From assembly GCA_963794325.1 (NCBI GenBank), contig CAWCDG010000004.1:96001-160000 (forward strand): 64,000 bases of DNA, written 5' to 3'. Made by a program: the position numbers and the translations under genes. This document shows positions 1-64,000 of the stretch, piece by piece. Numbering within the stretch: the first letter of the stretch is position 1; every line of letters starts with the position of its first letter. The notes under the pieces were generated by a model that saw only the letters and a program-made list of their open reading frames with translations, was not told where the DNA came from and did not search any database. The stretch is from an uncultured delta proteobacterium (GTDB taxonomy: Bacteria > Desulfobacterota > Binatia > Binatales > Binataceae).

Positions 1-1072
1 GCTGATCGGTGGTCACCGGCAGCGGCGTCGGCGACGACTGGTCGGTGCAACTCGACACCGGGATGAAATCTACGGCTTGGCTATTCGGCTCGAGTGCGAT
101 GGTCTGCGTCGGACCGCCGTTGTTCTGCAAGCCCGCCGGGTCCAGATTCAGCGTCGTGCTGTTGTTGATGCTGGTGCCCGTCGGCGCCATCGTGAATCCG
201 CAGCTATCATCATCCGAGATGTTGTAACCATCGTCGGTAACGGTTCCAAAGAACGTATCGCAATTACCGCCGCCCCCCTTGCTGTTGGCAAGCAGGGTGC
301 TGCGCATGCTGGTGATCGCCGGATTCATGAACACACTAAGTGAGGAGAGCACTGCGCCCTCGCCCGCGTCGTTCCCGGAGAAGGTAGTGTTGGTGGTAGT
401 CAGGGTTCCGGTGTCGTTGAAGATGGCGCCGCCCTCACCAGCCGAGGGTATGCCCATAATGAGGGGCGGGCCGGACTGGGCAGTATTGTCTGCGAACGTG
501 CTGTTAATGATCGTAACTGTCCCGCCATTCATAAAAATCGCGCCGCCAGCGCCAGCGCCTGCACTCGCTCCTCCGGCGGTGTTATCGATGAAAGTGCAAT
601 TCTCGATCTCCAGATTCGTCAGGTCCTCATATATCGCGCCGCCGTAGGCCATCGGGGCTCCTACGATTCCGTCGGCAAGCGTCAGGTTCTCAAGCGTGAG
701 ATTCGTGGCGCCGACCGTTACAATCTGGGTCGCGTTGCCGCCACTGATTGTGATTCCCGGTGAACCAGCAGATCCCATGATTGCCAGTTGCGTGTCGGTG
801 ATGTTCAGCGTGGCGGCGATGGCGATCGTGCCGGTCACGCTGAATTCTATCGTATCGTTGTTAGAGCTCCCCGCGGTGCACGAGCTCCCGCTGGGCGCAG
901 CTTGGTTGTTGGCCGATTTGACCGCATCCTCCAGCGTGCACTCGCCAGCAACGTGTCCCGCAGACGTCGTATCGACGGTGATAGTGGCCGCTCGCGCCAT
1001 CGCCGACATCAGCAGGAAGAAGAGTGGAAACGTAACTGCCGCGAGCGTGTAGCGCCGATTTCGAGCTGCCAT
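1..1072 (-). CDS. Secreted CSLREA-like / choice-of-anchor Q beta-helix protein, 3' end runs off window
   Basis: Not in ORF track (no stop in window). Hand translation from ATG 1072: MAARNRRYTLAAVTFPLFFLLMSAMARA-ATITVDTT...GGAI repeats...GYNISDD...LQNNGGPTQTIAL...TTDQ. RBS GGAGGGG. Paralog of 1265-2815. Confidence 0.85.
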   Translation of the reverse strand, partial: MAARNRRYTLAAVTFPLFFLLMSAMARAATITVDTTSAGHVAGECTLEDAVKSANNQAAPSGSSCTAGSSNNDTIEFSVTGTIAIAATLNITDTQLAIMGSAGSPGITISGGNATQIVTVGATNLTLENLTLADGIVGAPMAYGGAIYEDLTNLEIENCTFIDNTAGGASAGAGAGGAIFMNGGTVTIINSTFADNTAQSGPPLIMGIPSAGEGGAIFNDTGTLTTTNTTFSGNDAGEGAVLSSLSVFMNPAITSMRSTLLANSKGGGGNCDTFFGTVTDDGYNISDDDSCGFTMAPTGTSINNSTTLNLDPAGLQNNGGPTQTIALEPNSQAVDFIPVSSCTDQSSPTPLPVTTDQ

Positions 1073-1264
1073 GGACCCCTCCCACGGCGCTTGGCGCCGC
1101 GTTAGCAACCGATCATCTGAACCTACTAGGCGGACAGCCTCTCAGAACAACTATCGACCGTCAACCAACCGCAGACGGAACCGCTCGTCCGTCGATTTGT
1201 TCGCGGCGATCGGCAATCGCAATCTTCCTGTTCGGCGAAGAACGCTGACCAAATCGAAGCTCCT

Positions 1265-2815
1265 TTAGCGCCGCCGCACCCGCCGGACGCCGTGGCCCGG
1301 TATCGGAATCTGATTGCCGACGATCGCGTTGGTGATGTCGAAGCATTGCTGACCGCCGTCGCCATTAAACAGAACCAGCGAAAACGGGCCATCGCCTAAA
1401 AGCATGGAATCGATGCCTGCGATCTCCAGGTTGAGAGTCCACTCACCGCACGCCGGAGGCGCTGGCTTCGGCAGTTCGACCATTCGGGCAGATACGGTTC
1501 CCGCCGGGGGAAACGAACCGAAAAGAGTTCCGTAGCTCTCTTTGTTGACCGTGTGCACTACCCAGGAACGCAGAAAGAATGCGATAGACCCATTCTCGAC
1601 CGCACAGGTTCCTGATACAAAAACCACAAAGAAGCCGTTGAATGCATCGGTGCCCTCGTCGCACGTCGGGAAACCATTCTCGATGAAGGTAAACGCGGTG
1701 TTGATCTGATCTAAACCTGGTGGATTCGTAGAGCGCGCTATCTGCAACCTTTCGCTGTTCGGCGCGATTGCGAAAGGCATCGTCGTCAATTCGAATGCGC
1801 CGGCGTCGCAGAAGTTGGGATTGCCCGGATCGGGCCGTGGCAGCCCGCGCTGATCGGTGGTCAGCGGTTGCGGCATTGCCGATTGGTCGGTGCAACTCGC
1901 CACCGGAATGAAATCCACCGCCCCGCTGTCGGATTCGAGCGCGATTGTCTTCGTCGGCCCGCCGTTGTTCTGCAATCCCGTAGGATCCAGATTCAGGTTG
2001 GAGAAATTATTTTTGCTCGTAGCTGCGCTGAAGCAGCCACTCGTGTCATCGGAAAGGTTATAGCCCTCATCGTTGGTAACGGCTGAGGTCCCACAATTTC
2101 CGCCGGTACTGGCCGCGAAGATCGTGCTCTTGACGTCGGTGGTTCCGCTGAACGTGTAAAGTGCTCCGCCCTTCACCGCTTCGTTCCCGGAGAAGGTGCT
2201 GTTGGTGATCTTCAGGAGGGAACCGGCGTTACCGACGCCGCCACCCTCCAAAGTGCCATCATTGCTGGCAAAAGTGCTGTTCGTGATTGTGACGGTACCG
2301 GCTGACGCCTCGACTGCCCCACCAATCTCACCTGCGTCGTTGTTGTTGAAGGTGCAATTGTCAATCTCGAGCGCGGTCCCATCGCCATCAATGGCGCCAC
2401 CGCCGCCTGAGGTGGACCCGTGGGCGAACGTCAGGTTTGTCAGAGTGACCGTGGTGCCCGTGTCAGCTTTCACTATCTCGTGAGAGCTGCTGCCGTCGAT
2501 CGTGATGCCGCCAGCCGGACCCGTGATAGTCAGTTGTGTGTCGGTTATGTCGAGCAGGGCAGCGGTCGAGATCGTACCGGTCACGCTGAAGGTTATCGCG
2601 TTAGCACCGCTCCCCGCGATGCAGTTCTTGACCGTCCCACCTGCGTTTGCCGCTGCGACCGCGTCAGTCAGGCTGCACGGGCCTGGAACACTCTCGGTAC
2701 CGCCGTCGAGCGTATTAACCACGATAGAGGCAGCGCGCGCGAACCCCGACATCGCGAGGAACAAAACCGGCAGCACGATTGCTGCAATCGCAACGCTTCG
2801 AATTCGATCTGCCAT
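1265..2815 (-). CDS. Secreted CSLREA-like / choice-of-anchor Q beta-helix protein
   Basis: Signal peptide, IVVNT..D..CSLTDAV N-terminus, GGAI/NxTFxxN repeats, LQNNGGPTKTIAL...DQRG..R...CDAGAFE motif; start at ATG 2815 after GGAGGGG. Confidence 0.85.
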   Translation of the reverse strand: MADRIRSVAIAAIVLPVLFLAMSGFARAASIVVNTLDGGTESVPGPCSLTDAVAAANAGGTVKNCIAGSGANAITFSVTGTISTAALLDITDTQLTITGPAGGITIDGSSSHEIVKADTGTTVTLTNLTFAHGSTSGGGGAIDGDGTALEIDNCTFNNNDAGEIGGAVEASAGTVTITNSTFASNDGTLEGGGVGNAGSLLKITNSTFSGNEAVKGGALYTFSGTTDVKSTIFAASTGGNCGTSAVTNDEGYNLSDDTSGCFSAATSKNNFSNLNLDPTGLQNNGGPTKTIALESDSGAVDFIPVASCTDQSAMPQPLTTDQRGLPRPDPGNPNFCDAGAFELTTMPFAIAPNSERLQIARSTNPPGLDQINTAFTFIENGFPTCDEGTDAFNGFFVVFVSGTCAVENGSIAFFLRSWVVHTVNKESYGTLFGSFPPAGTVSARMVELPKPAPPACGEWTLNLEIAGIDSMLLGDGPFSLVLFNGDGGQQCFDITNAIVGNQIPIPGHGVRRVRRR

Positions 2816-2972
2816 GGACCCCTCCCCGCGGCGCGTATAGCCGCGTTGGCAAATTTCGGCCGGTAAGCTGCCCTTAGAGCGTTCGGCACAATCTCGCATC
2901 GCGTCAAGCTACTGTCAATTTACAATGTACAGAGGAAGACAAACCGGCACGAAACTGCACTGGGGAAGAGTG

Positions 2973-3539
2973 TCAGCCGCGGCTGCGTGAGGCGCGGGCG
3001 CGGGCGACGATTTCCTCGACGACTGCGGTCTTGGCGTCGGCGTAGTTCTGCACGTATTTCCAGGTACGTTGCGCCAGCTCGCGCTTGGCACGCTCGTAGA
3101 GTTTCCGGTCCGCATCGTTGACGCGCAGCCAGTCGCGGAACATCAGCATCTTGTCCATCTCGGGGCATCCGAACGAATAGACGTGCAGATTGATGTTGGT
3201 GTCGGGGCCTTTGAAAAGCCGATGCTGATGCCATTCGGGCTCGCGGATGCGGAGCACGTAGCCCGCTGACTCCATCGCAGGCACGTATGCCGGTTCGTCG
3301 GCAGAATCCGCGACCGCGAGAATCATATCGATGATGGGCTTGGCGGCGAGCCCTGGCACCGAGGTCGATCCGACATGCTCGAGCATCAGGACGCGGTCGC
3401 CGAGCGTCCCGCGGATGCGATCCGCCTCGCGAATGAAGAGCGCAGGCCATTCAGCGCTGTACTCGACCAGCTGAATCGGCGCGTTATGCTCCCGCATCTC
3501 GCCGATGTGCGCCGCCCGCATCTCTTCTTCAGTAGCCAC
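2973..3539 (-). CDS. GrpB/UPF0157 family nucleotidyltransferase-fold protein
   Basis: EHVGSTSVPGLAAKPIID, NLHV, FRDWLR, Y...K..LA, Y.DAK motifs. Confidence 0.9.
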   Translation of the reverse strand: MATEEEMRAAHIGEMREHNAPIQLVEYSAEWPALFIREADRIRGTLGDRVLMLEHVGSTSVPGLAAKPIIDMILAVADSADEPAYVPAMESAGYVLRIREPEWHQHRLFKGPDTNINLHVYSFGCPEMDKMLMFRDWLRVNDADRKLYERAKRELAQRTWKYVQNYADAKTAVVEEIVARARASRSRG

Positions 3540-3723
3540 GTTTGGTTAACCTCGACTCATCGCCTGACAGCGATCAGCAAGACTCTAAACTCAGATCGTG
3601 CGGATTTAAACGCCACCTCCCGGGTGAACCTTGCTTGAGGAGTGCTGGGCCTGTAAAACAGTCGGCGCTGACGAATTTTTTCTTCTGCTCTGGGTCGGCT
3701 CATGGCTTCTGAGGAGGGATCGG

Positions 3724-4482
3724 ATGCGACGGTTGGTTCTCGTGCTCGTGATCGTTTCGATCGCCAGCGCGGCGTCCGGTTACGAATATCCTCTGCAGTT
3801 CAGTACGCCTGCGGGCGGTCGTAATACCTTCGTTGCTGGATACTACTTCGTAAACAACACCGTTGTCGGCGATTGCAGCTACTACACGCAGGGCGGATGT
3901 TCCGGGCGCGGCTGCCATCCACCGCCGCCCACCTACTACTACAACACCTGCACCTGGGATCTGTACGGCAACCTGCTGAGCACGGTCAGCGGCGCGCCAC
4001 CACAACCTGCTCCGCTGTATACGGTGAACACTGAGACCGTTTATGCCAGCGGCTTCAGCACCACGGGGCGCGACAGCAGAAATTTCGGATTCGTCGCAAC
4101 GCCGTCGTCTCACTACACCTGGCAGACCAACAACGTGTATGCCGACATTCCCGACGCGCCTTACATGGTCCAGGCCACTCTCACTATTGACGGCGACTAC
4201 GCGCTCAACCTGAGCAACGCCACAGTGACGCCGCAAATTTACGGGACGGTAACGCCTAGCGCAGGCAGCGCGAGTGTCACCGGGAACACGTGCCAACAGG
4301 TATTTCCGGGTGCGACGTGCACGATCACGGTCACCTACGATCCAACCGCGATTATGTGCACGGCATCGCCGTACGGCTACGCCTACACCGGGATCGATCT
4401 TTCATTGACTACGGATTCGGGCGCGACCACGGATTTCATCGAGCGCTTCACGGTGACGGGCGTACCGATCTGCAACGATTGA
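3724..4482 (+). CDS. Secreted Cys-containing hypothetical protein with C-terminal Ig-like (ASH-like) domain
   Basis: GAGGAGG RBS before ATG 3724; signal peptide MRRLVLVLVIVSIASAASG; GNTC..FPGATCTITVTYDP. Confidence 0.7.
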   Translation: MRRLVLVLVIVSIASAASGYEYPLQFSTPAGGRNTFVAGYYFVNNTVVGDCSYYTQGGCSGRGCHPPPPTYYYNTCTWDLYGNLLSTVSGAPPQPAPLYTVNTETVYASGFSTTGRDSRNFGFVATPSSHYTWQTNNVYADIPDAPYMVQATLTIDGDYALNLSNATVTPQIYGTVTPSAGSASVTGNTCQQVFPGATCTITVTYDPTAIMCTASPYGYAYTGIDLSLTTDSGATTDFIERFTVTGVPICND

Positions 4483-4485
4483 GCT

Positions 4486-6805
4486 ATGAATCGGCATAAG
4501 AATAGATTCGCTGCCCTCTTGCTCGTTGTGATTTTGCCGATCGCAATCGTTGGAGCGGACCGGGGTTGTATTTGCCAGGACTGCTGTGGAATTCCAGCCG
4601 CGGAAGATACTCAGCTTCGGGAACGTCAATGTGGGCGCCACGAGTTCTCAGCAGACAGAGACCATGACCAATCTGTCCGCCACGACCGCGATCGTTATAA
4701 AGGGCATTGCGGTGGCGCCGCCGTTCATCGAGGTTGGTACTACCTGTGGCAGCTCGATCCCGGCCAAAGGCAAATGCTCCGTGAGCATCGTTTTCAAGCC
4801 AGCCAGCGCCGGAATGATAAAGAAGAAGAAAGGACTGAGCCTCAGCTATTCCGCGCAAAGGGGCACGCAATACATCGAACTCGAAGGTCGCGGAGTAATC
4901 GGGCCGACCTCGACACCAACGGCAACTCCGACAGCAACTCCGACGGCTACGCCGACTCCTACTGCGACTTCGACCGCGACCCCAACGGCAACGCCGACCG
5001 ATACCGAAGACGGCACTCCGAAACCAACCCCGACGGCAACCGCGACTGCAACCGCTACCACCACTGCGACTGCAACGGCCACGTCGACGGCGCCAACCGC
5101 GACGCCCACCCCTTCACTGACCGGCCTGTTGATCGGGGGCGGCGATCAGGGCGGCCAGCTTGGTGGATTGAGCCTTGCGAATTCGGCGATATCGAGCGGC
5201 GGCGCGCAAGTCTTCGACGCCGGCCTCGGCAGCTTCGAGTCCGTGGGCAGCATGACCGCTGCGCGGGAATCGGCGGCGATAGTTGAGCTGCCGAACAATA
5301 CCAGCCTGATCGTCGGCGGTCAGAAATGCATCCCCGCCACTATCAGCAGCGTCTCCGGCTTTGAATGCACGGCGCTGCAGACCGCTGAGCTCTACAACCG
5401 GAACACGAAGACATTCACGCTCGCCGGCAGCGGCAGCGGCGGATTGATGACATTGGCGCGCGCCGGCGCGAGCGCGACTCTGATTCAGGGCAGCGGTACG
5501 TTGCTGGACGGGCAAGTGCTGATCGTTGGCGGATCGACCGGGCAATCGTTCATCGGTACCTCGTCGCCCGCAAACGCGCCCGCGGGGCAGGTCGCCGTGG
5601 ACACCGCTGAGTTGTACAACCCGGCGACCGACGCTTTCACTGCGACCGGCTCGATTCCGGGATGCGCGCCGGGCGTGGCGGTATGCGCGGGCCTGCCTTC
5701 GGTATGCGCGGGGGCTTCGAGCGCGATCTCGTCGACGTCGGAGAGCGGAACGACGGTAACCGTCACCATGACAACGGCTAATCCGGCCGGACTAAGCGTC
5801 GGCAACAGCGTGACGATCGCCGGCGTCGGTGTCGCTGGATACAACGGGACCTTCACCGCAACTGCGATCGGAAGCGCAAGCAGCTTCCAATACGTGGCGG
5901 CGGCGTCTGGATTGGGAGGAAGCTCCGGCGGAACGGCGGCCGCGGACACGGCGCAGTGCGGTTTGATGAATCATGCGGCGGTGCTTATCCCGAATGATGG
6001 CGGCAAGGTGTTGGTGGCGGGCGGCGATTTGATTGCGTCGCTTGGCCAGGCATCGAACCTGTCGTTCATCTTCGACCCGGCAACGCAGAAGTTCTCGGCC
6101 ACGACAGGCTCGATGGGAACACCGCGCGAACAGTTCGCGCTGGTCGCGATGGATCCGGCAGTGGTGACGGGAGCGCTGTCAGGACAGGTAGTGGCGTTCG
6201 GCGGAATCGAGGCGAACAGCGCGACCTGCATCAGCGGCGATATAGCAGCGACCACGCTTGATACTGCCGAAGTATTCGACCCGGCGACGCAGACGTGGAG
6301 CGGAACTTCGAATGTGATGGGCATCAGGCGCGCGACGGCGGCAACTCTGCTCGAGGTCGGCAGTCTTGCGGGCGAGGTTATCCTGCCCGGCGGCCTCGAT
6401 ATCGAAGCGGGCACGTTGCCGTCGAGCTGTGTCGCGACAGGATCGCTAACGCAGGCCGCGCAGAATGCGACCGACCTTTACGATCCGGGCAGTGGGACAG
6501 GCGGCACTTTCAGTGCGACGGGTTCGCTCAATCAGCCACGAGGGGGTCAAAGCCAGGGCATGATCGGAGCGGGCCCCGACGCGACCGACGTACTGGCAGT
6601 CGGCGGTGCCTGCACGACCGCAACGCCGGGTATGCAGTCGGCGGTCATTGGCACGTCGCAGGCGACGCTAACCTGCGGCACCGCAAACGCACAAAACGAT
6701 TACTCGGAGTTCTACAGCCAGTCGACCAAGCTATGGACAGTAGGCCCCGGCCCCGCCGCCGCCTTCACCCCCACCAACGGCGCAGCCACAGCAGCGTTGC
6801 CGTAA
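4486..6805 (+). CDS. Secreted surface protein: Ig-like (choice-of-anchor D-like) domain, Thr/Pro linker, Kelch/galactose-oxidase-like propeller; frameshift near 4555
   Basis: Signal peptide in 4486 frame joins the 4550 frame; LSFGNVNVG...C...C.VSIVFKP; TPTAT repeats; repeated AELYNP/AEVFDP and VLIVGG motifs. Confidence 0.75.
4905..5112 (+). repeat. Coding low-complexity (TPTA)n/(TA)n linker
   Basis: PTSTPTATPTATPTATPTPTATSTATPTATPT...TATATATATTTATATAT, degenerate at third codon positions. Confidence 0.85.
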
Positions 6806-6927
6806 TCAAATCCCCGCCGCGCTCCAGGAGTCCGCAGAACTGATGCTCGCCGACAGGCTCGATGTCGTCCTCCTCGGTCCCGTTGCCATTTGTCGCAACC
6901 CGCAGCGAAGCCGATTTGATCCGACTT

Positions 6928-7713
6928 TCATCGCAGAAGAATGCCGCCCGGTCGAAGCAGCTTGAACCGCTCGATCATCCTCTTTTCTCGCGACGCGAGC
7001 CCGCCGACAAGCAGAGCCATTATCAAATATTCGAGGTCAAGGAGTTCGTGCATCAGCTTTTCGAGGCTCGGCTGGATCTTAACTCCATAACTGGCAAAAA
7101 AGTCGAGCCCAGCGAGTAGCTGAACTTGAATCCATCGAAAGAATGCCCACTGCTCATCGATCAGCTCTGGTTCAGGCCAAGGAGGAACTCGGTGATTTCT
7201 ATAGAATCCTCGGATGTCTTCGCGATCGTCGCGAATTTGCAGTGACAGTTCGCGCACTCTGTTGGACATTTCGGTCTGGGGTGCATCGTTGAACGCTGGG
7301 AGAGTTTTGAAGTCGCGCCAAATCGCGATCATGTCATCGAGTCTCTTCTCAAACTCCACCGTCCTTCCACTAGCGATCTCTTTGGTCTAACTGTCTAGCT
7401 CAAAAAAACGTCCGCCTTCACGGAGTTTCGGATTGAGAGTGACCCTCTTCCCCACGAGAACCTGCGACGCGGGCCTAAGTTTCTGTGCTTCCGCTCGGAA
7501 CATCTCACCGATTCCGGGAAGTAGTATCAGACTCTTTTCGATGCTTTTGAGCTTAACGAGGTTCGCAAGCCTCCACTCGTCCCACTTTCGAAAATGCTCG
7601 TACCAAAAAGCATCGACGATACCGAATATCCATCCGTTCTGGACGTAATAGCGCAACTGCGCCGGGCTCACGCCTTGTAGGAAACTCTTATCCAGCACCA
7701 CGAAGGACCGCAT
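6928..7713 (-). pseudogene. PIN-like hypothetical protein interrupted by one in-frame TAG (7387-7389)
   Basis: ORFs 7387..7749 and 6928..7359 are in the same frame: ...GAC AGT TAG ACC AAA GAG...; VVLDKSFL at N-terminus and DLEYLIMAL..GGLASRE at C-terminus; visibly more AT-rich than flanks. Confidence 0.55.
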
Positions 7714-7857
7714 GGGTCCACTGGTTGCCTCAATGTTGAAAAAAATCACGGCTCGCGAGCGAAACGATGACTCAATCAGACGAATTCCAAATCTGAGACA
7801 ATCCTAGGCTCGCCCACAGCAAGAGCGGACGGCTGCTTGGTTTAATCAAATCGGGGA

Positions 7858-8937
7858 TCAGCCGCCGATTTGGTACATCGAGCGGTCTTGGGTTGAGCGG
7901 CCTTCCAGGAGGTGGTGGCCGGTGGGCTTTAGTTCGACGGCGCGTTTCAGGATTCGTGCGACGTCGGCGATCACATCAGCCGAATTCGAGCGCAGCGCTT
8001 TGCGGACGTCGAGCTCGTCGTCGTTGAGCAGGCACAGGTGGAATTTTCCGTCGGCCGTCAGGCGCATCCGGTTGCAGGTGCCGCAGTACGGCTCGCTGAC
8101 CGGGCTGATGAAACCGATCACGCCGCGCGCGCCCTCGAGATGATAGTTGCGCGATTCGTCGGCGAGGTTTTCGGTGGGGAGTTCAGTCAGCGGGCCGAGT
8201 GCCGACTCGATTCTGCGCCGCGTTTCGATGTTCGAGACGTAACGCTTCATCGACAACGTCGCGCATTCGCCGCCGCCCAGCGGCATCAGCTCGATAAATC
8301 GGACGTGCCAGTCGCGCTCGACGGTCAGCCGTGCGAGTTCGACGACATCGGATTCGTTGTAGCCGGCAGTCACCACCGAGTTGAGCTTAATCGGCGTGAG
8401 TCCCGCCTCTTCCGCCGCGACGATTCCGCGCCAGATTTTCTCGAAGCTGCCCCATCGCATCTGCCGCTCGACGGTCGCGGGATCCAGGCTGTCGAGATGC
8501 ACATTGATACGATTCAGGCCTGCGCGTTTAAGCGCGGGCGCAAGCTCGGTGAGCAGCAGCGCGTTGGTGGTCAGCGCCAGGCCGTGAACGCCGTCCACCC
8601 GCGCGAGGCGCTCGACGATCTCTACCAGGTCAAGCCGCAGCGTCGGCTCGCCGCCGGTCAGCCGAAATTTCCGAAAGCCAACGCTGACTGCGGCGCGCGC
8701 GACGGTCTCGAACTCCGCCGGCGTCAACAGCTCGTCCTTCGGCAGGAAGCGCAAGCCTTCGAGCGGCATGCAGTAGACGCATCGCAGATTGCATGCGTCG
8801 ATCACCGACAGCCGGAGGTAATCTATCTCACGATTGAACGAGTCGCGGGGCACAAGAACATAGTTATCGGACGCGCCTGCGCGAAACAACGTGGCGCCGG
8901 CGAAGCGCTCAATCTTGCCAATTTGCTCGCGGCGCAT
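7858..8937 (-). CDS. moaA: GTP 3',8-cyclase MoaA (radical SAM)
   Basis: YLRLSVIDACNLRCVYC, LTGGEP, CGTCNRMRLTADG..HLC, C-terminal MYQIGG; exact start uncertain. Confidence 0.95.
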   Translation of the reverse strand: MRREQIGKIERFAGATLFRAGASDNYVLVPRDSFNREIDYLRLSVIDACNLRCVYCMPLEGLRFLPKDELLTPAEFETVARAAVSVGFRKFRLTGGEPTLRLDLVEIVERLARVDGVHGLALTTNALLLTELAPALKRAGLNRINVHLDSLDPATVERQMRWGSFEKIWRGIVAAEEAGLTPIKLNSVVTAGYNESDVVELARLTVERDWHVRFIELMPLGGGECATLSMKRYVSNIETRRRIESALGPLTELPTENLADESRNYHLEGARGVIGFISPVSEPYCGTCNRMRLTADGKFHLCLLNDDELDVRKALRSNSADVIADVARILKRAVELKPTGHHLLEGRSTQDRSMYQIGG

Positions 8938-8973
8938 ATTATCATTGGTACCGTGGTGAACAGTGGTGGGAAC

Positions 8974-9630
8974 ATGATTTGTAGATTGGTCGGGAAGTCG
9001 CGATTGAGCCTGGCGCTCGCGATCGCGATCGTTTCATTGAGCGTTCTGGCGATGGAACCGTTGAGCTACGCCGCCGAATCCAATCGCGCGGAGTCTGACG
9101 CAGTCGTAACCGAGGCGGAAAAGCTGGTGATGCAAGCCGGCAAAGCCGATCCGGTCGACTCGAAATTGATTCACCAGGCGATTGACAAGCTGCATGTCGC
9201 GCTGAAAATCGATCCACGCAACGACGCGGCATACGTGGACCTCGGCTTCTGCTACGGGGTGCTGCGCGACGGCGAAACCGCGGTCGATATGTATCGTACC
9301 GCGACCGAGCTGAATCCGTCGGGCAACAATTTCATCGAACTGGCGGACATTTATATGCGCGTCGGCGACACCGAAGACGCGCTGCTCGCGGCCAATGCCG
9401 GACTGATCAAGGATCCTTCCAACGCGCGGCTCTACAACGCCAAAGGCATGGCGCTGAACGACTTGCAGCGTTTCGGCGAAGCCGAAGAAGCGTGGGAGGA
9501 GGCTCTCAAGCTGAACCCCAACCTGAAAGTCGCACAGGCAAATCTGGAAGCATTAAACGCCGGACCCAGCGGCCGCGGCAGCATCAGCAAGCATTCGGCC
9601 AAAGCGCCGGCATCCAGCACGACGCAGTAG
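8974..9630 (+). CDS. Secreted tetratricopeptide repeat protein
   Basis: Signal peptide from ATG 8974; TPR patterns (ALKIDP..AYVDLG, ALKLNP..AQANL). Confidence 0.85.
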   Translation: MICRLVGKSRLSLALAIAIVSLSVLAMEPLSYAAESNRAESDAVVTEAEKLVMQAGKADPVDSKLIHQAIDKLHVALKIDPRNDAAYVDLGFCYGVLRDGETAVDMYRTATELNPSGNNFIELADIYMRVGDTEDALLAANAGLIKDPSNARLYNAKGMALNDLQRFGEAEEAWEEALKLNPNLKVAQANLEALNAGPSGRGSISKHSAKAPASSTTQ

Positions 9631-9647
9631 AAAGCCTCAACCAAATG

Positions 9648-9721
9648 CGGGGCTGCTCGCCCCGCACCCTCGGCAGGGGTGACCTCCTTCGGCTTCGCTC
9701 AGGACAGGCTCTGCACCCAGT
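9648..9721. repeat. REP-like palindromic element containing a nested 25-bp insert
   Basis: GCAGGGGTGACCT[CCTTCGGCTTCGCTCAGGACAGGCT]CTGCACCCAGT between convergent genes; uninterrupted relative at 45963-45986. Confidence 0.55.
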
Positions 9722-9738
9722 ATTCGGAAACGAGGGAT

Positions 9739-10074
9739 TTAGCCGCCGGTGATCGGACGCTCGGGCTCCGCGACGCAATATGCGCATCGGCAGAGACTCC
9801 TCAGTTGCGGCATCGTGTAGATAGTCTCGTGACCGTCAACCCATCCGATGAAAACCGCCGCTTCGCCCAGCCGCGAAAGCTGGCGCATCCGCATCGACGC
9901 GGGCGGCACGTCGCCGCTCACGTTGCCCTTGCATGCGTCGCACATACATCCGCGGCGCAAATTTTCCAGCGGGAAGATGCTGTCGTGACCGTCGACCCAT
10001 TGCACGCCGACGGCATAACGCCCCACTTCGTGCAGCCCTTTGATCTTCGGAGACTTTGACTTGATTAGCGCCAT
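9739..10074 (-). CDS. DUF971 / GBBH-like N-terminal domain protein (tandem Zn-binding repeats)
   Basis: Two repeats of WVDGH.....LR..CxCxxC; VGRYAV. Confidence 0.8.
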   Translation of the reverse strand: MALIKSKSPKIKGLHEVGRYAVGVQWVDGHDSIFPLENLRRGCMCDACKGNVSGDVPPASMRMRQLSRLGEAAVFIGWVDGHETIYTMPQLRSLCRCAYCVAEPERPITGG

Positions 10075-10178
10075 CGGTGCAGTCTTTCGTTAAGTATATC
10101 TGCCGCGCCTCCGGGTGTGGAGATGTTATTTTCGGCTACTGCTTTTATAAACCTCGTTCAGGAAAGGAGACTCGAACC

Positions 10179-10655
10179 ATGGATGAAAAAGCAAAAAAAC
10201 AAGCGCTGTTGATGATCCCGTACGGGTTGTTCGTGCTCGGCGCAGCTCACGGCGGCAAGGCGACTGCCGCGACGGTCAACTGGGTCACGCAAGCCAGCTT
10301 CAATCCGCCGTTGGTCGTAGTCGGGATCAAGAAGGATTCGGGCTCGCATGCGATGGTGAAAGATTCGAAAAAGTTCGCGCTCTCGATGCTCGCATCCGGG
10401 CAGAAGGGAATCGCGGGCGCGTTCTTTCGTCATGTCGAGCCCAAGGACGGAAAGTTCGGTGACTTCGCGTTCGAGAACGGCAGCAACGGCGCACCGATCA
10501 TCAGCGACGCGCCGGCTTCGGTCGAATGCGAAGTGGTCGGCTTCTACGAGCTCGGCGATCACAGCGTCGTCGTCGGCAAAGTCAGCGAGGCACACGTCAA
10601 GCGCGACGCGGAGGCGCTGACGATGAAAGAAACCGGATGGAACTACGGCGGCTGA
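10179..10655 (+). CDS. Flavin reductase family protein
   Basis: AGGAGA RBS; IPYGLFV, WVTQASFNPPLV, GAPI, GDH, C-terminal YGG. Confidence 0.9.
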   Translation: MDEKAKKQALLMIPYGLFVLGAAHGGKATAATVNWVTQASFNPPLVVVGIKKDSGSHAMVKDSKKFALSMLASGQKGIAGAFFRHVEPKDGKFGDFAFENGSNGAPIISDAPASVECEVVGFYELGDHSVVVGKVSEAHVKRDAEALTMKETGWNYGG

Positions 10656-10662
10656 TGGAAGG

Positions 10663-11728
10663 GTGGCGGATTCCTCTGAAATTAAAGACGCGCTGGAGAG
10701 GCTGACTGCGAATGCCAGCCGCGAGTTGCTCGTCAAGCAGCCGCATTGGGGCGACGCTATCCTGTGCGACGGCCTCCTCTATGCGGCGCTTGCCCTGAAA
10801 ACGGACGCGCCGGTCGAGGCGGCGCAGCGATGGTTCGAGCCGAAGCTCGCGGCGGGTCCGCGCACCAATGGATGGTTCTGGTTCTGGGCGGCCGAAGCGC
10901 TGCCGGCGCTCGACCTGTATGAGAAGACCGGTGACGCGCGTTATCTCGAATATGCGCGCACGATCATAGATTTCATGGAACACACGGCGGCGCGCACCCT
11001 CGATGGCGCTCTCGTGCCGCACCCCCCAGCGATGGAAATCTGGATCGACGTGTCCTACTTCACGGCACCCGCAATGACGCTGCTCGGACGAATCTTGCAC
11101 GACGTCGCGATGCAGGATCGTGCGCTCGATCAGATGATCCTTCATGCGGATCATCTCGATCGATCCCCTCACCGGTCTTTTCTGGCACGTCGCCTACGTC
11201 GAAAAGAAGTCGCATTCGCGGTGCTTATGGGCTCGGGGCAATAGTTGGTTTTCGATCGCGGCGCCGCAAGTGATCGCGGAAATAGAAGCAGCCGGAGCGA
11301 CTCCACGGCTTGCCGCAAAGGTTGAGAAGATACAGACGGCGCTGGCGCGACAGCTCAACAAAATCGCCACGCTGCAGGACGAGTCGGGCTTGTGGCATAC
11401 CGTGATCGATCGCGACGATTCGTATCTCGAAGCGTCGTCGGCGGCTGGATTCGCGCTTGCGCTCGGACGCGCTCTTCGCGCGAGCCTGCCGGGCCTCGAC
11501 GACGCTCGCGCGCACAATGCGTACTTGCGCGCTCTCCGCGCCATTTGTTCGAAGATAGATGCGCACGGCGCGTTCAACGACGTGTCGCAACAGACACCGC
11601 CGGGCGACTTTGCGTTTTACAATTCGATCGAGGTCGGGACCGCGCCGTTTGCAACCGGCGTGTGCATGATGGCGCTCAGTGAGGCACTTGGAAACGAGAC
11701 ATGGCTGATAAAAATAAAAAAGTCGTAG
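10663..11728 (+). CDS. Glycoside hydrolase family 88/105 (unsaturated glycuronyl hydrolase-like); frameshift near 11157
   Basis: WIDVSY, joined HL-IDPLTGLFWH, WARGNSW, LQDESGLWHTV, YLEASSAA; two ORFs join on removing one base. Confidence 0.8.
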
Positions 11729-12762
11729 TTCTGCCGGGGGACGATGCGGCGCCGGAGGCGATGGCGGCGACGATGGACGCGCTGCGCGCCCTGAAACTTC
11801 CGATCGATTACGTCGAGTTCCCGGTCGGCGAGAAATGGGTGCGCGGCGAGACTGAGGCACTCGCGCGAAAGGCAATCGATGCGTCCGACACGACGCTGTT
11901 CGGGTCCACCTCGGGCAAGACTACCGCAATCACCTACCTCCGATGGGGCAAGCAGACCTTCGCGAACGTCCGGCCAGTGCGGTACTCGAAGGGTTTTGCG
12001 AGTCCGCTCGCCAAGCCTGAGGGAATCGACTTCGTGATCGTGCGCGAAAATCTCGAGGACCTGTATCTAGGGCTCGAAGGCCCGCTCGAAGCGCTCGCGC
12101 CGCTCAAGCTGATGAGCAAAATTCTGCGCGCGCCGCTCGATACGTCCGAGCGCGGCATCTATGCGATCAAAGTGATCACCGAGCGCGCGACGCGCCGCGT
12201 CGCCGAGTTCGCCTGCCAGCTCGCGATGAAGCGCAAGCGCGCCGGCGGCAAGGGCAAGCTCACCTGCACCTCGAAGTACAACATGCTGCGCGAGTCGGAT
12301 GGGCTGTTCCGCAGAATCGTCGAAGAAACCGCGGCCAAGTATCCTGAAATAAAATACGAACAGTTTATCGTTGACGACTTTGCGCGACGCCTCGTGCAAT
12401 CGCCGCACGATCTGGATGTAGTCGTCGCGCCGAATCTCTACGGCGACATTCTGTCTGACGCTGCCGCCGGGACGATCGGTGGTCTAGGTCTCGCGCCCAG
12501 CGGATGCTACGGCGACGACTACGCATACTTCGAGTCAGTGCATGGCACCGCGCCCGATATCATGGGGATGAACATCATAAATCCGTCCGCGACGATGCTC
12601 TCTGCCGCCTTGATGCTCGACTACCTCGGCTTCAGCGCCGACGCATCGCGACTGGACGCCGCAGTGCGCAAGGTTTACGCCGACGGCCGCGTCCTAACCC
12701 CCGACCAGGGCGGCACCGCGAAGACCTCGGAGTTCACCCGCGCCGTGATCGCGAATTTGTAG
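11701..12762 (+). CDS. Isocitrate/isopropylmalate/tartrate dehydrogenase family protein
   Basis: LPGDDAAPE, ANVRP, VRENLEDLY, NLYGDILSD, FESVHGTAPDI. Confidence 0.9.
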   Translation: MADKNKKVVVLPGDDAAPEAMAATMDALRALKLPIDYVEFPVGEKWVRGETEALARKAIDASDTTLFGSTSGKTTAITYLRWGKQTFANVRPVRYSKGFASPLAKPEGIDFVIVRENLEDLYLGLEGPLEALAPLKLMSKILRAPLDTSERGIYAIKVITERATRRVAEFACQLAMKRKRAGGKGKLTCTSKYNMLRESDGLFRRIVEETAAKYPEIKYEQFIVDDFARRLVQSPHDLDVVVAPNLYGDILSDAAAGTIGGLGLAPSGCYGDDYAYFESVHGTAPDIMGMNIINPSATMLSAALMLDYLGFSADASRLDAAVRKVYADGRVLTPDQGGTAKTSEFTRAVIANL

Positions 12763-13012
12763 TTACTCTATCTAACGTGAACCCCACCGTGGCGGATCGG
12801 ACGGCGTCTTTGCGAATGGAATATCCCGATGCTGATAGACGGCAAGTCGATTGCGGTGCGAGGAGAAACGCGGTGGATCGAAATTGGTCCGAGGCTCGCT
12901 GGCCAGCCGACCCTCGCGAACTCGCGGCTCAACTAGCGAATCTGATGCTGATTGAATAGCCTCTCCCTGATGGGAGCTTTGCGCAAATAACGCCGGCCGC
13001 AGGAGCGTTCGT

Positions 13013-13102
13013 CGAGATTCTTCGCTACAGCAGCTTTCGCTCAGAATGACTCAAGGAATCGTCCTGTTCTTTGTGTCTTCCTGAGCGCAGCGAAGGATCT
13101 CG
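13013..13102. repeat. Inverted pair of REP-like sequences (REPIN-like)
   Basis: CGAGATTCTTCGCT...CGCTCAGAATGAC and GTCTTCCTGAGCGCAGCGAAGGATCTCG are near reverse complements about 24 bp apart; share CGCTCAG core with the insert at 9686. Confidence 0.65.
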
Positions 13103-13226
13103 CGCGCAGCGCGTCTCGCTTCGCGCCGGCGTGAGGTTATACAAAGGTCTCCTGATAGCGAAAGGCCAGGATAGGACTCGGTCATAGAGTAGGTCTCAAA
13201 AAACTCATATAGTGAGGCGGAAATAG

Positions 13227-14213
13227 ATGTCGACTTTGAATTGGCCATCGGGCCGCTCAGTTAAGATTGCGGCGCGCGCTAATCAGCATTCGATCCATCT
13301 TACGGTTCATGAAACTGGCGACGGGCCCGCAGTGGTTTTCTGTCATGGGTTTCCTGAGCTGGCGTATTCGTGGCGGCATCAGGTGCCCGTCGTCGCGGCG
13401 GCGGGCTTTCGTGCGATCGCTCCCGATCAGCGCGGGTATGCGGACTCGAGCGCGCCGCCTGCAGTCACTGACTACGGCCTTACCGAGCTGACGGGAGATA
13501 TGGCTGGGATGCTCGACGCGCTGAAGATCGATCGCGCGATCTTCGTCGGTCACGACTGGGGCGGCTTCGTCGCGTGGGCGATGCCGCTGCTGTATCCGGA
13601 TCGGACGGCGGGGGTCATCGGAGTATGCACGCCTTACATGGCAATCCCGCCGATTTCGGTCTTGCGCGCGATGGTCAATGGCAAAGACGAGCGCATGTAC
13701 ATCGTATGGTTCCAGGAACCGGGGCGTGCGGAGAGCGTGATGGATTCGAAGGCGCGACTGATCTTCGATCGCTTGATGCGGGCGCCGCTCTCGCCGGAGG
13801 AGTCAGCTAAGCGCTCGATGGCGAGCGGCGAGCTGGACATGAATCCGTTCCGGCGTATCGAAGAGTTGAAGCCGGAGACTGCGACGATAGTTACTCGTGA
13901 AGAGCTCGACACTTATGTGCACGCATACGAGAAGAGCGGGTTTCGCGGTGGAATCAACTGGTATCGGAACATCGATCGCAACCTGCGCGAGCATCCTGAG
14001 ATTGGGGCGAAGAAGCTCGACCTGCCGTGCTTGATGATCACCGCCGAGTGGGACGGCGCGCTGCCGCCGCGAATGGCGGCTGGGATGCCGGCGCTATGCT
14101 CGGATCTCGAGATGCATAATATCGAGCGCGCGGGGCATTGGGTGCAGCAGGAGTTTCCGGATGAGGTGAATAAGACGATCGTGGGCTGGTTGAAGCGCCG
14201 GTTCAAGAAGTAG
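13227..14213 (+). CDS. Epoxide hydrolase-like alpha/beta hydrolase
   Basis: HGFPE, PDQRGY, GHDWGG nucleophile, NWYRN, GHWVQQE. Confidence 0.9.
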   Translation: MSTLNWPSGRSVKIAARANQHSIHLTVHETGDGPAVVFCHGFPELAYSWRHQVPVVAAAGFRAIAPDQRGYADSSAPPAVTDYGLTELTGDMAGMLDALKIDRAIFVGHDWGGFVAWAMPLLYPDRTAGVIGVCTPYMAIPPISVLRAMVNGKDERMYIVWFQEPGRAESVMDSKARLIFDRLMRAPLSPEESAKRSMASGELDMNPFRRIEELKPETATIVTREELDTYVHAYEKSGFRGGINWYRNIDRNLREHPEIGAKKLDLPCLMITAEWDGALPPRMAAGMPALCSDLEMHNIERAGHWVQQEFPDEVNKTIVGWLKRRFKK

Positions 14214-14276
14214 TGGACGCGCTCAAGCAGCCGCTGGATCTTGCGAGGTGTTAGCGCCGTCGCGATTGACAGGCAA

Positions 14277-14311
14277 CCTAACCCCTAACCCCTTCCCGAG
14301 CGGGAAGGGGG
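14277..14311. repeat. REP-like hairpin / possible bidirectional terminator
   Basis: CCTAACCCCTAA followed by CCCCTTCCCG-AG-CGGGAAGGGG inverted repeat between convergent genes. Confidence 0.55.
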
Positions 14312-14331
14312 ACCAGATTAAGAGGGAGCGA

Positions 14332-14712
14332 CTACTTAGTGTAGTCGAAGATTTCGTGCTCCTCGGTCAGGAAGATCGATGAGTGCTCGAAGTCGATGAA
14401 CTTCGATTCGTCTTCGAGCAGGGCGCGGGCTGCCTCGGCGCTGTCTTGCACCGCGCCGCCTCCGCTGAAGTCCTCGAGACTGTCCCACCATACTTCGGTA
14501 ATGCCGTCGTAGGTCTCTTTCATCTTTGGGCGGGTGTTGCGGATTCCCTTGCCCGCATCTTCGTGCACCGTATGACTCTGCACGTACTTCTTCGCGCGCA
14601 TCGACTTCGCGAAGCCGCGCACCAGCGGTCCGTGCTTCTTCAGCCAGTACTCGTGGAAATCTTTTTCCGAGATATCAGCGCGCTTTTTGACTATGTAAAC
14701 GAGTTTGATCAT
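14332..14712 (-). CDS. EthD domain protein
   Basis: MIKLV...F..YW...HGPL, YVQSH, YDGITEVWWDS, DE.KFID. Confidence 0.88.
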   Translation of the reverse strand: MIKLVYIVKKRADISEKDFHEYWLKKHGPLVRGFAKSMRAKKYVQSHTVHEDAGKGIRNTRPKMKETYDGITEVWWDSLEDFSGGGAVQDSAEAARALLEDESKFIDFEHSSIFLTEEHEIFDYTK

Positions 14713-14721
14713 TGCAACACC

Positions 14722-15963
14722 TCACATCGCACGTAATCGATTGAGTATCGTCTCGTCAAACACCTCAGCCGGCAGGACTTCGGGTCCGATGAATGCGGCC
14801 GGCGAGGCGTCGGGGAAATTACCGCGGAGACGTTCGTCGCGAACTTTCGCGCGGCGCTCGCGGGCGCGGTCGCTGAATTCGACGCTCAGTATCGAAAATG
14901 TCGAAGCGGTGAGCCTGAGCCGGCGCATCCGCTCGCGCCGTTCCTCCGCGTAAGGTCGAAACAGGTCGGGCGTCCAGTTGCGATCCTCGAGCATCAGGTC
15001 GCGGACGATGCGCACGTCACGGTAAGCGATCGACAATCCTTGCCCGATGATCGGATCGTTGTGGCCGGCGGCGTCGCCTATCAGCACGACGCCCGCGACG
15101 TATGGCACATCAGTCCAGGTGTCCTCGTTGCCGTACGAGTTGCAGGGCCCCGACGGAGTACCGTTCGCGAGGCACTCGCTGCGGGGGACACTCGCGAGGC
15201 GGAACGCGTCGAGGAAGCGCGCCTGGTTGTCGCCGCCGGCGAAGCGGCGCTTCTCGTCGAGCGCGTAACATATATAGAGACGCACGCGCTCGGCCGATTG
15301 CGGGAACGCGAGAAAGTTGATGCGCGCCTCGGTGCCGAAGATCTGCAAATCCGCTGGCCATCCCGTGGTGCCATCGACCAGCATCCCGGCCATCAGGTGA
15401 TGCGTCGGATCGCGATGCTGCTCGATGCCGGCCTGCGAGCGCACGACGGAGTTGCGGCCGTCGGCGCCGATGACGATACGCGGATTGAACTTGCGCTCGA
15501 CGCCGTTGTGCCTGAATCGCACGCCGGGCGCGGCTCCCGCGGTCAGCTGTACGTCGGTGACGCCGCGAAGCAGTTCGGCGCCTGCTTTGAGCGCCTCGGC
15601 GTTCAGCAGGTCGCACATGTCGGGATGTCGCATGCATAGCGGCGGCTTGAAGCCGGCGTTCTCGAAGGCTTTGAGGTCGAGCAGCTGAGACTCCGCGGTG
15701 GCGGCCTCGATGTCGTCGCCGTAAGCGATGTGCCGCCCGAGATGATGTCCTCCGGCCGCAAGCAACGTTTCGTACAGGCCGAGGCGCTGGGTTTCCGCGA
15801 CGCCCCACGGCGCGAGCCATTCGCCGCGCACATGATCGATATGCACCAGCGTCTTCTCGAGGATCGTCACAGTGATGCCGGCTTGGGCGAGCGCTGTCGC
15901 GAGCGCGCTCCCGCCGATTCCAGCGCCAACGATCACGACCTCGGGGTTGGCGTGTTTTTCCAT
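14722..15963 (-). CDS. FAD-dependent monooxygenase/oxidoreductase
   Basis: GAGIGG, RGEWL, IGADGRNS, LIGDAAG..DP..GQG. Confidence 0.9.
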   Translation of the reverse strand: MEKHANPEVVIVGAGIGGSALATALAQAGITVTILEKTLVHIDHVRGEWLAPWGVAETQRLGLYETLLAAGGHHLGRHIAYGDDIEAATAESQLLDLKAFENAGFKPPLCMRHPDMCDLLNAEALKAGAELLRGVTDVQLTAGAAPGVRFRHNGVERKFNPRIVIGADGRNSVVRSQAGIEQHRDPTHHLMAGMLVDGTTGWPADLQIFGTEARINFLAFPQSAERVRLYICYALDEKRRFAGGDNQARFLDAFRLASVPRSECLANGTPSGPCNSYGNEDTWTDVPYVAGVVLIGDAAGHNDPIIGQGLSIAYRDVRIVRDLMLEDRNWTPDLFRPYAEERRERMRRLRLTASTFSILSVEFSDRARERRAKVRDERLRGNFPDASPAAFIGPEVLPAEVFDETILNRLRAM

Positions 15964-15968
15964 GCGGC

Positions 15969-17481
15969 TCAGTTCACCACTATATCGAAGTGCGCGGTTT
16001 CAATTTTGCCCGCGCGTTTGAACTGTAGAAAAATTCGATAGTGGCCGGACTTGGGAAACCCGTAAGGCACGGACAGCTCCGGCGAGATGCTCGCGCTCGC
16101 GTTCATGTTCATGCCGGACATGTTCATGCCCGGCATCGAGTTGGAGGTGGCGTCGGAGTTGGTGCTGGCCATCATCAGCGACGCCATTGGGACAGAGCCT
16201 GAAGGATGGATGTGCGCGAACACTTGCAGGTCGGAGCTTATGATTTCGGCGTGCGCGGCCATTCCCATGTACGGCTCGACGTCGGACGCCGGCTTGCCGT
16301 TTTGATCCTGTACTTCGAAGCGCAGGATCATCGGCGCGTTCGCGCGAATCGCGGCGCCGTCGCGATGCCATACGACGCGCGTGCCGTCGTCGAGCACATC
16401 GATCGCGGAATCCGTTGACGACGTGAGCGCGGGCGCATGGCCACCGCAGTCATCGCCCTTGAGCGGTGTGCCGCTTATCTGCGGCAAGTCGATCGAGCCG
16501 ACCAGCGTCCAGGGAAATCCGGTTTGGTCCACGATGTCGGCGAACACGGTGTAGTGGCCGGGCTCAATCCGCGGGAGCGCGTCAACGAACGCTCCATCGG
16601 ACTGGCGATCTGGATGCAAATGCCAGATGCGGTCGAGCGCGGGCGTGCGCAGGAGGAACAGATGCATCAGATGGCCGTGGTCGGGCAGGATGCCGTCCAT
16701 GACGTTGAACCGCAGCCAAAGCTTGTCGTCCGGCGATGGACGAATCGCGAGGCGGTTACCATCGACAACGGTCAGCGCAAGTTTCGGTGGCTTGAATATT
16801 TTCGTAATCGCCGCATAGTTCCGCGCGTCGGCATTCCACCATGCGAATGCGAGATAGAAGATCGCCGCGACGATGACTCCGGTTATCGCCATCGCGCGCC
16901 ATCCGCGACGCTTGAGCTCGGGCGTGACCGGAGCACCCGGAGCGAGGCGCGATTCGCGAGCCGCGCCGCCGACAATTGAAACCGCGCCGATGGCCAGGGC
17001 GATCGCGAGCGTCAGCAGCAATGCGCCCAGCGCCGGCGGCATCGAGAGCATCCGGCGCGCGGCAGATGGAACCGGCACCGACATTTGCGCGTTACCATGC
17101 GGGACCCGCGACGTTTATCAGCACCCGCATCGAGCCGTACTCCATCAGCCAGAGACTCGAAGTGAAGAGATGCGGATCGATTGGAGAACGCTGAGCGGCG
17201 TCCGGGACGGGAGCATACTGCGAGCCCGCGCCTGCGAGGCGAGTCACCGCAGTGGTAACCTTCTGCACGTCGTCGGAGTTGGCACGAATCTGCACATCGG
17301 CGACACCGGGGATTACCGCGGGAACGTTGACCGTCACGAACAAGTGATACGGGCCGGCGTCGCCTTCGTAATAAACGTTGGGACTGCCGACATGCGCGTC
17401 GGCGGGGATCGCGAAGAGCAGGACCGCGACCGCGAGCATCGCGACACGGCTTGCCGATAGCGTCGGGCGGGAGCGGCGCAC
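15969..17481 (-). CDS. Membrane-anchored His/Met-rich putative copper-binding protein (~503 aa), mature N-terminal His; frameshift near 17105
   Basis: Signal peptide ...IPADA-HVGSP; extra C in GGTCCCG joins the two ORFs (AGPHGNAQMSVP); two TM helices; HGHLMH, WHLHP, MGMAAH, AHIHP and a Met-rich loop. Confidence 0.7.
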
Positions 17482-17482
17482 G

Positions 17483-18682
17483 TCAGCGGCGGACGGTGCG
17501 CATCCAGTTGCCCAGCGCCATTCCGATCGAGCAGAAGATTATCGACATCGCGAGCGCGATCATCATTCCTTCACTGAATGCGGCCCAAGTCTTATCCAAA
17601 TCGGCGAAATGATATGGGTTGTAGAGCAAATTGGCGGCGTCGAAAAACCCGAAATAGTTGGCGCCGAAAATTGGATTGCGCGCATAAGGCGAGATGAGGA
17701 ACTCCGCGAATGGCCACTGCGCCGCGACGAACGCCGCGATGAAAACAAATCCGGCTGCAAGCGCGGATTTCCAGCCGCCCCACTTCTCGCCCATCCGCGC
17801 GCGCAGCAGATCGAGCGCGAATGCGGGCACGATCACCAGTACCGGGAACCATAGCGGCACCATGTGCGTGACGTGCTGATACACCGGGCCGAGTTTGGGC
17901 GCGGCAGGGAATAGCGGGAAGATCCACAAGGCAGCGAGAAAGAGTCCGGTGTAAATTGCGGCCATCGTGGTCGCCGGCCAGCGATTTCTGGAGACGACTC
18001 GAGATCGCGATCAGCGCACAGCGGAAATGAAGTCGCCGACCGCGCGATAGAACTCCGAGCTGTGCATGAATTCCATCGGCGTCGATTCAAGGATGAACAA
18101 CGCCGAGCCTGCGACGACGATGCCGCCGATGGTGAGCAGCAGCCAGTCGAGGCGGCGCTGATAGCTGCCGGTCGCGCGGTTGAGATGCGCGCATACCAGC
18201 AGCATCGCGCCAAGTTCGATCATCAACTCGCCCATTCCGAGCATCGAATGCGGCAGGCTGACGATTTTGACATCGAGTCCGTAGGCGTTATGCCACCAGT
18301 TGTCGAAGGGCGCCGAAGTCAGCATCGCAAATCCGCCCCAGGCTGCCATGAAACATCCGAGCGGCCCGCGAAAGCCCCAGACCGAGATGCTTGAGTCCCT
18401 GGCTTCCTGCGAGTTGCCGAAGGTGGTCGATAGAATCGCGTAGCCGCTGGCAATCCCGGCCAGCACGCCCGCGAGATAGATCATCATGTGCGCGGGGGTC
18501 CAGAAGGTGTCGCGGCCGATCGAGATATGCCACGAGATGTCCCAGTAACCGCCGAACACGTCGGCGGCAGTCGCAGCGGCGAGGCACCACACGTACCACG
18601 GAATCGACGCGGTGCGCTCGGCCGCGACGCTACGAACGTCAGCGCGCGGGCGAAGGTCGAAGGTTGCGGCGGCATTTCCCAT
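17483..18682 (-). CDS. Polytopic membrane protein (~398 aa) with two PmoC/AmoC-like D-x3-H-x12/13-H motifs; local indels at about 18000-18040
   Basis: GAGGAG RBS before ATG 18682; WDISWHISIGRDTFWTPAH and FDNWWHNAYGLDVKIVSLPH; many TM helices; the two ORF halves share a frame. Confidence 0.7.
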
Positions 18683-18947
18683 GGCTGGTCTCCTCGACAA
18701 TTGTAGCGTTATGCCGCGCGTCCGCCCACAGGTGGAGACAATCGAAATCCTGCGCATGACTCCCGCTCACGTGCCATCGAGTGTTCCGTTCTGAAGCCTA
18801 AGCGCGCTGATGATGTTTGCTCGAATGACCTTTGATCGGCTGGCGCGGGCTATCGGCAGGATTCAGCGAATTCCAGTTAACCAACGATGACTGGCATCCC
18901 GCTTGCAGTTCATCGCTGTGGGGGCCTTTCCTACAAAAGGGGCGGGA

Positions 18948-19862
18948 ATGGCCGCGATGGTCGTCGCGCTGATACTGGTTGCGGGCGTTTTGCACGCGTC
19001 TGAGTACGGAGTTGGCACCTATCGTCCGGGCCAGGTCGATCTGTTCGCGGGCACGCTTCCGGCGCCGGGCGGACTGTTGGTGAAGAACTACTTCCTGTTT
19101 CAGGACGCGAGCCTTACCGCGCAACCCAACCACGTACCGGTGCGATTCCATACTCATACGATTACTTACACGGACGCGACGTTTATGACTTACACGACGC
19201 CATGGCGGATTTTCGGCGCGAACTGGGGAGTGGCGGCATTGGCGCAGACGCGAATCGCCGATCAGACGTTGCGGGTCACGGTGATTGGCGGACCTACCTC
19301 GAAGCAACATTCGACGGTTGGCGGATTTGGCGATCTGATCTTTTCGCCGTTGATGTTGAACTGGAACTTTTCGAAATTTCACCTGGTCAGCGCGCTGATG
19401 CTCTATGCTCCGACCGGCAGCTATGATCGCCGCCGCATTATCGACGTTGGGCTGAATCGATGGTCGATAGAGCCCGACCTCGGCGTGACCTGGCTGGATC
19501 CGGAAACGGGACGTCACGCATCGCTGTTCGTCGGCTATACCTTGAACGCTGAAAATCCTTCGACCCACTATGTGAGCGGCCAGGAATTCCACGCGGACTT
19601 CGTCTTCGCGCAGCACCTTCCGCACGGATTAGTTGCGGGGATAGCCGGCTACGCGGTGCAACAGACCACCGCGGACTCAGGCAGCGGGGCGACGCTGGGC
19701 GCATTCAAGGGGCGGGTGATTGCGTTGGGCCCGCTGGCCGGCATTACCGTTCCAATCCTGAAAGTACCGATCAATTTTTCCTTCAAGTACGAATTCGAAT
19801 TCGCCGTGCAAAACCGATCGACGGGAAATGAACTCTGGCTGACCGCTGCGTTGCGGTTCTGA
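18948..19862 (+). CDS. SphA / phenol-MetA-degradation family outer-membrane beta-barrel
   Basis: Signal peptide, Y.PG...F.G.LP.PG, GFGDL.FSP, APTGSYD, NR W, GY..QQTT.DSG, C-terminal F; start uncertain. Confidence 0.85.
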   Translation: MAAMVVALILVAGVLHASEYGVGTYRPGQVDLFAGTLPAPGGLLVKNYFLFQDASLTAQPNHVPVRFHTHTITYTDATFMTYTTPWRIFGANWGVAALAQTRIADQTLRVTVIGGPTSKQHSTVGGFGDLIFSPLMLNWNFSKFHLVSALMLYAPTGSYDRRRIIDVGLNRWSIEPDLGVTWLDPETGRHASLFVGYTLNAENPSTHYVSGQEFHADFVFAQHLPHGLVAGIAGYAVQQTTADSGSGATLGAFKGRVIALGPLAGITVPILKVPINFSFKYEFEFAVQNRSTGNELWLTAALRF

Positions 19863-19865
19863 GTC

Positions 19866-22646
19866 ATGCGACAGAACGGCAAGGTCGTGCACGATGGTCA
19901 GGCGGGGCCCCGGCACGCGATGGAGCGCGAGGACGCGCTGCTGGCGGCGCTGGTCAGAACCTCGGACGACGCGATCATCAGCCTCTCGACGGAGTTCCGC
20001 ATAACGAGCTGGAATCGGGGAGCGCAAAAGCTACTCGGCTACACGGCGGAAGAGGCGATCGGCAAACGGCCGTTCGATCTTTATATTCGGCCGGGCGACC
20101 GCGCGATCGATCAGGCGAGGCTGGTGCGCGACCTCGCGATGATAAAAGAAAACCCCGAGGCCATGCGCCTGCTCGAATTGCCGCTGCAAAGGAAAGACGG
20201 CACCATCCTCGACGCGGCGATTGGTGGCAGCGGAATCTACGACGCCAGCGGAGAGCTGATCGGTTTGTCGGCGATTATGCGCGACGTTACCGAGCGCAGG
20301 CGCGTCGAGCGTGAAAGCGCGGCGCTCGCGGCAATCGTCGAGTCCTCCGACGACGCGATCACGACGATCGCACCAGACCTGTCCATCGCGTACTGGAACC
20401 GCGGCGCCGAGAAAATGTTCGGCTTCACCGCGGCGGAATCGATCGGACAGCCGTTCACGCGGAACATTGCGCCGGAGAACCATGCACAGGCGCGGGAAGT
20501 CATTGACCACCTGATGGCGCGACCGGATGAGGTGGTTCGCTTCGAAGGTCCCAACCATAGAAAAGACGGCACGTCGGTTGAGGCATCCACCGTTTGTTTT
20601 GCGATCCGCGATGCAGACGGAAAAGTGCTCGCCGTGTCGAGCATCCAGCGCGACATCAGCGAACGCATCCGCTCCGAGCGCCAGGCGGCACGACTTGCCG
20701 CGATCGTCAACGCCTCGCAGGACGCCATCATGATCGTGTCGTCTGAGTCCAAGATACTTTTTTGGAATCCGGCGGCAGAAAGTGTGTACGGTCACACGGC
20801 TGAGGAGGCGGTTGGAAAAGGCCTCGAGCTGTTCGTTCCACCCGACGAACTTGCGGAAACTATTGCCAGAACCCGGCGCGTGGTCGAGACCGGCCAGCCG
20901 GTATCCTGGGAACAGCATGGCATCGCAAACGGCACTACGTTCGTTTCCGCGGTCAATATTTTTCCGATGCGCGATACTGCCGGCAATGCGACCTGCGTAG
21001 CCGGCATAGGACGCGATATTACCGCGCTGAAGAATACCGAACGCGAGCTGGTCGCGGCGCGCGAAGCGGCGTTCGCGGCGTCGCAAGCCAAATCGGAATT
21101 CCTGTCCAGCATGTCGCACGAGATCCGCACGCCGATGACCGCGATCCTCGGGATGGCCGAGTTGCTGGCCGAGAGCGAGCTGAATACCGAGCAGCGCCGC
21201 TACATCGAAATTCTTGGCAATAACGGACGCGCGCTACTCGACCTGATCAATAGCATCCTGGATCTGGCCAAGGTCGAGAGCGGCCGGCTGACGCTCGAGC
21301 GCGTCGGCTTCGACCTGCGCGAGGTGGTGGAAAAGTCAGCGCAGACGCTCGCACTGCGCGCGCATGCGAAGGGTCTGGAGCTGAATGTCAGCATCGCGCC
21401 CGAGGTCCCGACCGCGTTGCTCGGCGATCCGCTGAGATTAAGGCAGGTGCTGATCAACCTGATCGGGAACGCGATCAAATTTACCGACCACGGCGAGGTA
21501 CTGATTTCTGTCGAACGCGATTACGCGCCGGACGATCCGATCCGATTGAAATTCAGCGTTCGCGACACCGGGATCGGAATTGCAAAGGACAAGGTCCCTG
21601 CTCTATTTGCCGCCTTCTCGCAGGCCGACTCCTCGACCGCGCGAAAGTACGGCGGCAGCGGCCTTGGACTTGCGATCGTCAAGCGCCTGGTCAACCTGAT
21701 GCAAGGCGAGGTTTCGGTGGAGAGCGAGCCGGGGATGGGCAGCGTTTTCAGCTTCACTTCGCTTTTCGAGATGAACCCGGACGCGCCCGTCGCGTCGCCC
21801 TGGCCGGACCTTGCCGAAGTGCAGGTTCTAATCGTCGACGACCAACCGGCCGGGCGCGCCGTGCTACGCGAGATGCTCGCCGGGCATGGGGCAAGCGTCG
21901 TCGAAGCCACGTCGTATCAAGAAAGCATGAAGGCAATCGCGCGGGCCGTCGCGGCGGGACGGCCGCCACGGATCGTGCTGCTCGACGATCGAATCGCTTC
22001 ACCGGGCACCGGTGGGATTGCGCGACTGATCGCGGCGGCATCGCACTGCGGGGCGTCGATCATAGCAACGATCCATTGCGATAACCTGGCCGCCGATATT
22101 TCGCGGCTCAAATCGTTGAAGGTCGAAACCTACCTGGTCAAGCCGATTGATATGAGCGAACTTGCCAAAGTGGTTCGCGGCGCGATCGCGGGCGAAACCG
22201 GTGAAGCGCCACAGAACCACCGCGCCGCGATCAATCCGCAGCCGCCGCCAGTCATCGACCAACCGCTCAAAATTCTGTTTGCCGACGATTCAGCCGACAA
22301 CCGGACGCTGATCCGCGCTTTTCTGAAGAAGACGCCCTACCATCTCGACGAAGTCGAAAACGGCCGGCAAGCGATCGACGCCTTCATCGCGGCCGGTGAC
22401 TACGACCTGGTGCTGATGGACATCCAGATGCCGGAAGTTGATGGGTACGCCGCGACGCGTGCGATTCGCGATTGGGAGCGCGAGCACAATCGCAAGCGTA
22501 CTCCGATAATCGCGCTGACCGCGTCGGTGTTCAACGAAGCGGTCCGCCTCACCCGCGCCGCGGGATGCGACGCGCACGTGGGCAAGCCGATCAGCAAGGT
22601 AACGCTGCTGCGCGCGATATACGATGCGGCGGACGCTCAGGCCTGA
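19866..22646 (+). CDS. Cytoplasmic hybrid histidine kinase (3 PAS, HisKA, HATPase, 2 REC)
   Basis: Three S.DAI/WN.GAE PAS repeats, FLSSMSHEIRTP, NAIKFT, DTGIG, GGSGLGL, LMDIQMP. Confidence 0.95.
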   Translation: MRQNGKVVHDGQAGPRHAMEREDALLAALVRTSDDAIISLSTEFRITSWNRGAQKLLGYTAEEAIGKRPFDLYIRPGDRAIDQARLVRDLAMIKENPEAMRLLELPLQRKDGTILDAAIGGSGIYDASGELIGLSAIMRDVTERRRVERESAALAAIVESSDDAITTIAPDLSIAYWNRGAEKMFGFTAAESIGQPFTRNIAPENHAQAREVIDHLMARPDEVVRFEGPNHRKDGTSVEASTVCFAIRDADGKVLAVSSIQRDISERIRSERQAARLAAIVNASQDAIMIVSSESKILFWNPAAESVYGHTAEEAVGKGLELFVPPDELAETIARTRRVVETGQPVSWEQHGIANGTTFVSAVNIFPMRDTAGNATCVAGIGRDITALKNTERELVAAREAAFAASQAKSEFLSSMSHEIRTPMTAILGMAELLAESELNTEQRRYIEILGNNGRALLDLINSILDLAKVESGRLTLERVGFDLREVVEKSAQTLALRAHAKGLELNVSIAPEVPTALLGDPLRLRQVLINLIGNAIKFTDHGEVLISVERDYAPDDPIRLKFSVRDTGIGIAKDKVPALFAAFSQADSSTARKYGGSGLGLAIVKRLVNLMQGEVSVESEPGMGSVFSFTSLFEMNPDAPVASPWPDLAEVQVLIVDDQPAGRAVLREMLAGHGASVVEATSYQESMKAIARAVAAGRPPRIVLLDDRIASPGTGGIARLIAAASHCGASIIATIHCDNLAADISRLKSLKVETYLVKPIDMSELAKVVRGAIAGETGEAPQNHRAAINPQPPPVIDQPLKILFADDSADNRTLIRAFLKKTPYHLDEVENGRQAIDAFIAAGDYDLVLMDIQMPEVDGYAATRAIRDWEREHNRKRTPIIALTASVFNEAVRLTRAAGCDAHVGKPISKVTLLRAIYDAADAQA

Positions 22647-23188
22647 CTGTTGAGTTGACGGATATACTTGCCCACGCCGCTCATGTAATCGCGCTTGCCG
22701 ATATCGACACCGTTGTGGCGCAGGATGTCGTAGGCGGTGACGACGTGGAAATAGAAATGCGGCAGCGCCCAATCCCGCAAAAACTGGAGGCCGTTCATTT
22801 CGAACTCGATGTTGTTTTCAGGGATTGGAATCGTGATCTTGCGATTCTCTGCGCCCTCGAACGCACTCTCGCGCGCGCTATTTATGTACTCGATGGTTTT
22901 GGCGATGCGGGCATTCAGATCGTCGAGCGTCTTCTCGTTATTCTCGAACTGCGGCGGATTCTGACCCGCGAGGCGCGCGGTCGCATCCGTGGCCTGATCG
23001 CAGGCGAGCTGCACCTGTTGCGCGAGCGTATACATATCCGGCGCCAGGCGCGCATTCACCAGCGCATCGGGATCGGACTTTTTGGCGCGTGCGTGCTCGG
23101 CTCCCTTGTCCAGAACCTCGGAGAGCGAGCGCAGCATCGGCACAAATGTCTCCGCCCCAAATGTGTATAGAGAGATTTTCACGGTCAC
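22637..23188 (-). CDS. DUF1993 family protein
   Basis: ARLAPDM..L..QVQ.ACD, LPHFYFHVVTAYDILRHNGV.IGKRDY. Confidence 0.9.
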   Translation of the reverse strand: MTVKISLYTFGAETFVPMLRSLSEVLDKGAEHARAKKSDPDALVNARLAPDMYTLAQQVQLACDQATDATARLAGQNPPQFENNEKTLDDLNARIAKTIEYINSARESAFEGAENRKITIPIPENNIEFEMNGLQFLRDWALPHFYFHVVTAYDILRHNGVDIGKRDYMSGVGKYIRQLNSQA

Positions 23189-23348
23189 TCCTTTTTCTTG
23201 TGGGTGATGCGCGTTGAACGCGCGCGATCGCTTCCATTACTTACAACGATGCTCGGCGTCCGGCAATTTCGATATTGCTGTTGAACGCCGGTTTGCCTCT
23301 GGGGGAAATCCCGGCTAATCAGGATGCCCTGAATTGGGGTGACGCATC

Positions 23349-24647
23349 TTGGGGGGAACCCGGTTTCGAAGGTTTGTCGCGACGATCGCACTAGCGTGCG
23401 TAGCCGCCGCTCTGTTCTGCAACCTGGCCTTTTCGCAGGATGATGAATTGAGCGGCGACGAGGTCGCAGTGGTGAAAGCTCGCGTTCAGAAGATTCGCGG
23501 GCTCAAAATCAAACACGATGTGCCGGTGACGTATCTCAGCGTCGCGGAAACCGAGGCCCGGTTCCGAACCCAGTTCGCCAAGCAGATAAGCCAGGAAGAG
23601 ATCGACACCGGTGTCGAAGAAAACAAGATGATCGGTCTGCTTCCGCCCGACTTGAAAATCGAGCGCAAAGACCTGGCCGACATGACGCTGGAGCTGGCCG
23701 GCTTCTACGACGACCATCACAAGGACATCGTCATTATCGATCGGCCGCTGGCGGTCGCCCTGCCCGAGCGATATCGAAATGTCGTCACGCAGATGAGAAA
23801 GCTGGACACCATGGGGACCCTCGGGCACGAACTTACTCATGCGCTCCAGGACCAATACTTCGACATCGGCGCGGCGCAAAAGAAATACAAGGACAACAGC
23901 GATCAAGAGCTGGCCTACAAGGCTATCGTCGAGGGCGACGCGACCCTGTCGGGATTTTCAGTAGTGACCGGACGCGTCGACGATCAGACCATCGACTACT
24001 TCGATTCGCATCTGCAGGAAATCGTGCCGATATTCATGGGACGCATGGAAGGCAAGCCGCGCGCGATGACCTACCCTTTTGTTTTTCAATACACCGAGGG
24101 CGCCCGCTTCGTCGCCGAAGCTTACCATCACAAGAAATGGGAGAGCGTCGATGCGCTGTTCAATGGGCCACCGCTCTCGACGCAGCAGATCATGCATCCC
24201 GAGCTCTACTTCGACCATCCGACTCCCGCCCTGACGGTCAAGCTCACCGGGTACGAAAAGGTTCTGCGCGATTGGAAAAAAGTTGACGAGGACACGCTGG
24301 GCGAGCTGATGCTCAAGATCATGCTGGAGCGGACGATGGGCGAAGATACGCCGTACGTGCAGGCGTCGGAGAAATGGGCGGGCGATCGGATCGTCGCGCT
24401 GCAAAAGGGGAAATCGCTGACCGTGCTCTGGATGATCGTGTTCCGCAACGCGGGCGCCGCCGACACCTTCGCCCAGCTCTATACGCAAATCCTCGACAAG
24501 GTCCTTGTCGGCACTACGGCCCGGAAGATCGAACAGCGCGGTCCGGCGGTGTTCGCAATGATCGGCGACGGCGCAATCCGCAATCGCGAATATCTGCCGG
24601 AAGTGTGGAAGCAAAGCAGCGTCGACGGCGCACAGATCGGACCTTAG
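23349..24647 (+). CDS. Secreted zincin-like metallopeptidase
   Basis: Signal peptide; GFYD, HELTHALQDQ, EGDA, FQY.EG, P.ST.QI.HPE.Y, W.GDR. Confidence 0.75.
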   Translation: MGGTRFRRFVATIALACVAAALFCNLAFSQDDELSGDEVAVVKARVQKIRGLKIKHDVPVTYLSVAETEARFRTQFAKQISQEEIDTGVEENKMIGLLPPDLKIERKDLADMTLELAGFYDDHHKDIVIIDRPLAVALPERYRNVVTQMRKLDTMGTLGHELTHALQDQYFDIGAAQKKYKDNSDQELAYKAIVEGDATLSGFSVVTGRVDDQTIDYFDSHLQEIVPIFMGRMEGKPRAMTYPFVFQYTEGARFVAEAYHHKKWESVDALFNGPPLSTQQIMHPELYFDHPTPALTVKLTGYEKVLRDWKKVDEDTLGELMLKIMLERTMGEDTPYVQASEKWAGDRIVALQKGKSLTVLWMIVFRNAGAADTFAQLYTQILDKVLVGTTARKIEQRGPAVFAMIGDGAIRNREYLPEVWKQSSVDGAQIGP

Positions 24648-24804
24648 GAATCGCCTACCAACCCCGACTAAGGCATCCTGGTCTCAGCTCGATCCGCCAC
24701 CTTGACGATCCCGGCTCCACGGCGTGTGGTGTAGGGCGACAGATCAGGCGCGGATAAATGCGAGCGCCTCGCTGTTGAAGCGAGGCGCTCATACTCGAGG
24801 ACTT

Positions 24805-25149
24805 TTAGTTTCGGTTGTAGCAGTTGGCTCGCGCCTGAGCAGCTTCCTCTTCTACATCTTGAGCCGCGGCAGGATGCCCCGTGCTCCGATCACGCCACAC
24901 CTGCGCCTGGAGGCTGCGAGCGCGGTCGCAGGCATATCGCTTACCGCCATATTCGTAGTATCCCTTGTGCCAACCATGATTGGCGTACCCGTCGCGGTCG
25001 TTCCTGTAGTGATCCCACCACCAATCGACCTTCTGGATGTGATTTGAATTCGCGCTGTAAGACGATTGCGCAAATGCCGGCGCGGTCATTGGCAGCGCCA
25101 GCATCGCACCGCCTAACAGACTCGTAATCAACGTTCTCTTCAGTTTCAT
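24805..25149 (-). CDS. Small secreted hypothetical protein (114 aa)
   Basis: GGAGGT RBS; MKLKRTLITSLLGGAMLALPMTAPAFA signal peptide; aromatic-rich segment and two Cys. Confidence 0.75.
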   Translation of the reverse strand: MKLKRTLITSLLGGAMLALPMTAPAFAQSSYSANSNHIQKVDWWWDHYRNDRDGYANHGWHKGYYEYGGKRYACDRARSLQAQVWRDRSTGHPAAAQDVEEEAAQARANCYNRN

Positions 25150-25387
25150 GCGAGGTACCTCCAACTCCTGGCAAGCATCATCGGTGCCAGATTCGGATCG
25201 CACCAAAAACTTGAAAATCAAAGAGTTGTTCAAAGCGATCGCTGAATCCTCGTATGAAATACGGTCTGCCTGATCGGCAAAAAATACAAATTTCCGATCA
25301 GTCAAAGGCGCCTTCAAGCTGCCGATTGACTTGGGGCGGTCACGCGCGGATATTCTCATCAACTCCCTGACGGGGGGTGCACACGCA

Positions 25388-25459
25388 ATGAATAACCAAT
25401 TCAAAGATCTTGCCGAATCACGCATGAGTGCGCCCCCGCTGAGCAACAGTCGCCGGTAA
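25388..25459 (+). CDS. Putative 23-aa leader peptide MNNQFKDLAESRMSAPPLSNSRR
   Basis: GGGGGG about 10 nt upstream of ATG; stops 28 nt before a terminator hairpin in the RIO1 leader. Confidence 0.4.
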   Translation: MNNQFKDLAESRMSAPPLSNSRR

Positions 25460-25486
25460 GCAGCCGGAAATTCCCCGACATCGTGG

Positions 25487-25517
25487 CCACGGAGGCGAAA
25501 GCTCCCGTGGTTTTTTT
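25487..25517 (+). terminator. Intrinsic terminator/attenuator upstream of RIO1 kinase
   Basis: CCACGGAGGC-GAAA-GCTCCCGTGG stem (one mismatch) followed by T7. Confidence 0.75.
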
Positions 25518-25679
25518 ATTTCCGTTGTCCGCTGCGCGCGGAAGCCATGCGCATGCGCGATTCGAGCAATCAAATTTTCGAAACTCGCAAACGGAGGATG
25601 AAGCCATGAGGAAAGGTACCCAACAAAAAATGAAAGATGCGCGAACGCAACATCTAACTATTGAGGAACGAGAAAAGAG

Positions 25680-26423
25680 ATGACCACTGCTTTAGAGATC
25701 GATCAAGGATTACTCGATGCGTTTATCGGTGATGGATCGATAAGCGACGTCCTTTACGTGGTGCGGAGCGGGAAGGAGGCGACTGTCTATTGTTGCCGCG
25801 GCGCGGAGGCGTCCGGCGGCGGGCTGGTTGCGGCGAAAGTCTACCGTCCGCTCGAGCGGCGTAATTTTCACAACGATGCAATTTACCAGACCGGGCGTGA
25901 CGCGATACTGAGCAGCCGGACCAAACGCGCGCTCGCGAACAAGAGCCGTCACGGGCGCGACGTGCAGTACGGAACCTGGATCAACGCCGAATTTCAGACC
26001 ATGCGGTTGCTCCACGGCGCGGGCGCCGATGTGCCCGAGGTATTTTCACGATCCAACGGCGCGATCCTGATGCAATATTTCGGCGATGAGGAGGCGGCGG
26101 CGCCGATGATCAATCGCGTCACGCTGCCGCGCGAGAACGCGGACAAATTCCTGCGCCAGATTATCGACAACGTCACTCTGTGGCTCGCGAACGATCTGGT
26201 GCATGGCGACTTGTCGCCGTACAACCTGCTTTACTGGGAGAATCGAATCGTCGCGATCGATTTTCCGCAGGCGGTTGATGCGCGGGTTAATCCAGCGGCG
26301 AGGTCGCTGCTACTTCGCGATCTGGAAAACGTGTGCGGGCATTTCTCGAAATACGGCATTCGCGCGGATGCGACGAGAATCGCGAATGCAATGTGGGCCA
26401 ACTACCAAACCGGGAGACTATGA
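25680..26423 (+). CDS. RIO1 family Ser/Thr kinase
   Basis: SGKEATVY, AAKVYRP, VHGDLSPYNLL, IDFPQAVD. Confidence 0.92.
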   Translation: MTTALEIDQGLLDAFIGDGSISDVLYVVRSGKEATVYCCRGAEASGGGLVAAKVYRPLERRNFHNDAIYQTGRDAILSSRTKRALANKSRHGRDVQYGTWINAEFQTMRLLHGAGADVPEVFSRSNGAILMQYFGDEEAAAPMINRVTLPRENADKFLRQIIDNVTLWLANDLVHGDLSPYNLLYWENRIVAIDFPQAVDARVNPAARSLLLRDLENVCGHFSKYGIRADATRIANAMWANYQTGRL

Positions 26424-26479
26424 GCTCGTCGTCTCGCATTCGTGAAGAGGTGGCGATTAAATGAAAACCGTGATCAGGC

Positions 26480-27400
26480 ATGGCAAGACAAATCGGTCCA
26501 GTTAAAGCGCGCATCGAATACACCGGCATTACCGCCGTCACGGCGGCGCTGCGTGCGATGCCGTTGGAACGCGCGGTGCGAGCGGGCGCGCGGCTGGGCG
26601 GATGGGCGATGAATTTCGATCGTCCCAACCGGCCGATCGCGCTCAAAAATCTCGCGATCGCTTTCCCTGAAATGACCGCGGCGGCGCGCCTCAATATCCT
26701 GCGCAAGATGTATCGGAGTTGGGGCCGCGTGCTTGCCGAGTGGACTCACTTGCCCGAGCTCAGCCGCGCCAACGTCGAGCAGGTCGCGACTTACGAGGGC
26801 AAGGAAAATTGGGACGAGGCCGAGCGCCGATCCAACGGCCGCGGCTTGTTCGTGCTGACCGGACATTTCGGAAATTTCGAGCTCATGCAGATTGCGCAAT
26901 CGGTGTACGGCTACCGGCTCGCGATAGTGCATCGCGCACTGCGCAATCCGCTGATCGACGCCGCAATCGCGACCCAGCGCGTCCGCTACGGCAACAAAAT
27001 TATCGAGCGCAAGGCCGGCGGGCGCGAGATGATGCGCATGCTGCGGCAGAACTGGATGATCGCGATCGCGCTCGATCTCGACGTGCGCAAAGGAGTGTTC
27101 GTCGATTTCTTCGGGCTGCCGGCCTCGACCAGCGACGGCATCGCACGGCTGTCGATAGTCACCGGCGCGCCGGTGTTGCCGGTGTTCATGGTGCGCCAAG
27201 GCGATTCGGTTCATCACAAGATCACGATTCTGCCCGCCTTCTATCCCGAGAAAACTCGCAACCGCGAGGCGCTGGTGCGCGAGTACACGCAGCAATACAC
27301 CACCACGCTCGAGCAGATGATCCGCGCGCATCCCGATCACTGGAACTGGATTCACCGGCGATGGAAAACGCGCCCGCCGGGGGAATCGCGCTTCTACTAG
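26480..27400 (+). CDS. Lipid A late acyltransferase (LpxL/HtrB family)
   Basis: NL.IAFPE, GHFGNFE, FVDFFG, P..W.WIHRRWK. Confidence 0.88.
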   Translation: MARQIGPVKARIEYTGITAVTAALRAMPLERAVRAGARLGGWAMNFDRPNRPIALKNLAIAFPEMTAAARLNILRKMYRSWGRVLAEWTHLPELSRANVEQVATYEGKENWDEAERRSNGRGLFVLTGHFGNFELMQIAQSVYGYRLAIVHRALRNPLIDAAIATQRVRYGNKIIERKAGGREMMRMLRQNWMIAIALDLDVRKGVFVDFFGLPASTSDGIARLSIVTGAPVLPVFMVRQGDSVHHKITILPAFYPEKTRNREALVREYTQQYTTTLEQMIRAHPDHWNWIHRRWKTRPPGESRFY

Positions 27401-27528
27401 ATCGCACGCCGCAAGCCGGCTCGCTACAAAGTACAAGTTTCAATATTTGACTTCTGTAACTTAATCGAGCACACTCGCTCCTATCAGTACTCGACAGCAG
27501 CAACCCGACGCTGAAAGGAACAAACACT

Positions 27529-28407
27529 ATGATTGAAGCGAAGCTTGGCGGCCGGTTTACGTTCCCCGGCACCTCATTGACAGTCCATCGAATTGGCTAT
27601 GGCGCGATGCAGCTGGCCGGCCCCGGCGTGTGGGGACCGCCCCAGGATCCCGACGCCGCCATCGCCGTCCTGCGCGAGGCCGTCGCGGCCGGCGTGAACC
27701 ATATCGACACGTCCGACTACTATGGCCCGCACGTCACCAATCAGATCATCCGGAAGGCCCTCCATCCGTACCCGGCCGGACTGGTGATCGTCACCAAGCT
27801 CGGGGGCCGCCGCCCTCCCGACAAGTCGTGGCAGAAGGCCATCTCGCCCCAAGAGCTGACCGCCGGCGTGCACGACAACCTCCGCAACCTGGGCCTGGAC
27901 GCGCTCGACATCGTCAACTACCGCGTGATGGGCTCGGGCCATGGCATCGAGGAGGGGTCGATCGCCGAGCAGGTGACGGTGCTGGCCGACCTGCGGCGCG
28001 AAGGGCTGATCCGTCACATCGGCCTGAGCAACGTCACGGCCTCCCAGGTAGCCGAGGCGCAAGCGATCACCGAAGTCGTATGCGTGCAGAACCTCTACAA
28101 CCTGGCCTACCGCGACGACGACGCCCTGATCGACGACCTGGCTCGCCAGCGCATCGCGTATGTGCCGTTCTTCCCGCTCGGCGGGTTCTCGCGCCTGCAG
28201 TCGTCCACGCTGTCGTCCGTCGCGAGCCGGCTCGGGTGTACGCCGATGCAGGTCGCGCTGGCGTGGCTGCTGCACCGATCGCCCAACATTCTGCTGATCC
28301 CCGGCACGTCGTCGGTCGCGCACCTCCGCGAAAACCTGGCCGCCGGTGAGTTGACGCTGTCGCCGCAGACTTTGGCGGAACTGGATGGGATCGCCGCCGA
28401 GGCGTAA
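27529..28407 (+). CDS. Aldo/keto reductase (YdbC-like)
   Basis: IGYGAMQLAGPGVWGPP, IDTSDYYGP, IRHIGLSN, LIPGTSSV.HL.ENL. Confidence 0.92.
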   Translation: MIEAKLGGRFTFPGTSLTVHRIGYGAMQLAGPGVWGPPQDPDAAIAVLREAVAAGVNHIDTSDYYGPHVTNQIIRKALHPYPAGLVIVTKLGGRRPPDKSWQKAISPQELTAGVHDNLRNLGLDALDIVNYRVMGSGHGIEEGSIAEQVTVLADLRREGLIRHIGLSNVTASQVAEAQAITEVVCVQNLYNLAYRDDDALIDDLARQRIAYVPFFPLGGFSRLQSSTLSSVASRLGCTPMQVALAWLLHRSPNILLIPGTSSVAHLRENLAAGELTLSPQTLAELDGIAAEA

Positions 28408-28437
28408 CAGGCGGGACTTCAACATCACCGCTCAGCT

Positions 28438-29076
28438 ATGAAAAGAGAATCGACAGCGCGTGCACAGGTGCTCACACCCGGCGTTGATACCCCGCTCACT
28501 CGCGATCGGATCGTCGCTGCGGCCGAGGACGTCCTCCGCCGGTTCGGCCCGGCCAAGGCGACCGTTGTGGACGTGGCCCGGGCGCTGGGAGTGAGTCACG
28601 CGGCCGTTTACCGTCACGTGGCGACCAAGGCCGAGCTGCGCGACCTGGTCGTCGCCCGGTGGGTGGAGGCGACGATGCCCCCGCTGCGGGCCATCGCAAG
28701 TGGGCCCGGCCCGGCCCCGCAGCGGTTACGACGGCTGATCGACGCCCTGATCGGCGTCAAACGCCGGCGGGCCACTGACGATCCTGAGCTGTTCGCCGCC
28801 TATAGGACGCTGTCGGCCGATGCCCAGTCCATTGTCGCCGCCCACATCGCGGAGTTGGTCGGGCTGGCCGCGATGGTCATCCGCTCCGGCGTAAAGGAAC
28901 GCACGTTCCGCGCCGTCGATCCCGTGGCCGCCGGCCGGGCGGTGCTGTTTGCCACGTCCCGGTTCCATCACCCGGCCCACGCGGCCGAGTGGGTCGACCC
29001 TTCCATTGACGCGGCATACAACGACGTCTGGCAACTCTTGATGAACGGGCTGCGCGTCGCGAAGATCCGCAGTTAG
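28438..29076 (+). CDS. TetR family transcriptional regulator
   Basis: HTH: LRRFGPAKATVVDVARALGVSHAAVYRH. Confidence 0.92.
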   Translation: MKRESTARAQVLTPGVDTPLTRDRIVAAAEDVLRRFGPAKATVVDVARALGVSHAAVYRHVATKAELRDLVVARWVEATMPPLRAIASGPGPAPQRLRRLIDALIGVKRRRATDDPELFAAYRTLSADAQSIVAAHIAELVGLAAMVIRSGVKERTFRAVDPVAAGRAVLFATSRFHHPAHAAEWVDPSIDAAYNDVWQLLMNGLRVAKIRS

Positions 29077-29095
29077 AGCGGCGCGCGGGTCCAAA

Positions 29096-29873
29096 TCATA
29101 ACGTCACTTTTGGCGGAGGCGATGACGCGAACTCGGATTTGAGGGCGTCGTAACTCTTTAGATCGTCCATCGTGCGGAAGTATCCGCTGTGAACGTAGCC
29201 GAAGACCGGTTGCGCACGGGATACCATCGGAGCGAACAGGCCCTCCATCAGGCTCCACGGGGTGGCGCGCGGAACGAGATCGAGGACCGCGGGCTCAGCG
29301 ACTATCACGCCGCAATACATGAAGGGCGAGAGCGTCGCGGCGATGGCGTCGTCGAGGTCAGAGGGAAAGTCGTCGTACTGAAGCGGGTCGCGGCGCGTCA
29401 GCAATCGCATCCGGCGAAGTCTTTTGTCGGCATCGATCTCGAGACGGCTGTAGTAGTCGAGATTCGCGGGATGGAACAGTGCGATGGTGGCGAGCGCCAG
29501 CGTGGCCGCGATGGAACGCGAGCATCGCGCGCAGATCCAGATCGAGGATGGTGTCGCTGTTGGCGATTACGAACGTGTCGTCGCCCAAAAAATCGCGCAG
29601 GCCGTTGAGCGGGCCGCCGGTGCCCAGCAGGACCGGCTCGGGCGCGTACCTGATGCGAAGACCGAGTTGCGAGCCGTCGCCGAGTCCGCGCTGAATCACC
29701 GGCGCGAGGTGATGAAGGTTGATCGCGACATCGGTAACGCCGGCGCGCCGGAGCATCGCGAGCGGATAATGGATCAGCGGATGCCCACCGAGCTCGAGCA
29801 TCGGCTTTGGCGTCACATCAGTCAGCGGGCGAAGCCGCTCACCCATCCCGGCTGCGAGTACCAACGCTCTCAT
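29096..29873 (-). CDS. murU: MurU-like nucleotidyltransferase; frameshift near 29500
   Basis: LAAGMGERLRPLT...PKP, LGTGG, N.D; continues in another frame as ALATIALFHP...YCGV; directly downstream of amgK. Confidence 0.75.
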
Positions 29874-30952
29874 GGCATCAACGCTTCGCAGAGTTTGGGA
29901 AAGTCGGGGCGCATTTCAGCGAGCATCCGGCGCGCCTGTCCGAGCACATGCGGAATGTAGCGGCGGTATCCGGTCTTGCCGTTGCGCTCGAACATTTCGA
30001 AGCGTCCGATCATTTTGAGCGCGTGCTGTAAAACGCACAGGCGATAGCTGGTTATGAATTCCGCAGCGTCGAGCGCCGGAGCGCCACGGCGCGCAAGTCC
30101 GGCGCAGTAGAAGTCGAGGATGCGGCGCTCGATCGCCGGCGTGATCACTTCATCGGTGTCGCGCGTGGTCAGCAGCACGGCGAGATCCTGCGCGGCGGGC
30201 GCCATGAGCGCATCCTGAAAATCTATGATACGAATTCGCGGCCCGTTTTGATCCGATAGATTCTGGATGTACAAGTTCTCGCGATGGTAGTCGCGATGCG
30301 AGAAGACGCGCGGAAATCGATCGAGTCGCGCGGCCAGACTCGCCAGTTCGGGTGCGATCAGCGAAAGCGAAAAGTCGGCGCCCGGTGAGACGGCGGCGAG
30401 GCCGACCTCGGCGAATTCCTTGAGCTCCCATTCGAACAGGCGGCCGGTGTAGGCAATTTCGTGCGCGACACACCGAGCGTCGATTTGCGCGGTTCCGTCC
30501 ACATGGAAGCGGAGCAGTTCGGCCGCGGCCAGCCGAAAGAGATCGGCAGCGTCGGCGCCCGGGCGGCGGACCGCATCGAGCAGTGAAAGTTGACCGACGT
30601 CTTCTACCAGCATCGCGCGGCGCGCGGGATCGGCGTCGTACAATGCGGGGACTGGCGAGCCGATCGACTCGAGGAAGCGATGCACATTGAGCCACGGAGG
30701 TTCGCTGATTGGCGACGGTAGAAGATTGAGGACGCGAACGTAGCGCGGCAGGTCGTCGGGGCCCAGATCGACGAGGATGGCGGTGGCGGGCGCGTCGGTT
30801 TCGCTTTCGTGGCGCGGCGCGATAGCGACGCGCCAGAAACGGCGGGTCGAGAGATCGCCGCGCAGCGCGGCGATCCGGTCGAGGCGCGCGCGCGGCCATC
30901 GCCGCGCGATGGCCTCTGCCGCCCATGCCTGGAACGCGCCGCTGTCATCCAT
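29870..30952 (-). CDS. amgK: AmgK-like anomeric MurNAc/GlcNAc kinase (APH family)
   Basis: GDLSTRRFWR, HRDYHRENL, IIDFQDAL, LKMIGRF, GK.GY..YIP. Confidence 0.8.
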   Translation of the reverse strand: MDDSGAFQAWAAEAIARRWPRARLDRIAALRGDLSTRRFWRVAIAPRHESETDAPATAILVDLGPDDLPRYVRVLNLLPSPISEPPWLNVHRFLESIGSPVPALYDADPARRAMLVEDVGQLSLLDAVRRPGADAADLFRLAAAELLRFHVDGTAQIDARCVAHEIAYTGRLFEWELKEFAEVGLAAVSPGADFSLSLIAPELASLAARLDRFPRVFSHRDYHRENLYIQNLSDQNGPRIRIIDFQDALMAPAAQDLAVLLTTRDTDEVITPAIERRILDFYCAGLARRGAPALDAAEFITSYRLCVLQHALKMIGRFEMFERNGKTGYRRYIPHVLGQARRMLAEMRPDFPKLCEALMP

Positions 30953-31004
30953 CGGAGATGGATTCTAGCGGCGCGAGCCATGGTTGCGCGAGTACGACTC
31001 GCGC

Positions 31005-31039
31005 AACAGAAAACGGCGCGGCCATCGCTGGCCGCGCCG
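31005..31039 (-). terminator. Intrinsic terminator of the DUF1329 gene
   Basis: CGGCGCGGCCA-N4-TGGCCGCGCCG hairpin followed by TTTTCTGTT on the minus strand. Confidence 0.7.
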
Positions 31040-31069
31040 GTTCATTTCGTAGCTCGATCGCGCTGAAGA

Positions 31070-32389
31070 TCAGTCGCCGCTTATTGCGTGTCCGCCCTCG
31101 GCCGCTCGCGCCATCTGCTCCGGCGTAAACCAGTCGCGATCAACCGATCCCATGTTGATGAACCATGAATCGCGTGACGGTGCGACCATCGACGGATGAT
31201 AACAGACGGTGGAGAAGCCGCTCTGCACGTTGGTGCTCGAAGAACCGACCTGGAACTCGCGCTTGAATGGATAGATCGCGATCTTGGCGTCGGGCTCCGA
31301 CCGATCTGCGTAATGCATCCACGAGGTATAGTTGACGAACAGCTCACCGCTCCGATCGTACATGTCGTTCGCCATCACAAAGTCCGCTTCGGAATCGATG
31401 TACATAATTTCGTGATCGTAGATTGAGTTGAAGCGGCTCGGACGCGGGCGCCCCTCGATGATGAATTCATGGCGCATCTGCCAGTTGTCGGGGCAATGGC
31501 TGGCGCCGCCGTCAGTCGGACACCGAACGTCAGGCGACTTTGCGACGTTGATCGCGGCGAGCATATTTTTCTCGCCAAGCAATTTCCAATTGTAGTTCTC
31601 GTTCTTGCCGCTGAAGCCTTCGTAGTGATTCGGATCGTAAGCCTGCGCCCCGGTTGCCGTGTCGAGAATGGCGTAATTGAGGCGGCGGACGCGGCGAGCG
31701 CCGGGCGTCCAGGTCCAGCTGGCGTCCTCGATATTCGGATCGGCGTAGCGGAACTTGATCAATCCGGTTCCGCGCGCATCCTGCGGCGCGAGCACTGGAT
31801 AGAGCAGTCCAAGGAAGTAGCGGCCGGTTTTCTTGAAGTCGGGATCGATCGGCATCGGATCCACTTCGGTGCGACCGACCTCGTTGTAGCCGGCATAGTG
31901 GCCGACTTCGATATCGGTGATTTCACGAAACGGCGCGTTCTTGCCCCAGTACACGCTGTCGCAGTCGAACCAGCGCAGATCGTACTCATCGCTGGAGATC
32001 GGCCGGAATGCGACGTTCCACATCACCTTGGTTCCGGCATCCGGATCGTTTGCATCGACGATCGGGAACGGCTCGCCGGCGACGTAGCCGACCAGGCTGC
32101 GATGATCCGGAGTCAGGCGGACCTGGCTGGAATACTTCTCAGTCGCGTCCTTGTAAGGCGGCGGCCAATCGATACGCTCGGACGGCGTGACCTGGATAGT
32201 CATCCCGTGCAGCACGCGCAGGAACTGTCCCGGAGAGACGAGGTTTTTTACCTTGGACGCGTTGTCGGGCGTGATGAAGTCGCCGGGCTTCACCTGAGCC
32301 GATGCGGGCGCGTTGGAAAGCCCGACTAAAACTGCCAACGCGGTGAGGGTTAGGAGGCACCACTTTCCCAATCCGATTGCGCGATTCAT
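31070..32389 (-). CDS. DUF1329 family periplasmic protein
   Basis: AAGGAG RBS; signal peptide; G..IT..N, Y.DATEKY, G.PFP..D..DP.AG.K.MWN, W...PG.RRVRR, YDRSGEL. Confidence 0.85.
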   Translation of the reverse strand: MNRAIGLGKWCLLTLTALAVLVGLSNAPASAQVKPGDFITPDNASKVKNLVSPGQFLRVLHGMTIQVTPSERIDWPPPYKDATEKYSSQVRLTPDHRSLVGYVAGEPFPIVDANDPDAGTKVMWNVAFRPISSDEYDLRWFDCDSVYWGKNAPFREITDIEVGHYAGYNEVGRTEVDPMPIDPDFKKTGRYFLGLLYPVLAPQDARGTGLIKFRYADPNIEDASWTWTPGARRVRRLNYAILDTATGAQAYDPNHYEGFSGKNENYNWKLLGEKNMLAAINVAKSPDVRCPTDGGASHCPDNWQMRHEFIIEGRPRPSRFNSIYDHEIMYIDSEADFVMANDMYDRSGELFVNYTSWMHYADRSEPDAKIAIYPFKREFQVGSSSTNVQSGFSTVCYHPSMVAPSRDSWFINMGSVDRDWFTPEQMARAAEGGHAISGD

Positions 32390-32723
32390 GTTGGCTCCTT
32401 CTTTCGACAAGTGATTTTGCCGTCGTCTGGAAATAATCCGCTACAATCTCTATCTACCTACATTTGGTCATTAGTCGTACTGCTCCCAGTCGTCAATAGC
32501 AATAATACTCGGAAAGATTGAGTCGGATAATTACCTTGATTACATGACAAGTTCCGGGCCATGACTCGAATCGGGCAGACGGTCAAGATATTGGAGCACA
32601 AACATTCAGGCTGGCTGAGCAGGGGAAACTAATGCTGATTACCGCGGAGAATCGATGATCGTTCCAAAAGACGCGCTCATCGGGTATGGATATTGAGATA
32701 AGAAGATCTTGTAGGAATTGGCA

Positions 32724-33077
32724 ATGACGACCTGGTTTCCCGTCGCTGTGACAGTGATCGTTGCCGGCTTGATTGTCGGCGTCATGTGCACGATCAACAT
32801 GCTGGTCGGGCCCAAGCGCCCCAGCGAGATAAAGGGCGAGGCTTTCGAATGCGGCAATCCGCCGAGCGGATCGGCGTTTGGGCGGTTCTCGGTGCGGTTC
32901 TACCTGACGGCGATTCTGTTTCTGCTGTTCGACGTCGAAGTGATTTTTCTGTATCCGTGGGCGGTCGAGTTGCGGCACCTGGGAATGTTCGGCTTCGTCG
33001 AGGCACTGATCTTCATCGCGATCCTCGGCGTCGGGCTGCTGTACGCATGGCAGCGCGGCGCGCTCGACTGGGACTAG
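32724..33077 (+). CDS. nuoA: NADH-quinone oxidoreductase subunit A
   Basis: K...FECG, RFSVRFYL.AILFLLFDVE..FLYPWA, GALDW. Confidence 0.95.
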   Translation: MTTWFPVAVTVIVAGLIVGVMCTINMLVGPKRPSEIKGEAFECGNPPSGSAFGRFSVRFYLTAILFLLFDVEVIFLYPWAVELRHLGMFGFVEALIFIAILGVGLLYAWQRGALDWD

Positions 33078-33083
33078 CAATCG

Positions 33084-33584
33084 ATGTTGACGGAAAAACT
33101 TAAAGAACGCTTCGGCGACCAGATTCTCAGCGCGCAAAACGAGCGCGACGAAGAAACTTTCACAATCGATCTCGAAGGCGCCTACGATTTTTTTCGCGCG
33201 CTGCGCGACGATCCGGATTTCCAATTCAATTTCCTCACCGATTTGACCGCCGTCGATTGGCTGGAGCGCAAGCCGCGCTTCGACGTCGTCTATCAGCTCA
33301 ACTCGCTCACCCTCGCCCATCGCATCCGCGTCAAGATTGCGGTGGACGCACCCGAGCCGTGGGTCCACAGCGTAGTGGGTGTGTGGGGTGCGGCGGACTG
33401 GCTCGAGCGCGAATGCTTCGACATGTTCGGAATCGTGTTCAAGGGGCATCCCGACTTGCGGCGTATCCTGATGTACGATTCGTTCGAGGGACACCCGCTG
33501 CGCAAGGACTACCTGTACAACAAGCGCCAGCCGATCGTCCCGGAAATAGATCCGGTCGTGAATCCGATTCGCTCGTCGCGCTAG
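33084..33584 (+). CDS. nuoC: NADH-quinone oxidoreductase subunit C
   Basis: A.WLERE.FDMFGI.F.GHPDLRRILM...FEGHPLRKDY. Confidence 0.95.
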   Translation: MLTEKLKERFGDQILSAQNERDEETFTIDLEGAYDFFRALRDDPDFQFNFLTDLTAVDWLERKPRFDVVYQLNSLTLAHRIRVKIAVDAPEPWVHSVVGVWGAADWLERECFDMFGIVFKGHPDLRRILMYDSFEGHPLRKDYLYNKRQPIVPEIDPVVNPIRSSR

Positions 33585-33604
33585 AACTCGACGCGATTAA
33601 AACG

Positions 33605-34819
33605 ATGGCACTACCAGCGCGCTGGAAAAACAAGATCGTCCCGTCGGATCCGTCCGAGGAGATCATGGAACTGCAGATGGGGCCGTCGCATCCGGCGTCG
33701 CACGGCACCATCAAGTTCAATCTCAAGCTCGACGGCGAGCAGATCGTCGATTGCGACGTCGAGGTCGGCTTCCTGCATCGCGGATTCGAAAAGATGTGCG
33801 AGCAGGGAACCTGGACGCAATGCTTCCCTTACACCGACCGGCTGAATTATGCGTCGCCGTGTATCAACAACGTCGGCTTCGCGCTCGCGGTCGAGCGCCT
33901 GCTTGGCATCGACACGACTGAGCGATGCAAGTATGTGCGCATGATCATGAGCGAAGTCGCGCGCATCGCGGATCACCTGACCTGCCTCGGGATGGCGTCG
34001 AGCGAAGTCGGCGCGACGACCGTCGCGTTCTACATGCTCGAGGCGCGCGAGTTTTTGTACGACCTGATCGAAGCGGTGACCGGTGCGCGATTGACCGTCA
34101 CCTGGTGCCGCGTCGGTGGCATGACGCATGACCTGCCCGCGGATTTCAACGATCGGATGAAGGCGTCGTTCGCGCGGCTTGACCAGGTTCTCAGCGATTG
34201 CGACAAGCTGCTCTCGCGCAACCGCGTATTCATCGACCGGATGGCAGGCGTCGGGAAATTCCCGAAGGAAGAGGCCATCTCGTACGGGTTGACGGGTCCG
34301 CTGCTGCGCGCGGCCGGCGTGTCGTACGACGTCCGCAAGGCGCATCCGTACCTGGTGTACGACCGGATGCAGTTCGAAGTGCCGCTGGGCGATCGCGGCG
34401 ACAACTACGATCGCTTCAACGTGCGCTTCCAGGAGATGTACCAGTCCAAACGGATCATCGAGCAGGCGATCGCGACGCTGCCCGAAGGTCCCGTCACGAT
34501 CACCGATCCCAAGGTCGTGCTGCCCGACAAGGAAAAAGTTTACAACTCGATCGAAGGCCTGATGAATCACTTCAAGCTGATCATGGAGGGCATCCACGTG
34601 CCCGCCGGCGAAGTGTACCAGGCGGTCGAGGGCGGCAACGGCGAGTTGGGATTTTACATCGTGAGCGACGGCAGCGGGCGGCCGTATCGCGTGCGCGTGC
34701 GGCCGCCGTGCTTTCTCGGAATGGGTGCGCTCAACAAGATGCTGATAGGACGCATGATCCCGGACATCATCACGACCTTCGGCATGATCAACATGATCGG
34801 CGGCGAGTGCGATCGCTAG
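33605..34819 (+). CDS. nuoD: NADH-quinone oxidoreductase subunit D
   Basis: MGPSHPASHG, G.LHRG.EK, DRLNY, C-terminal GECDR; start ATG 33605. Confidence 0.95.
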   Translation: MALPARWKNKIVPSDPSEEIMELQMGPSHPASHGTIKFNLKLDGEQIVDCDVEVGFLHRGFEKMCEQGTWTQCFPYTDRLNYASPCINNVGFALAVERLLGIDTTERCKYVRMIMSEVARIADHLTCLGMASSEVGATTVAFYMLEAREFLYDLIEAVTGARLTVTWCRVGGMTHDLPADFNDRMKASFARLDQVLSDCDKLLSRNRVFIDRMAGVGKFPKEEAISYGLTGPLLRAAGVSYDVRKAHPYLVYDRMQFEVPLGDRGDNYDRFNVRFQEMYQSKRIIEQAIATLPEGPVTITDPKVVLPDKEKVYNSIEGLMNHFKLIMEGIHVPAGEVYQAVEGGNGELGFYIVSDGSGRPYRVRVRPPCFLGMGALNKMLIGRMIPDIITTFGMINMIGGECDR

Positions 34820-37189
34820 CGCCGCGTCACCTGCTCGCCGCCAATCGCAAACGTCTTCCTCACCAGCGTCGTAGAATCGAAGAACAGAAACGGCGTCGGC
34901 ATCGTGTCAGGCGGTCGCGGCCTGATTGCGAATCCTCGCGTATCCGGCAATCCGTCGGTCTGATCTATTACCGTCACGACGAACGGCGCGGGCGTCGCGA
35001 GCTTGAGAGTGAGATCGAATCCGGTCGCCGGCGCGCGCCAGTACCATCCGCTCCATCCGTCGGTGATGCGATGTGCCGCTGACTTGCCGTCGATCGACGC
35101 GCCGAGCACCGTCACGCCGACCGGCACTGACATCCAGGTAATCGAAGCTTTGCGCGCCGACGCGATATGCATCTTCACCGTACGCTCGCCGGAGATCGTC
35201 GAGTCATCGAGCACTTTGAGCTCAGGCCGCGGCGCGTTGATAAGAGGCGCGTCGCCCTCGGTCGTTCGGCCGCGATTCAGAGATGCGAAATCGCCCGAGA
35301 TTCGCAGGAGATTGCTCTCCGGCGTTTCTGCGGTCGCGAGCCCGGCGAGTTTCGCCAGCCATCCGCCATGCACATGATGCTGGAAAAATTGCGACGGTGA
35401 AAGTGTCGGGTCGCGAATCCAGGCTGACCCATCGCGCACGCCCGCGATCCGAATCGAGAAAATAAAAGATACTGTCGGGATGCGGGTGCGTAGCGTCGAA
35501 GTTACTGGCAGCGTTGCCCTTGATGATCATCGCGAGCGCAAGCAAACCGAGCGCGCCGGGCACGATCCATCGCCGTCCAGCGGTTAGAAAATCGATGTAG
35601 GGGATATACAAGCCGAAAAGCGTGACAGCGGCCAAACCGCCAGATATGAGGAAATGCGTTGTGCCGTCGGCGCTCGCGGCGAATGATGGCGCAAGCCTCA
35701 TGGTTGGAAGCGTCACTGCAACCAGCGTGAGAATTGTGCGCCGGATCGTAAGACGATCGCCGGTCGCACTTGTGCGATAGCCGATTGCGAGCGTCGCGAG
35801 GAGGAGCGGCCACCAGAAAGTATGCCTGGCGGCAGGCAGCGAAATCGTCGTTGTGATCGTGGTGGCTGCCAAAACGACGAGCGCGCCTACTCCCAAATTT
35901 CGCAAATCAACGCGTCGATCAATCTGCTCGTACGCCGCCCACAACATGCCAAACATCAGCGCGTTAGCAGCAACCGAATAGTAGAACCCGCCGTAGGTCG
36001 TGCCGATCGGCAGCATTCGCCATCCAGCGAGCATAGCGGTCAGCCGCCAGACAGCGTACGCCGTGACGATCGATGCTGCGATTGCAATCGCATAGATCGC
36101 AAATCCGGCAACGATACCGCCGATGGTAAACTGCCCGTCGCGGATTCCAAACCAGATCACCCCGAGCAGGAGGATCGGCACGAGGACCGCTAACGGGAGC
36201 ACCAGCCGCTTCAAGTAGTAGCTCAGTGATCCGGACGGCACGTAGGAAGCAGCGCCTCCGGCGGCCGGGAGACCGGCCAGATCAATCGTACCGAACCCGC
36301 GTGCCATCGAGAGAGCATACTTCCCCTGATCCTGCAGCGAGCGCTGGTCGAGTAAATCGACGTTGTCGAGGTTGGTGTGATAACGCGTAATTCCTCGGAT
36401 AGCCCCGAAAGTGATCCCGTCAATTCCGGCGTCGAGAAAAACATTCAAATCGGTCTCGCCCGATATCGTCCGATCCAACGACTCTGCGAAGGAGCTCTTC
36501 GGCGCGATTGGTCCTTTGGCCGCGAGCCATGAATTGTCCGATTTGGTTTGGAACATTACAGATGGACCGTAGTCGCCACGCATTTCTAAATTCAGTACGA
36601 GCTTGATCTTTTGAAGCGCTGGGGAAGTTTCGACGAAACCCTGCGCGCCGAGCTGCCCTAGCTCCTCGCCATCACTGAACAGAACGATAAGATTGTTACG
36701 AAGCACGCGATTGACCTTGAGAGCGCGGATCGTTTCGAGGATCGCCGCGACCGATGCGGCGTTGTCGCCAGCGCCGGGACTACTGGGCACCGAGTCGTAA
36801 TGCGCGACTATCAGCACCGCGCCGGTCGGGTGCGTCCCGGGAATCTTCGCGACGACGTTGTTCACGACGGCCCACGTGTCCGGGCCAAACGGAGTATGGC
36901 GCGCGACAGTCGTCGTTTGAACTTCGGGATTCACGCCGAGTTCTCGCAAGCGCCCGACGAGATACTCGCGGACCCGATCGTTTTCGGCTGAGCCGAGCGG
37001 ATGCGGCGCTTTCGCGATCTCCCGCACATCGCGCATCGCGCGGGCCGCGGAGAATTCTGTCGCGGGCGCATTCGCGTCGAGGGCAGCCGGCGGCTCGATG
37101 CTGTGGATTGCGAAAAATCCGATCAGAATCAGCAGGGCAAATGTGATTGGACCGGCGACACTGTCCGGGATGCGCGGTTCGTCGGTCAA
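34816..37189 (-). CDS. Membrane-bound M28 family peptidase; frameshift near 35396
   Basis: FSAARA, AHYDSV..SPGAGDN, DGEELG, YHT..D, multiple TMs; C-terminus continues in ORF 34816..35439; start at TTG 37189 is a guess from the RBS. Confidence 0.82.
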
Positions 37190-37305
37190 ATCAGGACTTC
37201 CTTGAACGTACCAGGGCCACTTATACGCGGATGCGGTCGCGACGAACAACGCGTACGCTCTTTGCGGCGCCGGTCCGCGTCGTTATCATCGAGCGTAGTC
37301 TCGAA

Positions 37306-38385
37306 ATGCCCTCTCTCGAAGCCATCGCCCCGCAAATCGTGCCACCGCCGCGTCGTGTGTTGATCGTGCTGATGGGCGCGATCGGCGACGTTGTGCGCGC
37401 GCTGCCTTTGCTCGGGCGCATGCGCAGTGCGTGGCCCGACGCGCACATCGCGTGGGCGGTGGAACCCAAGTCGAGGGCAGTACTCGAACATCATCGATGG
37501 CTCGATGAAGTCATCGTGTACGATCGCGCTCACGCGCCTTGGACGTTCATTCCGTTTTTGCGGCGGATTCGCAAAGGTCATTTCGATTTGGTCATCGATC
37601 TGCAGCGTCATCTCAAGAGCGGATTCACGTCGCGAATCTCGGGCGCGCGCGATCGTTTCGGTTTCGATGCGGCGAACACCAAAGAATTCAACCATCGTTT
37701 TTCGAATCATCGGATCGCGCCGCAGCCGAACATGCGTCTGAAGTTGATGCAGTACCAGGCGTTTGGCGATGCGCTCGGCGTTGCGCAATCGCCAATCGAA
37801 TTCGGACTTGCCGCGACCGACGACGAACGCGCCCGCGCCCTCGAGATGCTGCGCGATGCGCCGCGTCCTCTGTTTGCCGTGATTCTCGGTTCGTCGTGGC
37901 CGAGCAGAATCTATTTTCCCGAATCGACCGCCGCGGTGATTCGAAGACTCGCGCAGGCCGACGGCGACAGTCCAGCGCTGTTTCCGGTGTTGCTCGGCGG
38001 TCCCGACGAGACCAATCTCGCAGGCGAAGTGATGCGCCATCTCGACGGCGTGCCCGCGCTGAATCTGGCAGGACGTACCTCGCTGCGTGATCTGATCGCA
38101 ATCTTCCCGGAATGCGCCGTCGCTTTCGGACCCGACTCGGGCCCGATGCATATCGCGGCCGCCGTGGGATGCCCGGTGGTATCGCTGTGGGGCGCCACCG
38201 CCGCCGAGCGATCCGCGCCGTGGGGTTTTGCCGGGTTGGCAATCAGCGGCGAGATTCCGTGCCATCCCTGCTATCTTCGTAAATGCCCAATCGGGCGCGA
38301 ATGCATGCGGCGAATATCTCCTGAAGAAGTCGGCGTCACGGTTAGACGCGCGCTTGCGATGCCGCGAGCCGGAGCGGCTCGATGA
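37306..38385 (+). CDS. Glycosyltransferase family 9 (LPS heptosyltransferase)
   Basis: GAIGDVV, DLVIDLQ, DSGPMHIAAA, C.PC..RKC.....CM. Confidence 0.92.
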   Translation: MPSLEAIAPQIVPPPRRVLIVLMGAIGDVVRALPLLGRMRSAWPDAHIAWAVEPKSRAVLEHHRWLDEVIVYDRAHAPWTFIPFLRRIRKGHFDLVIDLQRHLKSGFTSRISGARDRFGFDAANTKEFNHRFSNHRIAPQPNMRLKLMQYQAFGDALGVAQSPIEFGLAATDDERARALEMLRDAPRPLFAVILGSSWPSRIYFPESTAAVIRRLAQADGDSPALFPVLLGGPDETNLAGEVMRHLDGVPALNLAGRTSLRDLIAIFPECAVAFGPDSGPMHIAAAVGCPVVSLWGATAAERSAPWGFAGLAISGEIPCHPCYLRKCPIGRECMRRISPEEVGVTVRRALAMPRAGAAR

Positions 38386-39252
38386 GTCTCTGGATGGCAG
38401 GTTTTGACGGGGTGCCGCTGACGCGTGGCGGATGGACTTTTTTTCTGCCCGACTACGACGCGCGATATTCAGAAGAGCTTCGCGAGGAGCTGATCGACTC
38501 CGCGTTCGCCGCAATCGACGGCACGCTGGCTACTCGCGTGCGGCGCTCGCGTCACGCCGAGACGTGGTCCAATCGTTTCGAACATGCGGGCGGTCCGCAG
38601 GCCTACTTCAAAGTGCTCGACCCAATCCGCGGTTTGAGTCGAGTCAGGTGGATATTCAAGCGCAGACGCGCGGCGCACGTCGCGTCAGTCTCGGAGCATC
38701 TGCGGGCGGACGGGATCGAAGTTGCGGAAATTCTGCTGCTTGGTGCGGAACGACGCGGCGGCCGCGAGATAATCGTGACCTCGCGGATCGACGGATTTAA
38801 CCTCGTGCGTCATTTGAAGCGTGCGACGGCTTGCGTCCAGGCGCGTCGTTTTGCGTGCGCTCGGCGCGGAAGTCGCGCGGATGCATCACGCGGGATACAT
38901 CCACGGCGACCTGACTCCGTACAACATTTTCGTAACGGGAATCGATCCGCCGAAATTTGTTTTCATCGATCATGAGCGCACGCGGCGCACGATACTCAGC
39001 CGTTTCGAGCGGCCGCGGATGCGCAACCTGGTTCAACTGGGGCATCTAAACGTCGGCGGCGTGACGAATACAGATCGGATGCGCGTGTGGTGCGGCTACT
39101 CCGCCGCGTTTTCCACGCGACACCGGCGTGCGGCGCGTCGGCGCATTGCCGCGATGTTAGCGGCAAGAATTTCGCTCGAACGCAAACCGGGCTCGGCGAC
39201 AGCCAACCCATCATCGTCGCTTGAGCAGCATCCGGAGGCGAGTAGCAGCTGA
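38382..39252 (+). CDS. LPS kinase (Kdo/WaaP/InaA family); frameshift near 38828
   Basis: YFK, HGDL..YNI, FIDHER; the two ORFs join on removing one G. Confidence 0.78.
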
Positions 39253-39944
39253 TGTCGGAGCGGACCAAAATTTCAGTGGTGATTCCGGTTTACAACGAGG
39301 CCGCGACCATCGGCCGCGTGATCGAGCGGGTGCTGGATTGCGGCATGGACCCCGAGGTCATCGTGGTTGACGACGCTTCGACCGACGGCACCGGAAAGTT
39401 TCTGCGCGAGTTCAACCATCCGCAGGTTCGAAGCTTTTTTCACAGCGTGAATCGCGGCAAAGGCGCTGCGCTGCGGCTCGGATTTGCGGCGGCCACGAAT
39501 CCTTACGTATTCGTGCAGGATGCCGACCTCGAATACGATCCGCGCGACTATTCCGCGATGATCGGGCCAATGCTCGACGGCCGCGCCGACATGGTTTACG
39601 GATCGCGCTTCCTCTCCGGGCCGCATCGCGTCATGTTCTTTTGGCATTACGTGGCGAACCGCGCGGTGACGCTGCTCTCCGACATGGTCAGCGATCTGAA
39701 TCTGACCGATATGGAAACCGGGATGAAGGGCTTCGTGCGCGAGAAGCTGATGACCCTCAAATTGAACGCGAACCGTTTCACTTTTGAACCGGAGATCACG
39801 GCCAAAGCGGCGCGGGCTCGATGGCGAATCTTCGAAGTGCCGGTGTCGTATTCCGGACGGACCTATGAAGAGGGAAAGAAAATCGGCATTCGCGACGCTC
39901 TAACGGCGGTGTGCGCGATTCTCTATTACAGATTTTTCGATTGA
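39252..39944 (+). CDS. Glycosyltransferase family 2 (DPM synthase-like)
   Basis: VIPVYNE, VDDASTDGT, NRGKG, QDADLEYDP, RTYEEGKKI. Confidence 0.93.
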   Translation: MSERTKISVVIPVYNEAATIGRVIERVLDCGMDPEVIVVDDASTDGTGKFLREFNHPQVRSFFHSVNRGKGAALRLGFAAATNPYVFVQDADLEYDPRDYSAMIGPMLDGRADMVYGSRFLSGPHRVMFFWHYVANRAVTLLSDMVSDLNLTDMETGMKGFVREKLMTLKLNANRFTFEPEITAKAARARWRIFEVPVSYSGRTYEEGKKIGIRDALTAVCAILYYRFFD

Positions 39945-39961
39945 CGGATCCGAATTTTGAG

Positions 39962-41146
39962 ATGACGCAGACCGTTCGACGTGACGACGTGAACCAAGTG
40001 ACTGCCGAGAGCAAAACGGCCGAGGCTCAACTGCTGAGCGTGGTGGGCGTCGATCCTGAGCTTGGCTTCGGCGGGGGCGAGACGCAAGTGCTTGGATTGA
40101 CCAAGGCGCTGGCCGGCAGCGGTCATCGCGCAGAGTTGATTTGCGATCCCGCGGGACGGCTCTGGGAGCGAGCGGCCGCCGAGGGAATCCGATGCCATCC
40201 GCTGCACATCCGCAACGCGATCGACCTGGCGGCGGGGGTCAAGCTGCGCGCGATCCTGAAACGCGAACGCTACGACGTCGTTCATTTTCACACTTCGCGC
40301 GCGCATTCGATGGCGCCGTTCGCGCGCGGATTCGCAAGCACGCTGGTGGTGACGCGGCGGATGGACTACCGGCCCAATCGAGTGTTCGCTCCGCTTCTGT
40401 TCAATCGCGCAGTAGATGGCGTCATCGCGATCTCCGGCGGCGTTGCCGATTCGCTGGCGGCCGCGGGTGTCGATCGTAAGCGCGTCGCTGTCGTTCATAG
40501 CGGCGTGGATTGCGGCCATTTTCGCCCGCCAACGATCGCGGAACGAGCAGATGCACGCGGCGCTCTCGGAATTTCGGATGGCGAGATTGTTATATCGGCG
40601 GTCGGCGCACTCGAGCAGCGCAAGGGCCATCGCTATCTTATCGAAGCTGTCGGAGGGCCCGCGGCAACCGGGAAGTTCAAGTGTTTTATCGCTGGTCAGG
40701 GTGCGATTGGTAGAATTCTGCAAGACGAGATCGCGGTCCTTCGACGCCTCGATCGCATAAAGCTGTTGGGCAGAGTCGACGACCTGCGCCAGCTGCTGTG
40801 GGCGTCGGATATATTTGTAATGCCGTCGCTGAAAGAAGGACTCGGTGTGGCCGCTCTGGAAGCCATGGCGAGCGGGCTTCCCGTGATTGCGAGCGATGTT
40901 GGCGGCCTGCGCGAAGTAGTCGAAGATGATCGCACGGGAATCATTGTGCCGCCGGCCAATGCCGCGGCAATCGCATCGGCGATTCTACGATTGGCAGAAG
41001 AGGCCGCGTTGAGAACTAAGATGGGCGCGGCGGCGCGAGCGCGCGTCGTGGAGAATTACTCGATGGAGAAAATGGCGGCGCGGACGCTCGCACTCTATCG
41101 CGAGTATGTGAGAAAAACGCGGGAGGGAAGGGCCGCAGCGACATGA
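39962..41146 (+). CDS. Glycosyltransferase family 4
   Basis: GGGETQ, KGH, PSL.EGLGVAALEAMA.G.PV; start uncertain. Confidence 0.92.
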   Translation: MTQTVRRDDVNQVTAESKTAEAQLLSVVGVDPELGFGGGETQVLGLTKALAGSGHRAELICDPAGRLWERAAAEGIRCHPLHIRNAIDLAAGVKLRAILKRERYDVVHFHTSRAHSMAPFARGFASTLVVTRRMDYRPNRVFAPLLFNRAVDGVIAISGGVADSLAAAGVDRKRVAVVHSGVDCGHFRPPTIAERADARGALGISDGEIVISAVGALEQRKGHRYLIEAVGGPAATGKFKCFIAGQGAIGRILQDEIAVLRRLDRIKLLGRVDDLRQLLWASDIFVMPSLKEGLGVAALEAMASGLPVIASDVGGLREVVEDDRTGIIVPPANAAAIASAILRLAEEAALRTKMGAAARARVVENYSMEKMAARTLALYREYVRKTREGRAAAT

Positions 41147-42018
41147 AAAGCATGACCGGATTCGGCAGGGCAATCGCCGAGCATGATGGCACTCGCGTGA
41201 TTGCCGAAGTGCGGGCGCTCAATCAGAGATTTTTCGAACTCAAGCTGGCGGTGCCGCGCGGATGGGGCGAGCATGAGGCGGAGATTCGCAAGACCGTGCA
41301 GAACGTCGTGGCGCGCGGGCGGGTCGAAATTTTCATCAAGTCGGTTGCGTTGAAGCCGCCGCCGGTGCGGCTCGAGGTGAACGATCGGCTGGCGAACTTG
41401 TACGTCGCCGAACTGCGCCGCCTGGGCAAGCAGCTTCATCTAAACGGCAATCCTGAAATTGGCTCGATCCTGAGCCGGCCTGAAATTTTTCACGTAGTCG
41501 AGGAGGAGCACGACTCACGCGCCGCGTTCAGCCTTGGCCAGAAGGCTTTGGTTCGCGCGTTGAAGGCGCTCGACACGGAGCGCACGCGCGAGGGCCGCAG
41601 CCTGCACAGCGACTTCACGACGCGCGTCCGCAACATCGAAGCGGCGGTGCCGAAGATCGAAAAGCTGGCCGAGCAGTCGCGCACGGAGATCCTGGAAAAT
41701 TTTCACAAACGAATTCGCGAACTGCTCGAAGAGTTGCCCGTGAACGAGAAACGTCTCTATGAGGAGGCGTCGGCGGCGTCGCAGCACGGCGATATCAGCG
41801 AAGAGATCACGCGGCTCCGCACGCATCTCGAGGGCCTCAAGATGCTGCTGAAGCGCAAGGGGCAGGTCGGGAAGTCGATTGAATTTCTGCTGCAGGAAAT
41901 CAACCGCGAAGTTAATACGATGGGATCGAAATCACAGAACGCGACGTTATCTCAAGTAACGGTTGAAGTTAAGGCTGAGGCCGAAAAAATGCGCGAGCAG
42001 GTTCAGAACGTCGAGTAG
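41143..42018 (+). CDS. yicC: YicC/YloC endoribonuclease
   Basis: SMTGFG, DISEEI.RL..H, EFLLQE.NRE.NT.GSK, EKMREQVQNVE. Confidence 0.95.
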   Translation: MKSMTGFGRAIAEHDGTRVIAEVRALNQRFFELKLAVPRGWGEHEAEIRKTVQNVVARGRVEIFIKSVALKPPPVRLEVNDRLANLYVAELRRLGKQLHLNGNPEIGSILSRPEIFHVVEEEHDSRAAFSLGQKALVRALKALDTERTREGRSLHSDFTTRVRNIEAAVPKIEKLAEQSRTEILENFHKRIRELLEELPVNEKRLYEEASAASQHGDISEEITRLRTHLEGLKMLLKRKGQVGKSIEFLLQEINREVNTMGSKSQNATLSQVTVEVKAEAEKMREQVQNVE

Positions 42019-42049
42019 GATATAGTAAAAGGGCCTTTGCACCTTATTA

Positions 42050-42694
42050 ATGGCTTCGATACCTTTGAAATCAGATGACTCTGTCCCGCCGAGACGCGGC
42101 ATCGTCTTCATCCTCTCGGCGCCGTCGGGCGCGGGCAAGACCACTATCTATCGCGCGGCGCTCAAGGCGATCGCGGGCCTGGAGTTTTCGATATCGCTGA
42201 CCACGCGCGCGCCGCGCGATGGCGAGATTAACGGCGTCGACTATAGCTTCGTGAGCGAAGAGGAATTCAAACGCAGGCAATCATCGGGCGAGCTCGCCGA
42301 ATGGGCGCGCGTTTTTGAATCATCGTACGGCACGCCGCGCGCGCCGCTCGACGCGGCAATCGCGTCGGGCCGCGACATCCTGCTCGACATCGACATCCAG
42401 GGCGCGCGGCAGATTCGCGCGAAGTATCCGGACGACGCGGTTTCGATTTTTGTGCTGGCTCCTACCTTCGAGGATCTTGCCGGACGTCTGCGCGGCCGCG
42501 CGACCGAGGATGAATCGAAAATCAAGCACCGGCTTCAGAAGGCGCGCGAAGAAGCGCAAGCCTATCCCGAATACGAGTACCTGATCGTCAACGCCGAGAT
42601 TCCAAAGTCGGTCGCGCGTCTCGAAACGATCGTAAACGCAGAGCGGCTGAAGGTCAGCCGGCTGCGCGGCGAATTCGCGCCGTGGAAGAGCTAG
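42050..42694 (+). CDS. gmk: Guanylate kinase
   Basis: SAPSGAGKTT, S.TTR.PR.GE..G.DY.F, YGTP, DIDIQGA. Confidence 0.96.
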   Translation: MASIPLKSDDSVPPRRGIVFILSAPSGAGKTTIYRAALKAIAGLEFSISLTTRAPRDGEINGVDYSFVSEEEFKRRQSSGELAEWARVFESSYGTPRAPLDAAIASGRDILLDIDIQGARQIRAKYPDDAVSIFVLAPTFEDLAGRLRGRATEDESKIKHRLQKAREEAQAYPEYEYLIVNAEIPKSVARLETIVNAERLKVSRLRGEFAPWKS

Positions 42695-44907
42695 CGCAAA
42701 GTAGTACTCCCGACCAACTGGCCGGCCTGATCGGGCGGGTGCAGACCTACAATCCGCAGGCCGACATCGGCCTTATCCGGCGCGCTTACGAATACTCGGC
42801 TCGGATGCATCTCGATCAGAAGCGCGAATCGGGCGAGCCCTACGTCACCCATCCGCTGAATGTCGCGATGATTATCGCTCAGCTCAAGCTCGACGTGCCT
42901 TCGATCGTCACGGGCCTGCTGCACGACGTGGTCGAGGATACGCACGCGTCGCTGGCCGAGGTGCAAGCGGACTTCGGTCCCGAGGTCGCGCAACTGGTGG
43001 ACGGCGTGACCAAGGTCTCGAAGATCACGTTTCAGAGCCGCGAAGAAAAACAGGCCGAGAATTTCCGCAAGATGATCATCGCGATGGCCAACGACATTCG
43101 CGTCGTGCTGATCAAGCTGGCCGACCGCCTGCACAACATGCGCACGCTCGACCATCTCTCCGCCGAACGGCAGCAGGAGATCGCGCGCGAGACGATGGAG
43201 ATTTACGCGCCGATTGCGCATCGCCTCGGTATCTATTGGCTCAAATCGGAGCTCGAGGATCTGGCGTTCCGTTATCTGAATTCCAGTTCGTACCAGACTT
43301 TGAAGGCCTTTGTCGCGGAGAAGCGCAAGGAGCGCGAGGAGTATATAGCCAACGTCATCGAAATTTTGTCGCGCCGCATGTCCGATAGCGGGGTGACGGC
43401 CGAGGTCACCGGCAGACCGAAGCATTTCTTTTCGATTCACTCGAAGATGCAGGAGCTGGGGCTCAGCTTCGAGGAAATCTACGATCTCGTCGCGTTCCGC
43501 ATCATCGTCGACACGGTGCGCGAATGTTACGAGGCGCTCGGCGTCGTGCATGCGAACTGGAAGCCGGTGCCCGGCCGCTTCAAGGATTACATCGCGCTGC
43601 CCAAGGCGAACATGTACCAGTCGCTGCATACCACGGTGATCGGGCCGCGTGGGCAGCGGATGGAAGTGCAGATTCGCACGCGCGAGATGCACAAGGTCGC
43701 GGAGGAAGGAATCGCGGCGCACTGGAGTTACAAGGACGGCAACGCGAAAGAGATCAGAGAAAAGGATACCGAGCGGTTCGCCTGGCTGCGGCGGCTGATC
43801 GAATGGCAGCAGAATCTCAAGGACCCGCAGGAATTCCTGTCGACGGTCAAGGACGACCTGTTCCCCGAGGAAGTTTTCGTGTTCACGCCGAAGGGCGACG
43901 TGTTCGATTTCCCGCTCGGCTCGACCGTGATCGACTTCGCGTATCGAATCCATTCGCAGGTCGGGAATCACCTGGCGGGCGCGCGCGTCAACGGGCGCAT
44001 GGTGCCGCTGCGCTATCGGCTTCGATCGGGTGATACGGTCGAGGCGCTCACATCTGAAAAGCAGGTGCCGGGCAAGGATTGGACGAACTACGCGGCGACG
44101 GCGCGCGCGAAATCGCGCATCCGTCAATGGCTTCGCAATCAGCAGGCGGAACGCTCGCGTGATCTTGGAATCTCGCTAATCGATCACGAGCTCGAACCGC
44201 TCAAGCTCACCGTCACGCAGCTCAAATCGGGCAAGCGGCTCGACGGAGTTCTCGCCGAGTTTTCGCGGCGCGACGTCGACAGCCTGCTCGCGGCAGTCGG
44301 CTACGGAATAATCACGCCGGCCCAATTGATCGGAAAACTTCTCACGCCCGAAGAACTGAAAATCTATCGCCCCGAGAAGCCGCCGACGCCGCTGGGTCCG
44401 GTGCAGCGGGAACGCGCGGCCAAGGAAGCGCGCAAATCGGCGAGCGGCGCGGTCGTGGTCTCGGGCGTCGACGACATGCTGGTGCGATTCGCGAAGTGCT
44501 GCAACCCGCTGCCGGGCGAGGCGATCACCGGCTTCATTACCCGCGGACGCGGCGTTACGGTGCACGTCGCGGGATGCCCGCATGCGCTCGACACCGATCC
44601 GCAGCGGCGCGTGCCGGTGGTGTGGAAAGACGGCGAAGAGGCGCCGCGCCCGATTCGACTCGAAGTGCTATGCGCCGATCAGCCGGGCTTGCTCGCTGCA
44701 ATGACCAAGGCGATCGCGTCGGCGGGCGTCAATATATCGACGGCCGAAGTAAAAACTCACGGCTCCGACGGACGCGCGCTTGCGGTGTTCGAGGTCAGCG
44801 TGACCAGCGCGCGTCAATTGAACAACCTGATGAACTCGATCGGATCGATCGACGGCGTGATGCGCGTGTCGCGCCTCGGCCAGCAAAACGGTAATCGCTA
44901 TTCATGA
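42682..44907 (+). CDS. relA: Bifunctional (p)ppGpp synthetase/hydrolase RelA/SpoT
   Basis: R.SGEPY..HP, HDVVED, RFKDYI..PK.N.YQSLHT, TGS (FTPKG), CC..PG, ACT domain. Confidence 0.95.
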   Translation: MEELAQSSTPDQLAGLIGRVQTYNPQADIGLIRRAYEYSARMHLDQKRESGEPYVTHPLNVAMIIAQLKLDVPSIVTGLLHDVVEDTHASLAEVQADFGPEVAQLVDGVTKVSKITFQSREEKQAENFRKMIIAMANDIRVVLIKLADRLHNMRTLDHLSAERQQEIARETMEIYAPIAHRLGIYWLKSELEDLAFRYLNSSSYQTLKAFVAEKRKEREEYIANVIEILSRRMSDSGVTAEVTGRPKHFFSIHSKMQELGLSFEEIYDLVAFRIIVDTVRECYEALGVVHANWKPVPGRFKDYIALPKANMYQSLHTTVIGPRGQRMEVQIRTREMHKVAEEGIAAHWSYKDGNAKEIREKDTERFAWLRRLIEWQQNLKDPQEFLSTVKDDLFPEEVFVFTPKGDVFDFPLGSTVIDFAYRIHSQVGNHLAGARVNGRMVPLRYRLRSGDTVEALTSEKQVPGKDWTNYAATARAKSRIRQWLRNQQAERSRDLGISLIDHELEPLKLTVTQLKSGKRLDGVLAEFSRRDVDSLLAAVGYGIITPAQLIGKLLTPEELKIYRPEKPPTPLGPVQRERAAKEARKSASGAVVVSGVDDMLVRFAKCCNPLPGEAITGFITRGRGVTVHVAGCPHALDTDPQRRVPVVWKDGEEAPRPIRLEVLCADQPGLLAAMTKAIASAGVNISTAEVKTHGSDGRALAVFEVSVTSARQLNNLMNSIGSIDGVMRVSRLGQQNGNRYS

Positions 44908-45287
44908 AGACTTCGATTCACACCAGGAATGCGCCGGCCGCAATTGGCCCCTACTCACAAGCGGTCGAGCAAAATGGGCTGGTCTTCTGCTCGGGACAAA
45001 TTTCTCTTGAGCCGGCGTCCGGCAAGATCGTCGAGGGCGGGATAGAATTCGAGACTCGGCGCGTGCTGCAAAACCTGGGCGAAGTGCTCGCAGCAGCCGG
45101 CCTGGATTTTGTCGATGTAGTGAAGACGACGATCTTCATGATCGATCTTGGCGATTTCGAAGTCGTGAATCGAATATACGGAGAGCACTTCGAGCCACCC
45201 TATCCAGCGCGCTCGACGGTCCAGGTGGCCGCCCTGCCGCGCAACGCAAGAATCGAGATCGACGCGATCGCCCTGAAGCGCGAGTAG
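44904..45287 (+). CDS. ridA: RidA/YjgF family deaminase
   Basis: APAAIGPYSQA, SGQI, PARSTVQV..LP, IEID. Confidence 0.93.
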   Translation: MKTSIHTRNAPAAIGPYSQAVEQNGLVFCSGQISLEPASGKIVEGGIEFETRRVLQNLGEVLAAAGLDFVDVVKTTIFMIDLGDFEVVNRIYGEHFEPPYPARSTVQVAALPRNARIEIDAIALKRE

Positions 45288-45290
45288 TCA

Positions 45291-45629
45291 CTACAGGCTG
45301 AGCAGCGCCCGAAGTTTGGCCGCGACTTCGGCTACCGTATTCTTCGGACATTTTCCAAGTTGCCTTACTGTGCGGCTTTTCCAATTGACGGTTTTCAATT
45401 GATCGACCAGGATCGCGCCACCGACAGGAAATCCCGCCGGAATCACGACCTCAAAAGGATAGCCTTTTATTTTGGTCGTGATCGGACACACAACCGCCAG
45501 ATCGGTTTTTGCGTTGAACGCAGCCTCAGTCAGAACAAGGGCGGGACGTGCGCCGGCCTGCTCGCGTCCCAGTGCGGGATCGAAGTCAAGGTCGACAAAA
45601 TCGCCGCGTTCTGGAACGTACCTGGCCGT
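45291..45629 (-). CDS. mazF: MazF/PemK toxin (no canonical start codon; ACG at 45629)
   Basis: Hand translation: (T/M)ARYVPERGDFVDLDFDPALGREQAGARPALVL...VCPITTKIKGYPFEV...DQLK. Confidence 0.85.
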   Translation of the reverse strand, partial: TARYVPERGDFVDLDFDPALGREQAGARPALVLTEAAFNAKTDLAVVCPITTKIKGYPFEVVIPAGFPVGGAILVDQLKTVNWKSRTVRQLGKCPKNTVAEVAAKLRALLSL

Positions 45630-45635
45630 GGCTGA

Positions 45636-45875
45636 TTACCAGGCTTCCTTACCGGCCGGCTTGCCCCAAGCGACTAATCGGTGGCTGTTCTTCGGCGTGA
45701 TCCGCCCGACGAGCTGATGCAAATCGTACTTGGGAGATTGCGCCGGCACTACGATCAGCTGGCCGCGCCGCACCTTCAGGTCGACCACGGTGCCTTCCTC
45801 AAGCCCGGCTGTTTCTGCAAAGCCTGCTGGGATACGCACCGCAAGGCTATTGCCCCACTTCGAAATCGTTTGCAT
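45636..45875 (-). CDS. mazE: MazE/AbrB antitoxin
   Basis: KWGNSLAVRIP, L..L...ITP.N.H, WG.P.G.E.W. Confidence 0.92.
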   Translation of the reverse strand: MQTISKWGNSLAVRIPAGFAETAGLEEGTVVDLKVRRGQLIVVPAQSPKYDLHQLVGRITPKNSHRLVAWGKPAGKEAW

Positions 45876-45880
45876 AGCCT

Positions 45881-45899
45881 GTATCTACAATGTCTAAAC
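45881..45899. promoter_or_regulatory. Probable mazEF operator (imperfect palindrome)
   Basis: GTATCTACA-A-TGTCTAAAC just upstream of the mazE ATG; resembles the E. coli mazEF operator as recalled. Confidence 0.5.
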
Positions 45900-45976
45900 G
45901 CTGCTGTCAACCCCGCGCGCCTGCGGCAGTGGCCGCGCGCGACAACGGAGCGCGGCGTTAACACTGGGCGCAGGGG

Positions 45977-46720
45977 TCACCCCTGCAGAATCGACAGCGC
46001 GGCTGCGTCGAGAAATTTTCCCGACGGATCGAGCTTGCGCGCGGATCGCATCAGGCGCGCCCGGTTGGCGTGACGCATTGCCGCCGACAACGGCGCGTCG
46101 AAAAGCCGGGACTTGTCGAGGTCGATGATAATCACGGTGAAACTGTCGCGCGCTCGCGTCACCAGCAGGTTGTGCAGATTGAGGTCGGCGTGAAAGAGAC
46201 CCTTGTTGTGCATCGTATCGATCGCGGCGCGCGCCTGTTCGAGCACGTGAGTACGAACCGTCGGATCATCGTCGGTCTTGACGAATTCCCACAACGTCAT
46301 ACCGCGCACCGCTCGGGTCAGAAAGAATCCGCGATAAAGAACGGGGCAATCCATTCGACCATCGCGCCCATCGGCTGGGCCACCGGAATTCCACGCCTCA
46401 TCGCTTCGATTGTGAGGGCCAGCTCATTCAACGGACGCGGCGTCATCCCGACGTAAACGTCGCTGAGGATCGATGCAATAAGTCCGCCGCGACGTCCACG
46501 ACGTGCAAATAACTCAACGCCATCACTCGAGGTCCAACCGATATGCGCTCTGCCGATTGCCCGCGCCGGCTTCCATGGCGGACGTCAGCGCTCCGAGCTT
46601 CTGCATGATTTGCGCAGCTTGCGGTGCGATTTCGCGATGAATCACGAGTTCTCGACGGCCAACCTTGAAGGTCGAGAAGTCAGGATGCGCGCGCCACTTC
46701 ATTTGTGAAGGCGGTCTCAC
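45977..46720 (-). CDS. kdkA: Kdo kinase (KdkA-like); two compensating frameshifts near 46530 and 46345
   Basis: Middle segment in another frame reads RRGRRGGLIAS...RPLNELAL..GIPV..P; then HADLNLHNLL, IIDLDK, N..RL.RS..K. Confidence 0.75.
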
Positions 46721-47901
46721 GCGCGCGATTCCTCACTGGTGAGCCACAATACGAATACGGCGGCCAGCGCGAGCATCGATGAAACAAAATGTGCCGAGTA
46801 GAAGAGTGCAATGCGGTTCAAGTAGTTTCCTGTCGCCAGATTCAAAAGCACGGAAAGGGCAAACAGCGTCCACGCGATCTTCGGCGCGCTCTTGCCGGCG
46901 ATGCGATCCGTCACCAGCGCCGCAGTCAGCGCCATGTACGGCACGAGCATCGCGGCGTAGTAGCTCTTCCATGAAATCGGCGCGAACGACGGCATCAGGC
47001 AGAACAATCCGCACAGCGCCAGGCGATTCACGAATTCTTCGCGCTCGCCGCTCATCCAGTCCCAGAGCGATACTGCCGCGACGAGCACGATCTCGAGTCC
47101 CATTCCGACAATCGTAGCGGTCGCGGACGTTTCTGCGGCGGCGCCAACGCGAAGACTCATCAGGCGCGCAATCGCGGACACGGCCGACTGATTCGTGAGC
47201 ATCGTGCGATATCGGTTCGTCATCGAAGCGATCGCGGTGAGGTACGCGCCGGTTTGAATAATCAATTCGTGCGTCCCGAAGATCGCGAAGGGCATAACCA
47301 GCAGAGCGATCCCAGCCGCGACAGCGAATAGAAGTGGAGCGAAACGTTTTCGGATCGCAAGATGAAACGCGGCAAGTATCGCGAACGGCTTGATCAATAT
47401 CGCGGCCGCGAGCATCAGACCAGCCCACGCATTCCGGGATTCGTCAGCGTAGATGATCGCCCAAACTATCAGCGCCAGCGTCGGGAGATTTATCTGGCCG
47501 TGATCGAAATTGTTGTCGATGAATCGAAATGACAGCAGCACCGGGACGACGATCAGCGCTGCCTCGAGTTGCCGCTCGCGCCCGAACAGGATCACGCCAG
47601 AGCCTAGGATCAATTCGATTAGCGAGAATGCGTTGAGCAGGAAGAAAACAAATTGCGCGAGATGACGTGGCAGGAGCGCCAGTGGTGCAAATGCGATCGC
47701 GAAAATTGGTGCGTAGAGAAAACGATCGGAGTCATCAGGTGGGTAGATCGCATGGCCGAGCAGGACGCGATGGCCCGCGCGATAGTAAACGTTGAAATCG
47801 CCTTGCGCACGAAACGTCGCCGAGATGCCAAGCCCGACGAGATAGGCCCCCAACGCGAGCCATCCGAGTTGACGAGCGCGCTGGCTGCCTATCGTTTTCA
47901 C
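46717..47901 (-). CDS. GT87/DUF2029 membrane glycosyltransferase
   Basis: DF.VYY.AG, FLY.P.FA, GQIN, IKPF, PISW..Y; polytopic. Confidence 0.85.
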   Translation of the reverse strand: MKTIGSQRARQLGWLALGAYLVGLGISATFRAQGDFNVYYRAGHRVLLGHAIYPPDDSDRFLYAPIFAIAFAPLALLPRHLAQFVFFLLNAFSLIELILGSGVILFGRERQLEAALIVVPVLLSFRFIDNNFDHGQINLPTLALIVWAIIYADESRNAWAGLMLAAAILIKPFAILAAFHLAIRKRFAPLLFAVAAGIALLVMPFAIFGTHELIIQTGAYLTAIASMTNRYRTMLTNQSAVSAIARLMSLRVGAAAETSATATIVGMGLEIVLVAAVSLWDWMSGEREEFVNRLALCGLFCLMPSFAPISWKSYYAAMLVPYMALTAALVTDRIAGKSAPKIAWTLFALSVLLNLATGNYLNRIALFYSAHFVSSMLALAAVFVLWLTSEESRA

Positions 47902-47944
47902 TCCTTCACCGCGGAAGCAGGACTGGCCGCGCGCCGCGGTGAGC

Positions 47945-48115
47945 TCACGCGATCGGTTTGGCTTCCTCGATCAGCATGATTGGAATGTCGTCGCGCACCG
48001 GGTACTCGAGTTTGCAGGCGCTGCAGACGAGACCGTCCCGCTTATCATTGAGATGCAGATCGCCTTTGCATTTCGGGCACGCCAGGATGTCGAGCAATTC
48101 CTGACTCAGCGCCAT
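47945..48115 (-). CDS. Trm112/YcaR family protein (56 aa)
   Basis: Below ORF-track cutoff; hand translation MALSQELLDILACPKCKGDL...LVCSACKLEYPVRDDIPIMLIEEAKPIA; GGAGG RBS. Confidence 0.93.
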   Translation of the reverse strand: MALSQELLDILACPKCKGDLHLNDKRDGLVCSACKLEYPVRDDIPIMLIEEAKPIA

Positions 48116-48148
48116 CGCCGATGTCCTCCAACAATTTTATTTTTTCCG

Positions 48149-49273
48149 CTACGCATCCACCGCCGCCTTCGCCGAGGTCACGCGCCCGAGTATCAACTCG
48201 TCGAGCGCCCGATCGTCTGCCGCGTCCATCGTCACTTCGAGCCTGAGAGCGTATAGCGAATCACGTGGGAACGGAACCCGCTCCAGCTTGACGAGGTCCT
48301 TCTCGGTAGTGACGACAATATTCTCGGTGTCGCGCATCGCATTCACGATAGCCTGCCAGTCGGCGTTGGTGTAGGCGTGATGGTCCGGATATTCGAAAAT
48401 GCCGACGAGGTCCGCGTCGAGATCGCGCAGCATCGCGTAGAACGCGCTCGGGTCCGCCAGACCGCTGACCGCCAGCACGCGCCGTCCACCAAGTTCCAGC
48501 GGGGTTTCTCGCCACACACCATTCTCGATCGCGAGCAGCGCGCGCGGCCGCACCGACGCGTGCAGTAATTTTCGCGCGGTCAGCTTCTTCATTTGCGATG
48601 GTCGAATCGCCGATGCGCCGGTGCCGGTATTCATCACGATGATCGCGTCGGCGCGCCCTATCGAACGAATCGGTTCGCGCATCGGCCCTGCCGGCAGCAT
48701 CCAGCCGTTGCCGAAACCACGCTCGTTGCTGACCAGCAGGAGATCGACGTCGCGATTCAAACGCTCGTGCTGAAAGCCGTCGTCGAGGATCACCGCGTCG
48801 AGCGGACCGAGCCGCAGCAGTCGCTCGATTCCGTTGATGCGTCGATGCGCGACTGCAATCGGCCCGGTGAACGACCGCGCCATCATCGACGGTTCGTCGC
48901 CGGCCTCTTCGGGTGAAATCGTCAATTTGCCGCTGTCGGCGACCAGCTGGGAGCGCACCCGCGATCGCGTGCGCCCATAGCCCCGACTCACGATTCCTAC
49001 CCGCAGGCCGTGGCTCTGCAGGCGCCGCGCGAGAAACAAAGTGAACGGAGTCTTGCCGGTTCCGCCGACGGTGAGATTGCCGACGCTCACCGTCACCACT
49101 GGCGCCTGCCGCTTCATCATTCTCCAATACAGATGACGCGCGCTGACGCCGACCCGATAAAATCCCGCTGCGGCTGCGAGTCCGATCCACGCCGGAAGAA
49201 GCCGCGGCGGAAGATCGCGCTGCCACAATCGCTCGATTCGTGGGCGATTCGGACTCGGCTCGTTTATGGGCAT
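48149..49273 (-). CDS. lpxK: Tetraacyldisaccharide 4'-kinase
   Basis: [49 protein letters not shown]. Confidence 0.96.
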
Positions 49274-49276
49274 CGG

Positions 49277-50542
49277 TCAGCCGAGATTAATGAGCGCTTC
49301 GAGCTGCTTCAAGGCGAAATCCGCACCGCCTGCGCCTTTGCCGACGGATGCGCGCGCATTGCGGCCCGCTTGTTTTCGCGCGGCGTCGTCAATCAGCCAT
49401 TTCGAGGCTTCGCTGACGATATCGCCCGCGTTCTTGACGATTCGCGCGCCGCCCGCACTGACAATCGACGACACGATCTCCTGTTGGTTCTCGTGATACG
49501 GGCCGATCAACACTGGGACATCGACTAATGCGGGCTCGGCGGGATTTTGGCCGCCGCGTCCCGGCGCAAGGCTGCCGCCGACGAACGCGATCGCACCGAG
49601 CCGATAGAAGCTGCGCAGCTCGCCCATTGTATCGAGGATCAAAACGTCCGCGTCGCTTGCTGTGTCCACTGAATTGAGTTCCGACGCTTTCACGAATTTC
49701 AACGAGGCCGCGCGTAATGTGTTTTCAATTTCCGGCATGCACTCGAGATGACGCGGGGCAATCGTCAACGCGAGCTGGGGAAAGTTCTTGCGCAGTTCGC
49801 GATAAGCATCCGCGATCACCGCGTCCTCACCCGGCGCGGTGGATCCGGCGATAAGAAGTTTGCGCCCGGATGCGAATTTCATCAGCGCGGGACGAATCGG
49901 ATCCTCGGTCGCGTTCGGCTTCGCCGCTTCGATTTTGGTGTTGCCAGTGACTACTATCCTTGTCGCGAGATCGAATTTCGCGTACCGCTGCGCATCGTTC
50001 TCGCTCTGCGTCATGATCAGGGCCGCGCTGCCGAGTGCATCTCGAAAGAGGCCGCGCGCGCGCATGTAACGGCGCATCGAACGCTCCGATATGCGGCCGT
50101 TGACCACGGCGATGGTTGCGCCGGCGCGCGCGGATTCGAAAAAGTAGTTCGGCCAGATTTCAGTCTCCGTGATCAGCACTACACTGGGCCGCACGCGCTT
50201 CAGAAAAGATCGCACCGCGCGCTGATTGTCGAGCGGCGCGAGCATCCACGCCTGTGCGCCCGGGATTCGACGCTGCGCGGCCTCGCGTCCCGTTGCAGTC
50301 ATCGTGGTGAATGCCATAATCGCGCGCGGATGATGCTCGAGAAGGCCGTTGGCGACCGGGCGAATCGCTTCGACTTCGCCGACTGACGCCGCATGAATCC
50401 AGATTCGCGGCGTGCCCGTCCTCTGCGGAAAATCGCCGTGGCCCATGCGCTCGCGATAGTCCCGCATGTTCGCCGGATGCGCGGCCAACAACGCGAACGG
50501 AAGCGCCGGGTACCACAGCATGTTGTAAATCGCGCTCAGCAT
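49277..50542 (-). CDS. waaA: Kdo transferase
   Basis: WIHAASVGE, ETEIWPN, GN.K, APRH, DTMGEL, FVGGSL...GGQN..EP. Confidence 0.95.
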   Translation of the reverse strand: MLSAIYNMLWYPALPFALLAAHPANMRDYRERMGHGDFPQRTGTPRIWIHAASVGEVEAIRPVANGLLEHHPRAIMAFTTMTATGREAAQRRIPGAQAWMLAPLDNQRAVRSFLKRVRPSVVLITETEIWPNYFFESARAGATIAVVNGRISERSMRRYMRARGLFRDALGSAALIMTQSENDAQRYAKFDLATRIVVTGNTKIEAAKPNATEDPIRPALMKFASGRKLLIAGSTAPGEDAVIADAYRELRKNFPQLALTIAPRHLECMPEIENTLRAASLKFVKASELNSVDTASDADVLILDTMGELRSFYRLGAIAFVGGSLAPGRGGQNPAEPALVDVPVLIGPYHENQQEIVSSIVSAGGARIVKNAGDIVSEASKWLIDDAARKQAGRNARASVGKGAGGADFALKQLEALINLG

Positions 50543-50591
50543 CGGGGTCTTGTCGGTCGGCACGGTCGGTCGAACCTGCGATCCGCAATGG

Positions 50592-52385
50592 TCAGTTGAC
50601 CAGGCCGCCGTTGCCGGCCAGATCTTCAGGCGACATGAATTGCAGGTCGTAGAGCTTTCGGTATTCCTGGCCGCGCGCAAACAATTCGTCGTGGGTGCCG
50701 TCTTCGACGATTCGTCCGTGAACGACTACGACGATTCGGTCCGCGCGGCGAACCGTGGATAGTCGATGCGCTATCACCAGCGTCGTCCGGTTTTCCATCA
50801 GATGCTCGAGCGCTTCCTGCACCGACCGTTCGGAAGCGGAGTCCAGCGACGAGGTCGCCTCGTCGAGAATCAGAATCGGCGCGTCTTTGAGTAGTGCACG
50901 CGCGATCGCGATCCGCTGGCGCTCGCCACCGGAGATGCGCACGCCCAGCTCGCCCACCATCGTCTCGTAGCCGTTCGGCAGCCGCGAAATAAAATCGTGC
51001 GCATTAGCGAGCTTGGCGGCCGCGATCACGCGATCGAGCTTCTTGTCACTGCTGCCGTACGCGATGTTGGCGCGAATCGTATCGTCGAACAGAAACGTGC
51101 TCTGGGTCACGAGACCGATTTCCGCGCGCAGCGACTTGAGCCGCAGCTTGCGCAGGTCGATGCCATCGACCGTTATGCATCCCTGCTGAACGTCATAGAA
51201 ACGCGGGATCAAATCCGCCATCGTGGACTTGCCGCCGCCGCTCATCCCGACCAGCGCAACAACCTTGCCCTTGCCGATCTCAAGGTTGATATCGTGCAGC
51301 ACCCATTCGTCGCCGTATCTGAAGCTGACGTTTTCGAACGCGACGCTGTGCGGACCGGGCTGCAACTCGATTCCGTCGGGATCGTCGGGCACCTCGCTCG
51401 GCAGATCCATCATCTCGAAGACGCGCTCCGCCGCCGCGAGTCCTTGCTGAATACTGTTGTTGGTTTTGCCCAGCGCTTTGAAGGGGCGGTACACCAGGAT
51501 CATCGTAGTAAAGAATCCGGCGAATTGTCCCAGCGTGCGGGTTCCCGCCTGCAACGATCCTACCGCCCACCAGACCACAGCGACGACTGCGACCGCGCCG
51601 AGCGCCTCAATCAACGGCCCGGTGAAAGCCTTGATTCGCGCCACCCGCATGAAGATTCGGAACAGCCGCTTGAGCTCGCGATTGAAACGCGCGCGCTCGT
51701 AATCTTCCATTCCAAACGCCTTCACGACGCGATTCCCTTGCAAGGTTTCAACCAACAGAGATTGCAGGCCGCTCAGTTGCTTTTGCTGATTCTTGGTCTC
51801 GCGGCGAACTTTCTTCGACAGGCTGGCAATCGGCAGCACGATGATCGGGAACCCGATGAAGGCGATAATCGCGAGCCGCCAATCGATCCAGAAGGCCGTC
51901 ACCAGCAACGCGATCAGCGACATACCGTCGCCGAAAATCGAAAAGACGCCGTTACTCAAACTCGAAACCACCAGGCCGGCATCGCTGATGATTCGCGCGA
52001 CCATCACGCCGGTCGGCGTGCGATTGAAAAAACTCAACGACTGGCGTTGCAGACTTTCGTTCAGGTCGCCGCGAATATCGACGACCATCTTCTGAGTTAT
52101 ATAGGCGCTCAGATAGTCGTCTCCGAAGTTGGCAATCGCGCGGAGCAAAAACAGTCCCGCCAGCAGCAGCGAGTATTCGCGCAGCATCGACGCACTGTGC
52201 GCATCCAGCTGATTGCCGACCTTCAGATTGGTGACCAGGTCGACGACCAGCTTTATGATGAAGGGGATTCCCGCGCTGGCTAGCGACAGTATCGCCATCG
52301 CCACCGCAAGCAGCAGCACGTAAGGAAATACGTATGGGCGGATGTAGCCGTAGAGCCGCCGCTGCAATGGAGTGAACAACTTCAT
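50592..52385 (-). CDS. msbA: Lipid A export ABC transporter MsbA
   Basis: TM domain plus GMSGGGKST, ISGGERQR, ILDEATS; position in lipid A operon. Confidence 0.9.
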   Translation of the reverse strand: MKLFTPLQRRLYGYIRPYVFPYVLLLAVAMAILSLASAGIPFIIKLVVDLVTNLKVGNQLDAHSASMLREYSLLLAGLFLLRAIANFGDDYLSAYITQKMVVDIRGDLNESLQRQSLSFFNRTPTGVMVARIISDAGLVVSSLSNGVFSIFGDGMSLIALLVTAFWIDWRLAIIAFIGFPIIVLPIASLSKKVRRETKNQQKQLSGLQSLLVETLQGNRVVKAFGMEDYERARFNRELKRLFRIFMRVARIKAFTGPLIEALGAVAVVAVVWWAVGSLQAGTRTLGQFAGFFTTMILVYRPFKALGKTNNSIQQGLAAAERVFEMMDLPSEVPDDPDGIELQPGPHSVAFENVSFRYGDEWVLHDINLEIGKGKVVALVGMSGGGKSTMADLIPRFYDVQQGCITVDGIDLRKLRLKSLRAEIGLVTQSTFLFDDTIRANIAYGSSDKKLDRVIAAAKLANAHDFISRLPNGYETMVGELGVRISGGERQRIAIARALLKDAPILILDEATSSLDSASERSVQEALEHLMENRTTLVIAHRLSTVRRADRIVVVVHGRIVEDGTHDELFARGQEYRKLYDLQFMSPEDLAGNGGLVN

Positions 52386-53581
52386 GCGGCAATCCTCGAC
52401 GCGATCATCTCGAGCGCAATCGTCGCGACGCGGCCCGCCGCTCCGGGTGAACCGAGCTTTTCGCGCAACGATTTCAGCGCCGCCACCGTCTCGGCGCGGA
52501 TCGTCTCGCTTAGCAGGGGCTCGGCCGCTCGCACCAGCTTCTCCGGATTGACGTCACCCTGGATCAGTTCCGGCACGATCTGGCGGCCCGCCAGGATATT
52601 CGGCATCCCGATAAAATCGACTCCCGTGACGAGCATCCGGCCTAGGATATAGGTTAACGGCGATACTTTGTAGGCGATGACCTCGGGGCATCCGAGCAGC
52701 GCGGTCTCCAGCGTGGCAGTCCCTGACGCGACCATTGCGAGTTCGCTCGCCGCGACAATGTTGTAGGTATCGTTCTCGACAATCGTGATTCCCGACAGCT
52801 CCGCGCGGCCCACCTCGGTGAGTTCGGCCTTGGTCAGCGTCGGCGCAAGAGCGAGAGCTATTTCAAGATTGTGATCGCGCGCCACAATCCGCGCCGCCTT
52901 GATCATTGGATCAAGCAGATAGCGAACTTCGGCGCGGCGGCTCCCCGGCAGGATTGAAATGATTCGCGCGCGCGGTGGAAATCCGTGACGCTTCAAGGTT
53001 TCGTCCCGGCCCTGGACCGTCGCAACCCGGTCGAGCAGCGGATGCCCGACGAATGAAACTCGCTCGCCCGCCCGATGGAACAGTTCGGCCTCGAATGGCA
53101 GCACCACCGCAAGACGATCGGCGCGATCGACCAGCTTGTCCACTCGGCCGCGCCGCCACGCCCACACTTGCGGCGTGATGTAGTAAAGCACCGGCACTCC
53201 GTTGCGGCGCGCAGTGCCAGAGAGAATCAGGTTGAACTCCGCATAGTCGATCAGAATCACCAGGTCCGGCTTCTCGCGCCGGATGATTCGACGCAGCGTG
53301 CGAAACGCGCCGACCGTCCGCCCAATCGTCGAGGCTAGTTCCGAAAGTCCAAGTCCGTGGATGTCCTCGGTCTTGACGATCGCGCGCACACCGGCGGCGC
53401 GCATTTTCTCGCCGGCGATTCCGAACAGTTCGCACGACGAATCGCGCGAGAGAATTTCCCGCGCCAGGTCGCCACCGTGAAGATCGCCCGATGCCTCGCC
53501 GGCAACGATCATGATGCGGGCTTTGCGCTGGCTGCCTTTCCGGCGGTCATCAAACGGCGGCGCTTCGGCATTCAAGGGCAT
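52382..53581 (-). CDS. lpxB: Lipid-A-disaccharide synthase
   Basis: AGEASGD, P.VWAWR, LPFE, VGHP, LPGSR..E, SGTATLE. Confidence 0.96.
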   Translation of the reverse strand: MPLNAEAPPFDDRRKGSQRKARIMIVAGEASGDLHGGDLAREILSRDSSCELFGIAGEKMRAAGVRAIVKTEDIHGLGLSELASTIGRTVGAFRTLRRIIRREKPDLVILIDYAEFNLILSGTARRNGVPVLYYITPQVWAWRRGRVDKLVDRADRLAVVLPFEAELFHRAGERVSFVGHPLLDRVATVQGRDETLKRHGFPPRARIISILPGSRRAEVRYLLDPMIKAARIVARDHNLEIALALAPTLTKAELTEVGRAELSGITIVENDTYNIVAASELAMVASGTATLETALLGCPEVIAYKVSPLTYILGRMLVTGVDFIGMPNILAGRQIVPELIQGDVNPEKLVRAAEPLLSETIRAETVAALKSLREKLGSPGAAGRVATIALEMIASRIAA

Positions 53582-53632
53582 CGAAGCGATTGTGATTGAA
53601 AAGGCCAGTGTCGCAAATAGCCCGCTCGCGAT

Positions 53633-54097
53633 TCAATTGTCCTGTGCGAAGTTCCGGCGGATCGCATTGCGAATTTGATCGACCGGCGAGCCCTGCTCCG
53701 ACATCCGCTTCGCCAGCAACGCCTCGCCGGTGCAGATTTCGCACGACGCGCCGTGCGTGCTGCGATAGCAATCGAGCAGGTTCTGGTGACCTTCCGCTTT
53801 GTCGCACCCGCAATAGCAATGCAGTTCCGCCAGTATCTCCGGGTGTTGCTCCGCGAATTTGTACGCTTCCTTCACCGGACCAACGAACTGGTTTGGATCG
53901 AGCGTCAAGCGCGGCTGCGCGTTTTTCGATACGGCGATATCGGCCGCCTCCGCCGTTCCCGTGCAGCAGCAATGACCCGCGACGCACATCGCACCGCGCA
54001 CATTGCCATTCGGCCCGGAATCGCCGATCAATGGCCACAGGTACGCCAGCACGATAACCGCGGCGAACGAGATGCCGAAAACGATTGCGCGTCTCAT
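53633..54097 (-). CDS. PCYCGC-motif family protein (copy 1)
   Basis: LHCYCGCD...GH.NLLDCY...HG..C.IC..E; N-terminal TM; MCVAGHCCC. Confidence 0.85.
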   Translation of the reverse strand: MRRAIVFGISFAAVIVLAYLWPLIGDSGPNGNVRGAMCVAGHCCCTGTAEAADIAVSKNAQPRLTLDPNQFVGPVKEAYKFAEQHPEILAELHCYCGCDKAEGHQNLLDCYRSTHGASCEICTGEALLAKRMSEQGSPVDQIRNAIRRNFAQDN

Positions 54098-54699
54098 GCT
54101 GCACCACCCTTGTTCAGAGTTTTTTTGACGTCATTGACGATGTCTTGCGCTTTCACGACTTCGCCGTTGTATTCCTGGATCAGCCGCCCATCGGGTCCTA
54201 TCAACATCATATCAACCAGGTGACCTACCGAACCATCGGGCTCAACTTGCCGGCTGAGCTTGAAGCCCGCCAGCGCCCGATCGATATCCCCGGGACCGCC
54301 GGTCAGGAAGTACCATCCCTTTTCATCGGCGCCTTGCTGGCGAGAGTAATCCAGCAACTGTTTAGGGCCGTCATGCTCCGGGTCTACCGAGATCGAAACG
54401 ATCGTGACTTTCGAACCGAGGTCGTTGCCCAGTCGCAGCGCAACGTTCGCCAATTTCGCTGTCTCCATCAGGCACGGCCCCGGGCACGACGTATAGATGA
54501 AATCCACCACCATCGGCTTGCCCTTGAGCGACGTGAGTGAAACCGAATTGCCGTTCTGATCGACCAGCTTGGTGTCGGTTAGACAATTCTCCGCGACCGC
54601 ATTGCTGTTCGAGTCGTGATGGCATCCCGCGGCCGCGACCAGACCAGTGGTTATTGCAACAGCGATAACCACTGTTTTGAGATTAAGGTGAGTACTCAT
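54094..54699 (-). CDS. SCO1/SenC copper chaperone lipoprotein (copy 1)
   Basis: Lipobox AAGC; DFIYTSCPGPC, SVDPEHD, W.FLTG, GH. Confidence 0.92.
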   Translation of the reverse strand: MSTHLNLKTVVIAVAITTGLVAAAGCHHDSNSNAVAENCLTDTKLVDQNGNSVSLTSLKGKPMVVDFIYTSCPGPCLMETAKLANVALRLGNDLGSKVTIVSISVDPEHDGPKQLLDYSRQQGADEKGWYFLTGGPGDIDRALAGFKLSRQVEPDGSVGHLVDMMLIGPDGRLIQEYNGEVVKAQDIVNDVKKTLNKGGAA

Positions 54700-54741
54700 A
54701 TATCTCCCGCTTTACCTAGTTAATACTTAAATGCTCATTAC

Positions 54742-55605
54742 TCAATGAGGCGGAGGTGTATTAGCCAGTACTACCGACCATGCAATCACCGCTGCCAGCA
54801 AGGTGCATTCCACGGCCACATTGCGAATTAGCGCCGCACGCGCCGACAACTCTCCCACGCTCCCTACCAGCCGATACCGATTGTAGCCGCCTATCAACAT
54901 CACCGTTGCGGCTGTGCCTACCTTCCAGAGCAACGTGCGTCCATAAATCGAATTCACCAGCAGATCGAGTTGTAGTCCCAGCGCTTCGTACGCTCTGATC
55001 AGGCCGGTTACGATTAAGGTACAAACCGACCATCCCGCAATCCGGGATACTCGCGACGTAGCCGATCTTAGCCAATCCGCTCCCGCGTGTCCGTACGTGG
55101 CGCCTATCAGCAAATAGACCAGCGCGCCGATCCACATCCCCGCTGCCGCCTGGTGCGTGAAATGAATTGTGATCGCGAATGCGCCCTTGTCCACCGCGTG
55201 ACTCGTGAAGCTTTGAAAGGCCATCAGCAGTGCCGAGATGACGAATATCAGCGCGGTTGCGAACCTCCCTGGTGCCGCGACCCAGGCTACCAGAGCCAGC
55301 AGCAGCGCCACCGCCAGCCGCCAGGTCCATACCCGGCCTGCATACGTCTCGCGCATTATTTGCGGCATCACCGGGATCACTTCTCTGAAGGTCGAGTCGG
55401 CCATGCCTGCCGCAACCGACAGCAACCTTAGCGGCGACATCACCAGAACGACCAGCGCGAGCACCCGCCACAACGACACCAGGCTGCGGTTCAATCGATC
55501 GCCGTCGCTCACGCGAGGCGCCGCGGCGAGCGCGAACGCCGATGTTCCGAATATCAGCACCTGCGATCCGACCAGCGGCCACGCGAAAATTGGCTGCGGA
55601 ATCAC
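54742..55605 (-). CDS. copD: CopD family copper transport protein
   Basis: TSHA, H..AA..WIG, YGR.L..K, NR; GTG start overlaps copC stop. Confidence 0.85.
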   Translation of the reverse strand: MIPQPIFAWPLVGSQVLIFGTSAFALAAAPRVSDGDRLNRSLVSLWRVLALVVLVMSPLRLLSVAAGMADSTFREVIPVMPQIMRETYAGRVWTWRLAVALLLALVAWVAAPGRFATALIFVISALLMAFQSFTSHAVDKGAFAITIHFTHQAAAGMWIGALVYLLIGATYGHAGADWLRSATSRVSRIAGWSVCTLIVTGLIRAYEALGLQLDLLVNSIYGRTLLWKVGTAATVMLIGGYNRYRLVGSVGELSARAALIRNVAVECTLLAAVIAWSVVLANTPPPH

Positions 55606-55982
55606 GATCCGCCGTTTGCAACCGTGAAGGTGTACGAACCTTGCGTGTGATGCGTATCGATGCAGACGACCGCCCACTTGACCGTGTAGTCGCCGGGTTT
55701 CAGCGCGGGCACCTTGACCGATAACTGGCGCCCGTCGTCGCTGACCTGCGGCGCACCCGCCGCCTGGTTCGCGCCGTCGGCGCCGGTCACTTCCAGCTTG
55801 GCGAACAGCTTCTCTATCGGTGCGTCAAACTTGATCGCAACCTCGGACGGTGGCGATGGGACGGTTTGTCCTGCCGACGGAGTTTCCTGTTCGGGAAACG
55901 AATGCGCCCAGACGGCCGTCGGATTACTCACTCCAATAGCCAGTAGCGCGACAGCGCATAGCCACATACTCACTTTTTTCAT
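55602..55982 (-). CDS. copC: CopC periplasmic copper-binding protein
   Basis: Signal peptide then mature N-terminal H (HSFP..P), L.PG.Y.V.W..V..DTH...G...F.V. Confidence 0.92.
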   Translation of the reverse strand: MKKVSMWLCAVALLAIGVSNPTAVWAHSFPEQETPSAGQTVPSPPSEVAIKFDAPIEKLFAKLEVTGADGANQAAGAPQVSDDGRQLSVKVPALKPGDYTVKWAVVCIDTHHTQGSYTFTVANGGS

Positions 55983-56899
55983 TCGCCGGGTCCTCGATTG
56001 ATAGTCCAGTTTCCCCATTTCGGGAAAAACGAATCGTAAAAGATGTCGAGCAGTCCAAGTATTGCGGCATGAGTTCCGGGCTTACTCGCGTTGTTGAGCG
56101 CGAACTGAGTACCCAGTTCCACTTCAAAGTGGTAACTGACGTAAGCCACTCCCGGCGTGGCAAGGATCGTTGGAAAGGTCTGGCCCGATGGCCCCGTTAT
56201 CAGTTGGTCGTAGTTGAATTCGTTGAACAGAAACATATTTCGCAGCGGCCACTTCAGGCCGATGTCCTGAACGTTGTTGCTGAGATAAGGGAGCGAGTAC
56301 TCGACCACGGCGTCGGCAAACATGTGATGGCTGGTGGGTCCGCCCAGCGCCGGCACATAGCCAAAATCGGTCTGAACGCCCAACGGCCGCAAGTACTTGA
56401 GCACCGGCCAGTTGGGAAGATCGCCCATGCCTTTCTCCCACAGGAAAGTCGGCCCCAGGCTCGTATGACTCGACGCCTGGATACCGGTGTTGCCAGCTGG
56501 TACCTGGATTTGCGCTCCAATCGAGGCCAGGAACTCATGCTTCTGCGAATAAAAGAACGCCCACTTCGCAAACATCGTGAGACCACCGAAGCCATCGAGG
56601 TTCTGTCCGTGGTAGGGCGACTGATGCTGCCAGAAGCTGCCGCCGCCGATGCTGAATCGCGGCATGTAGTTGTCATCGATCCACAGCACTTTCTCGATTG
56701 ACGACGAAATTGAATAACTGTTGCCGTCGCTACTCTTGACCCACGACGGCCCCAACACGTCGAATTCGTTAGCCGGCGCGGGATCCTGCGTGATCAGCGG
56801 CTCAAGAAATATATAGTCACCAACAACTCCGTGCGCGTACACCGCGCTCGCGCGCATCGCAAACACCATCATCAACGTTACAATTAGTTTCCTTCGCAT
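55979..56899 (-). CDS. Putative outer-membrane beta-barrel with mature N-terminal His
   Basis: Signal peptide AVYA-HGVVGD; amphipathic beta pattern; overlaps copC start. Confidence 0.65.
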   Translation of the reverse strand: MRRKLIVTLMMVFAMRASAVYAHGVVGDYIFLEPLITQDPAPANEFDVLGPSWVKSSDGNSYSISSSIEKVLWIDDNYMPRFSIGGGSFWQHQSPYHGQNLDGFGGLTMFAKWAFFYSQKHEFLASIGAQIQVPAGNTGIQASSHTSLGPTFLWEKGMGDLPNWPVLKYLRPLGVQTDFGYVPALGGPTSHHMFADAVVEYSLPYLSNNVQDIGLKWPLRNMFLFNEFNYDQLITGPSGQTFPTILATPGVAYVSYHFEVELGTQFALNNASKPGTHAAILGLLDIFYDSFFPKWGNWTINRGPGE

Positions 56900-56953
56900 A
56901 AACATCTCCCGAGCCACCTCAGGCCCATCGATCGGACTACTCCCGAAGGCCGA

Positions 56954-57400
56954 TTATTCCCGCGACAGGCGGGCGATCGAGCGTAAATATACGAAGAGCG
57001 CACCCGCGAACAACGCCATGTCCAGCACTAGCTCCAGCCACATCCTTGGTCGCGATGGCGCGCCGGCGCCGAAACAGCCGCAGTCGAGCGTGAGACCCCG
57101 CAGCAGCGCGGACGCCAGGGCCGTGAAAAATATTGCAGAGAGTAAAATGATCGCGAGCGAACCAATTCGTCTGGTCCGCGGCGCTAGCATCAAGAGGCCG
57201 CATGCAATCTCAAACGGCGGCAGACAGAGGGCCAATAAACTTATGAACACCGCCGGCAGGATCCCGAATGCAGCGATGCTGTCCGCGAACTGCAATGGAT
57301 CGCTGATCTTGTCGATGGCCGCGTAGATGAAAATCCCGGCCATCGCCAGGCTGACCATCACCACTACATAGGCTTGACGCCGATTATCGGATGCTATCAT
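56954..57400 (-). CDS. MauE/DoxX family membrane protein
   Basis: F..A...KI..P..F, LP..E...G, RGL..DCGCFG. Confidence 0.88.
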   Translation of the reverse strand: MIASDNRRQAYVVVMVSLAMAGIFIYAAIDKISDPLQFADSIAAFGILPAVFISLLALCLPPFEIACGLLMLAPRTRRIGSLAIILLSAIFFTALASALLRGLTLDCGCFGAGAPSRPRMWLELVLDMALFAGALFVYLRSIARLSRE

Positions 57401-57987
57401 CGTTCGCTCCCCGTCGACGCCGGCAGTCCCGCCGCCGACCACGCATCCCATCCTCCGGTGAACACGCTGACATTGTTGAAGCCGAGACTCAGCAACGCGT
57501 TTGCGACGAGGCGGCTGTCATGACAGTCGCCGCCGGAGCAGTACACGATGATCCGCTTGTCATGGGAGGCATCCAGCACTCCGGCCAGGCGCCGATAGTC
57601 TTTCGGGAAGTCATCTCGCGCGAGGTTGAGCGCGTTCGGGACGTGTCCCTGCTCGAAGAAGACCGACGGGCGCGCATCAAGAATCAGCGCACTCTTGCTC
57701 TCGACGGCTGCACGGAATTCATCGAGTTCCACAGTCGCCGCCGGCGCGATCTTGAACGGCGGTGCCGCGACCAGAGTCGTCAACTCGGCATCGAACCGCT
57801 GCTCCGGCGTTTTATAGATGATAGGAAGTGGAGCGGATGAAAAACGGTTCATCATCACTCCGGCCGCCAGCGACGCTATCGCAAGCAAAGCAACGATACC
57901 GAGATCGCGCAAAATCACCGATCTTGGATTCCTTGATTGAGATTGCCTCGCCGCATCGGAAGTGCCGCTCGATACTGCCGAAGTCAT
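57397..57987 (-). CDS. Membrane-anchored rhodanese-like protein
   Basis: LDARP...F..GH.P.A.NL, IVYCSG.DC, GG..AW...GLP. Confidence 0.88.
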   Translation of the reverse strand: MTSAVSSGTSDAARQSQSRNPRSVILRDLGIVALLAIASLAAGVMMNRFSSAPLPIIYKTPEQRFDAELTTLVAAPPFKIAPAATVELDEFRAAVESKSALILDARPSVFFEQGHVPNALNLARDDFPKDYRRLAGVLDASHDKRIIVYCSGGDCHDSRLVANALLSLGFNNVSVFTGGWDAWSAAGLPASTGSER

Positions 57988-58030
57988 GCGAGTAAGTTAA
58001 CGGAGGGAGTTGCCAATTGCTGCTTCCGCT

Positions 58031-58420
58031 TCATGGGTGCCTGGAGGTCGTAAGAATCGCCATGAGCGAGGCGCGATCACGCTCTTCCTGTGCTTGTAGC
58101 TCGTATTCTTTGCGTTCCTGCTCAGAAATTTTGGCATTCTCATAGTTCGCTATGACGCGGCATTGCGAAATTTCCATATCACGCGCGTAGTTTTCCTTTT
58201 GCGTCTGCGCTTCAACGGAAGCTTCGCGAGTTGCTGTTATGCGCGCCATTTGATCGCGGCTACGAGTCATGGATTCATCGATACACTGTTTCTCGCTCTC
58301 AGCGATTTCTCGCCTCTTTTTCCCGAACTGTGCGAGCCTGGGATCCGAGTCGCTGGTTCGGATGTTTGAAGAAACGCATCCGGCAAGCACTAAGACTGCG
58401 ACTAGGCCGATCTTCGTCAT
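58031..58420 (-). CDS. Hypothetical lipoprotein, helical, two further Cys
   Basis: MTKIGLVAVLVLAGC lipobox. Confidence 0.6.
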   Translation of the reverse strand: MTKIGLVAVLVLAGCVSSNIRTSDSDPRLAQFGKKRREIAESEKQCIDESMTRSRDQMARITATREASVEAQTQKENYARDMEISQCRVIANYENAKISEQERKEYELQAQEERDRASLMAILTTSRHP

Positions 58421-58455
58421 TTGACCCGGGTGCACTTGGGAATCGTCCTGAGGGA

Positions 58456-59028
58456 TCAGGGCTTGCCGTTAGACTCCGTCGCAGACTTATGCGGTAACAG
58501 CGGTAGCACCGCGTCCGCCAGACTCTTTTCGGTAACCGGTGTTTGATCGGGTGTAAGCTTTGCGCGCACCACTCCATTACCATCCACGACAATTGTCATC
58601 GGCAAAGCGTCGGGTGTCCCGAAATCGTTAACTTTGGCGTCATCCAGCATCGCGGCCGGATAGCTGTATGATTGCATAACCTTGGTTACGTCGGATCGGT
58701 CGTGTGGACGGTCCGCGCTCATGCCAATCATCTCTAGACCTTGGCCATGGTACCGCCGATAGAACGCGTCCAGCGCGGGCATTTCCTCGCGGCAAGGCGG
58801 ACACCAGGTCGCCCAGAAGTTGACGATTACGACTTTCCCGCGCAGCGCACTTAGATCGAATGCCTGACCGTCGAGTTCAGTCACGTCCAGCGCGGGTGCA
58901 GGGTTACCGACAGTTGCGGAGGCGAACGCGATTGCGGCCACGCAAATGATCGCGGCTAGTCCCGCACCGCCGAACCACAATATCGTTTGCCTCACGCTCG
59001 CCCTCCTCGCATTTCTGCCATTCGTCAA
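58456..59028 (-). CDS. TlpA-family thiol-disulfide reductase
   Basis: NFWATWCPPCREEMP, LP.T..VD..G. Confidence 0.92.
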   Translation of the reverse strand: MTNGRNARRASVRQTILWFGGAGLAAIICVAAIAFASATVGNPAPALDVTELDGQAFDLSALRGKVVIVNFWATWCPPCREEMPALDAFYRRYHGQGLEMIGMSADRPHDRSDVTKVMQSYSYPAAMLDDAKVNDFGTPDALPMTIVVDGNGVVRAKLTPDQTPVTEKSLADAVLPLLPHKSATESNGKP

Positions 59029-59489
59029 TTTCCCCCAGCGTATTGTCTTCGGATCGCATCACGGATCTGTTCGACCGGCGAACCCTGCTCCGATAGTTGC
59101 TGCGCCATCATTGCCTCGCCGATGCAGATTTCGCACTTCGAGCCGTGATCGCCTCGATAACAATCGAGCAGATTCTGATGGCCGTACTCCCGGTCACATC
59201 CGCAGTAGCAGTGCAGTTGAGCCAGCAGCGCGGGATTCTTCTCCGCAACCTGGTACGCCTGCCTAGCCGGACCAACGAACTGGTTGGGATCGAGTGTCAC
59301 GCGTTCCTGCGCCATGTTGAGCGCGACCGTATCTGCCTTCGCCAACCGCGCGCAGCAGCAATGACCCGCTATGCACATCGCGCCAACCGCGCTGCCACTT
59401 TCCGTTGATGAAGCACCGAACGACGGCCACAGATAAGCCACTGCGAGGAGGGCCGCCGCGGAACAGCCCAAAATTATCGTTCGCTTCAT
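59025..59489 (-). CDS. PCYCGC-motif family protein (copy 2)
   Basis: LHCYCGCD...GH.NLLDCY...HG..C.IC; MCIAGHCCC. Confidence 0.85.
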   Translation of the reverse strand: MKRTIILGCSAAALLAVAYLWPSFGASSTESGSAVGAMCIAGHCCCARLAKADTVALNMAQERVTLDPNQFVGPARQAYQVAEKNPALLAQLHCYCGCDREYGHQNLLDCYRGDHGSKCEICIGEAMMAQQLSEQGSPVEQIRDAIRRQYAGGN

Positions 59490-59499
59490 TCTGATTCTC

Positions 59500-60090
59500 T
59501 CAACCCTGGTTCAACGTTTTCTTGACGTCCTCGACGATGTCCTGCGCCCTTACCGCCTCGCCATTGTATTCTCGAACTATCCGCCCATCCGGGCCGATCA
59601 GCATCATGGAAATCAGGTGCCCAACCGAACCGTCCGGCTCGATTTGACGGCTGAGCTTGAAACCGGCCAGCGCCTTATCGACGTCCGCCGGCCCTCCGGT
59701 CAGGAAATACCAGCCCTTCTCATCCGCGCCCTGCTGATGCGAGTAGGCGAGCAACTGTTTGGGACCGTCATGCTCGGGATCGACCGTGATCGAAACGAGC
59801 GTCACCTTCGAACCGAGATCGTTGCCCAGCCGCAGCGCGACGTTCGCAAACTTTGCAGTCTCCATCAGGCATGGACCGGGGCACGTCGTATAGATGAAAT
59901 CCACCACCATCGGCTTGCCCTTGAGCGACGAGAGCTCAACCGTATTGCCGTTCTGATCGACCAGCTTGGTGTCAGTGAGGACACTAGCGCCCTCCGCGGT
60001 TGAGTCGCGGTGGCATCCAGCGGCCGCAAGCAAGCTGGACATTACGATAAGCGTGACTGCGATAGATCTGAGACTTCGATGAATCCTCAT
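59500..60090 (-). CDS. SCO1/SenC copper chaperone lipoprotein (copy 2)
   Basis: AAGC lipobox; DFIYTTCPGPC; near-identical to 54094-54699. Confidence 0.92.
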   Translation of the reverse strand: MRIHRSLRSIAVTLIVMSSLLAAAGCHRDSTAEGASVLTDTKLVDQNGNTVELSSLKGKPMVVDFIYTTCPGPCLMETAKFANVALRLGNDLGSKVTLVSITVDPEHDGPKQLLAYSHQQGADEKGWYFLTGGPADVDKALAGFKLSRQIEPDGSVGHLISMMLIGPDGRIVREYNGEAVRAQDIVEDVKKTLNQG

Positions 60091-60151
60091 GACTGCATCC
60101 TGGTATTTAGGTTTTAATTAAAATTTCGCACCGCATCTGATCACTCCCGGG

Positions 60152-61141
60152 CTAGAAGTCGTAACTTAGAATCGTCTTGAACAACACGGGCGCCGTTATT
60201 TGGTCACCGATCATATTTTGAAAAAATGGGATCTCGACATCTCCATACAGTCTTAAGATCCCCAGTTTGATCTCTGCTCCGGGGGCGATGAGAAAACGCG
60301 TATAGCCGCTGTTCTCATGATTGGCAGCCGCGCCCTGGTCGCGCGCTCGGTCTGAGGCGAGGAAGGTCAGCATTGGCGCGAGTTCCTTAAGCGGGCCGAC
60401 CGAACCGAAGTTATAGTAGGCACCCAGCGCAGAGTCTAACTCCCTGCCCGGCGTGTAGTGGTTCTGGGTGAAAACCGGAATATCTTCGTAGGCCTGTACA
60501 AACCAGTTGAAGGGACGACCCCTGACGGTCAACGGCACCTCTCCCAGGTGAGACGGAAACGTTCCCAGATGGTAAGCGCTGAGAAGGAGATCGGTGCTCC
60601 CAGAGCCAATCTGGGTGTCTCGATCGGCGTGGGGATAGGTCCACCACCCGCTCGGAACCTTCACGCCGGCCATCAGGCCCGTCGACATGTCTTCCGAAAG
60701 CCCGGTGTACATTCCCTGGATACGAATGTCACCGATGGTGTTGAAGTTAGTCCCGAAAATCTGGCCGCTGTCGTTGGTCGATTTGAAGTAGCGAAACGCG
60801 TAAGGAAGCTCCAGCATCACTCCCCACTTCCGATTGAACATGTACTGTCCACCGAGAGTGAGAAAGTGCGTCCGGATAACCTTGTCGCCGTTGTTCGCGC
60901 CGGACGCTATCTGCGTCGCGTGCCAGTTCAGGTACTGATCCTGGAAATCATATTCCAGCCAGACCGTTCCTCCGCCGCCGGTTGGAAACAACGATGCGGT
61001 TCCGACTTCGTACACGCCGCATCCACAGGCGCAGGCCCAACTCAGGCTCGGTGTTAGACCGATCACGAAAATTGTCGCTACCAACACGCGCCTGGCCGTC
61101 TCAGCGAAAGCCTGGCGCTCCGATTTAAGATTCCTCCGCAT
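60152..61141 (-). CDS. Putative outer-membrane beta-barrel with N-terminal CACGC motif
   Basis: Signal peptide SWA-CACGC; IGDIR, GVKVPSG, Q.GSGSTD, C-terminal YDF. Confidence 0.75.
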   Translation of the reverse strand: MRRNLKSERQAFAETARRVLVATIFVIGLTPSLSWACACGCGVYEVGTASLFPTGGGGTVWLEYDFQDQYLNWHATQIASGANNGDKVIRTHFLTLGGQYMFNRKWGVMLELPYAFRYFKSTNDSGQIFGTNFNTIGDIRIQGMYTGLSEDMSTGLMAGVKVPSGWWTYPHADRDTQIGSGSTDLLLSAYHLGTFPSHLGEVPLTVRGRPFNWFVQAYEDIPVFTQNHYTPGRELDSALGAYYNFGSVGPLKELAPMLTFLASDRARDQGAAANHENSGYTRFLIAPGAEIKLGILRLYGDVEIPFFQNMIGDQITAPVLFKTILSYDF

Positions 61142-61238
61142 AAACGTCCACCCCGGCCACTTGTGGCCGCACTACATACTCGCGAAGCCATCCAGCCTGC
61201 GAGCAATCATCTATTGACGAAAATGTGAAAGTGCCCTG

Positions 61239-61559
61239 CTAGCAGAACAGCTTGGGCGGCGGCGGATCGGGAGATTCGGTGAATTTACTTTTCAGAACTG
61301 GAACGAATTGAGCGAGTGTTTCATGCGAAAGAATCCGCGTGCCCATCTCCGGCTGCGCCGGGCGGGCAATCAACACGGCGGCTGGGGCGCCGTCGAGCGA
61401 TTGCAGCGGATGACAGATGTCCATCGAGATGCTCGGCCCTGAGCTATCTGAAATCACGATCACGCCGATCGAAGGCAGACTTGCTATCGCCATGATCAAT
61501 GCCATCGCAGCGGCGATCTGCCTAATCGTAGTGCGATCGATCATGAGTGAGGTCGTCAT
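61239..61559 (-). CDS. Small membrane protein with C-terminal polyproline (DUF2946-like architecture)
   Basis: N-terminal TM, DICHP, ends ESPDPPPPKLFC. Confidence 0.6.
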   Translation of the reverse strand: MTTSLMIDRTTIRQIAAAMALIMAIASLPSIGVIVISDSSGPSISMDICHPLQSLDGAPAAVLIARPAQPEMGTRILSHETLAQFVPVLKSKFTESPDPPPPKLFC

Positions 61560-61560
61560 G

Positions 61561-62172
61561 TTAGCCGCGCGCGCGATCGACGTCAGCCACCACTGCGTCC
61601 GGGCTCACGTCAAGCGCGTTATACTGTCGAATCTGATGGCCGTCGGGAGCGAGCAGGAATGCCTCGATGGAATGCGTAATCGACCCATCGCTCTGGCGCG
61701 TCCGGCGCAGTTTAAATAGCGCGAGCACCTGGTCGATTTTCGCCGGCGGCCCGGTCAGAAAGGTCCAGCCGGCGCCGCTCGCTCCGTGGCTCTGAGCGTA
61801 TTTTGCAAGCTCGGCGGGGCTATCGTGCTCGGGGTCAAGCGTTATCGAGACAATTCTGACGTTGGCTCCCAGAGCCGGACCGAGCTTCTGCGCAATCGCC
61901 GCCATCTTTGCGGTTAGCATTGGGCAAGTCGATGCGCACGAGGTGTAAATAAAATCGATCAACACCGGCTTGCCCTTCAGCGACGCGAGCGAAACCGCGT
62001 TGCCATGCTGATCGATCAGACTTACGTCAGGCAGGCAATCGTTCGCGTTGGCCGCTGGATAGTCGCCCCGGGCTTCGCGATCGCCGCATGCCGACAGAGT
62101 AAGCAGAACCGCGAGACTGACTATTCCCAGAACGAGGCGATAGTATCTGATGTGGCTATTATCAACCTTCAT
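61561..62172 (-). CDS. SCO1/SenC copper chaperone lipoprotein (copy 3, divergent)
   Basis: LSAC lipobox; DFIYTSCASTC, TLDPEHD, ITHS. Confidence 0.92.
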   Translation of the reverse strand: MKVDNSHIRYYRLVLGIVSLAVLLTLSACGDREARGDYPAANANDCLPDVSLIDQHGNAVSLASLKGKPVLIDFIYTSCASTCPMLTAKMAAIAQKLGPALGANVRIVSITLDPEHDSPAELAKYAQSHGASGAGWTFLTGPPAKIDQVLALFKLRRTRQSDGSITHSIEAFLLAPDGHQIRQYNALDVSPDAVVADVDRARG

Positions 62173-62192
62173 CTTGATAGCTATTGAGATAG

Positions 62193-62639
62193 CTAGAAGA
62201 ACGCGCGTCCGGCTTTGAGATCTGACGTCTTGATGCGCACCACTCCGGAAGCGTCTTCATGCGGCAGGCTGACCGGCACGCACGACGCTTTGCCTTGGGC
62301 CATCCGGTCGATGGGATAATGGTTTCCGCACACCCGGCAAATCAATTCGCCGCCAACCACCCGGTAGCCTTTGTGGAACGTGAAACACTGGCGGCATGCG
62401 TCGAATACCGATCGCACCTTGCCGTCGTTGCCGCGCGCAAGCACGAAGCGTAGCCGCTTGCCTGCGTCGTCGGTGTAGCAAAAGAGCCGTGCGCTGCCGG
62501 GGCGTAGTGCAAACGCGTTGACGGCGACCTCGTCATTGCCCGTCACCATGGTGCACTCGGAGATCGCGGTGAACGTCAGAAAGGCTGCCCCCACGGCGAG
62601 CATCAAACCGGCCAGAATTTTGAGTTTTGTAGAACGCAT
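62193..62639 (-). CDS. DUF2318 membrane-anchored Fe-S-type protein
   Basis: FDACRQC....KGY.....LICRVCG..Y......G..SC.P. Confidence 0.85.
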   Translation of the reverse strand: MRSTKLKILAGLMLAVGAAFLTFTAISECTMVTGNDEVAVNAFALRPGSARLFCYTDDAGKRLRFVLARGNDGKVRSVFDACRQCFTFHKGYRVVGGELICRVCGNHYPIDRMAQGKASCVPVSLPHEDASGVVRIKTSDLKAGRAFF

Positions 62640-62673
62640 TGCGGATTAATGCTGTCGCAGCGCCTCGCAGGCG

Positions 62674-63636
62674 TCAAGGCGCGACCGAGTCGGTCAGCAT
62701 TACTTCCTTGATCCTCTCGGTAAGTTCCATGACGCGCAGTCCGTCCTCGGCACTGACCGCCGGCGTGGATCTGCTGCGAACGGAATCGACGAACGCCTTG
62801 ACTTCGTCAGCCAGGGGATCGCCTTCACCAAAATCAATCTGCTCGGCGGAAATTGTGGGAAACTGCGCGCCACGGGCGGGCGGAGTTCTGCGAAAAATCT
62901 GGATGCTGCGCGCTTCGTAATCGACCGAGATATACGCGTCAGGCTGAAAGAAGCGAATCTTGCGCTCGCGCCGCGCCGACACGCGGCTGGAAACCAGATT
63001 TGCGATCAGTCCGCTCCGGAAGCGGACGCGCGCGTTCGCGAGATCGATCCGATCGGTGAGGATCGCGACGCCCACCGCCTCCAGCGACGCGACTTCCGAC
63101 GGCGCCACCGACAGGATCACATCGAGGTCGTGCACCATCAGATCGAGCACCACGTCCACGTCGGTGCCGCGCTCGGTGAACGGCGCGAGCCGATGGCATT
63201 CCACGAACCGCGGATTTTTCACTATCGAATGCAGATGCACCACCGCCGGATTGAACCGCTCGAGGTGGCCGATCTGAAGGATGCGTTTACTCGCTGCGGC
63301 CAGCGCAGCCAGATCCCGCGCTTGCGTCAACTTCTCGGCCATCGGCTTCTCGAGCAGCACGTCGATGCCGGCCTTCAGCATCGCCGATGCGATCTCATGA
63401 TGCGTGACGCCGGGCGACGCGACCGTCACGAGGTCCACCTCGCCCACCAGTTTCCGATAGTCCGCCAGCGGTGTCGCGCCAACTTCCTTTGCCAGCGCCG
63501 CGGCGCGCGCGGTGTCGATATCCACGATGTGCACCAGCTTGATGCCTGCGATCGCGGCGTACTTGCGCGCGTGCAGAGTACCCAGCCGTCCCGCACCGAC
63601 TACTGCGGCGCGCAGCTCAAATACTGGTTTCGGCAT
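62674..63636 (-). CDS. Gfo/Idh/MocA oxidoreductase (GnnA-like)
   Basis: GAGRLG..H, EKP, GHLERFNP, DVVLDLMVHDLD; lies between lpxI and lpxB. Confidence 0.88.
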   Translation of the reverse strand: MPKPVFELRAAVVGAGRLGTLHARKYAAIAGIKLVHIVDIDTARAAALAKEVGATPLADYRKLVGEVDLVTVASPGVTHHEIASAMLKAGIDVLLEKPMAEKLTQARDLAALAAASKRILQIGHLERFNPAVVHLHSIVKNPRFVECHRLAPFTERGTDVDVVLDLMVHDLDVILSVAPSEVASLEAVGVAILTDRIDLANARVRFRSGLIANLVSSRVSARRERKIRFFQPDAYISVDYEARSIQIFRRTPPARGAQFPTISAEQIDFGEGDPLADEVKAFVDSVRSRSTPAVSAEDGLRVMELTERIKEVMLTDSVAP

Positions 63637-64000
63637 AGCCGTATATCGTCACGTTTTTCGCGCGCGCGAGTTCGAGCGTGCGATCGCTTTCGAGAATCAG
63701 CGCGACCCCGGCTTCCAGGCCGATCATCGATGCACCGATCTCGGCGAGCAATTCCACCGTCGCCGGGCCTATCGCCGGACGGTCGAAGCGCATGTCCTGT
63801 CCCGGCTTCGCCGCTTTTGCGATCACCAGTCCCGCGCCGACGAGAGCCGCCGCCCGGCGCAGCGCGGCGTCCGTTCCCTCCAGCGCCTCCACCGCGGCGA
63901 CCATTCCGTCGCGAACGGCGACCGTCTGCCCGATGTCGTAGCTGCCGAGGCGCCGCGCTACCTCGAATGCGAGCGCGAGATCGCGGCGTTGCACGGGAGT
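63617..64000 (-). CDS. lpxI: UDP-2,3-diacylglucosamine diphosphatase LpxI (5' part outside window)
   Basis: DIGQTV.V, AVEA.EGTD, K..KP.QD.RFD.P.IG..T. Confidence 0.9.
   Translation of the reverse strand, partial: TPVQRRDLALAFEVARRLGSYDIGQTVAVRDGMVAAVEALEGTDAALRRAAALVGAGLVIAKAAKPGQDMRFDRPAIGPATVELLAEIGASMIGLEAGVALILESDRTLELARAKNVTIYGYAETSI

Follow-up and report, generated by a model that had tools for sequence, protein, structure and literature searches.

Copper membrane monooxygenases (CuMMOs) oxidise methane, ammonia and short alkanes. Debate continues over their active site, which is the CuC/CuD pocket of PmoC, and over what PmoB does. The CuB site of PmoB comprises His33 and an HxH motif (His137/His139) in the same N-terminal domain. 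In M. capsulatus PmoC, the residues of the two membrane sites are Asp156/His160/Arg165/His173 and Asn227/His231/His245 (PMC12576850), and the CuC and CuD pocket is considered the active site of pMMO (PMC11725843). Described copper- and metal-handling proteins offer a second point of reference. YcnI is described as a copper-binding protein that swaps Cu(II) with the importer YcnJ, and the N-terminal-His domains Ang-1/Ang-2 ('anglerase') are attached to HupE/UreJ-type permeases (PMC12537917).

We analysed a stretch of 64,000 nt from an uncultured member of the Binataceae, referred to hereafter as the window. Two adjacent genes lie on its minus strand, one for a polytopic membrane protein (the partner) and, directly after it, one for a protein with two transmembrane (TM) helices (the bitopic protein). 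The second gene encodes a subunit, probably one that binds metal and faces the periplasm, of a two-gene membrane complex that is so far uncharacterised. The features of the locus are as follows.

17483..18682, minus strand: partner gene, encoding a polytopic membrane protein of about 400 aa, a remote PmoC homologue by profile comparison; broken in the window
18488..18544, minus strand: motif WDISWHISIGRDTFWTPAH, which hhalign aligns with the CuC site of PmoC (Asp/His/His and an Arg); invariant in 37/37 members
18248..18307, minus strand: motif FDNWWHNAYGLDVKIVSLPH, which hhalign aligns with the CuD site of PmoC (Asn/His/His); the Asn is Asp here
15969..17481, minus strand: gene for the bitopic protein of about 500 aa; broken in the window by one extra base
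17395..17481, minus strand: predicted signal peptide of 29 aa ending A-D-A; Ala at -1 in 56/65 and at -3 in 41/65 members
17392..17394, minus strand: codon for the residue predicted to begin the mature protein, His in 62/65 family members and 6/6 close relatives
17105..17394, minus strand: N-terminal, putatively periplasmic beta-sandwich; seven strands in the AF2 model, block pLDDT 95-98
17100..17104: site of the frameshift, where an additional base lies within or next to a G-run (plus strand 17101-17103); an insertion at about 17104 relative to 4/4 relatives
16959..17039, minus strand: TM helix 1; AF2 helix 143-170 (L009 numbering)
16836..16901, minus strand: TM helix 2, extended as a long helix; AF2 helix 181-222 (L009 numbering)
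16461..16793, minus strand: second putatively periplasmic beta-sandwich, D2 (AF2 model), with D-H-x4-H and H-x-H-P motifs
15972..16421, minus strand: third putatively periplasmic beta-sandwich, D3 (AF2 model), with Y-M-G-M-x2-H and H-x-H-P motifs
16101-16175, minus strand: disordered Met-rich loop within D3; AF2 loop pLDDT below 50

The first-pass annotation had called the upstream gene PmoC-like, and profile comparison bore this out. When the partner (A1) was compared with 52 PmoC/AmoC sequences by hhalign, residues 27-144 aligned with PmoC 119-237 (probability 75%, E 2.5e-5). A profile of 107 sequences scored E 5.1e-5 against PmoC; with the template reversed the value was 0.23, and the lowest among 20 column shuffles was 0.022. 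The ligand positions of CuC and CuD, six in total, were all kept. In the partner they are D47/H51/H64 and D126/H130/H144, which, like the accompanying R56, were invariant in 37/37 members, and the spacings (4, 5, 13 and 4, 14) are identical to those of M. capsulatus PmoC. By these comparisons, remote homology to the PmoC metal-binding core covers the first four helices of the partner. Family models gave faint signals far below their cut-offs, with Pfam AmoC matching 5/37 partner members (best E 0.0026) and NCBIfam models matching 4 and 7/37 (best E 0.0016-0.0055), the 7/37 being matches to AmoC_BACT. PmoC was not found when the partner profile was run against PDB sequences, which yielded two chance-level matches, and Foldseek returned nothing at E <= 0.001 and no PmoC chain among the 50 matches listed; the best fold matches, which were weak, were PmoA/AmoA chains. 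The C-terminal part of the partner gave a weak collinear alignment to PmoA (E 0.0064), and a search of the ESM Atlas with the C-terminal half returned a single unnamed cluster at 0.80. In hhalign, the membrane profile gave E 0.2 against a single PmoA sequence and E 0.22-0.63 against PmoB and unrelated alignments. No separate PmoA gene accompanied the pair.

The two genes are closely coupled. As the first-pass annotation had stated, the bitopic gene begins 1 nt beyond the stop of the membrane gene (GTG at 17481, TGA at 17483-17485). A membrane gene was found directly upstream on the same strand at 77/80 loci; at two of the other three the sequence ended within 300 nt upstream, whereas L037 was truly without a membrane gene, and adjacency among informative loci was 77/78. 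Co-occurrence of the genes, which the first-pass annotation had suggested as a check, was complete: of 41 related genomes, 11 carried both (one of them as fragments) and the remaining 30 carried neither. Presence of the pair within the genus was patchy (10/24 other same-genus genomes), suggesting an accessory function. The species-representative genome collection contained at least 594 loci, mostly from soil Acidobacteriota and Binataceae.

The surroundings of the pair were less constant. A search of the flanks for a conserved third gene found none, and the flanks varied between lineages. Among 42 same-strand neighbours, short-chain dehydrogenases (SDR) numbered 11, and an SDR gene stood directly after the pair only in a Bryobacterales/Solibacter-type subset. 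In the window, a gene for an FAD monooxygenase begins 5 nt past the stop codon of the bitopic gene.

The AF2 model of the bitopic protein (mean pLDDT 92.6, pTM 0.88) contained three beta-sandwiches and two long helices. The proposed pair of TM helices was upheld, as the sequence is hydrophobic at 16959-17039 and 16836-16901 and the AF2 helices are flanked by beta-sandwiches; the loop between them is rich in Arg and Lys. Conservation was scored in 65 family members of 32-86% identity, with residues numbered as in L009, and conservation over this range places the sequence features far beyond chance. Predicted cleavage at the ADA site would expose a first-residue His, as had been suggested, and this residue (His24) was His in 62/65 members, directly behind an AxA-type site. 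The N-terminal domain carries the conserved motifs VIPG (17305-17316) and LWLME (17140-17154). Its alignment showed no second conserved His, which makes a histidine brace of the PmoB or LPMO type within one domain impossible.

The His motifs of the two C-terminal sandwiches were all found where the first-pass annotation had described them: PDHGHLMHLF (16656-16685) and IWHLHP (16611-16628) in D2, and EPYMGMAAHAE (16245-16277) and FAHIHP (16203-16220) in D3. Their core residues were nearly invariant, both in D2 (D261 and H262 63/65; H267, H281, H283 and Y304 64/65) and in D3 (M401 65/65; H404 and H419 64/65; H417 and Y479 63/65). Two of the listed histidines did not hold up, however. The second His of 'DHGH' was kept in 29/65 members and replaced by Lys in 31/65, and the His of 'GHY' was poorly kept (consensus GxY) although the Tyr was conserved (64/65 and 63/65). 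The claim that D2 and D3 arose as an internal duplication was weakly supported (hhalign E 0.011, probability 3.8%), with both motifs in register. The Met-rich loop was present at 16101-16175 and was enriched in Met (8.6%, compared to 3.2% overall) but its Met count varied among the 65 members, from 0 to 9 with a median of 4, and 44/65 had three or more.

The bitopic family is large: 2771 representative clusters matched at E <= 0.001, of which 463 still matched at E <= 1e-30, and the full-length layout of about 500 aa was retained down to about 34% identity. It received no Pfam or NCBIfam assignment, and the two ORFs in the window matched no Pfam family at E <= 0.1. Foldseek with the whole model gave no cupredoxin assignment, all its matches being generic multi-domain chains of the Ig-like kind. 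Profile searches of PDB sequences with D2 and D3 gave no match. In the ESM Atlas, which we used for leads only, D2-D3 fell with unnamed clusters of 270-290 aa at 0.90-0.94 and, all below 0.9, with YtkA (19% of one cluster), Cupredoxin_1 and HMBD clusters. D2 matched DUF2271 in 7/40 cases (best 0.0069). A distant D3-like lipoprotein was seen in genome G031, in a neighbourhood that was uninformative. We found no description of the family in the literature that was covered, although supplementary files, for example those of PMC12537917, may contain such families.

That the two proteins would form a complex had been proposed, and the predicted interface with the 17483-18682 protein scored 0.80, compared to 0.00 for the best of three controls. 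A score of 0.80 was reached by 58/80 solved complexes and 2/110 mismatched pairs, counts that hold roughly because the complex score was computed from alignments made for this analysis, and some memory effect is possible in the complex model since pMMO complexes have been solved. The runs agreed in at least 86% of contacts, with a partner pLDDT of at least 83. Contacts involved D57, H130-L135 and the loop 259-269 of the partner and VIPG 50-53, W105 and M107 of the bitopic protein, on both sides among the most conserved residues; the VIPG and LWLME motifs fall within the predicted interface. The pairs with least expected error sit on bitopic TM helix 1. His24, D2 and D3 were outside the confident part. 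The first-pass annotation had named an unconserved first His, the lack of an interface and rare adjacency as grounds for abandoning its reading; the His proved to be conserved, an interface was predicted and the genes were adjacent.

We favor, with fair confidence, the reading that the bitopic protein is a non-homologous analogue of PmoB in a complex related to the CuMMOs, the metal presumably being copper. The layout runs from a signal peptide through the mature His and a beta-sandwich to a TM helix, a short cytoplasmic loop, a second TM helix and two His-motif beta-sandwiches, a PmoB-like topology that would place the sandwiches in the periplasm. The partner is translationally coupled and keeps a CuC-type D/H/H triad and a CuD-type D/H/H triad. 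In the model, bitopic TM helix 1 is predicted to dock on the partner helix bearing the second triad, while the N-terminal sandwich would cap the periplasmic face of the partner, where both triads are predicted to lie. The bitopic subunit may hold copper at its N-terminal His and at two 3-4-His and His/Met clusters, and its role towards the membrane sites would then be that of PmoB towards PmoC/PmoA, through stabilisation, metal loading or electron relay. Such a complex would most likely oxidise some substrate.

A stronger version of this reading is tentative, and we would not yet bet on it. It holds that the CuMMO superfamily has a further, unrecognised branch made up of just these two genes, in which one membrane subunit unites the PmoC-type CuC/CuD core with a PmoA-like helical domain, a non-homologous protein of 500 aa replaces PmoB, and the whole is an oxygen-activating copper enzyme of abundant soil Acidobacteriota and Binatia. 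Dehydrogenases and oxygenases are frequent neighbours, as would be expected if a substrate were hydroxylated and the resulting alcohol then oxidised.

The Met-rich loop and the faint matches to YtkA and FixH are as compatible with copper trafficking as with catalysis. The strongest alternative, which we consider unlikely but worth weighing, is that the pair is a system for acquiring or chaperoning copper (or another metal), comparable to CopC/CopD, YcnI/YcnJ or the permease-linked 'anglerase' domains. The His domain and the His/Met sandwiches would capture periplasmic metal and hand it to a membrane permease or a cuproenzyme insertase. Met-rich loops are typical of Cu(I) handling, and YcnJ has a YtkA-like domain; among the full-length members, YtkA (PF13115) was matched weakly in 6/65 (best E 4.6e-4), as it was in 2/40 D3 domains (best 0.017), and FixH (PF05751) in 1/65. 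The layout itself is of the YcnI type (an N-terminal His behind a signal peptide, a membrane anchor and E-set-like sandwiches), and the one match of the N-domain in the PDB-sequence search, a weak one, was to a 'Copper resistance protein' (E 1.2). N-terminal-His domains on permeases are also described (PMC12537917). On the other hand, no copper-homeostasis family (CopD, CopC, DUF1775 or others) was among the matches listed for the pair, nor was one present in the 42 same-strand neighbours. DUF1775 (PF07987) had no match at E <= 1 in the 65 full-length members or in 40 N-domains and was found in 0/151 genomes of the phylum, the genome of the window included (E <= 1e-5); CopC was not among the four families matched by N-domains (E <= 1) or the 25 matches listed for full-length members. 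Moreover, the membrane protein has no detectable relatives other than enzyme subunits, PmoC by sequence profile and PmoA by fold, and its conserved residues are the ligands of the pMMO active site.

It is improbable that the metal is zinc, iron or nickel, or that the pair has a non-metal role in signalling or envelope maintenance, its likeness to PmoC then reflecting an ancient scaffold without common chemistry. Asp/His/His triads and 3-His clusters bind zinc or iron too, and the CuC site of pMMO is itself occupied by zinc in some crystal structures. The N-terminal-His proteins of PMC12537917 bind nickel and other metals. The Met enrichment and the His/Met motifs of D3 favor copper. A signalling role is suggested by the hybrid histidine kinase encoded near the pair in the window (19866-22646), but this gene adjoins the pair only in the closest relatives, and no signalling domain was detected in either protein.

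The state of the reading frames bears on whether the pair is functional in this genome at all. The first-pass annotation treated 15969-17481 as one gene frame and overlooked a frameshift. The interval (minus strand) has 1513 nt, or 504 codons plus one, and is divided between two reading frames, with one ORF at 17092-17481 (129 aa) and the other at 15969-17084 (371 aa). Six relatives of the same genus have a single continuous ORF of about 500 aa for the bitopic protein. A 487-nt contig from public run X1, otherwise identical to the window except for a single letter, has one base fewer at 17100 (depth 12.9 of 12.9), and a contig from run X4 has one base fewer at 17104. No RNA run was among the public runs listed as containing the stretch. 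Given the intact ORF of the relatives and the contigs that lack the extra base, the base near 17101-17104 is most likely an assembly error. The partner gene is also broken, by single extra bases at about 18038, 18022 and 17999, with a garbled stretch (17999-18037) and an in-frame TGA at 18011-18013. Both X1 contigs over this stretch, which are about 6% divergent from the window, lack all three extra bases.

If these lesions were true mutations, the pair in this genome would be a decaying pseudogene. There are four single-base insertions within 2.7 kb of window sequence relative to 4/4 relatives, one same-genus genome (G013) has mere fragments of both genes, and the pair is dispensable in the genus, being absent from 14/24 other same-genus genomes searched. 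We give decay little credence, however, since the extra bases are missing from the public-run contigs over both genes, and an unrelated nearby gene is frameshifted too, at about 11157. The genes are also split at L027, L031, L032, L054, L077 and L092, in assemblies with similarly formatted isolate names. The genome of the window is only 85% complete by marker genes despite having just 10 contigs, which indel errors would explain, and apart from the indels the bitopic protein is about 80% identical to its intact relatives. Programmed frameshifting was rejected because the frame is continuous in relatives and the extra base is absent from public-run contigs.

The pair keeps the CuC/CuD ligands in a different subunit arrangement and combines them with a protein that is unrelated to PmoB but resembles it in topology. 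This would be an independent natural experiment on the purpose of the periplasmic subunit and on the essential features of the membrane sites. An enzyme would mean that bacteria which rank among the most abundant in soil have an unrecognised oxidative activity; a copper-handling system would be a new supply route for copper with a PmoC-type membrane component.

Compared with the metal-handling systems, the pair resembles YcnI/YcnJ and CopC/CopD in having an N-terminal His domain on a membrane-anchored extracytoplasmic protein that would work with a polytopic membrane protein, but its membrane partner belongs to another family. With the 'anglerase' domains it shares the idea of linking a membrane protein to a domain that captures metal with an N-terminal His; those domains are of other families and fused to permeases, whereas here the His domain is on a separate bitopic subunit with two more His-motif domains.

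The comparison with PmoC/AmoC rests on a profile-profile match of about 115 residues and on both ligand triads and the Arg at identical spacing. The proteins differ in size (about 260 aa for PmoC and about 400 aa with 10-11 helices for the partner), in the CuD Asn of PmoC, which is Asp in the partner, and in that the weak fold matches of the partner are to PmoA rather than PmoC. pMMO has a gene for an A subunit, unlike this locus.

The first-pass annotation saw PmoB-like architecture and no homology to PmoB in sequence. The second point stands: no PmoB-type family was among the Pfam matches listed for the 65 members, and the hhalign alignment with two PmoB sequences was confined to the signal peptide plus the His (E 0.05). 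The first stands for the N-terminal His and the two TM helices but not for the HxH motif, which in PmoB shares a domain with His33 and here, as HxHP, lies in D2 and D3 behind the TM helices, nor for the number of periplasmic domains, which would be three here and is two in PmoB. H-x-H-P is common to both, as HVHP in the two PmoB genes of genome G031 and as HLHP and HIHP here. Like PmoB, the bitopic protein has a signal peptide whose predicted cleavage at an AxA-type site exposes a first-residue His (62/65 members), a beta-rich domain predicted to be periplasmic, two TM helices and further beta-rich domains behind them, and like PmoB it is encoded directly after a PmoC-type gene and is predicted to bind the PmoC-type protein.

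The stretch 15969-17481 (1513 nt, or 504 codons plus one base) holds the studied gene as two ORFs in different frames. The first starts with a GTG at 17481, 1 base past the TGA of the upstream partner gene, and encodes a signal-peptide-like leader of 29 residues that ends in A-D-A and is followed by HVGSPNVYYEGD. The second encodes two hydrophobic helices, a Met-rich stretch and the motif pairs PDHGHLMHLF/IWHLHP and EPYMGMAAHAE/FAHIHP. The first-pass annotation had listed these features, all of which are present, but it did not mention the frameshift that the stretch crosses. The partner gene is also damaged, with a 13-codon garbled stretch and an in-frame TGA at 18011-18013. The genes of interest are as follows.

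17092-17481, minus strand: first ORF of the studied gene, 129 aa, frame different from that of the second
15969-17084, minus strand: second ORF of the studied gene, 371 aa, frame different from that of the first
17483-18682, minus strand: partner gene, encoding a membrane protein
14722-15963, minus strand: FAD-dependent monooxygenase (FAD_binding_3, UbiH/PHBH-like)
18903-19862, plus strand, divergently upstream: outer-membrane protein of the Phenol_MetA_deg family ("MetA-pathway of phenol degradation"), E 3.2e-47
19866-22646, plus strand, divergently upstream: 926-aa protein resembling, by sequence, a hybrid sensor histidine kinase

The FAD-dependent monooxygenase gene is probably co-transcribed with the studied gene, since it begins only 5 nt past that gene's stop codon; such a gene also lies downstream in two same-genus genomes, G003 (with a SnoaL-like gene between) and G016. 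The Phenol_MetA_deg and histidine-kinase-like arrangement recurs in G003 and is absent from more distant loci.

The frameshifts in the studied and partner genes are most likely assembly errors, a view that rests on intact relatives, metagenome contigs, other split genes and low marker completeness. In six same-genus genomes the gene is a single uninterrupted ORF of about 500 aa, and across the junction same-genus relatives read ...LINVAGA(H/R)G(A/P)AQMSVPVPSAAR.... DNA alignment with four same-genus relatives placed single extra bases of the window at about 17104 in the studied gene, where a G-run occupies 17101-17103 of the plus strand, with three more in the partner gene, near 18038, 18022 and 17999. 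The window sequence was found in public soil-metagenome runs: a 487-nt contig of run X1, with one other letter different, has one base fewer at 17100 (depth 12.9 of 12.9), and a contig of run X4 has one base fewer at 17104. Both X1 contigs covering the garbled stretch of the partner gene (2/2) lack all three extra bases; these contigs are ~6% divergent and are therefore weaker evidence for the window's strain. A third, unrelated gene (10663-11728, plus strand) changes frame at about 11157-11159, and its counterpart in a same-genus relative is one ORF of 309-315 aa. This third frameshift within 8 kb agrees with assembly indel errors. Several further loci, whose assemblies have isolate names of a similar format, show splits of this kind, and the window's genome has 10 contigs, yet its marker completeness is only 85%. 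It is improbable that the frameshifts are real and the gene a true pseudogene.

An intact relative whose identity to the window's 371-aa ORF is 82% served as query, and of 8000 scored candidates 3236 proteins matched it at E ≤ 0.001. None of the 3236 bears a precomputed Pfam domain, and the few with names are called hypothetical or predicted secreted proteins, the named sources being Candidatus Binatus and Binataceae. When cluster representatives were searched exhaustively, 2771 clusters passed E ≤ 0.001, of which 1227 passed 1e-10 and 463 passed 1e-30; the full-length layout of ~500 aa persists at identities as low as about 34%. Of 65 aligned members, 32-86% identical, 62 have a His directly behind an AxA-type site; this predicted first mature residue is His24 in the numbering of the relative L009. 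Nearly invariant in the 65 are G37, Y39, P52, G53, W105 and M107 of the first beta-sandwich (N-domain), D261, H262, H267, H281, H283, P284, Y304 and D309 of the second (D2), and Y398, M401, H404, D411, H417, H419, P420 and Y479 of the third (D3). The AlphaFold2 model (pLDDT 92.6, pTM 0.88), in which the Met-rich loop, Met-enriched but variable, is disordered, has these parts in order.

Signal peptide
24-135: seven-stranded sandwich (N-domain)
143-170: helix
Short Arg/Lys-rich loop
181-222: long helix
225-330: sandwich (D2)
350-501: sandwich (D3)

The leader and the charged loop suggest that, after leader cleavage, the N-domain would lie outside, the loop inside, and D2 and D3 outside.

At least 594 loci of the gene family were confirmed, of at least 599 pattern matches, in a species-representative genome collection, and 77 of 80 loci examined have the membrane gene as immediate upstream neighbour in the same orientation. 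In two of the three exceptions the upstream sequence is shorter than 300 nt; L037 is truly without the membrane gene. Among 41 related genomes, both genes occur in the same 11 (in one as fragments only, on different contigs) and neither in the other 30. No third gene is conserved beside the pair; 42 same-strand neighbours include 11 short-chain dehydrogenases, a few oxygenase-type proteins and no copper-homeostasis family. At about a dozen Bryobacterales/Solibacter-type loci (a subset of L055-L096), a short-chain dehydrogenase of 273-275 aa lies 7-33 nt downstream on the same strand, and a functional link to the pair, such as oxidation of an alcohol product, is possible. The same-genus genome G004 carries the whole pair in two tandem copies about 4.7 kb apart (G004:C15:174899-182397), and in each copy the match with the studied protein breaks near residue 315-331. 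In G013, of the same genus, only short fragments of both genes are found, on different contigs (G013:C14:400678-400902 and G013:C2:424692-424832); one contains a TAA, and the pair appears to have been lost.

The partner (~400 aa, 10-11 helices, model pLDDT 80.6) likewise has no family assignment, although 7998 of 8000 scored candidates matched it. By profile comparison it is a remote homologue of PmoC, with evidence for and against. Its profile aligned with 52 PmoC/AmoC sequences at a probability of 75% (E 2.5e-5; residues 27-144 on PmoC 119-237); a larger profile gave E 5.1e-5, where the reversed template gave 0.23 and none of 20 column shuffles fell below 0.022. Invariant in 37 members are D47, H51, R56, D57, H64, D126, H130, D136, H144 and H271. 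With identical spacings, the alignment pairs D47/H51/R56/H64 with Asp156/His160/Arg165/His173 of the CuC site and D126/H130/H144 with Asn227/His231/His245 of the CuD site (ligands of these PmoC copper sites as numbered in PMC12576850); the CuC/CuD pocket is regarded as the active site of particulate methane monooxygenase, pMMO (PMC11725843). The complete same-class genome G031, in which the studied pair is absent, has two canonical pmoCAB operons (L015, L117, L118), and its PmoC DASWHQIVVRDTAFTPSH corresponds to DISWHISIGRDTFWTPAH of the partner. The mature chains of the G031 PmoB proteins begin HGE and carry HVHP. Weak matches to AmoC models recur in 5/37 members (Pfam) and 7/37 (NCBIfam). 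Against homology, none of these matches reaches the family cut-offs, a PDB sequence-profile search with the partner missed PmoC, and Foldseek with its model returned nothing at E ≤ 0.001. Eight of the first nine Foldseek matches listed are nevertheless to PmoA/AmoA chains of several organisms, with E 0.04-0.23 and a target-length TM of 0.44-0.58; these identities were checked, except that 3rfr_B is presumed to be such a chain. Residues 277-391 are collinear with PmoA 120-238 (E 0.0064; reversed template 0.14; 20 column shuffles 0.016 or more), which hints at, without demonstrating, a PmoA-like C-terminal part.

Modelling supports, but does not show, binding between the two proteins. The complex scored 0.80, the best of three controls 0.00, a mark that 58/80 solved complexes and 2/110 mismatched pairs attain; because the complex was modelled from our own alignments, these counts apply only roughly. 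Three runs had at least 86% of contacts in common, with a partner pLDDT of at least 83. Expected error was least between the studied protein's first transmembrane helix (138-176) and the partner helix that spans 107-135 and bears D126 and H130. Further contacts run from VIPG 50-53, residues 72-86, W105 and M107 of the N-terminal sandwich to D57, the stretch 128-135 and the invariant loop 259-269 of the partner. The confident interface does not include His24, D2 or D3.

By sequence and fold comparison the studied protein is a separate family, since family, profile and fold tests gave no assignment. Pfam and NCBIfam scans of the window's ORFs gave no match. Scanned singly, the 65 members gave weak, scattered matches: six matched YtkA (best E 4.6e-4) and one matched FixH; by domain, D3 matched YtkA in 2/40, D2 matched DUF2271 in 7/40, and the N-domain matched nothing relevant. 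DUF1775 (YcnI) was not found in 151 genomes of the phylum including the window's own, and was detected in the control Bacillus subtilis. Profile searches of PDB sequences gave no match for D2 or D3 and one for the N-domain ("Copper resistance protein", E 1.2). D2 and D3 align weakly with each other (E 0.011), with both motifs in register.

The best-supported reading of the pair is a two-subunit membrane complex related to the copper membrane monooxygenases. Copper would be its most likely metal, as suggested by the N-terminal His, the triads of PmoC type, the His/Met chemistry of D3 and the weak YtkA likeness. The complex may be an oxidase or monooxygenase, or else a copper-handling device. 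A putative enzyme-like role is favoured because enzyme subunits are the only detectable relatives of the membrane subunit, its conserved residues correspond to the active-site ligands of pMMO, and the genes nearby encode oxidoreductases rather than copper-homeostasis proteins. Our literature search found no description of the pair, though supplementary files could list more; the N-terminal-His families described in PMC12537917 (2025) are other than this one.

Within the two-subunit complex the studied protein would take the part that PmoB has in pMMO, shared ancestry not being detectable. Against two PmoB proteins of the same-class genome, hhalign aligned the signal peptide and His only (E 0.05), and Foldseek with the whole model returned generic Ig-like multi-domain proteins. 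With the Pfam scans, these results bear out the earlier view that the likeness to PmoB is architectural, without sequence homology. In the orientation suggested by its leader and charged loop, the studied protein would have the topology of PmoB plus one extra domain.
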